From: an uncultured Chloroflexia bacterium
Lineage (GTDB): Bacteria; Chloroflexota; UBA6077; JACCZL01
NCBI GenBank assembly: GCA_963765765.1
Contig: CAVXYC010000010.1
Span: forward strand, 160,001 to 224,000
DNA: 64,000 nt
Direction: 5' to 3'
Positions 1 to 64,000 of the stretch are shown here, one piece after another (position 1 is the first letter of the stretch; every line of letters begins with the position of its first letter). A program made the position numbers and the translations under genes. A model generated the notes under the pieces. The model was given only the letters and a program-made list of their open reading frames with translations. It was not told the DNA's origin and made no database searches.

Positions 1-2
1 CG

Positions 3-473
3 TACTGCCGACTCATCTTTCTGGGGAGCACCTGTCCCGAGGGCTATCGCCACTGCAGCGTCTACGACCATTGGACGCCGACGCGCCACGGCAAGCATTA
101 CGACCCGCGCCTCGACGTCGTGGGCATCAACACGGGGCACACGAGCTATTGCCGCAACGGGCATGTCTTCAAGACGGAGACGACCCGCATCCTCCGGACC
201 GGCGCGGGTCGTCGGTGCCTGGTCTGCAGCCGCCAGGCGCGGGGATCGGCATTTGGGATGATCGAGCGGGGAGGGACACCTCCCGGCGCCCGCCATGATG
301 ATCGGTCCGTTTCCCGGACTGCTCGAACCAGACGAGCGACTACGGGGCAGCGCGCCCGGGTGGTCGGAGCAACCGATTCGCGCCCCGGAGGTGAAGATCG
401 GTCTTCAGATGCCCCCGACTTGCCTCTGGCCATCAGGCGTCGGCCCGCGCTCAGCGGAACAGTTGCTGGATGA
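3..473 (+). CDS. Partial ORF (open from window start) with a CxxGH...CxxC Zn-ribbon typical of phage HNH-associated tails
   Basis: Frame is open from position 3. Contains YCRNGHVFKTETTRILRTGAGRRCLVC. True 3' end uncertain. Confidence 0.45.
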   Translation, partial: YCRLIFLGSTCPEGYRHCSVYDHWTPTRHGKHYDPRLDVVGINTGHTSYCRNGHVFKTETTRILRTGAGRRCLVCSRQARGSAFGMIERGGTPPGARHDDRSVSRTARTRRATTGQRARVVGATDSRPGGEDRSSDAPDLPLAIRRRPALSGTVAG

Positions 474-963
474 CCAGCGTCCCGGCCGCGGTGAGCGTCC
501 GGCCCCGCCGGTGAGCGTGACCGCGGCCGGGTGCCGGCCCCGCTCGTCCGCCTCCCCATCGGTGGGCAGGACGGTCACTTTGAACAGTTCCCCGGACCGG
601 GTCGCCCGGAAGTCGATGACCGCCTCGGTGAGGCCGGCGATGCCGTCGTCGTCGAGATCGGCGCAGCTCATGTCGGGGTGGTCCTCGGCCACCATGATCG
701 TGTTCGAGGCGCCATCCTGGACACGCGCCGCGCCCTCGACCCGCGCCTGGCCGTCCGGGTCGAGGGTGACATGCGCCTGCATCGCGAGAGGCGTGCCGCC
801 GGGGCTGGTAACGCTGGCGGTAAAAGTGAGCGTTTTACTCGAGGGGCCCGGAACCGGGCCCATCCGGTGGGTGTCAGGTCCCGTCGTGCTCGGCCCCGGC
901 GGTGGCCGGCAGGAGCGCGAGCAGCCCGACCAGGAACGCGATGGGCAGGTGCAACTTCGTCAT
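405..963 (-). CDS. Putative secreted hypothetical protein with DGASNTIMVAE motif (frameshift near 870-880)
   Basis: ATG at 963 gives signal-peptide-like MTKLHLPIAFLVGLLALLPATGA, continuing in ORF 405-863. Confidence 0.45.
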
Positions 964-1168
964 CGCCGCCTCCCGACCGGCTCCGCGCCCGGTCCGCCCG
1001 TCAGTCTAGCGCCGAGTGGGGTGCCCGGGCAAGCCCGGTCCGAGTCAGGGGCACGCTCGTGCCGCTGTGGGCGCGTGATTCCAAAGGGTCGGTCAGCTTG
1101 TTCCAATAACTCCATAATCCGCCCCAGTCCGATGGCCTGAGCTCAGTGAGCCGATCAGAGTTTGGACC

Positions 1169-1371
1169 CTACTGGAATATTTCGGTGGCCTGCGACAGTA
1201 CAAGCTGCGGGATGGCAAGGCCGAGTTCTGTCGCCGTCCGTCGATTGACGACGGAATCGAACGCTGAGGGTTGCTCCACGGAAGGTCCGATGGCGCCGCA
1301 CCTTGCAAGATTCGGTCGACGTAGGTAGCCGCGCGGCGGTGTTGATCCACGGGGCTCGGCCCGTAGGACAA
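1169..1371 (-). pseudogene. C-terminal fragment of an ABC_sub_bind-type substrate-binding protein
   Basis: SYGPSPVDQHRRAATYVDRILQGAAPSDLP / VEQPSAFDSVVNRRTATELGLAIP across a frameshift. N-terminus absent. Confidence 0.7.
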
Positions 1372-1514
1372 GCTCGCCGAGCTCTGGGCACAGAAAGGAC
1401 GGACTGTTTCCGTATGGGCCGATGCTGGCGGCGCTCGTGATGCAGCCCGTCGCGCGCGAAGCCAGCGCCGCCATAATATCGACGGGATTGCAGCGGGTGT
1501 GGTGATCCGTTTCT

Positions 1515-3084
1515 CTAACGAACTAGCCCAACCCCGGCGAACGACAACAGGTCTACTATCGTGAAGTCCGGAGCGGGTTGACGGCGCGCGCTCCCGACGG
1601 CCGTTGGGAGCGTTGGTTGCCAGTCGGGCTCCTGGACAAGGTAGGACAGCTTGTCTCCCTGTAGCAGCCCGATGAATACCTCAGCCACAATCCGCGCTCC
1701 GACAGGCCCCAACCGTTCACCCTTGGTTTTCAGCTCAGCCTCCCGAAGAAGATAGAACCACAGGGGTGTATCGCTTTCCAGGCCGACCCCGAATGGCTTG
1801 AGGTCATCGAATGCATCGGGTTCGAGAATGAGGTCGGATTTACTCCTTCGGGGCCGGCCCCTCGGCCATCTCCTTGGCCATCGCCTTGGCGACTCGCTGA
1901 CCGGACGGCAGGCCAAACGTCAGGTGCCGAAGCAAGTTTCTCTGGGCGAGCGACTGCGGGTTGTTTCGGGGGTCTGGATTGTGGACGATGGTCGACGGCA
2001 GGGTGAAGAGCGGCGTCGAGAGGATCGTGTCGAGCCGCTTGTTCCGACGAGCTCTCCCGTCGCCGAAGTCGAAGAACGTCGGCCAGTCAATGAACCGCCA
2101 CGTCTCCCGCTTCGACCCGGCCAGATCGTCATTCTCCGGCTTATCCTGCGTGGCGCCCTCTTTGAAGACCAGCAGGAACAACTCCCCTCCGTCGCTGGCC
2201 CCAGTAAAGTTGGATCGATACGATGGCCGAACTTGGCTGTGCCCGAACCGGTACGCCGCGACCGAGAACTCGACCGGGACGAACGGCTCGTTCCGCCAGG
2301 TGTAGAACTTCCGACCGTCGGGGCGTAGCACCTCATCCACCACATCCTCCCCGCACGTGATACGAAGGAAGTGGTGGACCAGTATCCACTGGTAGTGCCA
2401 ACGGACCAGCCGTTGGGCTTCGGCGAACACTTCTTCGGGGTCGGCCGGACCGAGCTCCTGCTGCACGTGGTCGAAGACCTTATTGTGGAAGAGCAGGAAT
2501 GCCAGCTGGAGCTGCGAGATGATCAGGTTCTCGTCGTTACGCGGGTCACCGATCAGGGCGGTGTTCTGGGCGTTCCGAGCCAGATCGTGCTTGCCGGGTG
2601 TGCCAGTCTCTTCGATGAGGAATTTGACTCCCTGACCGGCGGGTGACTGATCGTATAAGTGCGGGCTTCCGAGCGGCCCAGCCCCATAGACGTTGTCCAG
2701 GGCCAAGGTGGGGGTGCGAAAGTTGGCGATCTGCTCGGGATCGACCTGCCGCTCAAGGCTGGACGTCGGGTCAAACGTGATGTCATGATCGATGAACTGG
2801 CCGAGGAACGTCATCCCGGCGGTCATCTCCGGGTTGCTGCTGTCGGGGTTGCGCCGTCTGAGGGCTTCGTTTGTGATCAAGGCTTTCGGGTCGCGGAGGT
2901 CGTCCTTCGCGTCCATCATCCCGCCCGGCTTGCCGATCTCCAGCAGAGCGGCGCGAACCGCTGGGGTATCGGACGCGAACGGGGGCAAGTTTCCAAATAG
3001 CCGGCCGAATTGTCCGGAAGCGAAGTACTTCGTGCGCGGCGGGCACCAATCCTGGCTGTGGTAGTAACCATGATGACTGCGCAT
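1515..3084 (-). CDS. Bacterial heme peroxidase (animal peroxidase / peroxidase-cyclooxygenase family), one frameshift near 1850
   Basis: Motifs TFLGQFIDHDITFD, IGDPRNDEN, EFSVAAYRFGHSQVR, TPLWFYLLREAE and LGPVGARIVAEV in ORFs 1840-3159 and 1515-1916. Confidence 0.85.
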
Positions 3085-3407
3085 CAGACAGATCCTCTCG
3101 AGCGAGGGTATCGTGGAGTCGACCACCATCGGCTGTGTCTGGTTGGTGGCGAACCACAACGAATATGGGACTGCGCATCTCCTTCATCAATAGTCCATAC
3201 GGACTAATGCTTGAACCGGGACGCGAGTAGCGGCGAGGTCGGTACGCTGCCTGCACGCTTCGTGGGGATGCCGCTGGACCGGGCGCTGGATCAGCTCACC
3301 CGCGGGCAAGCGGAACGCTGAGACGGATACACCCTCGCTCCCTCCTTGGTACGAACGAGGGACACTGCCCAATCCGAGCACCAGCTTGGGCTAGTGCCTC
3401 ATGACCG

Positions 3408-3710
3408 TTGGGCAATGAGCACGGTTTGGTCTTCAGTACGGGCGTTGGCACGCCATTGGACGGAAGGAACGTGACGCGCCGCTTTGAACAACTACTCGCC
3501 GGCTCAGATCTCCCGCGAATCCGATTCCACGATCTGCGTCACACCTGCGCGTCCTTGCTACTTGCACAGGGAGAGCAAGCGCGGACGATCATGGAGATCC
3601 TAGGTCACAGTCAGATCAGTCTGACCATGAACACCTACGCGCACGTGATGCCCACGCTGAAGAAAGAGGCCGCTAGGCGGCTGGATATGCTGCTTACAGG
3701 TGCCGTTTAG
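3408..3710 (+). pseudogene. Tyrosine integrase, C-terminal catalytic remnant
   Basis: RFHDLRHTCASLLL...EILGHSQISLTMNTYAH (H-x-x-R, H, Y). N-terminal part missing. Converges on the tRNA-Lys 3' end. Confidence 0.88.
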
Positions 3711-3713
3711 GGG

Positions 3714-3737
3714 TTGGTCGTCAAATTGGTCATCAAC
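3714..3737. repeat. Tandem 12-bp direct repeat, candidate integrase arm-type sites
   Basis: ttggtcgtcaaa / ttggtcatcaac, immediately after the integrase stop and ~60 bp from the tRNA end. Confidence 0.55.
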
Positions 3738-3795
3738 GCTCGAATGAGACCGCAGCCTTACAGGGCGTTTGACATAAGCTCAGTTCAAAAGTGGG

Positions 3796-3868
3796 TGACC
3801 CGCCCGGGACTCGAACCCGGAACCCTTCGATTAAAAGTCGAATGCTCTGCCAATTGAGCTAGCGGGTC
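3796..3868 (-). tRNA. tRNA-Lys(TTT), copy 1 (followed by CCCA rather than CCA)
   Basis: Cloverleaf GACCCGC...TTCGA CTTTTAA TCGAA...TTCGAGT...GCGGGTCA. Confidence 0.95.
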
Positions 3869-3968
3869 AAATTGGGACCGAAAACGGGCCGCTTGCCGAT
3901 AATCCGGCAGGCGGCCCGTTCGTTATGAACGAATGCGCGATGAACGAATACGCGATTGGTGGGGCGGT

Positions 3969-4097
3969 TTAGTGGCCGCCGCCGGAGCCGCACGAGCAAC
4001 CGCCACCACATCCGCCGCCCTGTTGCTGCGGGGCATTGGCCTTGGTCACGGTGAAGCCGCGACCCTTGAGCGAATCGACGAAGTCGATCTCAGCGCC
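3969..4097 (-). pseudogene. Orphan 3' fragment of IscA/ErpA gene
   Basis: GAEIDFVDSLKGRGFTVTKANAPQQQGGGCGGGCSCGSGGGH, near-identical to the C-terminus of 5989-6336. Confidence 0.9.
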
Positions 4098-4371
4098 GCT
4101 CGGGGCTCCGCAGGATCTGCACAACGTCAATCTGGAAAAATCGACAAGGTTGCCCGCGCGACGCTGGCCGTGCCTGTGGTGCACCCTCGTTGAGATGTGG
4201 AGTCCACGGCGGACCAGGCTATGGTCCGGCCCGACATCGCGAACCGTAATGGGGCGAAGCTGGCGTACGGCTAAGGGGCAACGCCCGAGCATGTGCGGAA
4301 GGTCTGCCTGCAAGACGACCTTGGGGACGATGAAGTACAGACGTTTAGAACATTGCGGAGAAGGCGCGAGA

Positions 4372-5121
4372 CTAATTGGCCTCAACGGCTTGGAAGCATT
4401 TACGCAGCAACCGAACGATCGGGCGATGAATTAGTTTGGAGATCACCGGATTGACTGCATAGTTGAGTGCAACCACCGAGGCCAAGATAGAACGAGAAGC
4501 GACACTAGGTCCGCGGCCGAAACCGACGCAAGACCTATCCAAGGTAGTGAGCCCTCGAATTGCATCGAACCAAGCGAGAACTGGACTGCAATTGAATAAC
4601 CTGCTTCCCACGCCCAGGGTGCGCCCGGACGCTAGCGACCCAATCTCCAGCGTCTGAGAGCGATGTTCCCCGGATGCCCCAACCAAGTGTAATCCCGAGA
4701 CTGAGAACGCGCACAGATAGATATCCCGATCGGAAGGGCGGTTAGGTATGGAATTCCAGCCAGCAGTATTTCGCTAAAGGAACGTTCGCTAACCTCAAAC
4801 CGCCACGCTAAGTCGTCGATCGCACCAGCTAGGGTCCGTATCAATACACGGATGCCGATGAGTGGCGGCGAGTAGCCGTGCGACCACTCGTCGGCGATCT
4901 GATCGTCGAGGTTCGAAGTCGAGCCTTGCTAGCCGTTGCTCTCGGATGGTGTCTGACAGCCCAACACATGTCAGGCGGCTCCAACCTCGGACGAGTCGGC
5001 GAGAGATCGGGAGCAAATAGGCTTGCAACACTATACCGAGCAGGAACGCCGCGATTACTCCGATCAGATGCATGGCGCTGGACGAAATCCGCTCGAACAA
5101 CAACCCGCCTTCCAGACTCAC
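4372..5121 (-). pseudogene. Degenerate membrane protein of the type found next to PadR regulators
   Basis: Hydrophobic segments plus RLVRGWSRLTCVGLSDTIREQR, split over several short ORFs. Confidence 0.4.
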
Positions 5122-5129
5122 AGCGATGC

Positions 5130-5435
5130 TCCGCTGAAAACCCGCACACCGACAGCAGGACTAGCCTCTTTCTGGCTCGAATCAAGGCCCGAGCCCCCGG
5201 GACTGTCACCCGGTAGAGGCACCACCGCGGGGGCCGGCTCTCAAAACGAGCTAATTCGCCATCCTCCCATCGAGACTGCAGGAACCCACTCCGCTCCAAT
5301 CGATCTAGGGCCCGGTAAAGACTGCCTCGAAGGAAGCGGATGGAAGAGAGAGTCCGTCTCGTAGCTGAATGAGCTTCGCCATTTGGTAACCATGGAACTC
5401 GGCTGAACCGTCGGGCGACATCGCCAGAGCTTCAT
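5130..5435 (-). pseudogene. PadR-family transcriptional regulator (degenerate or frameshifted; ends approximate)
   Basis: GSLYRALDRLERSGFLQSRWED...RPPRWCLYRVTVPGARAL is a PadR winged-helix signature. Confidence 0.7.
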
Positions 5436-5813
5436 CTAGGATCGCAATATCGATTGGTCGCAGATCACCGTCTTTAACTCTCATGGCAGCTTGATTATAC
5501 GCGACTAGGTGCGATTAACCCAATCATCGTCCACTTTGTAACGAGTCCCGCACCAAATTCCTTAACTTGGCCGAGCTGATGATAGATGTTGCAGGGCACG
5601 TCTGGCATCGGTGGGCGGCGCATGTGTGAGCGGGATGCTGGGCCGGATCGTAAGTAGCGCCAATGGCTTCGCGGATGCCTTCAGCGTGGCCACCCGAACT
5701 CAGCTGTGGGCAGTAACCGGAGCAGCAGGCTGCGACAACAAACAACGGAGTCGCGATGACCATGGACAACCGCGGCCGCTGAACAGACTGTGACCCAGCT
5801 CAAAAGTTACATC

Positions 5814-5889
5814 TGGTGACCCGCCCGGGACTCGAACCCGGAACCCTTCGATTAAAAGTCGAATGCTCTGCCAATTGAGCTAGCGGGTC
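5814..5889 (-). tRNA. tRNA-Lys(TTT), copy 2 with encoded CCA
   Basis: Identical tRNA body to copy 1, 76 nt, ending ACCA. Confidence 0.97.
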
Positions 5890-6117
5890 AAATTGAGACC
5901 GAAAACGGGCCGCTTGCCGATAATCCGGCAGGCGGCCCGTTCGTTATGACGAATGGGCGATGAACGAATACGCGATTGGTGGGGCGGTTTAGTGGCCGCC
6001 GCCGGAGCCACAGGAGCAACCGCCACCACATCCGCCGCCCTGTTGCTGCGGGGCATTGGGGTTGGTCACGGTGAAGCCGCGGCCCATGAGCGAGTCGACA
6101 AAGTCGATCTCAGCGCC
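5817..6117. repeat. Direct repeat copy 2 (~300 bp)
   Basis: Aligns to 3796-4097. Confidence 0.95.
5902..5945 (-). terminator. Intrinsic terminator-like hairpin between IscA/ErpA and tRNA-Lys (duplicated at 3881-3924)
   Basis: Minus strand: aacgggccgcctgccg-gattat-cggcaagcggcccgtttt. Confidence 0.65.
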
Positions 6118-6336
6118 ATCGAGGTACGGCGCGCTGGCCGGATCGACAAGCACTTTGATCCCACCGAGATCGATGATCGAGTCATCGGGTTTGGGCTCGT
6201 TGTCCAGCGCCATGCCGTAGGCCGGGCCAGAGCAGCTCATGCCGCGCACGAACACACGTAGCGCGTGTCCCTCTTTCTCCTTATCGGAGAGTACTTCCCG
6301 TACCTGCTCGGTTGCTTCCTGTGTGATCGTGATCAT
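5989..6336 (-). CDS. HesB/IscA/ErpA A-type Fe-S carrier
   Basis: ITITQEA..LRVFVRGMSCSG..YLDGAEIDFVDS..GFTVTNPNA..CGGGCSCG. Confidence 0.93.
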   Translation of the reverse strand: MITITQEATEQVREVLSDKEKEGHALRVFVRGMSCSGPAYGMALDNEPKPDDSIIDLGGIKVLVDPASAPYLDGAEIDFVDSLMGRGFTVTNPNAPQQQGGGCGGGCSCGSGGGH

Positions 6337-6418
6337 CCGTGCTGACTCCTTTGCGCGGCTCCGAGATCGGCTCCGTCATTATTGTAACGCAGCGGCGGCG
6401 CTAGATGGCCCGCGCCGC

Positions 6419-6495
6419 AATGAAGAACGCAGAATGAAGGATTGGCTCGCAAGCAGCCTGGTCCATTCTTCATTGTTAATTCTGCATTTTTCATT
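6419..6495. repeat. Inverted array of heptamer repeats (AATGAAG-like)
   Basis: aatgaag-aacgcag-aatgaag ... gtccatt-cttcatt-gttaatt-ctgcatt-tttcatt. Confidence 0.7.
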
Positions 6496-6538
6496 GGCCC
6501 CGAGGGCCCTCGTTGCAGGTCCGGCGGCCGCTTGATAG

Positions 6539-6564
6539 AATTCCCTATGAATTCAGTCGGAATT
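6539..6564. promoter_or_regulatory. Candidate Rrf2 (IscR-like) operator
   Basis: AT-rich imperfect palindrome AATTCC-ctatgaattcagtc-GGAATT, 14 bp before the rrf2 ATG. Confidence 0.6.
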
Positions 6565-6578
6565 TTACGAGGGAGGCC

Positions 6579-7079
6579 ATGAAGGTTTCAACGCGGGCGC
6601 ATTACGGCTTGCGCGCGATGACCGAGCTGGCCGCGGCATACGAACAGGGGCTATTGCCTTTGAGCGAGATCGCGCGGTCAGAGCAATTGCCGTTGGCATA
6701 CCTCGAGCAGCTTATCGCGGAGCTCCGCCGGGCGGGCCTGGTGGAGGGTATTCGGGGTGTTCACGGCGGCTATCGCCTGGCGCGGCATCCCGACAACATT
6801 ACCGTTGGCGATATCTATCGTGTGCTGGAAGGGCCAATTGCTCCGGTGGATTGTACTACCGTCGATTACCTGCCCGGCACCTGCGTGGTTGAGGAAAGCT
6901 GCGTGTCTCGCTCGGTCTGGTCGCGCGTACGCGACAGTATCGAGTCTGTGCTGGATTCCACCTCGCTCCAGGATCTTCAGATCGAGCATAACGCGGCCGC
7001 CGGAGCGAGGCTGATCCCATTAGAAACGCTTCGCGGTGCGGGCGATGAGCACTGCGTCACGGAGAGAGCACATCGATGA
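6579..7079 (+). CDS. Rrf2-family regulator (IscR-like, three Cys)
   Basis: MKVSTRAHYGLRAM..YLEQL..L..AGLV...RG..GGY.LAR. Cys in DC/TC/SC. RBS ggagg. Confidence 0.93.
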   Translation: MKVSTRAHYGLRAMTELAAAYEQGLLPLSEIARSEQLPLAYLEQLIAELRRAGLVEGIRGVHGGYRLARHPDNITVGDIYRVLEGPIAPVDCTTVDYLPGTCVVEESCVSRSVWSRVRDSIESVLDSTSLQDLQIEHNAAAGARLIPLETLRGAGDEHCVTERAHR

Positions 7080-7861
7080 CTACTGGCACACCCACGTTAG
7101 TAATTGAAGGATTGCGCGTCGCGGTTGAGGGTAAGGAGATCCTGCGCGGACTCGATCTGACCGTGAACCGTGGCGAGACGCACGCGCTGATGGGGCCGAA
7201 CGGCTCCGGCAAGAGCACGCTGGCAAATACGCTCATGGGGCACCCGCGCTACGAGGTGCTGAGCGGCAGCGTTCGTTTGAATGGCGAGGAGATCCTGGGC
7301 CTGGGCCCGGACAAGCGCGCCCAGATGGGTCTGTTCCTGGCGTTCCAGTACCCGGTAGCCATCCCTGGCGTGCGTCTGGGAGACTTTTTGCGCGCCGCCA
7401 CGCGGGCTACCCAGACCGAGCAAGTGAGTGCCCTCGAGTTCCGCAAGCGCCTGCGCCAGAAAATGGGCATGCTCAAGATCGACCAGGCTTTCGCGGCACG
7501 CGACGTGAATGAGGGCTTCTCCGGTGGCGAGAAAAAGCGCGCCGAGGTGCTCCAGATGGCCATGCTCGAGCCCGCCATCGCGGTGCTGGATGAGATCGAC
7601 TCCGGTCTTGACATCGATGCTCTGCGCACGGTTGCCGAGGGAGTAGAAGCGCTATCCGGGCCGGAGATGGGCCTGCTGGTGATCACACACTACCAGCGAT
7701 TGCTGAACTACATTCACCCTGACCATATTCATGTGCTGATCCAAGGTCGCATCGTCGAATCGGGCGGTGTGGAGATCGTGGAGAAGCTTGAAGCCGAGGG
7801 CTACGAGTCCTATATGAAGGACTTGCCGGCCGAAGAGCTCGTTGAGCAAGGAGCCCATTGA
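7076..7861 (+). CDS. sufC: Fe-S assembly ATPase SufC
   Basis: [37 protein letters not shown]. Confidence 0.97.
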
Positions 7862-9264
7862 TGGCAGTCTCACCACGTGACATCACTACCGACTACAAGT
7901 ACGGTTTTCACGACGATGAGTCGACGTACTCATACAAGTCGGGCAAGGGCCTCACGCGCACGCTCATCGAGGAGATGTCCGCGCGCAAAGGCGAGCCCGA
8001 GTGGATGCTCCAGTTCCGGCTGCACGCGCTGGACGTCTTCTTGAAGAAGCCGATGCCCAAGTGGGGCGCCGATCTCTCCGGTATCGACTTCGAGAACATC
8101 CACTATTACGTGAGGCCGTCAGAGAACGCGACCCGAAGCTGGGATGACGTGCCCGAGTACATCAAGAACACATTCGATAAGCTAGGCATCCCCGAAGCTG
8201 AGCGGAAGTTTCTGGGCGGCGTGAGCGCGCAGTACGAGTCTGAGGTGGTGTACCACCAGATTCGCGAGGACCTCGAGAAGCTGGGTGTCCTCTTCCTGGA
8301 CATGGACAGCGGTCTCCGAGAGTACCCGGACATCGTGAAGGAGTACTTCGCGACGGTCATTCCGGTGGCCGACAACAAGTTCTCGGCGCTGAACAGTGCC
8401 GTCTGGAGCGGTGGCAGCTTCATTTATGTGCCCAAGGGCGTCAAGGTGGAGATTCCGCTGCAGGCCTACTTCCGTATCAATACCGAGAACATGGGCCAGT
8501 TCGAGCGGACGCTGATCATCGCCGATGAGGGGTCCTCGGTCCACTACATCGAGGGCTGCACCGCCCCGACGTATAGCTCTGACTCGCTCCACAGCGCGGT
8601 GGTTGAGCTTGTGGCTCGGCCCGGCGCGCACATTCGCTACACCACCATTCAGAACTGGTCCAACAATGTCTACAACCTGGTGACCAAGCGGGCCATCGCC
8701 TACGAGAACGCCACCATTGAATGGGTGGACGGGAACCTCGGCAGCAAGGTGACGATGAAGTACCCGGCCGTGTACCTGGTGGGTCGCGGCGCGCGGGCGG
8801 ACATCATCTCCGTGGCCATGGCCGGCCGCGGTATGCACCAGGACGCGGGCGGCAAGGTCGTACACGTGGCATCCGACACGACCTCCACGATCATCTCGAA
8901 GTCCATCAGTAAGGACGGCGGACGTACCAGTTACCGCGGCCTGCTGAAGGTGCACAAGGGCGCCGAGAACGTGAAGTCGTATGTGCGCTGCGACGCGCTC
9001 ATGCTGGACGAGGAGTCGCGCTCCGATACGTACCCGTCGATCGAGATCGACGAGGACAACGTGTCGATCGAGCACGAGGCCTCGGTGAGCAAGATCAGCG
9101 AAGAGCAGCTCTTCTATCTGATGGCACGCGGCCTGGATGAGACGCAGGCGAAGACGATGATAGTCAACGGCTTCTTCGATGTCTTCACCAAGGAGCTGCC
9201 CATGGAGTACTCGGTTGAGCTGAACCGGCTGCTCCAGCTCCAGATGGAAGGCGCGGTAGGCTGA
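7861..9264 (+). CDS. sufB: Fe-S assembly protein SufB
   Basis: [34 protein letters not shown]. Confidence 0.97.
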
Positions 9265-9447
9265 GCGAATTTCGCAAGATCGACGATGGGAAACGGACGA
9301 CGAAGCGCAGACGGCCTGAACGGCCGTTGGAGCCCCAGGTTACCTGGCGGCATCCATCCTGCCATCGTTCGTCATCCGGTCTAACGCATGGAGCATCACT
9401 GAGTGATTAAAACTCTGAGGAGCGTACATCCGGTACGAGGTGGATCA

Positions 9448-10767
9448 TTGGCCAGCGCGCCAATGACGGCCGACCTGGTGGAGGCATTCTCCGCGGTACG
9501 CGGCGAGCCCGCGTGGCTGCGCGACATGCGTTTGCGTGGCTGGGAGACGTTCTCTTCGCAGCCGATGCCAACCATGCGCGACGAGGGCTGGCGGCGCACC
9601 GATCTGCGCGCGCTGGACCTCGATGCACTGTTGAATCCGCCGGCGCACTTGCCCGCGTCGTCACAGTCAGCCGAGTGCGTGAAGCGCGTGTTAACCAAGG
9701 CAGACGATGTGGCCGGTACGCTCATCGTTCAGGATTCGGCAGAGGTGAGCGTAGAGCTGGACCCAGATCTAGCTGCCAGGGGCGTTCGACTGCTGAGTCT
9801 CGAACGGGCCGTGCGAGAAATGCCCGAACGCGTCCAGGCTGCGTTGCTCTCGACGCGCTCTGATTCCCCCGACCTGTTCGCAGGCATCCATGAGGCATAT
9901 CTGAGCGGTGGCGCGTTTGTTCTCGTACCGCGCGGGGTCGTCGTGGAGAAGCCTATCCAGATCGTCCAGGCGGCCACCGAGCCAGGCCAGAGTCTCTTTC
10001 CTCACACGCTCGTGCTGGCGGAGTCCGGCGCGGATGTCACCATCATGGAGACGTACTGCGGCGATGAGCGCGTGGGCGATGCCTTCGTGAGCGCCGGCGT
10101 TGAGCTGATTCCCGCGGACAACGCTCGCATCCAGTACGTCAACAGCCAGGAGTGGGCGGAATCGGTCTGGCATTTTTCAACGTGCGCCGCAAAATCGAGT
10201 CGCACCAGCAACGTGCGATGGGTGTTTGCGTCACTGGGCGCTCGACTGGCGAGGACAACGCTGGACGCTCGTCTCGATGCAGAGGGCGCGGAGACGGAGA
10301 TCGTCGGCCTGGTGTTTGGCGAGCACAACCAGCACGCGGACCATCTCACGATTCAGGACCATATCGCAGGCCGAACTCGGAGCGACCAGCTCTTCAAGGC
10401 GGCTTTGCGCGACACGGCGAGCTCGAACTTCAATGGCTTGATCCGAGTCGGTGAGGACGCCCCTCAGACCTCTTCAAATATGGAAGCGCGAAATCTACTG
10501 TTGTCTGGTACGGCGAGGGCGGAATCGGATCCGAGGCTCGAGATCCTCAATAGCGAAGTCGAGCGCTGCTCGCACGGGGCGACGGTTGGGCCCATGGATG
10601 AGGATGCACTGTTCTACGTGATGAGTCGTGGAATCAATCGTGATGAAGCGCAGTTGTTGATAGTGGAGGCGTTCTTCGCTCCGGTCCTTCAGCGCATACC
10701 CATTGATGCTGTGCGCGAGCGGATCTGGTCGGGCATCCAACGCGAGCTCGAGGCGGAGAACAAGTAA
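9448..10767 (+). CDS. sufD: Fe-S assembly protein SufD
   Basis: EGWRRTD, PRLEI..VERCSHGATVG..LFYVMSRGI. TTG start after gaggtgg RBS. Confidence 0.92.
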   Translation: MASAPMTADLVEAFSAVRGEPAWLRDMRLRGWETFSSQPMPTMRDEGWRRTDLRALDLDALLNPPAHLPASSQSAECVKRVLTKADDVAGTLIVQDSAEVSVELDPDLAARGVRLLSLERAVREMPERVQAALLSTRSDSPDLFAGIHEAYLSGGAFVLVPRGVVVEKPIQIVQAATEPGQSLFPHTLVLAESGADVTIMETYCGDERVGDAFVSAGVELIPADNARIQYVNSQEWAESVWHFSTCAAKSSRTSNVRWVFASLGARLARTTLDARLDAEGAETEIVGLVFGEHNQHADHLTIQDHIAGRTRSDQLFKAALRDTASSNFNGLIRVGEDAPQTSSNMEARNLLLSGTARAESDPRLEILNSEVERCSHGATVGPMDEDALFYVMSRGINRDEAQLLIVEAFFAPVLQRIPIDAVRERIWSGIQRELEAENK

Positions 10768-10770
10768 TAC

Positions 10771-11083
10771 ATGGGTAGCTGGACCGTGGTGGCTCGCGAA
10801 GGCGAAATCGAGCCGGGGAAGGCTCGAGTCGTAGATGTCGGTGACAAGCGCATCGCGTTGTGCAACGTCGACGGATCGATCTTCGCGATCGATGACGTCT
10901 GTACTCACGATGATGGCCCGTTGGGTGAGGGTGAGCTCATCGACGATCGCATCGAATGCCCACGGCACGGCGCGCTATTTGACGTAAAGACAGGAAAGGC
11001 CGTCACGCTTCCGGCGGTCTATCCGGTGGACACCTATCCGGTCCGCGGTGACGGACGGCGCGATAGAAGTGGAGATGGAATGA
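10771..11083 (+). CDS. Rieske-type (non-heme iron oxygenase) ferredoxin; probable +1 error near 11047
   Basis: DVCTHDD and IECPRHG motifs. Removing one G gives ...YPVRVTDGAIEVEME* with ATGA overlap to sufS. Confidence 0.88.
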
Positions 11084-12340
11084 CCTCGCAGAACGGATTT
11101 CACGGCGCGTTGGACGTAGCCGCGATCCGAAAAGATTTTCCAATCCTGGACAAGACGGCGCACGGTAAGCCGCTCATCTATCTGGACAACGCGGCCACCT
11201 CGCAGAAACCCCGGCAGGTCATTCAGACGCTTGTCGACTACTACGAGGGCTACAACGCCAATATCCATCGGGGTGTGCATGCGCTGGCGGAGCTAGCGAC
11301 CGAGCGCTATGAAGGCACGCGTGCAGAAGGTGGCGCGGTTCATCGGCGCGGCGTCCACCCGTGAGATCATATTCACCCGAAACACGACCGAGGCGATTAA
11401 CCTGGTGGCGCATACCTGGGGCCGACAGAATATCGGCGCAGGCGACGAGATTCTCGTCACACGGATGGAGCACCACAGCAACGTCGTGCCCTGGCAGCTC
11501 CTCGCTGCCGAGCGTGGGGCAAAGCTTCGCTATATCAATTTTTCCGTGGACGGAATTGTCGAGCCAGAAGACATCAAAAAAGCGCTTACGGATCGAACGC
11601 GGATCCTGGCCATCACGCACATGTCAAATGTCCTCGGGACGATTAATCCGGTAGCCGAGGCCGCGAAGCTGGCGCATGACGCGGGGGCGCTCATCCTGGT
11701 TGATGGAGCGCAAAGCGTCCCGCACATGCCGGTGAACGTGCACGACCTCGATTGTGACTTCTTGGCCTTCTCATCGCACAAGATGCTTGGTCCAACGGGC
11801 GTCGGTGTACTCTACGGGAAGGAAGCGCTGCTGGAAAGTATGCCGCCATTCCTGGGCGGGGGCGAGATGATCGACCGCGTCTCAGACGACATGTCGACCT
11901 GGAATGAGCTGCCCTGGAAATACGAGGCGGGGACGCCCAACATCGCCGACGTGATCGCGTTTGGCGCAGCCATTGATTACCTCTCAGAGCTCGGTATGGA
12001 GCGCGTACGTGAGCACGAGCGTGAGCTTGTTGCGTACGCGATGGAGGCCATCGGCAGTGTTCCCGATATCAAAATTTTTGGGCCGCGGGACTCTGTGCGT
12101 CGCGGAGGCGTGGTTGCATTCAACTTTGGCGCTATCCACTCACATGACGTCGGGATGATCCTTGACTATGAGGGCATAGCTGTACGAGTCGGCCATCATT
12201 GCTGCCAGCTTCTGATGAAGGACCTGGACGTCCCGGGCACCGCGCGGGCGAGCTTCTATGTGTACAACACTCCGGAGGAAGTAGACGCTCTGGTTACCGG
12301 CCTATCGAAAGTGAAGGAGATGTTCCGAGTTGGCGCTTGA
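11080..12340 (+). CDS. sufS: Cysteine desulfurase SufS (frameshift near 11315)
   Basis: YLDNAATSQKP, FSSHKMLGPTG (PLP lysine), AVRVGHHC. Confidence 0.95.
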
Positions 12341-12797
12341 CGACCTGTATCGAGAGATCATTCTCGATCACTACCAGAGTCCACGCGGTCGTGGCGAGAT
12401 GACTGATCCGTCGGTGCGCGTGCACGGCCACAATCCGTTGTGCGGCGATGAAGTGGACGTGATGCTGAAGATCGATAGTGGCAAGGTCGTGGACGTCATG
12501 TTCAATGGCCGCGGCTGCTCGATCAGTCAGGCCTCGGCGTCGATGATGACCGAGGGTGTCGAAGGTCTCTCGGATGAAGACGCTGACGAGCTGGTTGGCG
12601 GCTTCCGCGAAATGATGGTTGGAAGTGGATCGCTCGACGGCCTGAACGGAAATGAAGAGCTGGAGGCGCTGCAAGGCGTCAAGAAGTACCCGGTTCGAGT
12701 GAAATGCGCCATGCTACCCTGGAACGCCCTCCGTGAGGCGTTGCAGCAATATCGCGATGGCGTGACCAATGCCGATAAGGAGATAACCGATGCCTGA
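12330..12797 (+). CDS. sufU: SufU/NifU-type sulfur acceptor
   Basis: LYREIILDHY, NPLCGD, GCSISQAS, RVKCA. Confidence 0.95.
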   Translation: MALDDLYREIILDHYQSPRGRGEMTDPSVRVHGHNPLCGDEVDVMLKIDSGKVVDVMFNGRGCSISQASASMMTEGVEGLSDEDADELVGGFREMMVGSGSLDGLNGNEELEALQGVKKYPVRVKCAMLPWNALREALQQYRDGVTNADKEITDA

Positions 12798-13146
12798 CGA
12801 AGTCGTGGCTGAAAGTGCGAACGCTGCTCAGACGGAAGTGATGCCCACCGAGGACGAGATGCTCGGGGCGCTCAAGGCGGTATATGACCCTGAGATTGGG
12901 ATCAATATCGTGGATCTTGGGCTTGTCTACGGTGTCACCGCGGACGACGGCAACGTTGTTGTTGATATGACGCTTACGAGTCCTGCTTGCCCGCTCGCGC
13001 CGGTGATCAAGGTGCAGGCGGAGGCGGTGCTGTGTAACAAGTTTCCAGCAGTCCAGGATGTTGAGATCAACCTGGTATGGACGCCACGTTGGGATCCGCG
13101 CACAATGGCCAGTGAAGAAGCCAAAGCTGAGCTGGGAATCTGGTAG
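12790..13146 (+). CDS. DUF59/SufT metal-sulfur cluster biosynthesis protein
   Basis: VYDPEIGINIVDLGLVY, MTLTSPACP. Confidence 0.93.
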   Translation: MPDEVVAESANAAQTEVMPTEDEMLGALKAVYDPEIGINIVDLGLVYGVTADDGNVVVDMTLTSPACPLAPVIKVQAEAVLCNKFPAVQDVEINLVWTPRWDPRTMASEEAKAELGIW

Positions 13147-13183
13147 AGTAGCCGCTGGCTGGGCTCCGCGGAAGCAGTGTGAC

Positions 13184-13320
13184 TATAATTCTGACTGTAC
13201 AGCGCGTGAGACTGATGATACGGAAAGCGCTTGATCGCGGATCACCACGATGATTGGTCGAGGGTGGTTCGCTTTCTGTGTGTCTGGAGGGGTGCGCCGG
13301 AGGGTGGCGCGCACAGTCAC
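13184..13320 (+). promoter_or_regulatory. -10 box (TATAAT 13184) followed by a structured ~130-nt leader of OFOR operon 1
   Basis: Terminal pairing tgactgt/acagtca. Inner stems atacggaaagcg/cgctttctgtgt and gtgcgcc/ggcgcgc. Confidence 0.45.
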
Positions 13321-13347
13321 AGGGTCCGGTTAAGAGGGGGAGGGCGC

Positions 13348-15111
13348 ATGCCCAAGAACAACATTTCGATCAAGATTGGCGGTGAAGCCGGACAGGGTGT
13401 CGAGTCCGGCGGCGCTGGGTTCGCCCGTGCGCTTGTCCGCGGTGGCTTGTGGGTCTTCGGACTCCAGGACTACATGTCGCGAATCCGCGGCGGACACAAC
13501 TTTTATCACGTGCGCGTTTCGGAAGAACCGATTTACTCGCATGTGGAGGACGTGCACCTCTTGCTGGCGTTCAATAAGGACGCGGTTGGGTACCACCTCT
13601 CTGAGATCGTTCCTGGTGGCGGAGTCATTCATGACGAAGCCATAAAGGTCGACGAGGCGGCACTCGCAGAGGGTGACGTGCGGAACTTTGAGCTTCCGCT
13701 GGTGAAGCTGGCTGAGGAAGTTGGCGGTCATCGAATCATGATGAATACCGCTGCCCTGGGTGCCACGGCGGGGCTCACGCAATACAACTTTGAGCGCATT
13801 GAAGATGTCATCGAGAACAACTTCAAGCGCAAAGGGGCCGAGGTTGTTGGAAGCAATGTCAAGGTAGCCAAGGCTGCCTATGACATGGCCGGTGAGCGCT
13901 ACGGTGCCGACTTCCCATGGAAGCTCGAGGCGATTCCGAATCAGTCCAAAAAAATGTTGATCAATGGCAACCAGGCTATCGGCATGGGAGCCATCGCGGC
14001 GGGCTGTAAGTTCATATCGACGTATCCAATGACTCCCGCCAGCACGATTACCGAATACATCGCGGCTAACGCCCGCAAGTTCGGTATCGTTCAGAAAGAG
14101 ACTGAGGACGAGATTGCCGCGATCCTCTTCGCCATCGGCGCTGCACACGCCGGTGTTCGGGCGATGACGGCGAGCTCAGGCGGTGGATTCTGTCTCATGG
14201 TTGAGGCTTATGGCCTGGCCGCGATGACGGAGACTCCGCTGGTTATTGCGGAGGTTGCACGCGGTGGTCCGAGCACGGGTCTACCCACACGCACCGAGTC
14301 CTCCGACCTGCAGTTCGTGCTTCACGCATCGCACGGCGAGTTCCCACGAATCGTTCTCACACCTGGCACGGTTGAGCAGTGCTTCGAGGCGGGCTATCGA
14401 GCGTTCAATCTCGCCGACAAATACCAGACACCAGTCATCATCTTGAGCGATCTGTTCCTCTCGAACCAGGTTCGCACGGTGCCAGCTGATTCGTTCGACT
14501 TCCACAAGGTCTCGATCGATCGCGGCGAGATGGTGAGCTATGAAGATCTGGACAAGCTCACTCAGCCTTACGAGCGACATGCGCTCACTGAGTCGGGAAT
14601 CTCTCCGCGAGCTATCCCTGGCCACGAGAAGGCTGTATACATCACCACTGGTGATGAGCACTCCGAACGCGGCTGGATCACTGAGGAATCAGATATCCGC
14701 AACCGCCAGATGGAGAAGCGCATGCGCAAAGAGACGCTTTGCGCTGAGCAAGACATGCAGCTTCCGATCATCTGGGGTCCTGAAACCGCGGATATCTCGT
14801 TGGTCACGTTTGGCTCCACGATCGGCGCTGCTGAAGAAGCGGCACGCATGATGACCGCTGACGGGACGCCCACCAACGTCCTTCAGTTTGTTGACATGCA
14901 TCCGTTTCAAGAGGAGCCGCTCACGGATCTGATCAACAGCCTCAAGACGATGGTGATCGTCGAAATGAACTTCACTGCTCAGCTTGCACAGGTGATTCGG
15001 CAGTACACGGGGCGCAAACCCGACGTGCTCCTGACCAAGTACGATGGTCGGCCGTACTCACCCGAAGAAATCGTACGGAAGGTACGCGAGAAGGTGGCGG
15101 TAAATGTCTGA
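13348..15111 (+). CDS. korA: 2-oxoacid:ferredoxin oxidoreductase alpha subunit (gamma-fused), copy 1
   Basis: IGGEAGQG, SRIRGG, YPMTPAS, EDEIAA, RGGPSTGLPT. Confidence 0.93.
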   Translation: MPKNNISIKIGGEAGQGVESGGAGFARALVRGGLWVFGLQDYMSRIRGGHNFYHVRVSEEPIYSHVEDVHLLLAFNKDAVGYHLSEIVPGGGVIHDEAIKVDEAALAEGDVRNFELPLVKLAEEVGGHRIMMNTAALGATAGLTQYNFERIEDVIENNFKRKGAEVVGSNVKVAKAAYDMAGERYGADFPWKLEAIPNQSKKMLINGNQAIGMGAIAAGCKFISTYPMTPASTITEYIAANARKFGIVQKETEDEIAAILFAIGAAHAGVRAMTASSGGGFCLMVEAYGLAAMTETPLVIAEVARGGPSTGLPTRTESSDLQFVLHASHGEFPRIVLTPGTVEQCFEAGYRAFNLADKYQTPVIILSDLFLSNQVRTVPADSFDFHKVSIDRGEMVSYEDLDKLTQPYERHALTESGISPRAIPGHEKAVYITTGDEHSERGWITEESDIRNRQMEKRMRKETLCAEQDMQLPIIWGPETADISLVTFGSTIGAAEEAARMMTADGTPTNVLQFVDMHPFQEEPLTDLINSLKTMVIVEMNFTAQLAQVIRQYTGRKPDVLLTKYDGRPYSPEEIVRKVREKVAVNV

Positions 15112-15973
15112 ACTCAAATTATTCAACACAACTGAAAAGTCCACCTGGTGCCCCGGATGCGGTGACTTCGGCATTCTCGCGGGCATCAAGGCGGCACTAG
15201 CTGCGCTGGACCTCATGCCGCACCAGGCGATGATCGTCTCTGGTATCGGCTGCGGCTCAAAGCTTCCGCACTACATGACCGTGAACGCGTACAACTCGCT
15301 GCACGGTCGCGCTGTGCCAATCGCCCAGGGCATCAAGCTCGCCAATCACAATCTCAAGGTCATCATTGTGACTGGTGATGGTGACGGCTATGGCATTGGT
15401 GCGAACCACCTGATGCAGGGGATGCGCCGTAACGCGGACGTCACCCACATCATCGAGAACAACCAGATTTACGGATTGACCAAGGGGCAATACTCACCAA
15501 CTTCCGACAAGGGTGTTGTGACGAGCTTCTCGCCAGAGGGGTCGATCGAAGCAGCGCTAAATCCGCTGGCTCTGGCTCTCGCGGCAGGTGCGACATTTAT
15601 CTCGCGAACGTTCGCGGGCGATGTGAAGCACATGTCAGCCCTGATCCAGGAAGCCGTCAAGCATCCTGGCTATTCTGTGGTGGACACACTTCAGCCTTGC
15701 GTGACGTACAACAAAGTCAACACGTATGACTGGTACCGTGAGCGCGTTTATAAGGTCGAGGAAGAGGCGGGCTACAACCCTACCGATCGCGACCAGGCCT
15801 GGACGCGAGCGCAGGAGTGGGGCGATCGCATCCCCGTGGGAATCATCTACCAGGACACCAGTCGGGCAACGTACGAGTCGCAGGTATCTGCCCTTCAGAA
15901 GGGGCCGCTGGTCCAGCAGGAGCTGAATGGTCGATATCCCGATTACGACGCTTTGAAGGAAGCGCTCGTCTAG
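15104..15973 (+). CDS. korB: 2-oxoacid:ferredoxin oxidoreductase beta subunit, copy 1
   Basis: WCPGCGD, SGIGC, LHGR, GDGDG (TPP-binding), YGLTKGQ. Confidence 0.93.
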   Translation: MSELKLFNTTEKSTWCPGCGDFGILAGIKAALAALDLMPHQAMIVSGIGCGSKLPHYMTVNAYNSLHGRAVPIAQGIKLANHNLKVIIVTGDGDGYGIGANHLMQGMRRNADVTHIIENNQIYGLTKGQYSPTSDKGVVTSFSPEGSIEAALNPLALALAAGATFISRTFAGDVKHMSALIQEAVKHPGYSVVDTLQPCVTYNKVNTYDWYRERVYKVEEEAGYNPTDRDQAWTRAQEWGDRIPVGIIYQDTSRATYESQVSALQKGPLVQQELNGRYPDYDALKEALV

Positions 15974-16066
15974 TTCACGAGACTTGAGAGCACATGAGAC
16001 GCGGCGAGGATCACTCGCCGCGTTTCCGTGCGAAATCACCGCGCTACCATTCACAAGGAGAGTGGA

Positions 16067-16705
16067 GTGAATCAATCCGACGGCGCCGATGCCGCCGCGG
16101 AACGCCGTAGTCTGATTCGAAGCCTCAATCCCTTCGGTCGGATTCGACTTCGAGTCGCGGCGAGGCTCCACGAATATGCCTCGGATCTCACCCGAGGTGA
16201 GCTCAATTTCTCATGGATTACGGATGATCTCGCGGCGGGCGGATCGGTCCGCGTGCGGGATTACAAGCGTCTGCATGAACTTGGCGTATCGGGCGTTATC
16301 GACCTTCGAGCAGAAGCTTGCGACGACGAGTCCGCCCTGCGTCGAGTCGGGATCGAGCTTCTAAATCTGCCGACACCAGACCGCTACGCTCCCTCAGTGG
16401 AGATACTCGAGTCGGGTGTGCGCTGGGCCGAGGAGCATCTTGCCCGGAGCGGCAAGATATTTGCTCACTGCGAGCACGGCGTGGGACGAGGGCCCTTGAT
16501 GATCTGCGCTGTACTGGTCAGCCGCGGCGCAAGTACGCCCGATGCGCTTGGTGTGCTTCGGGAACGTCGCTGGCAGAGTGCCCCCAATGATCGACAGATC
16601 GAAGCGCTCCTGGCTTTCGAGAGGCATTGTCGACAAATCTTGACGGCCTCCGGTCTGGAGCCTGGCCAGGAGTGGACGGAAGCTCGAGCCGGCGGTGTCG
16701 GCTGA
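16067..16705 (+). CDS. Dual-specificity / Cys-based protein phosphatase
   Basis: HCEHGVGR (HCxxGxxR). GTG start after aaggag. Confidence 0.85.
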   Translation: MNQSDGADAAAERRSLIRSLNPFGRIRLRVAARLHEYASDLTRGELNFSWITDDLAAGGSVRVRDYKRLHELGVSGVIDLRAEACDDESALRRVGIELLNLPTPDRYAPSVEILESGVRWAEEHLARSGKIFAHCEHGVGRGPLMICAVLVSRGASTPDALGVLRERRWQSAPNDRQIEALLAFERHCRQILTASGLEPGQEWTEARAGGVG

Positions 16706-16934
16706 GGCGGTCCAATGTGCATGTCGAAGATGTATTCAGAGAACAGGACTGATCATCTGTAACAATGAATCAAGGGTATAGGTAAGGCTATCCGGGGCGA
16801 ATTGCCACGGAGATCAACATTTTGAAGCAAGTGGCGGGCTGAACTGTCACGGGGCGCACGGGCGCCGGAATCGAATCATGAGCCGCACCAGTCTCAGAGT
16901 GACTCAGGCTGGTCCGTCTGAGTGAGGGGGAAAC

Positions 16935-18821
16935 ATGGAATTACGGGATCTGACCTGGCTCGTAGGCGGGCCGCAGGGTGGTGGCATCAACGCGTCCGCA
17001 GAAACGCTGACCAAGGCGTGCACGCGCGCCGGTTACCGTGTGATCGCGAACATTGAATACCACTCCAACATCATGGGCGAGCACAGCTACTATCGAGTTC
17101 GAATCTCCGACGTGGACCGAACTTCGATCTCCGAGCGTGTTCACGTCCTCGTCTCACTCGACGAGGAGACGCTCTTCGGCGAAGCGCATGCAACGTTCCC
17201 AGGCTTCCCGGGCCATCTCAACGAGCTCGTGCCGGGGGGCGCGGTGGTCTTCGATTCGTCGATCAAGCTCGACAAAGTGCTCGAGCGACGCAAAGACATC
17301 CTGGCATGTCCGCTGCCCTACACCGAGATCCTGGAAGAGATGCTCTCCGAATTTGGGCGCTCCGGACAAGCCGGCCGCATGCGTGTCATGGTGAACACGA
17401 TTGCCACCGGTGCATCCCTCGCGCTCATGGGATTCCCGCTCAGCCGATTCCAGGACGGTCTCCGTGAGGGTTTCTCCGGACGCCGCGCAGAGATCGGCGA
17501 GATGAACGCGCGCGCAGCAGAGATCGGGTTCAACTACCTGACAGAGCACTATCTCAAGGATTCCGACTTCCGACTTGTCAAAGTTCAGGAGCCGGCAGTT
17601 CCGCCACTTCTTATTCGTGGTATGCAGGCGTGCGCCATTTCCAAGCTCAAGGCTGGGCTCGGTATTCAGACGTACTACCCGATTAGCCCCGCTACGGACG
17701 AGAACGTCTATCTCGAGGCGCATCAGCGCGAGACAGACCTGGTGGTCGTTCAAACTGAAGATGAGATATCGGCGATCAATATGGCCGTGGGAGCCGCCCA
17801 TGGCGGCGCTCGAGTGTCGACTTCCACCTCAGGACCAGGGTTCTCGCTCATGGTTGAAGGCATTGGCTTTGCCTCAATGACTGAGGCGGCGGGCCCCGTC
17901 GTGATGATCTGGTCACGCGGCGGTCCGAGCACGGGCTTACCGACACGGCAGGAGCAAGGCGACCTTCGCTTCATGCTCCAGCCCGGCCATGGCGAATTCC
18001 CTCACATCTTGGTTGCCCCAGGTGACGTGGACGAGGTGGTTGAGGACGCGTTCGAGTCGTTCAATTGGGCTGATCGCTATCAGCTTCCTGTCATCGTCCT
18101 GTGCGACAAGCTACTCTCGACGACGTACGTGACGCACGATGGTTTGAAGTTGGACGCGCTCCCGCCAATCGACCGCGGCGCGTACTTCGACGCGACAAAG
18201 AACGGCGCCAACGGTGCGGCGCATGATGAGAAGCTCGGTTACTTACGCTATGCGATCACCGAGAACGGCATCACGCCGCGGTCCATCCCAGGTGATGAGG
18301 GCGGCGTCTATTGGACGACCACGGACGAGCACGACCCACAGGGACACATCACCGAAGACGCTCAAAATCGCATCGACATGATGCACAAGCGGATGAACAA
18401 GCTGGCGCTGGCGCTCAGTGAGATGCCGGTGGAGCGCACGTTCAGTGTAATTGGACCCGAAGATGCCGACGTGACGCTTGTCGGTTGGGGCTCCACCAAG
18501 GGCGCGATCCTGGACGCGCTTCGATTGCTGAAGGAAGAAGATGGCATCACCGCCAACTATCTCCACGTGCGGCTCATGCGGCCATTCCCGGTGGCTGGTG
18601 TAGAAGCCGTGCTCAAGCGAGCGAAGCGGACCATTCTGGTGGAGACGAACTATCTCGGTCAGCTTGGCATGCTCATCCGTGAGCAAACTGGCTTCACGAT
18701 CGAAGAGAAAATTTTGAAGTTTGACGGTCGCCCATTCTCCGAGGAGGAGATCATGGACGGCCTCCGCTCAGTCATCAAGAACGGTCAGCGAGAAGTTGAA
18801 GTCTCGCACCTTTCGTCCTAG
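16935..18821 (+). CDS. korA: 2-oxoacid:ferredoxin oxidoreductase alpha subunit, copy 2
   Basis: GGPQGGG, YYPISPATDE, TSTSGPG, RGGPSTGLPTR. Confidence 0.92.
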   Translation: MELRDLTWLVGGPQGGGINASAETLTKACTRAGYRVIANIEYHSNIMGEHSYYRVRISDVDRTSISERVHVLVSLDEETLFGEAHATFPGFPGHLNELVPGGAVVFDSSIKLDKVLERRKDILACPLPYTEILEEMLSEFGRSGQAGRMRVMVNTIATGASLALMGFPLSRFQDGLREGFSGRRAEIGEMNARAAEIGFNYLTEHYLKDSDFRLVKVQEPAVPPLLIRGMQACAISKLKAGLGIQTYYPISPATDENVYLEAHQRETDLVVVQTEDEISAINMAVGAAHGGARVSTSTSGPGFSLMVEGIGFASMTEAAGPVVMIWSRGGPSTGLPTRQEQGDLRFMLQPGHGEFPHILVAPGDVDEVVEDAFESFNWADRYQLPVIVLCDKLLSTTYVTHDGLKLDALPPIDRGAYFDATKNGANGAAHDEKLGYLRYAITENGITPRSIPGDEGGVYWTTTDEHDPQGHITEDAQNRIDMMHKRMNKLALALSEMPVERTFSVIGPEDADVTLVGWGSTKGAILDALRLLKEEDGITANYLHVRLMRPFPVAGVEAVLKRAKRTILVETNYLGQLGMLIREQTGFTIEEKILKFDGRPFSEEEIMDGLRSVIKNGQREVEVSHLSS

Positions 18822-18835
18822 CTCAGGAGACTAAA

Positions 18836-19771
18836 ATGGCGACTGCGACACTGACAGTCCGCGACTACCGAACAGACGTTCACAACAACTGGTGCCCCGG
18901 CTGCGGCGACTTCGGAATTCTGAGCGCCATTCAGGCAGCCTTTGCTCAGCTCCAGATACCGCCACACAAGATCGCGGTGCTCTCGGGCATCGGATGCTCG
19001 GGCAAGACGCCGCATTACATCAACGCATACGGCTATCACACGCTTCACGGACGCGTCCTTCCGACCGCCACGGGCATGAAGATCGCGAACAACGACATGA
19101 CCGTAATGGCCGTCGGCGGCGATGGCGATGGTTATGGGATTGGCGCCGGCTACTTTATCAACTCGGGCCGTCGAAACCTCGACTTAACTTACATCGTCTT
19201 CAACAATGGCGTGTACGGTCTGACCAAGGGGCAAGGCGCGCCGACGCTTCGCAAGGGGCTGAAGACAAAGTCGATGCCCGAACCTGCCATTCAGGACGGC
19301 GTGAACCCATTGGCGTTGGCCATCGGCGCGGGCTACACGTTTGTAGCTCGCGGCTACGCACTTGATCCGCGGCATCTGACGGGACTCATCGTGCAGGCGA
19401 TTCAGCATCCGGGCTCTTCGTTCCTGGATGTGCTCCAGACCTGCCCGACGTACAACGATCTCTATACCAAGGAGTGGTACGCCGAGAAAGGCGAGGAGAG
19501 CGAGCGGCTCTATAAGTTGGACGAGGCTGGCTACGATGGACTCGTTCGAGACGTCAGCAACCCTGACGAGCTCGTGGAGAAAAAGCTTCAGGCCGTGGCC
19601 AAGTCGTACGAGTGGGGCAACCGAATCCCACTGGGTGTCTACTACAAGGTAGAAGTCCCAACGTACGGGCAGGAAGTGGCCGAGCGAAGTCCACGATACG
19701 GTCAAGAAGCGATCGCGCGGATGGATCACTCCAAGCGGGATTTGACACCACTGATTGAGTCGTTCCGCTAG
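18836..19771 (+). CDS. korB: 2-oxoacid:ferredoxin oxidoreductase beta subunit, copy 2
   Basis: WCPGCGDFG, SGIGCS, TLHGR, GGDGDG. Confidence 0.93.
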   Translation: MATATLTVRDYRTDVHNNWCPGCGDFGILSAIQAAFAQLQIPPHKIAVLSGIGCSGKTPHYINAYGYHTLHGRVLPTATGMKIANNDMTVMAVGGDGDGYGIGAGYFINSGRRNLDLTYIVFNNGVYGLTKGQGAPTLRKGLKTKSMPEPAIQDGVNPLALAIGAGYTFVARGYALDPRHLTGLIVQAIQHPGSSFLDVLQTCPTYNDLYTKEWYAEKGEESERLYKLDEAGYDGLVRDVSNPDELVEKKLQAVAKSYEWGNRIPLGVYYKVEVPTYGQEVAERSPRYGQEAIARMDHSKRDLTPLIESFR

Positions 19772-19792
19772 TCGATCCAATCCAGCACGGAT

Positions 19793-19830
19793 ATGAGAAA
19801 AGCCCCGAAGTACCTCGGGGCTTTTCTCAT
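19793..19830 (+). terminator. Intrinsic terminator
   Basis: atgagaaaagccccga-agtacc-tcggggcttttctcat. Confidence 0.85.
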
Positions 19831-20016
19831 TCTTGGATCCAGTGGCCCGTAAAGCGGGACTCGGTCGTCGGTTTTCAAAGCCGCGAGCTTCAGATGTGAG
19901 GTGCGAGCCTAACGGCTCAAAGCCGCGAATCCGTCTCGTCGACACGGTAATATGCCTTAATTAGCAGATGATGTGGTCTCTCCCTTCTTAAGAGGGACCA
20001 TCCTGAGGTGTTCACA

Positions 20017-20532
20017 ATGCCAGGCAGTCACTGGATGATTGCACTCAGTCCTGAGAATTTTGAAGCCACACGTGCGCACGGCTTTACCGTACAGGGCGTA
20101 AAGAACCGCCATCGCAAGAAGGCAGAGCGCATGGCGCCGGGGGACCGAATCCTCTTCTTCGTGAACCAGGTTCAGGTCTTCCCCGCAACGGCCACAGTCA
20201 CGTCCGCGTATTTCGAAGATCAATCACCGATCTGGCAAAGTGCGGAGCGTCGCGCGGACAATTTCCCCTGGCGCGTTCGGATCAAGCCAGATTGCGTCCT
20301 CGAGCCGCATGAGTACATCGATGCTCGCCTTCTCGCCCCGCGATTGCTCTACGTAAAGCGCTGGGCGCCCGAGGACTGGGCGCTGGCGTTTCAGGGAAAC
20401 GTCCACCTTCTCTCGGCAGCGGACTTCTCTCTGGTGGATAACGAGATACAGCGGATCGTGCGAGCACGCGCGCAACGCAGAGAACGTGTCCCGGAGAGAA
20501 TTAGAGCGCGTGAAGGCCAGTCAGTCCAGTAG
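20017..20532 (+). CDS. EVE domain protein
   Basis: HWMIALSPENF..GVKNRHRKKAERMAPGDRILFF..FPWRVRIKP..LSAADF. Confidence 0.8.
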   Translation: MPGSHWMIALSPENFEATRAHGFTVQGVKNRHRKKAERMAPGDRILFFVNQVQVFPATATVTSAYFEDQSPIWQSAERRADNFPWRVRIKPDCVLEPHEYIDARLLAPRLLYVKRWAPEDWALAFQGNVHLLSAADFSLVDNEIQRIVRARAQRRERVPERIRAREGQSVQ

Positions 20533-20572
20533 CGATGCATTTTATCCGGCACGAAGCGCCGATGCGGGATCC

Positions 20573-21229
20573 TCAGCGCGCGTAGGCTGGCGTCGTGACC
20601 CCGCCCCACATATCGGGGGGCCAGTAGGTCACCCACGCTCGACCGATGACGTCCTCGATCGGTACGAACCAACCGAGATGCGAGTCGGTGCTGTTCGGCC
20701 TATTGTCACCGAGGACAAAATAATGTCGGGCTGGAACCGTGCGAGTCTCGAAGTCATAGCTCGCGTGAAACTTGATGTATGGCTCTTCAATCTTCTGACC
20801 ATTGATCAGAACGTTCCCGGCTGAAACGCGAACCTTCTCGCCGGGGAGCCCCATCACGCGTTTGATGAAGTCCTTGTCTGTGGAGCCAGGCGCTTTGAAG
20901 ACGATGATGTCTCCGCGCTGAGGACCGCCAAAGACGTACTTAGGTGTGCTTGAGGGGTTGGACTCAGCGCCTAGAAGCGGACTGACTGGAGTGCCGTCAA
21001 GACGCGAGTACGCCACTTTGTTGATGACGATGTACTGATCTCGATGGAGCGTCGGCTCCATACTCGCACCTTCGACGCGGAAGTTTTGAACGATGGCCCG
21101 CACGGCCACAAAAATCAAGATGGTTAGAATGACCGTCTGGAGAACTTCCCAGATAAGTGACTTCACCGATTCGCCACGTGAGGACGTGTTTAGTCTGGGA
21201 GTTTGGAGCTGGTCTTCCGTCACGCTCAT
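20573..21229 (-). CDS. lepB: Signal peptidase I
   Basis: VEGASMEPTL, FIKRVMGLPG, GDNRPNSTDS. Confidence 0.95.
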   Translation of the reverse strand: MSVTEDQLQTPRLNTSSRGESVKSLIWEVLQTVILTILIFVAVRAIVQNFRVEGASMEPTLHRDQYIVINKVAYSRLDGTPVSPLLGAESNPSSTPKYVFGGPQRGDIIVFKAPGSTDKDFIKRVMGLPGEKVRVSAGNVLINGQKIEEPYIKFHASYDFETRTVPARHYFVLGDNRPNSTDSHLGWFVPIEDVIGRAWVTYWPPDMWGGVTTPAYAR

Positions 21230-21384
21230 GCAGTCTCCGTCGGGCACATCAACTCAAGGATATTCAGCATTATATCCCCCGCAGCTCGTGGCGGTCGGAA
21301 AGGCGAATCACTAACCGATCACCGTCGGCGGGTCCTGACCCTGTGGTAATATTTCGCTGTCCACACAAGCCCGGAGGCGACAAT

Positions 21385-22086
21385 TTGCGATTCGCGGTGA
21401 TCGTGTTCCCTGGCACGAACTGTGATCGGGACACCCACCATGTGCTCACCTCGGTTCTAAAGCAAGAAGCAGACCTCGTCTGGCACCAGGAGACGGAGCT
21501 CTCGTCTTACGACTGTCTGGTCCTACCAGGTGGATTTGCTCACGGTGACCATCTGCGAGCAGGCGCAATCGCACGATTTTCTCCAGTTATGAGCGCTGTA
21601 GCGCGATTTGTCGCGGCTGGAGGCCCCGTCATCGGTATTTGCAATGGCTTCCAGATCCTGCTGGAAGCTGGACTTCTGCCGGGAGCAATGCTACCGAACG
21701 CGAGTCGACAGTTTCGGTGCGAATGGGTTTCTGTGCGCGTCGAAAGCAATCGGTCGAGGTTTCTCACGGCCGCTGCTCGAGGTGCGGTGATGCAACTACC
21801 CATCGCGCACGGAGAAGGACGTTATTTCGCGTCTGAGGCCACGCTCAGTGAGCTTCAGGAGCACGATCAGATTGCGCTGAGGTACTGCGACGCTGAAGGC
21901 CGCGTGACCGACTCTTCAAATCCCAACGGATCACTCCAGGGAATTGCTGGCGTGACTAACCGTGAAGGAAATGTGCTTGGGTTGATGCCGCATCCAGAAC
22001 GGGCAAGCGAACTCGAGCTTGGAAGCGTGGACGGTCGGATGATGTTTGAGTCGATCCTTCTTTCGGTTGCGCATGGCGCTCGCTGA
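21385..22086 (+). CDS. purQ: FGAM synthase subunit PurQ
   Basis: VFPGTNCD, GICNGFQIL, MPHPER. Confidence 0.96.
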   Translation: MRFAVIVFPGTNCDRDTHHVLTSVLKQEADLVWHQETELSSYDCLVLPGGFAHGDHLRAGAIARFSPVMSAVARFVAAGGPVIGICNGFQILLEAGLLPGAMLPNASRQFRCEWVSVRVESNRSRFLTAAARGAVMQLPIAHGEGRYFASEATLSELQEHDQIALRYCDAEGRVTDSSNPNGSLQGIAGVTNREGNVLGLMPHPERASELELGSVDGRMMFESILLSVAHGAR

Positions 22087-24274
22087 TACCGCCATCCCGA
22101 TCGATCTCGGGGGACTGTCCGAGACCGAATATCGCATGGCTGTCGACCTTCTGGGCCGCGCACCGAACTCGGTAGAGCTTGGCATGATCGCGGCGATGTG
22201 GAGCGAGCACTGTGGCTATACCAACTCGCGGCCGCTCTTGAAACGGCTTCCTACCACCGGACCATCCGTCCTACAGGGCCCCGGCGAAAATGCTGGGGCC
22301 GTTGATATTGGCGACGGGCTCGCTGTGGTGCTCAAAATGGAGTCCCACAATCATCCCAGCGCGGTCGAGCCATTTGAGGGCGCCGCAACTGGCGTGGGCG
22401 GCATTCTGCGCGACATCTTCACCATGGGCGCACGGCCAATCGCGCTGCTCGATTCGCTTCGGTTCGGGCCACCTGAAGGTCGATCCGCCTATCTGACGCG
22501 TGGCGTTGTCGCGGGGATCTCGGCGTACGGGAACTGTGTCGGCGTTCCAACCGTCGGCGGGGAGCTGTTCTTCCACCCATCCTTTGCCGAGAATCCGCTG
22601 GTCAATGTCATGTGCGTGGGATTGGTGGAGCATCACCGTCTCACCCGAGCGCACGCCGGCGAGACCGGCGATCTGGTGGTTGTGGTGGGCGCGCTGACCG
22701 GCCGCGACGGCATTCACGGCGCCACGTTTGCATCAGTTGAGATGGACGAGGGGTGGGAAGAACGCCGACCCGCCGTCCAGGTAGGAAACCCTTTTCTCGA
22801 AAAGCTTTTGCTGGAAGCATGCCTCGAGATTCTCGATCGCGACATCGTCTCGGGCATGCAAGACCTCGGCGCGGCAGGGCTGACAAGCTCATGCGCCGAG
22901 ATGGCCGCGCGCGGCGGCCGTGGGATCACTATTGACGTCGCCCAGGTTCCGCGCCGCGAACGAAACATGACTCCGTATGAAGTCATGCTGTCCGAATCTC
23001 AGGAGCGCATGATTCTGGTGATCCCGCCGTCGGCGATCGACGCCGTGCGCTCTCATTTCGAACGCTGGGAGCTCGCCGTATCCGTCATTGGACGAGTCAC
23101 GGACGACGGACAATTTCGCGTACTTGACAATGGCGACGAAGCTGCCTGCATTCCGGTAAAGCTGCTCTCAGATGATGCGCCTAGCTATACTCATCCGTTC
23201 GTGCCGCTACCAGAGCCAGAGCTCCCAGAGCTACCCGCGGATCTCGTAGATGCGAGTTCAGCGACTCTCGAGCTGATCGGATCCGCCAATCTTTGCAGTC
23301 GTGAACCGATCTATCGTCAATATGACCATACGGTTCAAGCCAACACCGTTATGGGGCCAGGCATGGGAGCCGCGGTCCTGCGTGTCAAGGGCGCCCGCTC
23401 CGGATTGGCCATTACGACTGACGGAAACCCCCGGTACTGTCAGGCAAGTCCACGTCGCGGGGCGCAGATCGCGGTAGTCGAGTCAGCGCGAAACCTCGCC
23501 TGCCGCGGTGCACGACCAATAGCGGTGACGGACTGCTTGAATTTCGGCAGCCCGGAGCGGCCAGAGCCATACTGGGCGCTTTCAGAAGCGATCCATGGCA
23601 TCTCCGAGGCCTGTCTCGCCCTGCATGTGCCGGTCGTAAGTGGAAACGTGAGTCTGTACAACGAGACGGGCGGCGGCTCCATTGCGCCCAGTCCGATCAT
23701 TGGAATGGTCGGACTCATCGAAGACCTGAAGCAGACCGCTCCATCTGGATTCCAGGATGATGGTGATGTGGTTGTTCTGTTAGGACCACTGACCTCTGGC
23801 TTGGAATGCTCAGAATATCTGGCGGCCCGAAGCGACGTCACTGGTCCCGCGCCTGCTCTCGACCTAGACCTAGAAGCGCGCAGTCAGAACGTATGTCGCC
23901 AACTGGTGGCCAGCGGCCTGGCCCGCTCGGCTCAGGATTGCAGCGATGGCGGGCTGGTCATCGCCCTGGCGGAATGTGCAATTGCTGGAGACAAGGGGTT
24001 CGTCGGGTCAACCGATGCGTTGGAGTCATTGCGGGCTGCCTGTGGCGGACGACTCGACGCCGCACTGTTTGGCGAAGCCCAGTCTCGATTTGTTATCTCG
24101 TGCCGCCAGGCCGACCTGGCGGAAGTCTCGAGATTGTGCGCTGCCGATGACGTTCAGTGCACCGTGCTCGGACAGACGGGTGGACAGATGTTGCAATGGG
24201 GGAACGCCCTCAAGCTTTCATTGGACGCTCTGCGGATTCAGTGGGCGGGGGGGCTCAAGGATGTCATTGCCTGA
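22073..24274 (+). CDS. purL: FGAM synthase subunit PurL
   Basis: MWSEHC, ESHNHPS, TGRDGIHGA, LSESQERM. Confidence 0.97.
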   Translation: MALADTAIPIDLGGLSETEYRMAVDLLGRAPNSVELGMIAAMWSEHCGYTNSRPLLKRLPTTGPSVLQGPGENAGAVDIGDGLAVVLKMESHNHPSAVEPFEGAATGVGGILRDIFTMGARPIALLDSLRFGPPEGRSAYLTRGVVAGISAYGNCVGVPTVGGELFFHPSFAENPLVNVMCVGLVEHHRLTRAHAGETGDLVVVVGALTGRDGIHGATFASVEMDEGWEERRPAVQVGNPFLEKLLLEACLEILDRDIVSGMQDLGAAGLTSSCAEMAARGGRGITIDVAQVPRRERNMTPYEVMLSESQERMILVIPPSAIDAVRSHFERWELAVSVIGRVTDDGQFRVLDNGDEAACIPVKLLSDDAPSYTHPFVPLPEPELPELPADLVDASSATLELIGSANLCSREPIYRQYDHTVQANTVMGPGMGAAVLRVKGARSGLAITTDGNPRYCQASPRRGAQIAVVESARNLACRGARPIAVTDCLNFGSPERPEPYWALSEAIHGISEACLALHVPVVSGNVSLYNETGGGSIAPSPIIGMVGLIEDLKQTAPSGFQDDGDVVVLLGPLTSGLECSEYLAARSDVTGPAPALDLDLEARSQNVCRQLVASGLARSAQDCSDGGLVIALAECAIAGDKGFVGSTDALESLRAACGGRLDAALFGEAQSRFVISCRQADLAEVSRLCAADDVQCTVLGQTGGQMLQWGNALKLSLDALRIQWAGGLKDVIA

Positions 24275-25673
24275 CAGTGGCGACCAGCTAAAGGAATTCT
24301 GCGGCGTGTTCGCCGCGTACTCACCGGGCGAGGAGGTGGCACGCATTGCCTTCTTCGCTCTCTACGCATTGCAGCATCGCGGCCAGGAGAGCGCCGGCAT
24401 AGCCACCGGCGACGGCACCCGCCTGCACGTCCACGCGCAGATGGGCTTGGTCAATCAGGTTTTCGACGAGGCGTCGCTCTCAAGGCTCGTCGGACCAGCC
24501 GTCATCGGCCATACGCGCTACTCGACCACAGGATCGAGCCGTGTTGACAACGCTCAGCCTTTCGTGGTCCACAGCGATCTAGGGCCGCTTGCGCTGGGGC
24601 ATAACGGCAATCTCACCAATGCGAACTATCTGCGCGAAGAGATTGAATCCAAAGGCATTCACCCTGTCTCTTCAACCGATTCGGAACTCATCGGATACAT
24701 CTGCGCTCAAGCTCCCGGTTCTACCTGGATCGATCGTATCCGCAGAGGTCTCCAGCGGCTGGAAGGCGCCTATTGTCTGGTGCTGGCCACGCCAACGCAG
24801 GTTTTCGCAGTGCGCGACCCGTACGGGATCCGCCCAATGTGTCTGGGGCGACTTGCCAACGGCTCGTGGGTGGCTGCATCGGAAAGCTGCGCTCTCGACA
24901 CCATCGGCGCGGAATTCGTCCGCGAGCTCGCGCCGGGTGAGATCGTTACGATCGATGCCGATGGACTGAAGACCGAGCTGTTGCCGCCAAAGCGTCGTGC
25001 CGCATGCTCGTTTGAGCACATCTACTTCGCTCGGCCGGACAGCATCATCGATGGCTGCCTGGTGTACTCAGTTCGCGAGCGCATGGGGCAGATTCTGGCG
25101 GAAGAGCATCCCGTGGAAGCTGACCTGGTAATGCCCGTTCCAGATGCAGCGACGCCCGCCGCCATAGGGTACGCGCGGAAATCAGGAATCCCATTTAGCG
25201 AGGGGCTGGTCAAGAATCGCTATATCGGACGCACGTTCATTCAGCCAGATCAATCAATGCGCGATAGCGGCGTCGCCCTAAAGCTGAATCCGCTTCCTGA
25301 AGTCCTCGGCGGCAAGCGGATCGTGGTGGTCGATGACAGCATCGTGCGCGGCACGACGACGCCAAGGGTGGTGGAGATCCTCCGTCGTGCTGGCGCCCGC
25401 GAGGTGCATATGCGCATCTCGTCCCCGCCGATGAAATACCCCTGCTACCTGGGTGTGGACACCGCGCCCATCGAACAGCTTATCGCGGCGTCTCGGTCCG
25501 TCGAAGAGATTCGAGACCACATCGGCGCTGACTCTCTTGGCTACTTGAGCATTACTGGTCTGGTCCGTGCAATCGGGCTTCCCGAGGACACGTTTTGCAA
25601 CGCGTGCTTCCATGGCGATTATCCGATTCCCGTTCAGCTCGGGCTGGATAAGCTGGTGCTGGAGCGGTCGTGA
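24261..25673 (+). CDS. purF: Amidophosphoribosyltransferase
   Basis: CGVF, LQHRGQESAG, VVDDSIVRGTT. Confidence 0.97.
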   Translation: MSLPDSGDQLKEFCGVFAAYSPGEEVARIAFFALYALQHRGQESAGIATGDGTRLHVHAQMGLVNQVFDEASLSRLVGPAVIGHTRYSTTGSSRVDNAQPFVVHSDLGPLALGHNGNLTNANYLREEIESKGIHPVSSTDSELIGYICAQAPGSTWIDRIRRGLQRLEGAYCLVLATPTQVFAVRDPYGIRPMCLGRLANGSWVAASESCALDTIGAEFVRELAPGEIVTIDADGLKTELLPPKRRAACSFEHIYFARPDSIIDGCLVYSVRERMGQILAEEHPVEADLVMPVPDAATPAAIGYARKSGIPFSEGLVKNRYIGRTFIQPDQSMRDSGVALKLNPLPEVLGGKRIVVVDDSIVRGTTTPRVVEILRRAGAREVHMRISSPPMKYPCYLGVDTAPIEQLIAASRSVEEIRDHIGADSLGYLSITGLVRAIGLPEDTFCNACFHGDYPIPVQLGLDKLVLERS

Positions 25674-26692
25674 GCGAGATGTACGCCCGAGCTGGCGTGG
25701 ACATCCTCGCCGGCGATCGGGCGGTCGAGCTAATCAAAGGGGCCGTTCGCTCTACGCATGGGCCACAGGTGCTTGGAAGCTTGGGTGCTTTTGCCGGACT
25801 CTACGCCCTTTCGGGCTATGAGTCTCCGGTGCTCGTGGCCAGCACCGACGGCGTTGGCACAAAGCTGAAAGTGGCCAGGGCGCTAGGTCGGTTCGACACC
25901 ATCGGGGCCGATCTGGTCAATCTCTCCATCAATGACGTGTTGACCACGGGAGCGCGACCTCTATTCTTTCTTGACTACATCGCGGTCGGGCAAACGGTTC
26001 CCGAGCAGATCGAAGCACTTGTCTCCGGGATGGCGGCGGCGTGCCGCGACGCGGGCTGTGCGCTGATAGGTGGAGAGACCGCGGAGATGGGCGACGTCTA
26101 TGAATCCGGTGACTTCGACCTAGCCGGGTTCCTGGTAGGCGCGGTGGAGCGCTCGCGCATCATCGATGGACAGGCGGTGCGGCCTGGGGATCACGTCTGG
26201 GGGCTGCCATCAAACGGGCTGCACACGAACGGCTATACGCTGGCACGCAAAGCGCTGGGGCACATCGACACAGACAGTCGACCCGCTCCGCTGCATTGCA
26301 CGTTGGGGGAAGAGCTTTTGGCGACGCATCCAAGTTATCTCCCGGACATGATTCCGTTGCTGGAGCAGGAGATTCCTCGCGCCATGGCGCATATTACCGG
26401 TGGAGGCATTCCGGGCAATCTGGCGCGGACTCTTCCTGAGGAACTCGGCGCGGTACTGGAATGGGGCTCCTGGAAGCCATCCACCATCTTCGCCGTCATG
26501 CAGGAGCATGGCGGAGTGCCCATCTCCGAGATGCTTTCGGTGTTCAACCTTGGACTGGGCTTCACGTTCGTGGCTTCGGCGGACCGTGAGGCCGACATCA
26601 TCGACCTCACACCAACCGCTATCCGCGTGGGGACCGTTCAAGTAGTCGAACGGGATGAACCGCGTGTGGTCATCCGAGGGTTGAATGCCTGA
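25670..26692 (+). CDS. purM: AIR synthetase
   Basis: YARAGVD, TDGVGTK, GGETAEM, HITGGG. Confidence 0.97.
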   Translation: MSEMYARAGVDILAGDRAVELIKGAVRSTHGPQVLGSLGAFAGLYALSGYESPVLVASTDGVGTKLKVARALGRFDTIGADLVNLSINDVLTTGARPLFFLDYIAVGQTVPEQIEALVSGMAAACRDAGCALIGGETAEMGDVYESGDFDLAGFLVGAVERSRIIDGQAVRPGDHVWGLPSNGLHTNGYTLARKALGHIDTDSRPAPLHCTLGEELLATHPSYLPDMIPLLEQEIPRAMAHITGGGIPGNLARTLPEELGAVLEWGSWKPSTIFAVMQEHGGVPISEMLSVFNLGLGFTFVASADREADIIDLTPTAIRVGTVQVVERDEPRVVIRGLNA

Positions 26693-27320
26693 TCTGGGAG
26701 TGGGAATTCTGCTTTCGGGTCGCGGCTCCACGATGGATGCGGTGGCCAGAGCTATTGGCCGTGGCGAGCTGAATGCGACCATCAAAATTGTCATTTCGAA
26801 CAATCCGATGGCCAATGGGATCGAGCTCGCCAGGGCGCACGGCTTGCCCGTACACGTGGTGGATCGCAAGGACGGTCGCACTCGAACCGAGCGACATCGA
26901 GAAATACTGGAGGTTCTTCACGAAGCTGGAACGGAGCTTGTGGTGTGCGCTGGATTCAACGAGGTTTTGACTGCGGACGTTACCTCGGCATTTCGGGATC
27001 GCATCATCAATACGCACCCATCACTCTTGCCGGCGTTCGGCGGCGGCATGCATGCGACACGGGACGCGCTCGAGTACGGCGCAAAGGTTACCGGGTGCAC
27101 GGTGCATTTTGTGACGGACGATCTGGACAATGGCCCGATTCTCGCGCAGCGGACGGTAGAGGTGTTGGAGAACGACACGGAGGAGAGCCTGGCAGCTCGT
27201 GTGCTGGTGGAAGAGCACAAGGCGCTGCCGGCCGCCATCCAGCTCATCGCCACAGGGCGAGTTGCGATTGACGGGCGCCGCGTCCGAATAGTGCCGGCAT
27301 CAGTTCCGGCGTCTCGCTGA
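26685..27320 (+). CDS. purN: GAR transformylase
   Basis: SGRGS, NTHPSLLP, GCTVHFV..DNGPI. Confidence 0.96.
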   Translation: MPDLGVGILLSGRGSTMDAVARAIGRGELNATIKIVISNNPMANGIELARAHGLPVHVVDRKDGRTRTERHREILEVLHEAGTELVVCAGFNEVLTADVTSAFRDRIINTHPSLLPAFGGGMHATRDALEYGAKVTGCTVHFVTDDLDNGPILAQRTVEVLENDTEESLAARVLVEEHKALPAAIQLIATGRVAIDGRRVRIVPASVPASR

Positions 27321-27426
27321 CATAAGTTCGGTATAATCGGCCCGCCGATGCTATTGACGCGAACGCGAGTGAAGCCGCCGCTAGCGGTAATAATGCGATC
27401 GGTCGGATTGCTAGATTGAGGGAACA

Positions 27427-28971
27427 ATGCGCGCGCTTCTGAGTGTATATGACAAGACCGGAATCGTCGAGCTGGCTCGCGGACTTGTGGACCTGGGTGT
27501 GGAGCTTTTCTCGACCGGTGGAACCGAGGGTCTCCTCAGCGACGCCGGAGTTCCGGTCAAGGGCATCCAGGAGATCACCGGGTTCCCCGAGGTGCTGGGC
27601 GGTCGGGTAAAGACGCTCCATCCACTGATTTATTCCGGGATCCTGGCGCGCCGTGACGACCCAGCCCACATGGAGCAGCTCAGTCAGCTTAATGCCGAGC
27701 CGTTTGATCTCATCGCCGTGAACCTTTACCCGTTCCTCGAGACTGTTCGAGAGCGGGGAGCTGAGCTCGAAGAAGCACTCGAGAATATCGATATTGGTGG
27801 CCCCACGCTGTTGCGTGCATCGGCGAAGAACTTCACCCATGTGCTACCCCTGTGTGATCCCCAGGACTACTCGACGGTGCTGGAGGCGCTTCAGGGCGAC
27901 GGCCCCAGTATGGACATCCGCCGGCGGCTGGCTGCCAAAGCGTTCCAGCACTGTGCGCTTTACGACACGCACATTGCAGGTTACCTGCGGCCAGCCGACG
28001 AGCTCTTTCCCGACAAGTACACCATTGCCCTTGCTAAGAAGTCGGAGCTCCGCTACGGTGAGAACCCGCATCAGCTCGGCGCCTTCTATGAAGACACGTC
28101 ACACTGGCCACGACCCGCGGGTGTGGTGAGCGCCGCACAACTTCACGGCAAGCAGCTCTCATACAACAACACCTACGATCTCGATGCAGCGTGGCGGATC
28201 GTGAGCGATTTCACGGCGCCCTGTGTGACGATTGTCAAGCACGGCAACCCGTGTGGTCTGAGCTGCGGTGATGATCTCGCGGATACGTATCGACGTGCAT
28301 TGGCAACCGATCCACTTTCTGCTTTCGGTGGAGCAATCGGCATCAACCGAATCGTCGATGAGAAGACCGCGCTCGAGATCCAGGAAGTCTTCTTCGAAGA
28401 CATCATCGCGCCAGGCTATACGGACGAGGCGCTAGAAATTCTCCGACGTAAGCGCGACTTACGTGTGCTGGCGGCGCCATCCACGGGTGGCGGCCCATCC
28501 AGTGCGGTATCTGAGTTCGATTACCTTCGGCTCACCGGCGGCTTCCTCGTACAGACCCGTGACGCGCTCCCTGAGCACACTCTTCAGCGCGACGTGGTGA
28601 CGCAGCGTCAACCCACTCTTGCCGAGCTTACGAGCCTGCTCTTCGCCTGGCGTGCTGCCAAGCATGTGCGTTCTAATGCCATCGTGCTCGCCAAGGGTCT
28701 CTCGCTTGTGGGCGTCGGCGCTGGGCAGATGAGCCGCGTCGATTCAGTGGATCTAGCGTGCCGCAAAGCGGGCGATCGAGTGGCAGGTTCTGTGATGGCA
28801 TCGGACGCGTTTTTCCCATTCCCAGACGGCGTTGAGAAAGCTGCTGAGGCTGGGGTAACGGCGGTCATTCAGCCTGGTGGTTCGATTCGCGACAAAGACG
28901 TCATAAAAGCCGCGGACCGCTATCACATGGCGATGATCCACACGCACCAGCGCCACTTCCTGCACCGATAG
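27427..28971 (+). CDS. purH: AICAR transformylase / IMP cyclohydrolase
   Basis: ALLSVYDKTG, GRVKTLHP, RYGENPHQ, SDAFFPF. Confidence 0.98.
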   Translation: MRALLSVYDKTGIVELARGLVDLGVELFSTGGTEGLLSDAGVPVKGIQEITGFPEVLGGRVKTLHPLIYSGILARRDDPAHMEQLSQLNAEPFDLIAVNLYPFLETVRERGAELEEALENIDIGGPTLLRASAKNFTHVLPLCDPQDYSTVLEALQGDGPSMDIRRRLAAKAFQHCALYDTHIAGYLRPADELFPDKYTIALAKKSELRYGENPHQLGAFYEDTSHWPRPAGVVSAAQLHGKQLSYNNTYDLDAAWRIVSDFTAPCVTIVKHGNPCGLSCGDDLADTYRRALATDPLSAFGGAIGINRIVDEKTALEIQEVFFEDIIAPGYTDEALEILRRKRDLRVLAAPSTGGGPSSAVSEFDYLRLTGGFLVQTRDALPEHTLQRDVVTQRQPTLAELTSLLFAWRAAKHVRSNAIVLAKGLSLVGVGAGQMSRVDSVDLACRKAGDRVAGSVMASDAFFPFPDGVEKAAEAGVTAVIQPGGSIRDKDVIKAADRYHMAMIHTHQRHFLHR

Positions 28972-29036
28972 TCTGAGTCTCTCGAACAGCTGACACCGAG
29001 CCATTGTGGCGACGGCTTTCCAGGCCGTTCGCGCTA

Positions 29037-29072
29037 GCACGTGGCACGTGGGTGATTGTCACGTGGCACTCG
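29037..29072. repeat. Heptamer repeat cluster (GCACGTG-like)
   Basis: gcacgtg-gcacgtg..tcacgtg-gcactcg. Confidence 0.5.
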
Positions 29073-29199
29073 GAGTGCCGGCTAGAAGCCCGCCGCTAAG
29101 GAACACGCGATTGACGGTCGGCCTCGTCTGATTCGCCGGCTCTACTCTTGTCCGCTGCCCCTGTCGGCGCAGTATAGTGTGAACAAGAATCGAGACTTA

Positions 29200-29320
29200 T
29201 CCAGCCCGGGACGGCTGCACAAGGTGTCCGGGCGGCCTTATAGCTGCACAGATACCCGCACGCAGGGAAGGTAATGACCTGCGGTGCGCGCACCGCCCGT
29301 GCCGGTGGGGCCCGGGAAGG
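29200..29320 (+). ncRNA. Candidate structured RNA upstream of rny (6S-like or rny leader)
   Basis: Nested pairings cccggg/cccggg, gcac/gtgc, gggcgg/ccgccc, cgcagg/cctgcg. TATAGT at 29173. Confidence 0.35.
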
Positions 29321-29332
29321 GAGGACTGTGCA

Positions 29333-30868
29333 TTGGATTCCACTCTCCTATTGATTGTCGATGGCATCGTCATGATGATCGTCGGATTTGGCGCTGGCTA
29401 TTACGTTCGACAGAACATTGTCACGTCCAAAACCCGACTGGCGGAAGCCGAAGCGGAAAAGCTACTGGCTGAGGCGAATGCGCGCCAGAAAGACGTCCTG
29501 CTTCAGGCGAAGGACCAGGCGTTGGAGCTCCGTCAATCCGTTGAGTCCGAGTTGCGGGAACAACGAGGTGAGCTGCAGCAGCGAGAGCGCCGGCTTCAAC
29601 AGCGCGAGGAGCAGCTCGAGCACAAGCTCGAGCAGGTCGATCGGCGTAACAGCAGTCTTGCGGAGCGCGAACAAAAGATCGAAGTTCGCGGCGCGGAGAT
29701 CGATGAGCTTCGAGGCAAGCAAGTGCGAGAGCTCGAGCGGATTTCCGGATTGACCCGCGACGAAGCCAAGGACATGATCGTCAGTCGGGTCGAGCAGGAA
29801 GTTCGAGTCGACGCGAATCGGCGTGTCCGAGAGGTTGAGGCAGAGGCTCGCGAGGACGCCGAAACGCGTGCACGGAAGCTCGTTGCGCTCGCCGTACAAC
29901 GGTACGCCGCGGAGCACGTGGCCGAGACAACGCTTTCTGTTGTTCCGATTCCAAGTGAGGAGATGAAGGGTCGCATCATTGGTCGCGAAGGGCGCAACAT
30001 CCGTGCGCTTGAGGCGGCGACGGGTGTAGACCTGATCATCGACGATACCCCCGACGCCGTCACGCTGTCGGGGTTCGACCCTATTCGACGAGAGATCGCT
30101 CGATTAGCGCTCAACAAGCTGGTGGTGGATGGTCGTATCCATCCTGGACGGATTGAAGAGATCGTCGCCAAGTCGAAACAGGAAGTCGAGAACCAGATTC
30201 GTCAGGAAGGCGAGCAGGCCGCGTACGAGGCGGGGCTCAGCGGCATTCACCCTGAGGTCATCAAAGTGATGGGGCGAATGAGGTTCCGCACGAGCTACGG
30301 CCAGAATCAGCTTCAGCACTCCGTGGAGGCAGCGCATGTCGCCGCCATTATGGCTGCTGAGCTTGGTGCTGACGTGAACATCGCGCGCCGCGCCGCATTC
30401 TTGCATGACATCGGAAAGGTTCTTACTCACGAAGTGGAAGGACCACATCACATCATCGGGGCGGAGTACGCGAAGCGCTTCGGGGAGACCAACGCCGTCT
30501 GCGAGGCGATCGCCGGCCATCACGATCACGATCCCGATTATCAGACGATTGAGGCAATCGTCGTTCAAGCTGCTGATGCGGCGTCCGGCTCTCGACCCGG
30601 TGCGCGGCGTGAAAGCGTGGATCAGTACGTCAAGCGCCTTGAGGCGCTTGAGGCAGTTGCAAACTCCTTCGAGGGCGTCGAGCGCTCGTTTGCCATCCAG
30701 GCTGGACGCGAAGTCCGTATCATTGTCCGACCGGAGCAGGTCGATGACTTGCAGTCGGTTCGATTGGCACGCGACATCGTGAAGCGCATCGAGGAGACGC
30801 TTCAATACCCTGGCCAGGTGAAGGTGACCGTGGTCAGAGAGACGCGCGCTATCGAGTACGCGCGTTAG
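29333..30868 (+). CDS. rny: Ribonuclease Y
   Basis: N-terminal TM, coiled coil, KH domain (MKGRIIGREGRNI), HD domain (LHDIGK). Confidence 0.98.
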   Translation: MDSTLLLIVDGIVMMIVGFGAGYYVRQNIVTSKTRLAEAEAEKLLAEANARQKDVLLQAKDQALELRQSVESELREQRGELQQRERRLQQREEQLEHKLEQVDRRNSSLAEREQKIEVRGAEIDELRGKQVRELERISGLTRDEAKDMIVSRVEQEVRVDANRRVREVEAEAREDAETRARKLVALAVQRYAAEHVAETTLSVVPIPSEEMKGRIIGREGRNIRALEAATGVDLIIDDTPDAVTLSGFDPIRREIARLALNKLVVDGRIHPGRIEEIVAKSKQEVENQIRQEGEQAAYEAGLSGIHPEVIKVMGRMRFRTSYGQNQLQHSVEAAHVAAIMAAELGADVNIARRAAFLHDIGKVLTHEVEGPHHIIGAEYAKRFGETNAVCEAIAGHHDHDPDYQTIEAIVVQAADAASGSRPGARRESVDQYVKRLEALEAVANSFEGVERSFAIQAGREVRIIVRPEQVDDLQSVRLARDIVKRIEETLQYPGQVKVTVVRETRAIEYAR

Positions 30869-30911
30869 ATCAAAAACCTGGGTCAGGCAACGCCTGAGCG
30901 TAAGGATTGAC

Positions 30912-30957
30912 CAGCACAAAGGCGCGGTCACCGTCCAGTGACCGCGCCTTTGTGCTG
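30912..30957. terminator. Strong hairpin after rny
   Basis: cagcacaaaggcgcggtcac-loop-gtgaccgcgcctttgtgctg. Confidence 0.75.
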
Positions 30958-30986
30958 AAACTCGACAGAGAAGATTGAGAGTATTT

Positions 30987-31835
30987 ATGGGAACGATCGA
31001 CCTACATTCGCACACTGTTGTTTCGGACGGGCGCCTCACACCGCGAGAGCTCGTGCAGCTCGCTGCAAAGAACGGAGTCCGCCACCTCTCGGTGACGGAC
31101 CACGATACGACCGACGGCCTTCATGACGCATTTGACGAGGCCAGCAAGCTCGGCGTGGACATCATTCCCGGAATTGAGGTGAGCTGCGATATTCCGGGCA
31201 CGGAGGTGCATCTCCTGGGCTTCTACCTGGACTATGCGAATCCTGAATTCCAGACTAAGATCGGACAGTTCCGAGAAGGCCGTGTGGGACGAGCTCAGGA
31301 GATGGTCAGAAAGCTCGGGGAGCTGGGCGCTCCAATCTCCTGGGCCCGTGTGAAGGAGATTGCCGGCGACGGCTCAGTCGGTCGGCCTCACGTTGCACAG
31401 GCTCTTCTGGAGGCGGGACATATTCAAACAATTCCAGAGGCGTTCGACCGTTGGATTGGTCGTAACGGCCCCGCCTATGCTGAGCGAGAGAAACTGAGCC
31501 TGGAAGACGCAATCGCCCTGATCCATAGCGTCGGTGGAATCGCCTCGATCGCGCATCCATATGAGTCCGAGGGTTTAATGAACCTGCTTCCAGGACTCGT
31601 CAGCAACGGACTGGATGCGATCGAGTGCTACTACACGGGTTACGGTACTGATCGTCGTGCACCGCTGCTGGAGTTCATCCGTGCCAACGGCCTCATTTGC
31701 TCAGGCGGAAGTGACTATCATGGCTTCCCCATGGCTGGACTCACCGAAGTCACCAATGTCCCTGGGTCAGTTGACGTTCCTGAGTCTGTCATCGATGCAA
31801 TGCAGGATCGGATCGCGCACCGGCGCGAGGTCTAG
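30987..31835 (+). CDS. PHP domain phosphoesterase (YciV/TrpH-like)
   Basis: DLHSHT..SDG, TDHDT, GRPHVA, GGSDYHG. Confidence 0.92.
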   Translation: MGTIDLHSHTVVSDGRLTPRELVQLAAKNGVRHLSVTDHDTTDGLHDAFDEASKLGVDIIPGIEVSCDIPGTEVHLLGFYLDYANPEFQTKIGQFREGRVGRAQEMVRKLGELGAPISWARVKEIAGDGSVGRPHVAQALLEAGHIQTIPEAFDRWIGRNGPAYAEREKLSLEDAIALIHSVGGIASIAHPYESEGLMNLLPGLVSNGLDAIECYYTGYGTDRRAPLLEFIRANGLICSGGSDYHGFPMAGLTEVTNVPGSVDVPESVIDAMQDRIAHRREV

Positions 31836-31909
31836 CGCAGCAACGCCCCTCTCCGTGGGTGACAATTGCCGAGCGCTCTAATGAAAACCTCAGCCACGCT
31901 GATCTCACC

Positions 31910-33001
31910 CTAAGACGCGACCTCATCTGACGCGCCCGTCCGACGCCGAGCGCGCAGGCTTAGCAGCGTCACGCTTCCAAGGACGATGGCCATCACGGCC
32001 ACGATGCCGAAGATCAGGAGCGCCTTCTCCGGGCTCGGCCCCTCGGCGGGTGAATGAAGCGTCAGCGACAAAAGTCCGAAGGCGCCACTAATGAGATAGA
32101 GCACCAAGACGGTGTGGAGTTGGCTGAGACCCAGTCCGTGAATTCGTTGGGGAAGGTGCTCCATGTCGCCGCCCTGAAAAGGTGAGCGGCCGCGAAGAAC
32201 GCGGCGGCCAATAACCCAGGCGGTGTCCAGGATGGGCACCGCCAGGACGACGAACGCGGTGCCAACCTTTGCGCCGCCTATCACGCTCATAGTGGCGAGC
32301 CAGTAACCCAGGAGCATTGACCCGCACGTGCCCATGAACACCTTTGCGGGATGAAAATTGTGGGGCAGAAAGCCCACCGCCGTTGCCGCCAGGATGAGTG
32401 GTAGTACCGCGATTGAGACTTGGTCGAACCACAGTGACCGGGTGAACAGGACGATTGCCGCCATGGCAGTGATGCCTCCGGCAAGTCCATCCATGACATC
32501 TACGAGATTCATGGCGTTGATCATCCCCACGATCCATAGCACCGTCAGCGGAGCGTCGAGCCAGGCGGGCAACTCGATCGCGGGTCCGAATGGCGAAGCC
32601 AGACTTCCAAAACGCAGACCGAATAAAACCGGGAGCGTGGCGATTACGATTTGAGTCAGGAGCTGTGGCATCGGGGCGAGCCGCCGACTGTCGTCCAAAA
32701 TCGCCAGCGGAACGATTAGCAGGGTTCCCAGGAGTATCCCGGTGAGCTTCAAGGTGTCTTGTTCGCTCAACGTCACGTCAGCGGGACGGAGGAGCATGCT
32801 GAAAATGACCCCAACCCACACCGCGGCAAGCATGGCGTAGCCGCCAGTGCGGGGCGTGACGACGCGCTGCACTTCTCCTGCTCGAGGCGTGTCCACAAAG
32901 CCGAATTTGTGTCCGAGTCGGATCGCATAGGCAACCAGCCCGAAACTTATCAGGGCTGTAACAAGCGCGGTAAGGGCCAGCCAGAGACTTGTGGAAAGCA
33001 C
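31910..33001 (-). CDS. WecA/TagO-like (MraY family) polyprenyl-phosphate GlcNAc-1-P transferase
   Basis: NAMNLVDVMDGLA, FHPAKVFMG, multiple TM segments. Confidence 0.88.
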   Translation of the reverse strand: MLSTSLWLALTALVTALISFGLVAYAIRLGHKFGFVDTPRAGEVQRVVTPRTGGYAMLAAVWVGVIFSMLLRPADVTLSEQDTLKLTGILLGTLLIVPLAILDDSRRLAPMPQLLTQIVIATLPVLFGLRFGSLASPFGPAIELPAWLDAPLTVLWIVGMINAMNLVDVMDGLAGGITAMAAIVLFTRSLWFDQVSIAVLPLILAATAVGFLPHNFHPAKVFMGTCGSMLLGYWLATMSVIGGAKVGTAFVVLAVPILDTAWVIGRRVLRGRSPFQGGDMEHLPQRIHGLGLSQLHTVLVLYLISGAFGLLSLTLHSPAEGPSPEKALLIFGIVAVMAIVLGSVTLLSLRARRRTGASDEVAS

Positions 33002-33003
33002 GA

Positions 33004-34054
33004 TTATTGGAGCAGTCGTGCCAGGTCCATGACCAGATTTGTCAGGGCATCAGGCGCCAGATCCAACTGATCCTGGAATGAAGGAATAGTCATATTGAGC
33101 TGTGCGTCGCGGCCGCAGTGTGCCACACACGCAATGCCCGCGATCTCAGCCGAGGCAAACGACTCGTTGGCGCTCAGGAGCTCCTCACGTAGCCGCTCGC
33201 CAGGGCGCATACCGGTGAACCGCACACTCGGGTTTCGCTGAAATCCGAGGAGACTGCTAAGCCGACCGGCCATGTCCAACACGGAGATTTCGCTGAGATC
33301 ACTCAGCATCAGAATGTCGGCTGGCCTTGCGCGCGTGGCCGCGACGAGTAGTAACCAGACTGCCTCGTCCATCGTCATCCAGTACCGCGTCATCTCGGCA
33401 TTCGTCACGGAAAGTGTCTCGCCGGCGTTGAGCTGCCGGCTGAAATGTCTCGATGACGCTCCCTCTCGTACCCATCACATTGACATAACGCACTATTGAA
33501 TACGGGAGGTCGTGTGACAGGGCGGTCTGTTCCGTCGCGATTTCGCTGACTCGCTTGGTTGCTCCATACAGGCTTGGCGGATTCACAGCCTTGTCACTGG
33601 AGGGATAGACGAAACGCGATACCCCTAAATCCACGCTCAGTTCCAGGAGCTGTCGGGTGGCAACGATGTTGACCGAGACGGTTTCCTCGGGGAACATCTG
33701 ACCGAATGGGACGTGTTTATACGCGGCCAGGTGAAAGACGTGCGTTGGCCGATCACGCTCAAACACACGCCTAGTCTTTGCCCCGTCACGCACGTCCGCG
33801 AGGACGTAGGACGGCTGGCACGGAGCATCTTCCAGAGATCGTACGAGGTCGTATAGCGAGTGCTCATGATGGTCTAGAAGGATGAGCGTCTCTGCCGTCT
33901 CCGCCAGGGCTCGACTCAGGTTTGAGCCTATGGACCCGCCGGCCCCGGTGATGAGCACACGTGCGCCTCGCAGCTCTTCGGCTGAGGCGGCCACGGCGCC
34001 TTTCCGATCAGTTCTTCCAATCAGCGCCGCGGCGTCCAGCGTCGCTGGCGTCAA
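33004..34054 (-). CDS. CapD-like polysaccharide biosynthesis dehydratase (frameshift near 33430)
   Basis: ITGAGGSIG, HLAAYKHVP, SDKAVNP..YGATKR, MTRYWMT, GMRPGERLREEL. Confidence 0.88.
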
Positions 34055-34998
34055 ACGGGCCGTCTCCGCACCGATCCGTTCAATCGCTCCTGCGCCAGGC
34101 GCATAAAAGCGGCTCGCTCAGGATCAGGCTCCAGCGTCTCCGTGACGAAATATGTGACCTGACCAGACGCGGATGGAATCTCGGCATCGAAGTCCACGTC
34201 GCCTTCGTCGAACGGTGCGCCTTCCCCGAGCAGCCCGGTTGCGTTCGACACATGGCACGCCAGCAGCGCGTCGCCGAGAATCTCGCGGTAAACGGTGACG
34301 TTCGTCGGAGAAGGTGTTCTCCGAAGCATCGCCGCGAGCTGAGGGAATTCTTCAAGCCCGGCGCCGTTCACGGCCATGGAAGAGGCGTTGATATAAAGCT
34401 GCGCATGTGAATAGTCAAGGCAGACGCCGACGTCTGGTGCGTTCCCACGCATCCACAGGAGATCTTCCGGGGCTAGCCCGATTGGGGAGATGAAGAACCC
34501 GCCTTGCCGCATTCGGAGCACTGGCGGCATGTTTTCGATGGTTGGTCGAATGCCGCGGGCCACGCATTGTGACGCGAAAAGCTGAAGCATTGGGACCGAG
34601 AGCTCGAGCGCTCGGGCCCGTTCGGCGTCGGAGCAATCGAAATCCATGGGGCGTGGTGCGATGGCGTGAATGTTGATCGTACTCGCGCCGATCTTCGCGG
34701 ACACCTCAGCAAGTAAATGGATGAGCTCCCGGTCCGCCTCGGAGTCACGGGTCACGTCAAAGAACTCGCCGTCCAATGAGCGTACCGGGCCCTCAACAAG
34801 CCAGATGAAGTCCTCATCTAGATTCAGATCGCGGACATTCTGGAGCGTGCGCTCCACGGCGGAAGCATCCTGGATGTCCAGAAGATCCAGATACAGCTCC
34901 ATCCCGGGTGGCGTGGGCGCAGCCAGTCTATCGGTGAGCTGTCCGGGAACCGGGCGGGCCTTAAGCAGTACGTAGGGCGGACTGCCGAGTCCAGTCAC
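34051..34998 (-). CDS. TIM-barrel sugar phosphate isomerase/epimerase-like protein
   Basis: IENMPP, VCLDYSHA, CHVSN, ETLE acidic/His metal-ligand pattern. Confidence 0.65.
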   Translation of the reverse strand: MTGLGSPPYVLLKARPVPGQLTDRLAAPTPPGMELYLDLLDIQDASAVERTLQNVRDLNLDEDFIWLVEGPVRSLDGEFFDVTRDSEADRELIHLLAEVSAKIGASTINIHAIAPRPMDFDCSDAERARALELSVPMLQLFASQCVARGIRPTIENMPPVLRMRQGGFFISPIGLAPEDLLWMRGNAPDVGVCLDYSHAQLYINASSMAVNGAGLEEFPQLAAMLRRTPSPTNVTVYREILGDALLACHVSNATGLLGEGAPFDEGDVDFDAEIPSASGQVTYFVTETLEPDPERAAFMRLAQERLNGSVRRRPV

Positions 34999-35857
34999 AG
35001 TAATCCTGTAGTCCTTCCAGAAGAGCTATCCGAGCTTCGTACCCTAGCTCGGCCCGAGCGGCTTCTACGCTCGGTACCAGGTGTAGCGTCGTACGTTGAA
35101 TGTGAGACTCGTCAATTGAGCTGCTCGAGTGCAGTAGCGTCCGAATTGTGCTGGCCAGTCGACCGAAACTGGTTCCCACTCCTGTCCCGATGTTGAAAAG
35201 CGCGTGCCCTTCAGATCTGTAGGTCAGCGCGGCGAGAAATCCACGCACGACATCCGCCACATGGGTGAAGTCACGCCGCTGATTGCTCATCACAACGATC
35301 GGCTCGCCACGCGCGGCGCGATCATGAAAAATGCTTACGACGCCACTGTTGCCCTGTCCTGTTTGTCCAGGACCGTACACGGAAAATAGACGCAGCACGC
35401 GCGAGCGGATCCCGTAGACTCGCCCATACATCTCGCACCAGCGTTCGGCCATCAGCTTGCTGGTGCCGTAGACGTTCTGAGGATGTGGTGTGCTCCTCTC
35501 CGTGAGCATTGACGTACTGGGCCGAAAGACGTGCTGCGACGAGGCGAATACCACCGCGGCCTTGCTCAAACGGGCAGCCTCCAGAATCCGGAGCGTCCCC
35601 ACCGCGTTCACGAGATTATAGCCAAGGGGGTCATTTCGGGAGGCGCCAACGTCGCCAATCCCGGCCAGGTGAATGACCGCCGAGACGCCATCCATCCATG
35701 GGAGAATCGGGTCCTTGACAATGTCGACGGACGCATGGTCCGGGAACCCGGGCAGCGCCGCTCCACGATGCATGGTTCGCACTTCACATTCTTCCGCCAG
35801 TGCCGTCGTGGTGTGGCGACCGATAAAGCCTGACGCTCCGGTGATCAGGACGCGCAT
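34961..35857 (-). CDS. NAD-dependent epimerase/dehydratase
   Basis: ITGASGFIG, YGTSK, VYGPGQ, RDFTHVAD. Confidence 0.9.
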   Translation of the reverse strand: MRVLITGASGFIGRHTTTALAEECEVRTMHRGAALPGFPDHASVDIVKDPILPWMDGVSAVIHLAGIGDVGASRNDPLGYNLVNAVGTLRILEAARLSKAAVVFASSQHVFRPSTSMLTERSTPHPQNVYGTSKLMAERWCEMYGRVYGIRSRVLRLFSVYGPGQTGQGNSGVVSIFHDRAARGEPIVVMSNQRRDFTHVADVVRGFLAALTYRSEGHALFNIGTGVGTSFGRLASTIRTLLHSSSSIDESHIQRTTLHLVPSVEAARAELGYEARIALLEGLQDYCDWTRQSALRTA

Positions 35858-36816
35858 CAGCGATCAGCCCAGGCGCCTGACTGGGCATAGTCAATGACCT
35901 CTCCAACACGATCGCGCAGCCGCTCGTTTGGCGTCCAGCCCACAGTCTGAAGACGACTAGAGACAGTGAACGGTGCTGTTGGATCCCCAAGCCGCGACTC
36001 CGGCTCGATGTGCACGTTGAGTCCCCGATCACTGGCGGCGTCGCGAACCGCTAACGCCACCTGTGCCACGGATAGGGCCTCACTGACAGCGTTTGCGTCA
36101 GCGTAGCGCGACTGAAGCTCGCAGGCGGCAAGAAGCGCTGACACCGCGTCCTTGATATGGAGGAATCCCACGGCGGCCCTGGCCGTCGGGTTCACACGTA
36201 GTGGTTGACCTTGGGCGGCGCGCCTCGCGAAGAGATTTGGGACTGTGATGAAGAGCGGATCGGACTTCATGACTGGACCGAGTCCATAGACGATGCCCAG
36301 CCGGATCGAAACTCCCGAGATATCGCTCGAGCTGGTGTACATCTCCAGCAGCTTCTCAACGTAGATCTTGCTCAAGTGCGAAAGATCGGAGAACGAACCG
36401 AGCGGATGAGTCTCGTCAACGCATCCTATCAGCGGAGCTCCATAGACGTGGAAGGAGCTACCAAACACCACTCGAGCTGCTCCCGAGCCGCTGGCGCGGT
36501 CAAGGAGCATTCTCGCCCCGATGAGATTCGTTTCCTCCGTGTAGCGCGCTGGCGCGGCCTTCGGACTAGAGCTCGGCTGCGCAGCCAACAAGTGAATCGC
36601 CTGAAATGGACCGTCCGCGAAGGTCGCGTCGAGCGCCTTCTCGGAAGAAACGCTGCCACGGACAAGGCGGAAATTGGAATGCTTCCGCAGAGCGGCAAGC
36701 GCGTCTGGTCGAGTACAGAAGTAATTTTCGAGACCGACTACTGATTCCCCGCGAGCGAGGTACTCAAGGGCAAGTGGTGCGCCGATATAGCCGACGCCGG
36801 CAATCAGAATCGTCAC
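35857..36816 (-). CDS. NAD-dependent epimerase/dehydratase (atypical catalytic motif)
   Basis: IAGVGYIG, SSFHVYG, SHLSK in place of YxxxK. Confidence 0.82.
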   Translation of the reverse strand: MTILIAGVGYIGAPLALEYLARGESVVGLENYFCTRPDALAALRKHSNFRLVRGSVSSEKALDATFADGPFQAIHLLAAQPSSSPKAAPARYTEETNLIGARMLLDRASGSGAARVVFGSSFHVYGAPLIGCVDETHPLGSFSDLSHLSKIYVEKLLEMYTSSSDISGVSIRLGIVYGLGPVMKSDPLFITVPNLFARRAAQGQPLRVNPTARAAVGFLHIKDAVSALLAACELQSRYADANAVSEALSVAQVALAVRDAASDRGLNVHIEPESRLGDPTAPFTVSSRLQTVGWTPNERLRDRVGEVIDYAQSGAWADR

Positions 36817-36859
36817 AGGAGAGTGTGTAGCGGGCTCGGGCGGCCGCCGTGCGATGATA

Positions 36860-37300
36860 CCAGCCCTTCCCGGCGGCGCTCACCACATCCGCCGCCGTGA
36901 AGTGTTTCAGGATCACCCCGGGTCGAGGCCGCAGGTCCGACGGTGTCCACCTGCACCAGATCGCCAGGCGCCTGCACCACGTAGTCGGTCGGCTTGCGGA
37001 GCCCGTAGGGCCGCGTCCAGCAGAGTGGGGCGGTGCGCACACGGCGCGGCGGCTCGAACAGCTGCCCGCTGGCGCGCAGGCGGCGGAGGATCCGTCCCAC
37101 CATCGACACCGACAACTCCACGGGCGTCTCCGCGCGTGCCAGGCAGCACTGCAGCTTGGCCTTGCCCCAGCGCGGGTACTGCTCGCGAAGATCCGCACCA
37201 CGCGCGCCTGGTCGGCCGTCCAGTTCGGTTGTCGCCGCGCGTGGGGGACACAGGAGCGATCTTCGAGCGTCTGAGGCCGCCCCGGCACGTACCGCCGCTG
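36860..37300 (-). mobile_element. IS481-family transposase internal remnant (boundaries approximate)
   Basis: LREQYPRWGKAKL..VSMVGRIL..PGDLVQVDT / KHFTAADVVS (HTH plus start of rve domain). Confidence 0.75.
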
Positions 37301-37416
37301 CCAGCGGTAGAACGTTGGTCGACTGATGCCGAAATGGCGACAGCGTCCGACTGACGTTCTGGCCGTGGGTGCGATGCCAATCGAACAAATTGCCAGCGCT
37401 ATAATCCGCCACCGCC

Positions 37417-38169
37417 ATGATCTCCCGACATGTCCTCGGCGTCCGCGTCCATGACGTCACCTACGATGAAGCGATCGAGCATATTGACCGTTTTATCCAT
37501 GAACGCGGAAGCCATCTCGTGACGACACCGAATCCCGAGTTTGTCATGATGGCACGCTCCGACCCTCGTTCAGGACCCTTCTTGATCAAGCCGCGCTGGC
37601 AATTCCAGACGGGATAGGGCTCCTTTGGGCCGCCCGATTCGCGGGACTGCCATTTCGAGAGCACGTGCGGGGGACGGACCTGATATGGCGGCTGGCGACC
37701 CATTCAGCACGCGTCGGACACCGATGGTTCCTTCTGGGCGCTGAGCCCGGAAGTAGCCGAGCTGGCGGCCGCAGCGTTACTACGCCGAGAGCCAGGGCTG
37801 GAGATCGTCGGCACCTACGCCGGGATTTCGGGACCGTCCGGCGATCTAGACGCGCGCGCCGCGATCGCCGCTTCTGGCGGGGCTGACGTCGTGCTCGTGG
37901 CGTATGGCGCCCCAGCACAGGAGCAGTGGATAGAACGGAATCTCGAGCCGGCCGGGATACCCGTGGGGGTTGGCGTCGGGGGTGTCTTCAACTATCTGGC
38001 TGGCGTGGCTCCTCGGGCACCGTACTGGATGCGGCGATTGGAGCTGGAATGGCTCCATAGGCTCATCACCCAACCATGGCGATGGCGGCGCCAGCTTGCT
38101 CTCCCACGATTCGTGGCGACGGTCGTTTTTTTGCGTTTCTGGCCCGGTGCGGACCGACCAGTAACCTAG
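37417..38169 (+). CDS. WecB/TagA/CpsF glycosyltransferase (several frameshifts)
   Basis: VLGVRVH, VTTPNPEFV, PDGIG, GTDL, VAYGAPAQEQWI, RAP.WM..LEWLHRL..QPWR. Confidence 0.88.
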
Positions 38170-39403
38170 CAGTCCCCCACTCGACATGCTACGTACAGCG
38201 TCCATTGGCCTCGACCCAGCCACGATGTGCGGTCGGGTCGAGCGATACTCGCCCACATTCAAATTCGCGCTGCCAGATGCTTCCGGCGCGATACCGGCCA
38301 GCCTCTGGCTGTCCCAGCGACGCCAGATAGTCGTCATAGAGCCAGGCCTGCTCAGACGTCGCGTCGTCCGTATATTGGAATAGGCGCGCTGGTTGGCAAC
38401 GAGTAGGAAGGAGGCGAGAGCGTAACGTAGGCGCTCCACGTCTCCTCGCTCTCCTTGAGCAACCGCGATAAAGGCCTTCCCCTCGCGCGCCGCTTCCTCC
38501 GCCTGCTGCAGTTGCAGCTCCCAATGCTCCTGTGTGGGAAGCGTGCCGCGCCAGAGTCCCACGAAATACTCGTTCATCACCGCGTCGAGCAGCGGTGTGA
38601 ACATCTGGCCGTCAAGCGGACGAAAGTAGGCGCCGGCCACATTGCCCCAGATTGGCGTGTCACCTAGACGTCCTCTGAGCCTGCTTAGCCCGCCGTGCGC
38701 AGCTGCGCGGTATTCGGTGTCTGAGCCGAACTCTAGAATTTACCCGTCGCTGTTCTCGGAGCGTGACATACCACGCTCAATCCAGCGATCGAGATTATCG
38801 ATAAATAGTCCCGTATAGCCCATCTGTTGCGCGTTCGCTGAGGCGTGACCGATGAAGTACTCAATCCAGCGCACAGACGCCAGATTCCAGGTAGTAGCAT
38901 CGCGTCTTGAGGCCAGTTTTCTCCTGCCAGGAGAGCGTCGAATAGAGTCGCTCGCCGGCGCCGTTGTGGAGAAACAGCCTTTCATGTGGGTGGAGCTCGT
39001 TACAAAAGTCTCGAGCGATTCCGCTCCACCTTTCCCTGAAGAGACATAGTCGCCACAGGGATCAGCGGCGTTGCGCAATCCGCCCGGGCCCGACGCTTCA
39101 TTCGCCACGATGTACTGAAGAATCGGACCTATGAATCCGGCATCGCCAAGCTGGTCGCGATAGCGCTCGTCACGGCGCGTAAAGATGGCAGAGGCGAATC
39201 GCTCCGCCACCATAGTGACTGACGTTGAATCTTTGGTTGATGGTAGAAGAGCGTTAAGAGGGACAGCGGACCCGGAATCGTGTCCCCGGCTCTGGGAGCC
39301 CGCGGTCAAGGACGTGGCAGTGATGCCACCAGCCGAGCGACACGAGCCGGAAGCACACGCAGCGCGGACACCACACGAGCCGGAACACACGCACGTTGAT
39401 CAT
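38166..39403 (-). CDS. Putative glycoside hydrolase-like (GHL15-type TIM barrel) exported protein, frameshifted
   Basis: GLFIDN, VMNEYF, YALASFLL, LGQP..WQREFECGRVSLDP, spread over ORFs 38740-39390, 37846-38640 and 38189-38524. Confidence 0.55.
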
Positions 39404-39481
39404 CCCGCGGGTGACAATGGATCCGGATACATTCGGAGAGTGCCACATGGACCCAATCCAGACGTCTTTATGAAGGTTCGG

Positions 39482-40466
39482 TCAGCGTGTGGACTGGCTC
39501 TGGTATGCGAGATCAGCATCAACCATCTCGCACACCAGGTCCTTGAAACGTTATGTCGTAGTGCCAGTCGAGCTTCGCTCGCGCCTTGGTGCAATCTCCA
39601 AGCAGCAGGCTGACTTCCGCGGGGCGATAGAGCTGCTGATCGATGACGACGTGATCGTGGTAGTCGAGGCCTACATGACCAAACGCTATCTCGAGGAATT
39701 CCCGCACCGTGTGCGTCTCTCCAGTGGAGATCACGTAGTCATCGGGGGAGTCCTGCTGAAGCATGAGCCACATGGCCCGCACATAGTTACGGGCGTGTCC
39801 CCAGTCCCGCCGAGCATCCAGATTGCCGAGCCGAAGGTCGTTGATCTTCCCCAGCTTGATGCGAGCGACGTGGGACGTGATCTTTCGAGTCACAAACTCA
39901 AATCCGCGCCGCGGACTCTCATGATTGAAGAGGATGCCGCTGGACGCGTGCAGGTCGTACGCCTCGCGATAGTTTCGCGTGAGATCGAACCCAGCGACCT
40001 TCGAGATACCGTAGGCCGAGCGAGGGTGAAATGGCGTTGACTCACTCTGGGGGCTGATGCCCGATTCCCCGAACATCTCGCTAGACCCTGCGAAGTAGTA
40101 GCGAGTGTGAGGGGCTGCTTCACGACAGGCCGAGAGCAGGTAGTGAGTGCCGTTGATATTGGTGTTGAGCGTTGAAAATTCGTCTTCAAACGAATAGCTG
40201 ACGAAGCTCTGCGCCGCCAGGTGATACACCTCGTCTGGCTGGACCTCGGCCATCACTCGGAACACGCTCGGGTAGCTCTCCAGGGACGCCGAGTGGAGGT
40301 TCAGCTTGTCCTGGATGTGATTGATGCGCCAGAGACGATGCTCCGGATCTTCAATGGCCACTCTGCGCACCATTCCGTGCACTTCATAGCCCTTCTCGAG
40401 AAGGAGCTCCGCGAGATAGGATCCATCTTGCCCGGTGATTCCGGTGATGAGAGCTTTCTTCGGCAT
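39482..40466 (-). CDS. gmd: GDP-mannose 4,6-dehydratase (frameshift near the 3' end)
   Basis: ALITGITGQDGSYLAE, LFNHESPRRG..FVTRKIT, RDWGHA. Confidence 0.96.
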
Positions 40467-40799
40467 GTGCCCGAGTATCTTCCTTCCGGTTTGGCTTCTC
40501 AATTTCGCCCGGCAGGTGCAATGACACGACTTGGAGATTCGCTGCTTAGATCATCGCATCCGGAGCTCTTGCCAGGGCGGCCGACTCCGCCAGAATCGAG
40601 GAGTCAAGGCCTGGCAGCAACGAGCCAAAAGTACGGGGCATTCTAGCGAATACGCGTGCCCGACCGCATCGGGCGCAGGCGGTCGCGCCCGATGGAGGTC
40701 AGCGGAACCGCGCGGCACTGCTTGATTGATTCGCCTTCAGAAGCACCTCGGCTTGATTCGCCGGGAGTGGCTTACTCACAATGAAGCCCCTGGTACTCA

Positions 40800-41135
40800 T
40801 CACAACTGATGGAGCGCAGATAGTCGAGTTGCTCGAGAGTTTCCACGCCTTCCGCCACAACGCGGTAGGTTCTTGAGATATCCGAGCGCTGAATAGCCGG
40901 TGCCGAAGTCGTCGACTGAGATACGAATTCCGCGAGATCTGAGGCCGCCAAGCGTTGACAAGCTGGCTCCCACGTTGCGCATGATGACGCCCTCAGTCAT
41001 CTCGAGCTTGAGGTCAATGGGCTGGATGCCTGTGGAGCAGAGAATCTCGCCAACCACGTCCTCAAAGCCAGGTTCTTCGAATTGACGGGCGGAGCAGTTC
41101 ACAGCTATCCGAAGATTGTTGAAGCCGACATCGCC
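40800..41135 (-). pseudogene. EAL-domain internal fragment
   Basis: IAVNCSARQF, LEMTE, DDFGTGYSALGYLKNLP. Lacks the EAL motif and the C-terminus. Confidence 0.78.
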
Positions 41136-41136
41136 G

Positions 41137-42411
41137 CTATGCCGGAATCGACCGGGTACCGCGAATGCTCGCCATGAAAAGCACCGCCGAGGCGAGTGCA
41201 ACACTTGCGCCCCAGAGGAATGCACTCTGTACACCGTAGGTATCGGCAAGTGACCCCGCGATGATCGGGGACAGGCTACCAAAAAGCGTCCCGACACCAT
41301 AGACCAACGCCACCGTGGTGGCCTGCACGTGCTCACCGACCATATCCATCGCGTTCGCGAGAAACAGTGCCATGAGGGGAAACATGAATGCCCCCATACA
41401 GATCACGGCGATGGAGAGTGGCAATCCAGGGGGCGCCACGCTCATTAGCAAGATCGACACGCCAAGTATTGCGAGGCATGGGACAAGCGTCTTCTTGCGC
41501 CCGAATCGGTCCGAGGCCAATCCTAGAAGTGGCGATGACGCGATGCCAGCTACGTTCCCCAGAAACACGTAAATACCGGCTTCGTATGGCGCGAAATGAA
41601 GCTCATTGCGGAGGTAAATCGGCAAAAACGTATTGACCGATGATTGCGCCATACTGAATCCACCGGTCGCCAGGAAGATCAAAAGAAGCGGCCCTGGCCG
41701 GACGAAGCTCAGGAGCGACCGGAGGTACACGCCGAATGAGACGGCTTCCCCAGTACGCCCCTCCGTGGAGCGCATAACCATCCACACGACGATGCCGGTT
41801 GCGATCGCGGGAAGCATGCTCAGCTGGAGAAGAAAGCTCCAGGCCATCACCGTAAGGAGCATCCCCACGACCAGGGGGCCAAGGGCTTCGCCAACGCTTC
41901 CACCGCTCCCGTGAAGTGACAGCGCAAACCCTTTTCGATGGACGAAGCGCTGAGAAAGCGCCGCGATGGCCGGTGGATGCCAGAAAGAGATCCCTGCACT
42001 CACGACGACCGCGGCAATCATGACGCCGGCGTACACATTGACCGTGCCCATGACGAACTGAAAGATGCCTATCACAATCATGCAGCCACCCAGGATCTTG
42101 GCCCAGTGGCGACTGTATCGATCGGCAATGAAGCCCGCCGGCACGTTGGAAAGACTCCCCGAAAGACTTCGAACAGTCGCCAGGGCTCCGATGCCCGCGT
42201 TGGAGAGCCCGAAAGACGCCTGAATTTCGGGCAGAAGCAAGAAGAAGCCCGATGCGTACATGTGCTTGATCGCATGCCCGGCCACAAGCACGGTGGCGAG
42301 CACTGCTGGATGAAGCGCAGTCGCTGGCCGGTCGGATCGAACCGTAGAAACCGTGCTCAACAGCACCCCCTCATCATCAGTGGACACGCAAAACCCACCA
42401 GTGAGGGACAA
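41137..42411 (-). CDS. MFS transporter
   Basis: About 12 TM segments; GFIADRY and GLASDRFGRK motif A. Confidence 0.92.
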   Translation of the reverse strand: MSLTGGFCVSTDDEGVLLSTVSTVRSDRPATALHPAVLATVLVAGHAIKHMYASGFFLLLPEIQASFGLSNAGIGALATVRSLSGSLSNVPAGFIADRYSRHWAKILGGCMIVIGIFQFVMGTVNVYAGVMIAAVVVSAGISFWHPPAIAALSQRFVHRKGFALSLHGSGGSVGEALGPLVVGMLLTVMAWSFLLQLSMLPAIATGIVVWMVMRSTEGRTGEAVSFGVYLRSLLSFVRPGPLLLIFLATGGFSMAQSSVNTFLPIYLRNELHFAPYEAGIYVFLGNVAGIASSPLLGLASDRFGRKKTLVPCLAILGVSILLMSVAPPGLPLSIAVICMGAFMFPLMALFLANAMDMVGEHVQATTVALVYGVGTLFGSLSPIIAGSLADTYGVQSAFLWGASVALASAVLFMASIRGTRSIPA

Positions 42412-42440
42412 TGGTCAGTCCTCCACTGGCGGGTCGTGGG

Positions 42441-42512
42441 AGCGGGAGACGGGATTCGAACCCGCGACAACCTGCTTGGAAGGCAGGCACGCTACCACTG
42501 CGTCACTCCCGC
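42441..42512 (-). tRNA. tRNA-Gly(TCC)
   Basis: GCGGGAG..CCTGC CTTCCAA GCAGG..TTCGAAT..CTCCCGCT. Confidence 0.96.
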
Positions 42513-42682
42513 GTACGCGGACATTCTACCAGGGTGTCCCGGTGGCTGCATGCAAGGGCGAGCTCTCCTTCTTGGACGCACGCGCCGACAGCCACGGATG
42601 CGACGTTCAAGCCCCTATTTCAGTCGACCTTGTAGAACGCTGCTTTACAAATTATATGTAGTCGACGACGCGCCAGATTGAC

Positions 42683-42707
42683 TATAATGGTATAGAACAA
42701 TTGTTCT
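42683..42707 (+). promoter_or_regulatory. -10 box plus LexA/SOS box
   Basis: TATAAT at 42683-42688, then perfect AGAACAATTGTTCT at 42694-42707. Confidence 0.8.
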
Positions 42708-42803
42708 GATTTGGGGTTCATGCTGCGCGGAATGGATCTCATGGAGCTCGGTCTACTAGGGCGGCGCGCATCGTGCATGCCCGGCAACCTGGAAGGAATT
42801 GAC

Positions 42804-43451
42804 ATGGCAACGAAGACGGAAGCGCCAGCGGAGGAGCAGGTTAGCAAGTCGGTTTACGACACGCTCGCTGAGCCGTTCGATGTGACATTCCACGATACCC
42901 GCGGAGGCGTGGACCTCGAATACATTACGGGCGAGCAGTGCATATCTCGCCTCAATCAGGTGCTCGGGGTTAACGGCTGGTCGTTCGTGGTGCTCAATCA
43001 CGGAATTAATCAGGAAGCTGACGAAGCGTGGGTCCTGGGATCGCTCTCGACAACCATCGAAGGCGTCTCCAGTGAACGCCAGCAGTTTGGAAGTCAGAAG
43101 ATCAAACGATCACGCTCTTCCGGCGCACCGATGGATATTGGGTTCGATCTCAAGGGCGCAGCCACCGATGCTCTGAAGAAGTGTGCCATGCTCGTTGGTG
43201 TGGGTCTGTATCTCAGTCGCAAGGAGCAGGTATCTCAGCCGAGCTCGAACGACAGTGATACGCTTGTGTGTGACGAGTGCGGGCGAGATCTGACGCCAAC
43301 GAGCTTCAAGGATGGAACGAGCTGGTCACCGCAACAGCTCGCGGCATTCGGGCGTCGCAAGCATCAGCGAGTGCTCTGCATGGATCACTACCGCGCGGCC
43401 AATGAGCTTCGTCGCAGGGCCGAGCAGGCGCTAGAAGAAGTCCCGTTCTAA
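42804..43451 (+). CDS. Rad52/Rad22-family single-strand annealing protein with C-terminal Zn-binding domain
   Basis: RGGVDLEYI..RLNQVLGVNGWSF..KGAATDALKKCA..GVGLYL; CDECG...CMDH. Confidence 0.85.
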   Translation: MATKTEAPAEEQVSKSVYDTLAEPFDVTFHDTRGGVDLEYITGEQCISRLNQVLGVNGWSFVVLNHGINQEADEAWVLGSLSTTIEGVSSERQQFGSQKIKRSRSSGAPMDIGFDLKGAATDALKKCAMLVGVGLYLSRKEQVSQPSSNDSDTLVCDECGRDLTPTSFKDGTSWSPQQLAAFGRRKHQRVLCMDHYRAANELRRRAEQALEEVPF

Positions 43452-43455
43452 ATTT

Positions 43456-43497
43456 ATGAAGGGGTCGGCAAGACGAACGTCCCGCCGACCCCTTCAT
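43456..43497. terminator. Hairpin terminator after the Rad52-like gene
   Basis: atgaaggggtcggc / gccgaccccttcat, 14-bp stem. Confidence 0.75.
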
Positions 43498-43571
43498 TTC
43501 ATTGGGCTCGGTCGTACAATGCCGGAACACCACAGCGTCTGTCACCAATGGGGGGACGGATGGGAGGTTCC

Positions 43572-43853
43572 GTGGCAGAACGATACTTCATGTACGATCC
43601 CGCGCTGCGCGGTTCCGTACTGCGGCTCCTACAACAGTGGAAGCGCCTCCCTCTGAGTGACCTCTTTCGGCTGCTGCCAGCGCAGGACCGCCTGCGCTAC
43701 CGAGACGACGTGATTGATGATCTGGTGTGGCAGGGGCTGATACACAAGGAGGAGCGTGGAGACGAGACCGTCGTCAGTTTGACTCCGGCCGGCGAGCAGA
43801 CGGCGATCGGAGTCGAGTCAGCCTCCGGAAGCTGGAACCGCGATGACAGATAA
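43572..43853 (+). CDS. Small hypothetical protein, winged-helix-like
   Basis: RBS gggagg + GTG; DDLVWQGLI..VSLTPAGE wing pattern. Confidence 0.6.
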   Translation: MAERYFMYDPALRGSVLRLLQQWKRLPLSDLFRLLPAQDRLRYRDDVIDDLVWQGLIHKEERGDETVVSLTPAGEQTAIGVESASGSWNRDDR

Positions 43854-44112
43854 CGTAGATCTCGCGGAACGAGTCAACGCCCTTCTAGCAGAGGCTCGTA
43901 ACGACATTTCGAGTGAAGATGATCCCGAGCTGCTCGTGCTCTTGCTTCACCGCGCCGCCGTGGAGCTCAACAAGTCTGCACGCGCTCGGTCGACCCAGCT
44001 CAAGGGCACTCCCGACTGGGGTGCCTGGGCTGGACTACAAAACACCACTCGAGGCCTCGTACTACAGGCGAGCACTTGTCGCGATCTCGTGAAGAAGCTG
44101 AAGTCCGGCTAG
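43843..44112 (+). CDS. Small helical hypothetical protein
   Basis: 89 aa with plausible composition; overlaps the upstream stop by 11 bp. Confidence 0.6.
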   Translation: MTDNVDLAERVNALLAEARNDISSEDDPELLVLLLHRAAVELNKSARARSTQLKGTPDWGAWAGLQNTTRGLVLQASTCRDLVKKLKSG

Positions 44113-44158
44113 CGCAATGAAAAGCTGCTGTTACAGCACATGGGCTTGCGGTCAAGTT

Positions 44159-44182
44159 AAAAAGCGTCGCTCGTGCGACGCT
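44159..44182 (-). terminator. Intrinsic terminator of tRNA-Pro
   Basis: Minus strand: agcgtcgc-acga-gcgacgct-tttt. Confidence 0.7.
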
Positions 44183-44187
44183 CAGGG

Positions 44188-44260
44188 TCGGGGTGCCCGG
44201 ACTCGAACCGGGGACCTCATGGTCCCAAACCATGCGCGCTACCGACTGCGCTACACCCCG
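44188..44260 (-). tRNA. tRNA-Pro(TGG)
   Basis: CGGGGTG..CATGG TTTGGGA CCATG..TTCGAGT..CACCCCGA. Confidence 0.96.
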
Positions 44261-44302
44261 TGGAAGCAAGATTATAACGGACGCAAGCGGGGCTCACTCA
44301 GG

Positions 44303-45388
44303 CTAGCGCGAATACCGAGAGATGCGATTAATTCCGGCAAAGTAAATCGCCTCATCCGGACCCACCACCACGTCGAGGCGGCACTCATCGGCGAGATCCT
44401 CCACACTGTTTACCTGGTCGAGATTTTCACCGGTAAGTCGAATACGCTGCAGCGGACCCACGTGGATGCCGCAGAAAAGCAGGTCATTCGCTAGCTCGGG
44501 AAACATGCTGCCGGTGTAGAACCGGAGCCCGGTTGGCCCTGCGCTGGGCTCTCCAGATTCCCACAGTGGATTGATGAATCGAGGATCGTCACCGCGACCC
44601 TCCACGACGGGATTTCCGTAGTTTCCGCCCGGCGTGATGAGATTGATCTCATCATGTCCCTTGCCAGAATTCTCATTCGCGTAGAGACGGCCGGTTACGG
44701 GATGGAACGCCAGACCGAACGGGTTGCGAAACCCCATGGCGTAGACGGGCGAGCCGGGAAGCGGGTTGTCTGAGGGTATCGAGCCATCCGAGGCAATGCG
44801 AAGAATCTTGCCACCCATGCTGCCCAGCTCCTGGCCAAGCCGGGATGACTCCGCGTTACCCACCGTGACGTACAGCATGCCATCCGGCCCAAACGCGACA
44901 CGACCACCACTGTGGCGACCAGTTCTCGAGATCGGCAGGTTGTCCAGGATCACCGTCTGGTCAACGCCCTGACCACCTCGATCGGTCATACGGATGACAC
45001 GGTTACGGTAGGGGACGTTGTTGCGTCGATTTGGGTCCGGCTCGGAGTAATACAAGTAGACATAATGGTTCGCCGTGAAGTCCGGGTCGATAGCCAGGCC
45101 GAGGAGCCCTGTCTCTGGGCCTCTTGCCACTTCGAATGTGGCCCAGGGTGGATCCTGGAGCGTGCCGTTCTGGAACACTCGAACGCGACCTTCGGAGACC
45201 TCATTGAAGAAAAGGCGGCCGTCCGGCGCGAAGGCCAGACTCATCGGAATTTTGAGATTGTCGATGAGCACCTCCGTGCGAGGCGCCGAGGATCTCGTGC
45301 TCACGCCAGGGAGAGTCCCACAGGCAGCAAGAATCAGGCTAGTGAGGACGGTCAGGATCAGTCGCACGGAATACACCAGAGGCTCCAC
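44303..45388 (-). CDS. PQQ-dependent sugar (glucose/sorbosone) dehydrogenase lipoprotein
   Basis: Lipobox LAAC, GLLGLAIDP, HSGGRVAFGPDG, GFRNPFGLAF. Confidence 0.9.
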   Translation of the reverse strand: MEPLVYSVRLILTVLTSLILAACGTLPGVSTRSSAPRTEVLIDNLKIPMSLAFAPDGRLFFNEVSEGRVRVFQNGTLQDPPWATFEVARGPETGLLGLAIDPDFTANHYVYLYYSEPDPNRRNNVPYRNRVIRMTDRGGQGVDQTVILDNLPISRTGRHSGGRVAFGPDGMLYVTVGNAESSRLGQELGSMGGKILRIASDGSIPSDNPLPGSPVYAMGFRNPFGLAFHPVTGRLYANENSGKGHDEINLITPGGNYGNPVVEGRGDDPRFINPLWESGEPSAGPTGLRFYTGSMFPELANDLLFCGIHVGPLQRIRLTGENLDQVNSVEDLADECRLDVVVGPDEAIYFAGINRISRYSR

Positions 45389-45466
45389 GGCTTCAGCAAC
45401 GCCCGCGGGCCGGAGGGCGCCGGCATGTTTACCCGACGCGCGGTCCGATTATAGTCCAACTCTCAG

Positions 45467-46087
45467 CTAGTCGCGGGCGATTTCAGCTAGCCCCAAGATC
45501 GCTCGGAGTCGCGGTAATGCTCGCCGCGTGGACCGTCCGCGGTGGCTGATGGCGTGCTTTTGCGTCGCGGTTAGGTCCGCCATCGTGCACCCAAATCGAG
45601 TCACATGGAAGATCGGGTCGAAGCCGAACCCTCCTCTACCTGACGGACTCAAGGCGATGCGGCCCTCAACTGTTCCGCGGTAGTTCCACACTCTGGCGGA
45701 GCTGTCGACAATAGCCGCTTCGCTCACGTAGCGCGCGGTCCGGAGCTCCCACGGCACGGCCTGCAGTCGATCCAGGATCATCCGGTGTTTCACCTCGTAG
45801 TCCGAAGTGTTGCCCCACCTGGCCGAGTACACACCCGGTTCACCATTCATGGCATCGATCTCGAGGCCCGAGTCCTCAGCGAACGTAATGAGGCCACTTG
45901 CCTCGGCATAGGCACGGGCCTTGAGCGTGGCGTTCTCGCGAAACGTCGTTCCGGTCTCATCGGCCTCGAACTTGACGCCGGCATCGGTCAGGGTCACCAG
46001 GTCGATGGGGAGCTCTCCGAGAATCTCTCGGTATTCTCGGAGCTTCCCCTGGTTTGTTGATGCTATGAGAAGTGTCGGTCGCGGCAT
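45467..46087 (-). CDS. rdgB: RdgB/HAM1 non-canonical purine NTP pyrophosphatase
   Basis: ASTNQGKLRE, EDSGL, PGVYSAR, GFGFDPIF, SHRG. Confidence 0.94.
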   Translation of the reverse strand: MPRPTLLIASTNQGKLREYREILGELPIDLVTLTDAGVKFEADETGTTFRENATLKARAYAEASGLITFAEDSGLEIDAMNGEPGVYSARWGNTSDYEVKHRMILDRLQAVPWELRTARYVSEAAIVDSSARVWNYRGTVEGRIALSPSGRGGFGFDPIFHVTRFGCTMADLTATQKHAISHRGRSTRRALPRLRAILGLAEIARD

Positions 46088-46135
46088 GCTGGTCGTAGTG
46101 GCAGGTGCTTCAAAGTGTACGAGATAGTGGTACGG

Positions 46136-46927
46136 ATGCAGCAGAGACGCTTCGATTTCACGTCGGCGAACCTTCCACAGGGCTGGACACTTCATTTCAA
46201 TGCGTCTGTCCCGAGCACGCAGGATCTAGCACGTGAGGGGGCCTCGCACGGTATTGGCTCTCGACATGTCTTCCTGACGAACTATCAGTCCGCGGGCCGG
46301 GGCCGCTCAGGGCGCTCGTGGACAGCTCCTCCTGGCTCGGCGCTCTTGCTCACGGTACTTCTGAACGAGCCGTCAGTGGCGTTGTTCGAGCACACGATCT
46401 GTGTCTCGGTATCGCTTTGCGAAGCGTTGGAAGCGATCGCGTCCGTGCGTCCCGTCATCAAGTGGCCGAATGACCTGCTTTTAGACAATCGAAAGGTATG
46501 TGGTGTGCTCGCGGAGTCTTCGGATGCAGCACCGGGCTATGTTGCCGTCGGGTTAGGGCTCAACGTCGCCTGGGAGGGCGTTCGCCCCGCGCACGTTCCG
46601 GAGTGGGCGACAGCAATCGACGAGCATGCAACAAGCCAAGTGGACAGGATCGCACTGCTCGAGGAGGTCATCAGACGACTCGATTCGTGGCTTGACGCGC
46701 TCGTGACGGACTCTGGTCACGTGCAGCTGCGCGACGCCTGGGAGCGTCGATTGTGGCGGCGCGGGGCCGAGGTGGTCGTCCAGCTTCACAACGAGACGCT
46801 TGTAGGGCTGTTGAGTGGAACAGACCAGCATGGCGCACTGCTCGTGAAACTGGCGGACGGCTCAGAGCGCGCCGTGCTCGATGGCGAGCTGCTCATGCCA
46901 GGGCGACCGCCGCGGGCGGCACTCTAA
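46136..46927 (+). CDS. birA: Biotin--acetyl-CoA-carboxylase ligase (no HTH)
   Basis: QSAGRGRSGRSW, KWPND, KVCGVLAE. Confidence 0.93.
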   Translation: MQQRRFDFTSANLPQGWTLHFNASVPSTQDLAREGASHGIGSRHVFLTNYQSAGRGRSGRSWTAPPGSALLLTVLLNEPSVALFEHTICVSVSLCEALEAIASVRPVIKWPNDLLLDNRKVCGVLAESSDAAPGYVAVGLGLNVAWEGVRPAHVPEWATAIDEHATSQVDRIALLEEVIRRLDSWLDALVTDSGHVQLRDAWERRLWRRGAEVVVQLHNETLVGLLSGTDQHGALLVKLADGSERAVLDGELLMPGRPPRAAL

Positions 46928-46964
46928 CCGCACGAGGACCGTGACGGCGAGTAACTGCAGGATT

Positions 46965-47007
46965 AGAACAGGTGTGCTAAACTGTCGGCACATAGAACAT
47001 GCGTTCT
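46965..47007 (+). promoter_or_regulatory. Two LexA/SOS boxes flanking a -10-like TAAACT
   Basis: AGAACAGGTGTGCT (46965-46978, one mismatch) and AGAACATGCGTTCT (46994-47007). Confidence 0.78.
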
Positions 47008-47023
47008 CAAACGGAGGTCAAGC

Positions 47024-47281
47024 ATGGCTCTGCCGATGACATCTTCAAGTAGCCGACGACGTGTTAATTCGCCTATGGGCGAGCTGGTGGATCTTAGGGA
47101 GCTGTGCTCCAAGCTCGAAGCAAGATTGGTTCAGGAGGAGCGGGAGATCTCTGAGCTGCGTTCTCGAGGCGAGGATACGTCGAGCCAGGAGGAGTTGTGG
47201 ATTCGTATGTTGCATCGGTACGAGCGAGTCTGTGATCTACTGGCGTCAGGCACTCAATCGAACCCGCAGCCGGCGGCCTGA
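47024..47281 (+). CDS. Small coiled-coil hypothetical protein, predicted SOS-regulated
   Basis: RBS ggagg; LRELCSKLEARLVQEEREISELR..WIRMLHRYERVCD. Confidence 0.7.
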   Translation: MALPMTSSSSRRRVNSPMGELVDLRELCSKLEARLVQEEREISELRSRGEDTSSQEELWIRMLHRYERVCDLLASGTQSNPQPAA

Positions 47282-47369
47282 TCAGGGCGAATCAATGAGT
47301 GCGCCGCGAAGACGGCGCTGAAATCCGTATGCTTTGGGCCTACCTTCCAGAAAATGGGACGGAGCCCTG

Positions 47370-48559
47370 ATGACGTTCTTGACGCACCTCGAATGCCCCG
47401 AGACCGGCGAGCGGCTTCCCGCCGATCGTGAGCAGCATCTTAGTGCCGCTGGATTCCCGCTGCTGGCGCGCTATGACTACGCGGCCATCCGCGCGTCTAC
47501 TCCCAGGCGCGATCTCTCCGGACGCAGAACAGACCTCTGGCGATTCGCTGAGCTTCTTCCCAGTGACAACCCCGTCACTCTCGGTGAGGGCTGGACCCCA
47601 CTTCTGACACTTTCTCGCATTGGGCCGGAGCTCGGCCTCGGCCAGCTCGTTGTGAAGGAAGAGGGGCTCAACCCCACCGGCACGTTCAAAGCGCGCGGAG
47701 CGGCCGTGGGCGTGGCGTGCGCACGTGACCTGGGGGTGACGAATGTGGCGATGCCTACTGCCGGGAATCGCCGGCGGCGCCTGGGCTGGCTATTGCGCCA
47801 GTGCAGGATTGGGATTTCGCGTCATCATGCCCGCCGATGCCCCCTTGATAAATATGGCTGAGGCGCGAGTGTACGGTAGCAACGCGTCGTATGTGGACGG
47901 GTTGATATCTGACGCGGGCCGTATCATCGGCGCGGAGTCGGCCGAGCACGGCTGGTATGACGCGTCCACACTCAAGGAGCCGTACCGCATCGAAGGTAAG
48001 AAGACAATGGGTCTCGAGATCGCCGAGCAGCTCAACTGGGAGCTTCCCGACGTCATTCTCTATCCTGCCGGCGGTGGCGTGGGGCTCATTGGCATCTGGA
48101 AGGCGTTCGATGAGCTGGAGGCCATTGGCTGGATCGACAGTCGTCGACCGCGGCTCGTCGCGGTGCAGGCGGAGGGCTGCGCTCCGCTGGTTCGTGCGTG
48201 GAATGAGCAGGCGATTGAAAGCCGCTTCTGGGATGGCGCGGACACGATCGCAAGCGGTCTGCGCGTTCCGAAGCCGTTAGGCGATCGGCTGGTTCTTCGT
48301 GCCTTGCGTGAAACGAACGGAACGGCCATCTCCGTGAGCGACCGCGCGATCTCCGAGGCCGTTTCAGAGCTAGCCGAGCGAGAAGGAATGTTTGTGTGTC
48401 CGGAGGGCGCGTCTATGCTTCCGGCGCTGCGCTCACTCTGCGAGGGTGGTTGGATCAAGGTCTGGCGAGCGCGTTGTACTACTCAACACGGGGAGCGGGC
48501 TGAAGTATCCGGAGATGGTCTCACTGGATGGCGTCGAGACGCTTCCAAGGCCCAACTGA
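47370..48559 (+). CDS. thrC: Threonine synthase (two frameshifts)
   Basis: TLGEGWTP, NPTGTFKARG, PYRIEGKKT, VLLNTGSGLKY. Confidence 0.92.
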
Positions 48560-48585
48560 GAGTTTCCACCGAATTAGCGGCCTAC

Positions 48586-48619
48586 GCCCCAGTCCTCTCC
48601 CGATAACTGGGTGAGGGGC
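48586..48619. repeat. Short palindromic element (cctctccc..gggtgagggg type); related degenerate copy near 56530-56630
   Basis: gccccagtcctctcccgataactgggtgaggggc. Confidence 0.4.
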
Positions 48620-48697
48620 TTAGCAACACAAGCTACTTCCGCAACTCGAGCGGAGCTATACTGGCACCGCCTCAGTCACCGCTGATCGGATCATGCC

Positions 48698-49663
48698 ATG
48701 CCCATCGGGGAGATCTCCGCGCTTCTGAGCGCCGTGCTGTTTGGGCTCAGCAATGTCTTCATCCGCAAGGGCATGGCCAGCGGCATCCACGCGCCAGATA
48801 ACGGCCTTTTTCTTACGAATCTGATAAACCTCATGTTCTTCTTGATCATGATGGTTGTGCTGGTCGTTCTGGAAGGTATGCCGCCACTTCTCCTTGGCGG
48901 GATTGTCGCCTTTATTGCGGCTGGCTTATTGACCAGCTATTTCGGGCGAAACACCTATTTCATAGCGGTGCAGTATCTCGGTCCATCTAGAGCCAGTGGC
49001 TTCCGCGTGGTCACGCCGTTTTTCACGCTCGTCGTTTCGCTCTTCTGGCTGAATGAGAGCGTTAGCTCGATTGGAATTCTCGGAATGGTCGTCACCGTAA
49101 TTGGGCTCTATGTCCTTTCGCAGGAGAGCACCCGGACTGCTGCGGAGCGCCAGATTCCAGCTGATGCAACGCTTTCCGGTAGCTCAAATTCCGTCCAGGC
49201 CACCGTTGCCATTAAGCCACGAAGCGCGACATACGGCATGTCGATGAGTCTGATCTCATCGATCGCCTACGGCGCCGGCCATACGTTCCGAAAGGTGGGC
49301 CTCCTCGAAATCCCATCGCCAACGTTCGGTAACCTCCTCGGCTCGGCCGTGGGACTGGCTGGGACAATTGCAACGTTCGGCGTGCGGCGTGAGCTTGGCG
49401 CTGTCATCCGCGGCAACCTCTTCCCGATTCACTGGTGGTTTGTATGGGCCAGCGTGGTCATGAGTCTGGCGCAGCTCGCGATTTTCGCCGGCATCTTCCA
49501 CACTAAGGTGGCGATTGCATCGACGCTTTACGCTACGGAGCCGGCATTTACGCTGCTGTTCTCCTGGCTGTTCCTGAATCGCGAGGAGAAGATCGGCCGA
49601 ATTACGGTGCTGGCGATCGGCCTCACCATCGTCGGCGTCGCCATGATCGTCCAACGTGGCTAA
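48698..49663 (+). CDS. EamA/DMT-family transporter
   Basis: About 10 TM segments in two repeats; LNESVS and LNREEKI ends. Confidence 0.9.
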   Translation: MPIGEISALLSAVLFGLSNVFIRKGMASGIHAPDNGLFLTNLINLMFFLIMMVVLVVLEGMPPLLLGGIVAFIAAGLLTSYFGRNTYFIAVQYLGPSRASGFRVVTPFFTLVVSLFWLNESVSSIGILGMVVTVIGLYVLSQESTRTAAERQIPADATLSGSSNSVQATVAIKPRSATYGMSMSLISSIAYGAGHTFRKVGLLEIPSPTFGNLLGSAVGLAGTIATFGVRRELGAVIRGNLFPIHWWFVWASVVMSLAQLAIFAGIFHTKVAIASTLYATEPAFTLLFSWLFLNREEKIGRITVLAIGLTIVGVAMIVQRG

Positions 49664-49813
49664 CCTTGCGCTTATGGTGCGCGCGACGGATGAACCATTT
49701 GACGGGCTCGATACTGACTGCTAATTTGGACGCGCATCAGGCCCTGGGGTCGTGACCTCACTCAGTGTGCAATTCCCCTGGTGAGCCTGATGGTCCACGA
49801 ATGGAGGCTGTCC

Positions 49814-50964
49814 ATGGTCGCCAACACGAGTAGCGACGATCTTTCGAGAAATAACCCGTTTTTCCTGATCGATCCATATCGAGAATTTCTTCGCGACGAA
49901 GGGCGTTCCCGGTAGTCGAGCAATACTCGGTGAATGTTTTCGAGATCGAGCTGGAGCCGTGGAAGCGGCTCGGCGGTCTGGGATCGTACGTACACCTGGA
50001 AGGTCGCGGCGACTACTGCAACTGCTACGTGGTTAAGATCCCTCCCGGAGAGCAGCTCAACTCCGAGAAGCACGTATTTGACAAGGTCGTGTATGTCTTC
50101 CAGGGCCGTGGCTCGACGACGATCGAGCTGCCTAGCGGCAAACGCAACTCATTCGAGTGGGGACCGGGCAGCATGTTTGGCATCCCGCTCAACGCTCGGC
50201 ACCAGATCTTCAATGGCTCGGGCTCGGAGCCGGCAATTCTCGCGTGCAGCACCAACGCACCGATCTACATGAATCTGGTCCACAACACCGACTTCATCTT
50301 CGACAACCCATTCATCTTCCAGGAGCGACTTGGCGAAGAGCGTTACTTCTCCGGCGAAGGTGAGTTCCGCCAGGTGCGCCCCGGCCGCCACCAGTGGGAA
50401 ACCAACTTCGTATCCGACATCGTGAGCTTTGAGCTGCCGGTCTGGAATGAGCGCGGCGCTGGTGGCCGCAACATCATGTTCACGCTGGCGGATAGCCCGA
50501 TGCACATCCACCTTTCGGAGTTTCCGGTGGGGACGTACAAGAAGGCGCATCGACATGACTCGGGCGCGCACATCTTCATCGTGACGGGAGAGGGCTACAG
50601 CTTGCTCTGGCACGAGGGTCAGGATCCAGTCACCACGCGCAAAGTCGACTGGAAGCTCGGGTCGCTTTTCGCGCCGCCGGACGGACCGACCTATCACCAG
50701 CATTTCAATACCGCCTCCGCGCCGTCACGCTACCTGGTCACTGGCTTCTCCGGTGCTCGCTATCCCGTGCTCGAGAGCGCGCGACGACGGAACGAGGCCA
50801 GGATGAGTGACAAGTCGATCAAGCAAGGTGGATCTCAGGTCGAGTATGAGGACGAGGACCCACGGATCTTTGACCTCTTTCGATCCGAGCTCACCACGCG
50901 GGGGGCGTCACCGAAGATGGAGCGTTACCTCGGGGCTCGCGCTGGCAAGAAGTCGTGGCCATGA
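49814..50964 (+). CDS. Bicupin protein (frameshift near 49905)
   Basis: FEWGPGSMFGIPLNARHQIFN, YKKAHRH..AH, YHQHFN. ATG at 49814 after ggagg. Confidence 0.82.
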
Positions 50965-51225
50965 TGGCGCGTTCGCGCTGCATGACTATTCGCGCCCAAT
51001 TGATGACGCTGGCTGATAAATTCTGGTATGTGCCTGCCGATATGACCTACGCTGCCATGGACGGAGCCAGGCAGCAAAACTCGAGTCTCGTCTCGTGAAG
51101 TGCTCACGCTTGCGGAGCACTGAAAGGACGCCGTTCTAGGGGAGGCTGGCCGACTCAGAGCTAGTCTGCCGCAAACCATCGACAGGAGGCCGCGAGGAGT
51201 CGGCCCGTTAGATTGGAGGCCATCG

Positions 51226-52430
51226 ATGTTCGTACGCTCATTGTTATTCCTGGCTCTCATACTGCCGATTCTCACGGCATGTGCACCGGCTGCGGCGCCA
51301 GCGCCAACCCAGGCGTCCGCGGAGGCCGCAAAGCCCGCGGCGGCGGCTCCAACAACAGCGCCACCCGCCTCGGCGGCCAAACCGGCCGTGGCCAAGCCGC
51401 CGGCACAAGCGAGCGGCAAGCCCGGCGCTCTCCAAAGGAGTACTACGCAGGTAAGACCATCCGTATCATCGTCGGCATTGAGCCCGGCGCCAATGGCGAT
51501 ATCCAGGCACGGTACATTGCCCAGTCGTTGCCGAAATTCATCCCTGGCGAGCCCAACATGATCGTGACCAACATGCCCGGCAATAGCGGGCTGACGGCCA
51601 CGAACTACATTGCTGCTCAGCCGCCGGACGGATTGACGCTCTACTGGGGCACCGGCGGCCATCCGCATCAGCAGCTCGAGCAGGGCGCAAATGCCAAGTT
51701 CAAGTATGACGAGCTCGTTCGCGTGATAACGCTCGAGGGGCGCACGGCCTTGTGGCTCGGTCTTGGGTCGATGCCATACAAGCGGATCGCAGGAGGCAGT
51801 CGGCGGTGACAAAGAGTTCACCGTCGGCATGCTCTCCGAGAAGGACTCCGCCGACATCCAGATGCTGAAGGAGTGGCTCAAGCTGCCAGTGACGGATTGT
51901 CTACGGCATCGAGACAGGTCTGGCCAAAGGTGCTTCTCGCGTTTGATCGCAAGGACGTGGACAGCATGGTCAGCGGCTCCGGCTGGTACCAGATTCCCGA
52001 GTCAACGGCCGGGTGGTTCAAGGAAAACCAGCTTGGCCCGCTAGCTGTCCTCGCGACGCCAGAGACAAAGTTCATGAACAATGGCGAGATGGACTTGCCT
52101 TCCGACGTGAAGAACATTCGCGAGCTCCTTACGCCCGAGCAGCGCCGCGATTACGAGCTCATGACGGTCAGCGACGGTGCGTTCTATCGCAACTCGTATC
52201 TGCCCGCCGGGAACGCCGACTGAGATTCGGGACATACTCTCGGACTGCATTCGCGGCATGCGCTCAAGGACCCCGAGTGGATGAACGGTTTCGTCAAGGT
52301 CAATGGTCGCGCGCCAGACGGCGTGATGATGGGCGCCGAGCTTGATAAGATCGCCAAGTCATTCAAGATCGAGGAATTGGATGCACTGCTTGTGAAGTGG
52401 ATGCCCGGGCTACAAGTCGTCGCTGTAGTA
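51226..52430 (+). CDS. TctC/Bug-type tripartite tricarboxylate transporter binding lipoprotein (multiple frameshifts)
   Basis: Lipobox LTAC + Ala/Pro linker; YYAGKTIRIIVG..PG..D..ARYIA..IPGEP..IVTNMPG. Confidence 0.8.
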
Positions 52431-52519
52431 ACTGCATTCCTGCCCGAGCCATTACGGACGCTGAGGTGCCGCAGCCGGTCTGCATGCGTCCGTGCGCGCG
52501 AGCTCCCTGAGGATCGACG

Positions 52520-54629
52520 ATGGACTATTTCGCTCAAACGCTTCAGATCATCGGCGGCATCCTGAGCAACCCCATGTACTGGGTAGCGCTCTTTGCGACG
52601 ATCTTGCTGACCGGCCCAATTGGTCTTATCCCCGGCGTCGGGGCCACCACGGTTCTGGTCATCGCGCTTCCATTTGTGATTCTCAATCTCGATCCGCTGA
52701 TCGGCCTGGTGTTCATCGCGGGAATGCTGTCGCTGGGCAATACCATGGACATCATTCCCGCGGTGCTCCTGGGATATCCCAGCGGCGCTACGGCGGTTGA
52801 CTTTCTGGAAGGCCACCAGCTTGCCAGGCGTGGACTGGGCGCCCGAGTACTGGGCGCCAGCTACGCCGTATCCATGATCGGCGGGCTTATCGGCGCAACC
52901 ACGCCTGGCGTTCGCGATGCCCGGGCTCTGCGTGCGTTCATCGTGAATTTCTCATACGCTGAGATCGCCGCTATGGCGCTGTTTGGCGTCAGCATGGTGG
53001 CGATCCTCTCGCGGGGCGCCGTCATGAAGGGGCTTGGGTCCGCCTCATGGGCTTACTTCTTGCGAGCATCGGCGTGCTGCCCATTAGCGGCGTCGACCGA
53101 TTCACGTTCGACAACATCTACCTCTGGGATGGCATACCGCTGGTGGCGTTCCTCCTGGGAGTGTTCGCGTTCCCGGAGCTTGTGGACCTCAGCATGAGCC
53201 GGCAGCCCGTCGCCGCGAATAGCACGGTTTCCAATCGTGAGGTCTGGATAGGGTTCAAGGAAGGACTGAAGCGCTGGCGAACAATCCCCCGCCAGAGCCT
53301 CTTTGGCGTCTTCATGGGCTCAATACCTGGTATTGGCGGCGCGACGATTGAATGGCTCTCCTATGCACTGGGAATTGCCTTCTCCAAGGATAAATCGCAG
53401 TTCGGAAAGGGCAGCATGGACGGCATCCTCTTCACCGAGTCCGCCCAGAGCGCCAAGGAGGCGGGGCAGGCAATCCCCACACTCGCGTTTGGTATTCCGG
53501 GCGGATCCACTGGGCACTTTGCCTGGCCGCGATGGTGTCATATGGGATTGCGCCCGGCCTCGGTATGTTCACGACAAACATGCACATCACGATGGGCATC
53601 GTCCTGACCATCGGCCTTGGCAACCTGATCGGCGCGATCATGGCGCTATTCATCAGCGCCCAGGTGGCCCGCCTCACGCTGGTGCCTTACGCTTTTGTGG
53701 CGGGAATGATGCTGCCACTGATGTTCCTGAGCGCCTTCCAGGCCCGATTTCAGCTTGGCGATATCGTTGATGCTGCTTGCGATCGGCATCCTGGGACTCG
53801 CGCTGAAATGGTTTGGCTGGCCACGCCCGCCGATGATCATTGCGTTCGTCCTCGCTCCGGTCCTGGAACAAAATCTCTGGACCGCCGTGGGTGTAAACGG
53901 GCCTGCAGGCCTGCTCTCTCGTCCTTACGCCATAGCAATCCTGATTCTGGCGGGCATCACAGCTGTTTATCTGACTCGCGGATGATGGCCGACGGTGAGA
54001 AGTCGTGCCCTGGCGTCCGTGCACGAAGTCCTGCGACACAAGGATACCGGCGCCGTCATCAGCGGTGGGGCAGTTGCACTCTCGAGCCGAATGAACCGAC
54101 GCACCCGCCCCCGCGCATCGCGCCCACGTCGCTATCGTTGGAAATGGGAATATCTATTCTGGGCGGCGTTGATGGCCATTGTTGGTGGCGTCTTCTTGCG
54201 GCGAGAGCCTCACATACGAGGGCGCATCGCGATTCTTCCCATTGCTGGCCAGCATAGCTTTCCTGCTTGTCATGGCAGTGATCATCATTCGGGAGATCAT
54301 GGATCCGAACCGTGATCGCGGAGAGGTGATGGACATCGCCATGCGCACCGGGAACGAGCCGGAGGCGTCCGAGCGCTTCTAAGCACCCTGGCGTGGATGG
54401 CGGCATTCGTGGTCGCGATGGGGCATTGTGGGCTTCCGATCACGGCGATTCTGTTCCCAGTCGTGTTCATTCCAGCGAATCTGGAATGGCGCGGGAAGAA
54501 ACTGCTCTGGGTGTTGCTTCCGGTCGGCGCTCAGCGCGTTCGTGGTGCTCGTGCTTCTTGACAGCATGATGCACGTTGTCTGGCCGGATCGATTCATCTG
54601 GAACTGGTCTACGGGCGGGCGCGTACTAA
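52520..54629 (+). CDS. TctA-family permease, apparently fused to a TctB-like C-terminal domain (multiple frameshifts)
   Basis: GLIPGVG, IPAVLLGYP, EGHQLARRG, IPTLAFGIPG, WPRPPMIIAFVL, followed by 4-5 extra TM segments ending VVWP. Confidence 0.78.
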
Positions 54630-54666
54630 ACTCTGGGGTCGCGAGCGTCGCCACACGCGCGGTATA

Positions 54667-56521
54667 GTGGGGCGGCCCACTGATGGCGCGACCGCGCATG
54701 GCACGGTCGCGCTTCGCAATCCACCGGAGCGCCCGATGATTCCTCGCGCACTCGTCGTTCGAGTGCTGTTGGTCGTACTCGTATTGGTCGTCGCGGTCTC
54801 GCCGTCGATTCTTCAACCTCGACTCAGAAGCGCAGAGATCCAGACCGAGGCATTACTCTCGGACATGCAGCGGCTTGTTGATCAAGTAAACGCAATAGAC
54901 CACAGCGCTCTCTTAGGCATCAAGAAAGCAGCGGTCGCGAGCGGAAACCCTCTTTCCATAGCTCAGGCAAATGCCTCACTGGCCACGGAAGCGCAGACCC
55001 GTGCCGCCGCGGTCATGAAGCTATGGCTGACCCGCCTGGACCGTGAAACCGGACTCCCGCCCACGTCGCTCGTCCCATCCATACCTCGATTCATCTACGG
55101 CGATACCGGCGCCGATTTTCTGCCGCATTTTGGCATCGCTGTGCAGCTTCTCTCACCGGATGAGTACGGACTGATTCTCAACATGCTGTCCAACGAAAGG
55201 CGCTTGACGACTGGCGTGCCCGAGGCCATCGACCTCACGCTCGATCGGGAAACATCGATGGACACCGATGAGGCCATTTTTGACGCGGCCGAATACGCCA
55301 AGGACGGCCTACTGCCGCTCATTGAGCGACTTGGCACGGAGCCATGGCTTGGTAGGGCGCGCGAGGTGGCCGACTCGATCATTGCGGCCGCCAGCGTTCG
55401 GACTCCCAAGCAGGGAAGCGTTCCCGCCAACTCGACGGAAGTGAATGGCGACATGCTGCAAGTGCTCGCGCGGGTCTACTGGGCGACACGCGACATAAAG
55501 TATCTCGAGGCAGCCGACCGGATCGCGCTGACGTACCTTGAGGACGTGCTACCGAAGACAACCTACCTTCCTCCGAATCAATGGAACTTCATTGAGAACG
55601 AGCCGATTGGACGACGTCGGTTGAGGCTCTCCGATCACGGGAATGAAGTGATCGCTGGTCTCATTGAGTGGCACCTCGTTGAGTCCGCGTTGGAGCGTCC
55701 TGGGGTGGAGACTCATCGGCAAACAATCCGGCGCATGCTCGATCGAATTCTGCAGACGGGTCGGAATGAGGACGGTATGTGGCTGCGCGTGATTGAGATT
55801 CCGTCAGGTCGAGTGGAACAGCCTGGGGTGACCGACAACTGGGGATACGTCTTTCAGGCGTTCATGGCTCAGTCCGAAATCGAGCGCCAATTCCCCAACG
55901 GCGATACGGAAGTTGCCGATCGCTACGACGCCGCGGTGATCCGGGCACTCCAATCCTTACCGAAGTATCGAGACTATGCCTGGCAAAACGGCGAGATGGA
56001 TGGTTACGCCGATGCACTCGAGAGCGTGTTCTACCTGTTAGACAAATTCCCGGTGCAGGTGGCGGCGGAATGGACCGACGAGGAGATGAACGGCCTCTAC
56101 CGGTATCAGAAGCATGACGGGCACGTGCTCGAGCGTGATCTCGACGGCAATTTCATGCGGACGTCGCTGCTCTACTCATCGTGGCTGATGCGTGGATCCC
56201 GTCTGTCTCCGTGGGACCTCGCAAGTGAACCTGGGTGCCGCGGTTGACCGCGAGTGCACCGTGTTTTCGCTCGACTCGAGCTCGGATTGGTCCGGGCGAG
56301 TTGTGTTCGACACGCCTCGCTCGCGCGACAATTTCAACCTTCCCTTCGACTACGCGCGATTGAACAAGTGGCCAGAGTGGTTTGTGGCTGATCCGGTAAA
56401 GAACTATCAGATCTCGGGCATGCTCGGGGAGCAGGTAACGTCGGGGCAGGCACTCGCCGACGGCCTGGCAGTCACGCTCACACCCGGACAGCAAGGCTCG
56501 CTGAGGATCTGTCCGGGGTAG
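54667..56521 (+). CDS. Exported hypothetical protein, probable (alpha/alpha)-barrel glycosidase-like (frameshift near 56230)
   Basis: N-terminal TM; AEYAKDGLLP, EVNGDMLQ, DHGNE, DNWGY, DGYAD, DGNF. Confidence 0.6.
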
Positions 56522-56714
56522 GCGAATGCCCTACTCCTCACCCAAAGTGCGAGGGATCGCGGTGTGAAGCCGTCGGGCCTGATATGGCCAGACCGGCTCC
56601 TAGTCCCTTTGGAAGAAGACTGGGTGAGGGAAGAGCGACCTCTCAAAGCCAGCACGATGCCCCGCATGCCCGCCGCACGTCACGTGTAATATTCCCGCGA
56701 AGGAGCTGTTATTC

Positions 56715-58893
56715 ATGGCCCACCACGCTGTCATCGATCCCCGTCCCGGCTGACTACCGAGATGCGCGCCTTTGCGCTGTCTACCTGGCGCCGGACCTCC
56801 TGAAGGCCATGGGTGCAGCGACTGACGATGTCGTTCGAATCACCACACATAGGGAGCGAACAGTGCTGGCCCGTGTGGCCGGGCCCTTTGTGGACGGCGC
56901 GCCTGAAAGCATTCAGATCGATCGCTTCACGCGTCAGGCTCTGAAGGCTTATCCGCATGAGGAGGTGCACCTCGAGCTCGTGGATCCCCAGCCGACGCCC
57001 GAGCTTGCGCTGGTACCCGGTGTGGATATGAGTCAGCGCTATAACCCGCAACTTGTTCCGCAGCTCAAGCGAGTCCTGGCCCAGAACCGGACCCCCGTGC
57101 GGCGAGGCATGATGCTGTACGTGCAACTTCCGGACGGGCTGGCTGGAATTGCCTATGACGTCCACTTCGTCGGCGGTAACGAAGGAATCGTCACGCAGGA
57201 CACGGCGCTCTGGCTGATTCAGGACGATCACGATCACGGCCCAGACGATCACGACCACGAACATGATCGGCGATCGGAGACGGTTGTCGACACAACGTAC
57301 GAAGACATCGGCGGCCTGAGCGCGCAGATCCGCGAGGTGCGTGAATTCGTGGAGCTACCGCTGGTCTTTCCCCAGGTCTACCGACAGCTCGGGATCAACC
57401 CGCCCAAGGGCGTGATCTTTTTTGGTGCGCCTGGGACCGGCAAGACGCTACTTGCGCGCTCGGTCGCGAATGAGATCAACGCGCGATTCTTCTACATCAA
57501 CGGTCCCGAGGTAATCGGTACCTACACCGGTCAGACCGAGGAGAATCTGCGTAAGATATTCGCCGACGCCAGTACTGAGCCGCCATCGATCATCTTCATC
57601 GATGAGCTTGACGCTATCGCCCCGGTTCGGCGTATGGCCTCGACGATGTCGGATTCGCGGGCTGTGACTCAGCTTCTCGCACTCCTGGATGGGCTGAAGC
57701 GCGCCGAGGGCGTGATGGTGATCGGAACCACGAATCGGATCGAGGCGATTGATCCAGCACTCCGCCGGGCAGGGCGGTTCGATCGAGAGATCTACTTCCC
57801 AACTCCGTCATCGGATGCTCGCGAGCAGATTCTCCGCGTGCATACCCGCGAAATGCCGCTCAGTGACGATGCGATCGAAAACATTCCGTCGGTTGCCGAT
57901 CGGGCATATGGTTATGTGGGCGCCGATCTCATGGAGCTCAGTCGAGAGGCGGGGTTGAACGCGCTGCGAAGGGCTTCCCAGGAGTTTATCGCCGCGCCAT
58001 CGCTCGCCTCGTATCCCCGACCTGAGAAGCTGATCATCACCGGTGGCGATTTTGATGCGGCGCTCAAACGCGTGCGGCCCGCCTCCATGCGTGAATCGCT
58101 TATAGCCTTCCCCACGGTCACGTGGAACGATGTAGGAGGCCTGGAGCACGTCAAGAAACGTCTGAGGGACCTGGTGGAGCAGCCTCTGCGTCATCCTGAA
58201 CAGTTCGCCGAGATAGGCCTCTCCACGAACCTTGGAGTGCTGCTGTACGGCCCGCCCGGAACCGGAAAAACCCTGCTGGCTAAGGCCATTGCGAGAGAGT
58301 CTGGGGTCAATTTCATACCGATTCAAGGGCCCGAATTATTCTCACAGTGGCTCGGTGAGTCCGAGGAGAGCGTAAGACACATCTTCAACGTTGCCCGCCG
58401 CGCCTCTCCATGCATTGTGTTCTTCGATCAGCTCGACGCGGTGCTGTCACATCGTGGCGACGGCGATCACGAGGGCTCGCGTGCTCCGCAGCGCGTGGTG
58501 AACCAGCTTCTGGCCGAGCTCGATGGCATGGAGCAGCTCGGCGACGTCATCGTCATCGGTGCTACCAATCGGATCGCCATGGTGGATCCGGCGGCGTTAC
58601 GACCGGGGCGGTTCGGCGTTCACCTGCACGTAGGCTTACCCGACGAGCATGATCGCGCCGAGATTCTCCGCATTCATCTCCGCGATGCGGCGATCGAGCC
58701 AGGCTCCACGACGGAAAATTTGATCTCTCACTTACTCCCCATGACAGATGGGCTCTCCGGTGCGGATCTGGCATTCATGTGTCAGACCGCAAAGCTCGAT
58801 GCCATGCAGGAAGTGGACTTTCAAGCGGCGCCTCGCCTGGCACCGCGCCATTTTGAAGATGTCCTGCCAGAGCTTTCCTCGCGGGAGAACTAG
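56715..58893 (+). CDS. Cdc48/p97/VAT-like double AAA+ ATPase
   Basis: N domain; D1 GAPGTGKT / IFIDELD / ALRRAGRFDRE; D2 GPPGTGKT / FFDQLD / ALRPGRF. aggag RBS before ATG 56715 (one probable extra C). Confidence 0.92.
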
Positions 58894-58905
58894 CTGCTAG
58901 GCGAG

Positions 58906-59019
58906 CCCTGGGACCGTGGGCGGCCCACCCGTACCTGCCAATGCGTAGCCAGAGGCGAGGAACAGGGTGTTGATGGACGAGGCATGATCGGGACGGGCGG
59001 GCCGCCCGCGGTCCCAGGG
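58906..59019. repeat. REP-like inverted repeat element, copy 1
   Basis: 27-bp arms ccctgggaccgtgggcggcccacccgt / acgggcgggccgcccgcggtcccaggg. Confidence 0.8.
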
Positions 59020-59027
59020 AGGCGAAT

Positions 59028-60181
59028 CTACGCCGGGGCCATTTCCGCGGTGGCCGTTTCCGCGGTGGCCGTTCCACGGTAGCCATTGATTCCAGCACGT
59101 AACAGCGCTCCGGCGGGATCCGCAGAAATACGCGTTGGCCTTCATTCAGCACCGTGAACGGCTCACCTTTCACCCGTACGAGACGTCCGTTTAGATCGAG
59201 TTGATACTCGATCGTGTCCCCGAGATATTGCGCCGTTGCCACAGTCGCCTCGATGACGTTGTCCTTCTCGTTCGGAGGTGTGTCGCTCAGCAACACGCCC
59301 TCGGGCCGAAACCCCATCATCACCGCGCTGCCCACCGTTGCCCACTCAGGCAGAGGGGCTACGAGCTCTCCCCAGGCGGAGTCGATCAAGCCGGCGCCTC
59401 CCGGAGGGCCGAGTCGACTAATCATCCCATCGAGAAGGTTCGTGCGCCCAAGGAAGTTGGCTACAAACGACGAATTCGGTTCCAGATACACATCGCGTGG
59501 AGCACCGGACTGCACAATCACTCCGTCGCTCATCAACGCAACGGTGTCGGACATGGCCAGCGCCTCGAGCTGATCGTGTGTCACGTACAACGTGGTGATC
59601 CCAAGCCGATGCACCAGTGACTTGATCTCGTGACGCATATCCTCTCGCAGCTTTGCGTCGAGATTTGAGAGCGGCTCGTCGAGCAATAAGACAGTGGGCT
59701 CGTGTACCAGCGAGCGGGCCAGAGCCACGCGCTGTTGTTGTCCTCCCGAGAGCAGTGGTGCTGGCCGATCAGCCAGATGGTCCAGCTGAACCAGGCTCAG
59801 CGCACGCATGACCTTTTCTTTAATATCGCTCTTGGAGATGCGCTTGTGACCGTGCTCGAGAGGGAAGGCCACGTTCTGAAACACTGTCATATGGGGCCAG
59901 ATCGCATAGCTCTGAAACACCATGCCGATGTCGCGTTGGTGTGGAGGTGTCAGTGTTCGCGCCTCTGGGTCGAACACCACATCGTCACCGATCTGGATCT
60001 GGCCGCCACTTGGTATCTCGAGGCCGGCGATGGAGCGCAACGTGCTCGTCTTGCCGCAGCCTGAAGGGCCCAGAAGGGTAAAAAATTGCCCGTGCTCCAC
60101 GGTGAATGAGACGCCTCGCACAGCGCGTACATCCGCTGAGCCGGTGCGGTAGGTCAACTCCAGGTCAGTAACTTTCAGCAT
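59028..60181 (-). CDS. ABC transporter ATP-binding protein (Fe3+/polyamine family, TOBE domain)
   Basis: GPSGCGKT, FQSYAIWPHM, LSGGQQQR, LLDEPLSNLD. Likely ends ETATAETATAEMAPA* after correcting one indel. Confidence 0.92.
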
Positions 60182-60311
60182 GCTGCGCTGCACTCCCGAG
60201 CGTGCGCCCTATACGTGTTGAGCCTCTGGACATTCTAGTCATCATCATCTAGTCCGACAATGAAAACGGCTGCGCGTCAGTAAGCATGCGTCGCGCAGCC
60301 GCTCGAATTCA

Positions 60312-60339
60312 TTGACAAGACTCTAGACGCGTGATTAAT
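60312..60339 (+). promoter_or_regulatory. Sigma70-type promoter candidate
   Basis: TTGACA-16 nt-ATTAAT upstream of the binding-protein gene. Confidence 0.5.
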
Positions 60340-60417
60340 GTTCTCACCAATTAGACTGGCAGTCCACGCCGGTTGTGAAACTCCGGGCGAATCGCCAGTT
60401 CGCGTGAGGTCTCATCG

Positions 60418-61521
60418 ATGATCAGTACCAACCGGCGAGCGTTTCTCAGAATTGTGGGCCTTGGGGCCAGCGCGGCGCTCGTGGCTGCGTGTAGTCAACC
60501 TGCACCGGCAGCTAAGCCAGCCGCGCCGGCGGCATCAGGATCGGGTGCCGCAACAGCGCCCGCGAACCTCATAGATCAGGTCTACGAGGCTGCCAAGAAG
60601 GAAGGCAAACTCGTCTGGTGGGACCAGCATACGCTAGAGGTCTCGTCGCGTTACATCGATGCGTTCAAGAAGAAGTATCCAGGCATCGAAGTGGAGTACT
60701 TCAACCAGACGGCTGATGAGCTGAAGACGAAAGCCGTTGCGGAAGCGCGCGCCGGACGCATGTCGTTTGACGTAATCGACTCCGGAAGTAATTACACGGC
60801 ATACAAAGATGCCGGCATATTCGCGGATAACTCGGATGTGATCGTCGCTGCCGGTGTTCCCGCGAGCGACGTCTATGAGGGATCATTCTCCCCCGAATAC
60901 ACTGTGAACGGCGTCGCATATAACCCCAATCTCGTGAAGGTGGAGGAGCTTCCGAAGACCTGGGAGGGGTTCCTGGAGCCGCAGTGGAAGGGCAAGCTGG
61001 CAGTAGAGACGCGCTTCCGTTCCTTCGTCTACGGAACGCCCTTCATGGGCGGCGAAGACAAGGTCGCCGAGTATCTCGGCAAACTCAAGGAGCAGAACCC
61101 CCGACTGACGAAGGGCGACGCCGATAGCAATACCATGCTGGTGGCAGGCGAGTACGCCGTCCTGGTCGGTGCCTATCTACACAACGTGGTCAAGTACGAG
61201 CCCAAAGGGCAGCCATGGGGCTTCGCTCCACTGAATGAGGTCTACGTAGCTCCTCAGGGACCGGGATATACCGTTCCCGAGAAAGCACCGCATCGTCAGG
61301 CAGGCCGTCTATTCCTCCACTGGCTCGTTGGCAATGAAGGCATCGCACTCATGGATGAGCTGCGCTTCAAGGGGAACCCTGCGCCTGGTTCCGGCACCGG
61401 GCCGTCGAAGCTTCTCGAAGAACGGAAAATCACGCCAAAGACCCCGCCGCTCGAGTACGAGATCAACTATTCGAAATACGAGAAGCGATACGGCGTCGCG
61501 CTCGGCCTTCCGAGCGTCTAA
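60418..61521 (+). CDS. ABC substrate-binding lipoprotein (Tat-like signal; Fe3+/polyamine family)
   Basis: TNRRAFL..VAAC; EAAKKEGKLVWW; LPKTW..L.P.WKGK; APH..A.LF..W. Confidence 0.9.
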   Translation: MISTNRRAFLRIVGLGASAALVAACSQPAPAAKPAAPAASGSGAATAPANLIDQVYEAAKKEGKLVWWDQHTLEVSSRYIDAFKKKYPGIEVEYFNQTADELKTKAVAEARAGRMSFDVIDSGSNYTAYKDAGIFADNSDVIVAAGVPASDVYEGSFSPEYTVNGVAYNPNLVKVEELPKTWEGFLEPQWKGKLAVETRFRSFVYGTPFMGGEDKVAEYLGKLKEQNPRLTKGDADSNTMLVAGEYAVLVGAYLHNVVKYEPKGQPWGFAPLNEVYVAPQGPGYTVPEKAPHRQAGRLFLHWLVGNEGIALMDELRFKGNPAPGSGTGPSKLLEERKITPKTPPLEYEINYSKYEKRYGVALGLPSV

Positions 61522-61530
61522 TGAGCTGGG

Positions 61531-61629
61531 TCCTGGGAACGTGGGCTTCTCGGCCGTCCCGACCCGAACATGACCAGCACTGATCACCAATCGAGCCGAT
61601 CGGGACGGGCAAGATACCCGCTCCCAGGA
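61531..61629. repeat. REP-like inverted repeat element, copy 2 (degenerate)
   Basis: tcctgggaacgtggg..gccgtcccga / tcgggacgggc..cccgctcccagga. Confidence 0.65.
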
Positions 61630-61656
61630 TCCAGTCAGCTTCAGTGAGGTTCGCGC

Positions 61657-63456
61657 ATGAGCGCAGTTGATATAGGTCGTTCCTCCGCGCGCACGTGGTC
61701 CTTCCATATGCCTCGCCGGTTGACGACGCAGGAAATCGTTTACGCGATTCTGTTCCTTCTCGTTGCGAACCTCGTTCTGGTTCCGCTAGGGATGGTGATT
61801 GCCACGAGCCTCAACGTTGGGCCGATTACGGCTCCCGGCGAGGTGGGATTCACGCTCTCGAATTACGTGCGCGCGTGGACTAGCCCAACGACGCACGCGG
61901 TCATCATGAATACGCTGATCTTCGCCTTCTTCTCGACGTTTCTGTCAATGACTCTGGGGGTGTTCTTCGCATTCATGGTCGAACGCACCGACATGCCGCT
62001 GAAAAACTTCGCGTATGCCGTGGTACCACTGACCATCGCAATGCCCGGACTTCTCTACGGAATCGCCTGGGTCCTACTTTTAAGTCCGAATATTGGCCTA
62101 TTCAACCTTGCCTTGATGGGGCTGTTCGGGGCTGAGCAGGGCATTCTCACGAGCTGGGCGCACGTCGGCCTGTCAGAGGCACCGATCAAGCCGTACAGCA
62201 TGGCGGGAATGATTTTCGTGGACGCCATTCGTGGCGTGGGCGTCGTCTTTCTTATGACCGTGGGGCTCTTCCGCAACATGGATCCTTCTCTAGAGGAGGC
62301 CGCGGCGGTCTCCGGTGCCGCCCCGGCAACGGTGGCCAACAAAGTCACATTGCGGGTGATGATGCCGGGTATCCTGGCCGCGTTCGTATACGCGCTCACG
62401 GGTAATCTCGAGACATTCGATATCCCAGCGATCATGGGTCTGCCAGCGGGCATCCATCTGCTCTCCACGAAGATCTACCTGCTCTCAAAGACGGATGATC
62501 ACGGCATCGCGAGTGCGCTGGGCGTTGTCTTTGTGGTCCTCGCCGTCTTCTTCGTCTGGTGGTATTCGCGGCTGACCAAGCGAATCGAATCGTTCAGTAC
62601 GGTCACAGGCAAGGGATATCGACCAAGACAAATGCGGATTGGACGATTTAAGTACGTCGCCGTAGCGATCGTCATGCTGTATCTCGGCATCGTCGTGGTG
62701 GCGCCGTTTTTTGTCATGCTATGGGCTAGCATCCTGCCGTACTATCAGATCCCGAGCTGGCAGGCTTTGCAGTCCGTGAACCTCGATGCCTACAAGTTCG
62801 TCATCACCAATCCGTGGGGAGTCACGGCAATGCGTAACACACTCATCCTGACGTTCGCGGCGCCAACGGCGACGATGCTGATCGCTACGCTCATTTCCTG
62901 GTTTGTGGTTCGATCGAATATGCCTGGGAAGCGTCTGTTGGACGTCATGGCGTTCCTGCCACACACAGTCCCCAGCATCATCATTGCGCTCGCCATGATC
63001 TATCTCTTCCTTACCGTCCCGTGGCGCCTCATCCCTATCTACGGAAGCGTGTGGATTATTAGCCTGGCCATAGCCACTCGATATCTGGCTTTTGGCTCTC
63101 GAACGATGCACGGTTCGGTCATCCAGATCCATAAGGACCTGGAGGAGGCTGCGCAAGTTGGCGGAGTGTCCTGGGGCAAGGCGTTTCGCTACATTGTGCT
63201 GCCATTGCTCTTCCCGGCCATCGTCTCAGGTTGGGTATTCGTGGCGTTGCACTCGATCCGCGAGGTCTCCATGGCGCTCCTTCTGTATTCGCCCGATAGT
63301 CGAGTGATCTCACTTTTGATGTGGGACACCTGGCACAACGGTGAGGTCGCCATCGCATCGGCCACGGGTGTTCTGCTCATGATCGCGATCGGCTTCATCA
63401 TTCTCGCGGGTCGCCTGGTGGATCAGCGGCGGTCTAAGATGAAGGCTGGGCTTTAG
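61657..63456 (+). CDS. ABC permease (FbpB-like, two EAA modules)
   Basis: MDPSLEEAAAVSGA, TVTGKGYRP, LEEAAQVGG. Confidence 0.93.
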   Translation: MSAVDIGRSSARTWSFHMPRRLTTQEIVYAILFLLVANLVLVPLGMVIATSLNVGPITAPGEVGFTLSNYVRAWTSPTTHAVIMNTLIFAFFSTFLSMTLGVFFAFMVERTDMPLKNFAYAVVPLTIAMPGLLYGIAWVLLLSPNIGLFNLALMGLFGAEQGILTSWAHVGLSEAPIKPYSMAGMIFVDAIRGVGVVFLMTVGLFRNMDPSLEEAAAVSGAAPATVANKVTLRVMMPGILAAFVYALTGNLETFDIPAIMGLPAGIHLLSTKIYLLSKTDDHGIASALGVVFVVLAVFFVWWYSRLTKRIESFSTVTGKGYRPRQMRIGRFKYVAVAIVMLYLGIVVVAPFFVMLWASILPYYQIPSWQALQSVNLDAYKFVITNPWGVTAMRNTLILTFAAPTATMLIATLISWFVVRSNMPGKRLLDVMAFLPHTVPSIIIALAMIYLFLTVPWRLIPIYGSVWIISLAIATRYLAFGSRTMHGSVIQIHKDLEEAAQVGGVSWGKAFRYIVLPLLFPAIVSGWVFVALHSIREVSMALLLYSPDSRVISLLMWDTWHNGEVAIASATGVLLMIAIGFIILAGRLVDQRRSKMKAGL

Positions 63457-63569
63457 TCCAGCGGCATTGCTCAATCAGCCTCGGAGCCGCATCCCGAAAG
63501 GATGCGGCTCCTGTTGCTTTGTTCCCGTTCTCGAGCATGACAACTACGAGAGAGGAACCGCTCCCTTAC

Positions 63570-63706
63570 GAGACCGTCTCAGCATTCCGAGACGATCCAG
63601 CATCGAGTCGAAACACGCGCTGACTTCGCCGCAAGATTGCCGACTCGGCCACTCCTGGGCCAATCGGCAGCGTGAAGTGTGCCCTTCCGAATTCTGAGAC
63701 AGTCTC
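63570..63706. mobile_element. Candidate MITE (137 bp, 18-bp terminal inverted repeats)
   Basis: gagaccgtctcagcattc vs reverse complement of gaattctgagacagtctc (16/18). No ORF needed. Confidence 0.5.
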
Positions 63707-63751
63707 TCACGTGCGCGGCCCCGAAGCTGATTGATGCATTGCTCGTCGGCA

Positions 63752-63791
63752 AGAAAAGACGGGGCATCGAATTCGATGCCCCGTCTTTTCT
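63752..63791. terminator. Bidirectional intrinsic terminator
   Basis: Perfect palindrome agaaaagacggggcatcg-aatt-cgatgccccgtcttttct. Confidence 0.85.
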
Positions 63792-63805
63792 CTTGTGCTC
63801 TTTAC

Positions 63806-64000
63806 CTACGCTTTCTGCGCGTCAAACTCCGGAGCATTCTCAAAATACACGGGGTGTGAATAGCCCAGGTGTTTGAACATTCCGTTCTGGGAGGCAATGA
63901 TCTTCGCCGGCTTGGATGGGTCGGAGTTGAAGCGCTGGATCACCTGGTTCTGTGGGACCCAGATGACGTCGCCCTTCTTCCACTCCCAACGCGTGGGCTT
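63806..64000 (-). CDS. C-terminal part of a cupin protein (runs off window)
   Basis: KPTRWEWKKGDVIWVPQNQVIQRFNSDPSKPA..FENAPEF..*. Confidence 0.75.
   Translation of the reverse strand, partial: KPTRWEWKKGDVIWVPQNQVIQRFNSDPSKPAKIIASQNGMFKHLGYSHPVYFENAPEFDAQKA

Follow-up and report, generated by a model that had tools for sequence, protein, structure and literature searches.

A Cdc48-type ATPase clade with glutamine in the D2 Walker B motif and genes linked to bicupin genes

The window considered here, a stretch of 64,000 nucleotides from an uncultured Chloroflexia bacterium, encodes a Cdc48/VAT-like AAA+ ATPase with a canonical first ring (D1) and a second ring (D2) in which the catalytic glutamate is replaced by glutamine. 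From sequence comparisons, this DQ form defines a natural, old and monophyletic subfamily, and the ATPase gene lies nearly always beside a gene for a gentisate-dioxygenase-like bicupin. Because of this pairing, servicing the bicupin enzyme is probably the dedicated task of the DQ ATPase. It is proposed, with moderate confidence, that ATPases of the DQ clade use D1 as the motor and D2 as an ATP-bound, non-catalytic ring, and that they remodel the adjacently encoded bicupin without feeding a protease.

The ATPase open reading frame (56584–58893, + strand; 769 codons and a stop) encodes a 769-aa protein, P0001, with the CDC48-family layout of an N domain and two classic AAA modules with lids. A Pfam analysis matched PF00004 twice (287.8 bits) and AAA_lid_3 twice. 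The CDC48_N-like domain (residues about 52–205; 56737–57198, + strand) was matched weakly, with a PF02359 score of 23.6 bits relative to a cut-off of 35.1. The best family was TIGR01243 (CDC48 family), which aligned with residues 66–744 at 625.6 bits, below the curated cut-off of 802.65. Alignments to VAT and p97 structures in the PDB cover both D1 and D2. A DPRPxDYR motif near the amino terminus was considered as a special extension and rejected, as it aligns with the ordinary start of a CDC48 N domain. The linker between the N domain and D1 contains a histidine cluster, DDHDHGPDDHDHEHD (residues 214–228; 57223–57267, + strand), that is kept as DHxHGP..DHxHxH in the core subfamily.

The two AAA modules were characterized by their motifs and by an alignment of 57 sequences (A1), supplemented in the case of D2 by an alignment to VAT. 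D1 (57292–58098, + strand) is fully canonical, with a Walker A motif at 57424–57447 (+ strand), a Walker B motif reading PSIIFIDELD in which E341 is encoded at 57604–57606, the sensor-1 residue N384, arginine fingers R395 and R398, and a Tyr/Phe in the pore loop. D2 (58111–58818, + strand) has the Walker A motif GPPGTGKT (58249–58272, + strand), the pore loop SQWLG (58342–58356, + strand; SQWLGESE in context) and arginine fingers R673 and R676 within LRPGRF (58600–58611, + strand). The Walker B motif of D2 reads PCIVFFDQLD, where CAG at 58429–58431 (+ strand) encodes Gln616 in place of the catalytic Glu; HMMER aligned Q616 with the catalytic Glu of VAT in IVFLDEID (5vc7/5g4g). A member of the CDC48 family would be expected to carry the Walker B catalytic Glu in each ring, whereas P0001 has DE in D1 and DQ in D2. 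A second clade-specific change, Gly678 (58615–58617, + strand), is positioned directly behind the arginine fingers, where RPGRFD is replaced by RPGRFG. The translation and HMMER alignment bear out the preliminary description, which reported IIFIDELD in D1 against DQ in D2 and an otherwise intact D2 Walker A motif, pore loop and arginine finger. It was also correct in noting the absence of an HbYX tail: P0001 ends in SSREN with no hydrophobic-Tyr-X sequence, and no HbYX is conserved in the family.

The glutamine is carried by 117 of the 119 best database homologs listed, the two DE proteins being 993 and 1019 aa long, and by 57/57 sequences of A1, down to 39% identity. Among 150 listed representatives at 50% identity, 13 are DQ. 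A tree of 115 sequences groups the proteins without Glu at this position into a single 36-tip clade (support 0.976) that contains no DE protein. P0001 sits within this clade, with both Q616 and G678 present, and outside of it the position is E in 77/79 sequences of the tree set. Proteins from Blastococcus and Modestobacter also belong to the DQ family. The earlier suggestion of a natural subfamily is thus upheld, the close relatives being DQ and not DE. Where position 616 varies within the clade, which is rare, it becomes H, N or D and never E, a pattern better explained by selection against Glu than by drift. The only clade-specific changes in D2 are E616Q, I617L and D678G, none of which introduces a new acidic residue. 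At the Gly678 position, G is present in 94% of the DQ clade (56/57 in A1) compared to D in 81% of the DE relatives.

If the CAG codon arose by faulty sequencing or as a mutation private to this genome, the true protein would be DE. The assembly does carry errors, with rpoB split over three frames, several TctA genes split, and a one-base insertion at the start of the ATPase gene. In addition, positions 58386–58467 are outside the public contigs of runs X1, X2, X4 and X11, and a search of sequencing runs returned none with half or more of the sequence words (best shares 0.46 and 0.31). However, the errors seen are indels and not substitutions, and the listed homologs with Q come from many independent assemblies. 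Since the glutamine is conserved across homologs, an error or private mutation is refuted, its chance being negligible. The insertion raises a different explanation, that the gene is a pseudogene in this genome, disabled by an N-terminal frameshift. The body of the ATPase that is homologous to its relatives begins near 56737. A DNA alignment with a 91%-identical relative (L001) and the N-termini of homologs, which read MAHHAVIDPRPVDYRE, identify ATG 56715 as the ancestral start of the family, and an AAGGAG box precedes it at 56700–56705. From this ATG, translation proceeds in another frame as MAHHAVIDPRPG (56715–56753, + strand) and stops after 12 codons at TGA (56751–56753), so that the N domain loses its first strand. 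The protein on record, P0002 (676 aa), begins 93 residues into the open reading frame. Relative to L001, there is one surplus base within 56745–56751 (cccGGCTgac versus ccc-GTGgac), and for this reason the span of 56715–58893 given in the preliminary description has no straight-through translation. Against a pseudogene, the frame of an essential gene, rpoB, is broken in the same assembly, which indicates that indel errors are common; for this reason the insertion is probably an assembly error. Furthermore, the remaining 2.1 kb of the frame are uninterrupted and share 91% identity with the intact relative, and a related public contig (151 nt, run X4) has one base fewer at 56745. A disabled gene is therefore held to be improbable. 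A 258-nt contig in the metatranscriptome run X11 is identical to 56746–57003; since DNA carry-over cannot be excluded, transcription of the ATPase is not claimed.

Apart from the Walker B substitution, D2 is maintained and not decaying, being conserved almost as well as D1 (mean majority fraction of 0.74 for D2 and 0.80 for D1). Within A1, Walker motifs A and B, sensor 1 and arginine fingers of D1 are present in 57/57 sequences and its pore aromatic (Y/F) in 50/57. In D2, K562, W589 and R676 are each present in 57/57 sequences, R673 in 55/57 and N662 in 50/57. A loss of hydrolysis in D2 with D1 as the sole motor, together with the holdase role that had been suggested at the outset, would follow by analogy with E-to-Q changes in engineered AAA proteins, the D312N/E566Q variant of Cpa among them (PMC6017811). 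With a glutamine at this position, slow hydrolysis by D2 may still be possible.

The gene context of the DQ ATPases was compared with that of their DE relatives. A gentisate-dioxygenase-like bicupin gene was located within 144 bp of the ATPase gene at 19 of 24 distinct DQ loci. This was the case for 13/18 discovery loci (14/18 within 1.3 kb) and for all six held-out loci, whereas 0/59 distinct DE loci had a bicupin within 1.3 kb; a single weak match of 24 bits was found at 4.8 kb. The bicupin profile was derived from the discovery neighbors, so that only the DE control and the loci held out are independent of it, and related loci should be regarded as kin and not as independent samples. A scan of a genome collection contributed 17 loci. 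A metagenome scan with A1 (generic AAA-motif patterns) produced mostly DE relatives, which served as the control set, and one DQ locus, L077. The taxon labels of the loci are Chloroflexota, Actinomycetota, 'Deltaproteobacteria' and Syntrophales, and Pfam Cupin_2 was confirmed in 7/7 of the neighbors tested. An adjacent bicupin is lacking at four of the 24 DQ loci, namely the window, where the gene is 4.9 kb away, L001, which is on a 5.6-kb contig, L003 and L007. In genome G305, which holds L003, no bicupin of the A4 subfamily was matched at E ≤ 1e-40; the partners fall into two or more subfamilies, of which A4 is one. Since the ATPase and bicupin are on opposite strands in 8/20 linked loci, the pair is not always co-transcribed. 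Other neighbors of the DQ loci vary and include Rieske oxygenases, solute-binding proteins, UbiD-like enzymes and dehydrogenases. Of the cupin, TTT and ABC neighbors first suggested for a co-occurrence check, the bicupin alone is a conserved partner. A search for fusions identified no bicupin relative of 617–2000 aa at E ≤ 1e-10, which counts as weak evidence.

The partner-type bicupin gene of this genome (352 aa) is at the very end of the window, with its 3' end at 63806–64000 (− strand) and the remainder continuing outside the window to the equivalent of position 64864. It is 4.9 kb downstream of the ATPase, as opposed to the adjacent position seen at 19 of the 24 loci. Three ABC transporter genes lie in between, encoding an importer ATP-binding subunit with a TOBE domain (58775–60193, − strand), a solute-binding protein (60418–61521, + strand) and a double permease (61657–63456, + strand). 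An assignment as a metal importer was rejected, the NCBIfam matches being scattered (polyamine, aminoethylphosphonate, ferric, sulfate) and all below cut-offs. Among the 28 bicupin open reading frames of the genome, only the one near the ATPase is of the partner type, with a score of 325 bits compared to 110 or less for the other 27. A separate search of the genome returned it as the single match (654 bits). The cupin seen at the outset (49930–50964, + strand; 80 bits) is a distant paralogous bicupin and not the partner type; the cupin neighborhood remarked on then nevertheless proved to be the signal that is conserved. A search for a proteasome or HslV with PF00227 gave no match in the genome, which is 92% complete, while control genomes were matched. 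With a C-terminus that ends in SSREN and no conservation of family C-termini, the ATPase does not resemble a proteasome activator, for which a docking tail and a 20S proteasome would be expected.

In the partner bicupin, an intact HxH..E..H metal site is confined to the N-terminal barrel, with H111, H113, E116 and H153 unchanged across 65 sequences. Its model (pLDDT = 89.4) is closest in the PDB to 2d40, 2phd and 3bu7 (TM 0.5–0.66, 14–20% identity). By predicted fold, the protein fits the gentisate/salicylate 1,2-dioxygenase class of bicupins, but its scores, far below the cut-offs of TIGR02272 and NF049978, do not place it in an enzyme family. Some carriers of the ATPase belong to groups of strict anaerobes. 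Arg/Glu-rich N-terminal tails, a motif noticed post hoc, are common to partner-bicupin subfamilies that are only about 20% identical. Tail-less bicupin relatives were also seen. On the side of the ATPase, the linker cluster contains four to seven His in 48/57 sequences; in the 53 core members, three His are invariant and two are present at 90% or more. The cluster is absent from most outer DQ lineages, which still pair with bicupins. Metal handover is therefore not the ancestral function. A complex prediction of the ATPase N-terminal region (A3, residues 1–205) with bicupin A4 scored 0.00 in both runs, which speaks neither for nor against binding.

Three other readings of these observations may be considered. 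A D2 ring that is still usefully hydrolytic, with the Gln or a neighboring residue activating water, would make the protein an ordinary two-motor unfoldase. Such a ring would explain why all other catalytic needs are kept, including both arginine fingers and sensor 1, and why D2 is conserved nearly as well as D1. However, a compensating acidic residue was not gained in the clade, the Asp behind the D2 arginine fingers was lost too, and the variants found at the Walker B position never return to Glu. An active D2 is accordingly viewed as quite unlikely. As for the bicupin, it could be a cofactor or adaptor of the ATPase, in the manner of Ufd1-Npl4 or p47 for p97, with other proteins as the clients. 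The same gene linkage would be expected, and partners docked on the N domain commonly mediate the work of Cdc48-type ATPases. What weighs against an adaptor is the invariant metal site, which suggests an enzyme rather than a mere adaptor, and the presence at some DQ loci of four to six bicupin paralogs beside one ATPase, an arrangement that fits clients better than adaptors. This role for the bicupin is unlikely but deserves to be kept in view. Finally, the ATPase might be a general stress or quality-control unfoldase whose cupin neighborhood is a coincidence of catabolic islands. The variety of the remaining neighbors and the abundance of bicupin genes in this genome are in line with a coincidence. 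It is very hard to reconcile with linkage at every held-out locus and at none of the DE loci, or with the sole partner-type bicupin of the genome being less than 5 kb from the ATPase, a chance of approximately 10 kb in 6.5 Mb, and is given very little credence.

According to the favored reading, in which a D1-driven ATPase services a bicupin, D1, complete in its catalytic motifs and with an aromatic residue in its pore loop, would hydrolyse ATP and do the pulling. D2 would bind ATP and line the pore without a catalytic glutamate, and is most likely a long-lived ATP-bound ring that keeps the hexamer together and grips the substrate. The machine would feed no protease, its partner instead being the gentisate-dioxygenase-like bicupin metalloprotein. 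We infer that the bicupin is the client, and the same applies to any role for its metal. The ATPase may engage the bicupin through the conserved Arg/Glu-rich N-terminal tail, and the bicupin would be remodelled so that it can be assembled, reactivated or loaded with metal. The linker His cluster may take part in metal handling in the core subfamily, to which the gene described here belongs. A more specific and distinctly speculative version, which is rather improbable as it stands, is that of a 'cupin activase'. It would unfold a bicupin with trapped or wrong metal by its tail, hold it on the ATP-locked D2 and allow it to refold around the correct metal, which in the core subfamily would come from the His cluster of the N-D1 linker. 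The bicupin MncA is described as trapping its metal at folding, and metal proofreading of an unfolding type is treated as possible for cupins and never found (PMC4192464). If true, a cupin activase would be the first dedicated machine in which unfolding serves to proofread an enzyme's metal.

Engineered E-to-Q traps are the usual means of studying tandem AAA+ machines. Here, nature has fixed the same substitution in the ring that acts as the principal motor in p97 and has kept it through a deep bacterial radiation. The DQ clade may thereby provide a natural test of a double-ring unfoldase in which ATP is spent by the first ring alone. Such close linkage to a single class of metalloenzyme gene suggests that a Cdc48-type motor has taken on a client-specific role in bacteria without a proteasome, possibly in remodelling, assembly or metal loading. 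A literature search, with subscription journals outside its coverage, identified no paper on the DQ clade or on a cupin-Cdc48 pairing, and no client-specific role for the DQ family was found in the literature searched. The pairing may be amenable to bench tests in cultured strains.

Among proteins of known structure, the best relative is VAT of Thermoplasma acidophilum, an archaeal Cdc48 (PDB: 5vc7, 5g4f, 5g4g; E 7e-165). The two have in common the N-D1-D2 order, an aromatic residue in the D1 pore loop, a Trp in that of D2, and the residues of the sensors and arginine fingers. Both Walker B motifs of VAT read DE, whereas D2 of the window protein carries DQ and Gly678. VAT can dock on the 20S proteasome via its C-terminus; in contrast, the window protein has no HbYX tail and no PF00227 match in its genome, and it has a linker His cluster and a bicupin partner. 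The actinobacterial Cpa (Rv0435c, MSMEG_0858; eLife 2018, PMC6017811) is also an N-D1-D2 Cdc48 relative of about 730 aa with one degenerate ring. According to that report, the D2 motifs of Cpa are strictly conserved with E566 as the catalytic residue, D1 is the degenerate ring and is without a sensor Asn and arginine finger, a D312N/E566Q variant binds nucleotide without hydrolysing it, and the protein interacts with the proteasome (PMC6017811). On this account the polarity is opposite, since in the DQ clade D1 is complete and D2 is altered. The 60 best PDB matches contained no chain named for Cpa or its organism, all being VAT, p97/VCP, Cdc48, AFG2/SPATA5, NVL or Rix7, and the comparison with Cpa is one by description.

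Rubisco activase (Rca, CbbX) offers a functional analogy only, that of an AAA+ ring devoted to one metabolic enzyme; it is described as remodelling that enzyme by pulling the RbcL N-terminus through its pore (PMC9951593). It differs in having a single ring, in belonging to another AAA+ family and in serving another client, and the threading of a bicupin by the DQ ATPase is only proposed. NSF is a tandem ATPase of the classic AAA clade in which D1 is the motor while D2 binds ATP, hydrolyses little of it and holds the hexamer. The arrangement proposed for the DQ ATPase, a D1 motor with an ATP-holding D2, would be similar. The D2 of NSF is not known to retain a substrate-gripping pore loop, whereas the W589 pore residue is invariant here, and the partners of NSF are SNAPs and SNAREs as opposed to a bicupin. 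A parallel to Q616 itself is the engineered D2 E-to-Q substrate trap of p97/VCP and Cdc48, which is the same change at the same position in the same ring. In p97 the substitution is man-made and stops substrate processing, whereas in the DQ clade it is natural, clade-wide and under selection.

The ATPase gene is an open frame of 769 codons (56584-58893, + strand); its product consists of an N domain and two classic AAA modules (D1 and D2) with their lids. Pfam matches consisted of two copies of PF00004, two of AAA_lid_3, and a weak CDC48_N. The top curated family was TIGR01243 (CDC48 family) with 625.6 bits, which does not reach the cut-off of 802.65. The nearest solved structures are those of Thermoplasma VAT (5vc7, 5g4f, 5g4g; E about 1e-164), followed by p97 and Cdc48. 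The Walker A and Walker B motifs read GAPGTGKT and IIFIDELD in D1, and GPPGTGKT and IVFFDQLD in D2. The Gln of this second Walker B (Q616), encoded by CAG at 58429-58431 (+), is aligned by HMMER with the catalytic Glu of VAT. D2 also presents the pore loop SQWLGESE, a GATN sensor 1 and the arginine fingers LRPGRF, and the protein ends in SSREN without a hydrophobic-Tyr-X motif. The residues given in the preliminary description are thus all confirmed.

The span that it gave, 56715-58893, stands only in part. An ATG preceded by AAGGAG is present at 56715; however, it lies in a different frame from the ATPase and its reading ends after 12 codons (MAHHAVIDPRPG followed by a stop). The close homologues P0003 and P0004 begin with MAHHAVIDPRPVDYRE. 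In a DNA alignment with the 91%-identical locus L001, the window carries one extra base (cccGGCTgac against ccc-GTGgac), and a base is missing at 56745 in one public contig from a related organism. Taken literally, the frameshift would make the ATPase a real pseudogene in this genome. This is unlikely, since the assembly has many indel errors: the essential rpoB gene is broken over three frames, as is the gene for TctA of a tripartite tricarboxylate transporter at 52520-54257 (+; 52520-53197, 53047-53607 and 53532-54257), and several further TctA genes elsewhere in the genome are also frame-broken. The frameshift at the ATPase start is thus read as an assembly error, and it accounts for the late start of the recorded protein P0002 (676 aa), 93 residues inside the open frame. 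Directly upstream, an ORF of 526 aa with a hydrophobic N-terminal anchor (54667-56247, +) neither matched Pfam nor had a relative at any of the loci fetched; it looks like a real but unclassified protein.

Of the 119 best-matching homologues in the database (P0003-P0121, clustered at 90% identity), 117 have the DQ pair at the aligned position. The two with DE are distant and long (993 and 1019 aa). Q616 is invariant in an alignment of 57 sequences with identities down to 39%, and a base-call error at the CAG codon is excluded by its conservation in many assemblies of independent origin. When clusters were made at 50% identity, DQ was seen in 13 of the best 150 representatives, and EQ, DH, DN or DD in four others. 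A tree was calculated from the D1-D2 region of 115 sequences: 21 close-family members, all DQ, and 94 of 148 new representatives, the other 54 being left out by a requirement for 600-900 aa and exactly two Walker A motifs. In this tree, the EQ, DH, DN and DD variants join all DQ proteins in a single 36-tip clade (support 0.976), which has no DE member; the rare variants within it never return to Glu. Two other non-Glu proteins (EG and DA) are placed singly within DE clades. Since a single clade holds the change with no DE member, the change in D2 is old, monophyletic and retained, and the natural subfamily raised in the preliminary description is borne out. Judged from these comparisons, DQ characterizes a bacterial branch of the Cdc48/VAT family that has apparently not been described before; a literature search found no paper on a DQ-type Cdc48 clade or on a cupin-Cdc48 pairing.

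The two rings are nearly equally conserved, with a mean majority fraction over the large domain of 0.74 in D2 versus 0.80 in D1. In D1, the Walker A Lys, the Walker B Asp-Glu, the sensor-1 Asn and both arginine fingers are intact in 57/57 sequences, and the pore loop has Tyr or Phe in 50. In D2, the Walker A Lys and the pore-loop Trp are each present in all 57, the arginine fingers in 55 and 57, and the sensor-1 Asn in 50. Against 79 relatives from outside the clade, D2 shows three clade-specific changes, E616Q, I617L and D678G; the third replaces the Asp directly behind the arginine fingers. No new acidic residue was gained in this ring. The pattern is a sequence signature of selection for ATP binding and substrate contact without hydrolysis at a normal rate. 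In engineered AAA proteins, the E-to-Q change gives binding without hydrolysis, and the D312N/E566Q variant of Cpa is described as made for exactly that (PMC6017811). By analogy, we infer that D2 hydrolysis has been lost in the DQ family.

The flanks of all loci in hand were compared with a profile made from a recurring neighbour, a gene for a bicupin, or two-barrel cupin, of ~370 aa. Of the 18 distinct DQ/EQ discovery loci, 13 have this gene at most 144 bp from the ATPase gene and 14 have it at most 1.3 kb away. A bicupin within 1.3 kb was absent from all 59 distinct DE-type loci, one of which had a weak 24-bit match at 4.8 kb. Cupin_2 was confirmed by Pfam in all seven neighbours tested. Since the profile was derived from the discovery neighbours themselves, six further DQ loci unused in building it were fetched; in each of them, the ATPase lies 0-144 bp from a gene for a cupin or bicupin, bringing the bicupins within 144 bp to 19/24 loci. 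The DQ loci are labelled Chloroflexota, Actinomycetota, 'Deltaproteobacteria' and Syntrophales. Among 20 linked loci, the two genes share a strand in about 12 and are convergent or divergent in eight. The other neighbours are variable and not conserved (Rieske LigXa-like oxygenases, SBP_bac_5 and NMT1 binding proteins, UbiD-like enzymes, zinc dehydrogenases). The DQ branch is tied to bicupin metalloenzymes. The remaining exceptions are L003, whose genome (G305) gave no match to the A4 partner subfamily at E <= 1e-40, and L007, where the ATPase is 1.2 kb from the contig end.

Some loci depart from a single pair. Four to six bicupin paralogues lie in a row, on the strand of a single DQ-type ATPase, at L055 (G026:C49) and L155 (G302:C12), which suggests a hetero-oligomeric client or multiple clients. 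At L153 and L154, the neighbour is two short cupin ORFs of roughly 190-230 aa (stop-to-stop frames) in place of one bicupin, perhaps a partner split between two genes. In one Chloroflexota genome (G304:C2, 63-98 kb), the DQ-type ATPase is present twice, with about 11 kb between the paralogues L014 and L156. They share 64% and 57% identity with the window protein, and each is accompanied by at least one adjacent bicupin gene of its own.

The window at first looked like an exception to this linkage, and the partner gene is not directly adjacent here, but it does lie nearby. The genome has 28 bicupin ORFs, exactly one of which is of the partner type (325 bits versus at most 110 for the other 27; 654 bits and a single match with the family alignment). 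It is encoded at G000:C10:223806-224864 (- strand), which covers window 63806-64000 and runs past the window's end. This lies downstream of the ATPase at a distance of 4.9 kb, with three ABC transporter genes between. Just past it (L144, window-equivalent 64.0-66.4 kb) is a second gene for a solute-binding protein, PhnS-like as at 60418-61521, so the partner bicupin is embedded among transporter genes. The cupin neighbourhood reported in the preliminary description is the conserved signal across DQ loci, but the cupin that it saw (49930-50964) is only a distant paralogue of the partner. G167, of the same genus, also has exactly one partner-type bicupin, on a different contig from the ATPase in a fragmented assembly. 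The non-partner bicupins are a large expansion in a Chloroflexota genome; several bicupin ORFs are in tandem (e.g., C20:212669-215179 and C27:122053-130733) and many of the 27 share the motif EPWxRxGGxGAY...EIPPG.

The partner bicupin reached no curated family cut-off. Its structure was modeled with confidence (pLDDT = 89.4, pTM = 0.88) and is closest to the gentisate/salicylate 1,2-dioxygenases 2d40, 2phd and 3bu7 (TM 0.5-0.66, 14-20% identity), followed by oxalate decarboxylase, MncA and seed globulins. In the subfamily of this genome, HxH..E..H is intact in the N-terminal barrel (all 65 sequences have H111, H113, E116 and H153) and the C-terminal barrel has lost these metal ligands; in a second partner subfamily, both sites are intact. 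An Arg/Glu-rich tail (MEQERTQTQTREQT, MQSRQRVRERTPE, MERELERVRERE) opens the bicupin nearest the ATPase, a post hoc observation; the tail is common to subfamilies only about 20% identical and absent from more distant relatives of the same family. P0311, P0312, P0314 and P0345 of the partner family have His-rich N-termini in its place, e.g., repeated HG.

The ATPase has a histidine feature of its own. In the core subfamily (roughly >=55% identity), which includes the window gene, the N-D1 linker reads DHxHGP..DHxHxH. Four to seven His are found in this linker in 48/57 sequences; among 53 core members, three are invariant and two more are present in at least 90%. Some family members add His-rich N-termini. 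A role in metal handling would fit the cluster but is not proven by it. Most outer DQ lineages lack the cluster yet are still paired with bicupins, which indicates that the family acquired the cluster later.

No proteasome match was found in the 92%-complete genome of the window, and the DQ ATPases have no conserved docking tail. In the proposed mechanism, D1 would be the motor; as a long-lived ring with bound ATP, D2 would stabilize the hexamer and retain the substrate. The bicupin would serve as the client or, failing that, as a working partner. A client role is plausible in view of two precedents. Rubisco activase is described as pulling on the N-terminus of RbcL, which passes through the activase pore, and thereby remodeling its enzyme (PMC9951593). 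In the bicupin MncA, metal is trapped at folding so that a wrong metal can be corrected only through unfolding, and a delivery or proofreading system for such cupins is called hypothetical in the same review (PMC4192464).

The DQ trait and the bicupin tie are real; the mechanism is a proposal. The architecture of the DQ ATPase is common to VAT and Cdc48. From the curated CDC48 family it differs in two defining respects, the score and a Glu in both rings. The division of labour proposed for D1 and D2 presumably resembles that between the rings of NSF. Cpa, as described in PMC6017811, is the mirror image: its D1 is degenerate and its D2 canonical, whereas the DQ ATPase has a complete D1 and a D2 without the Glu.
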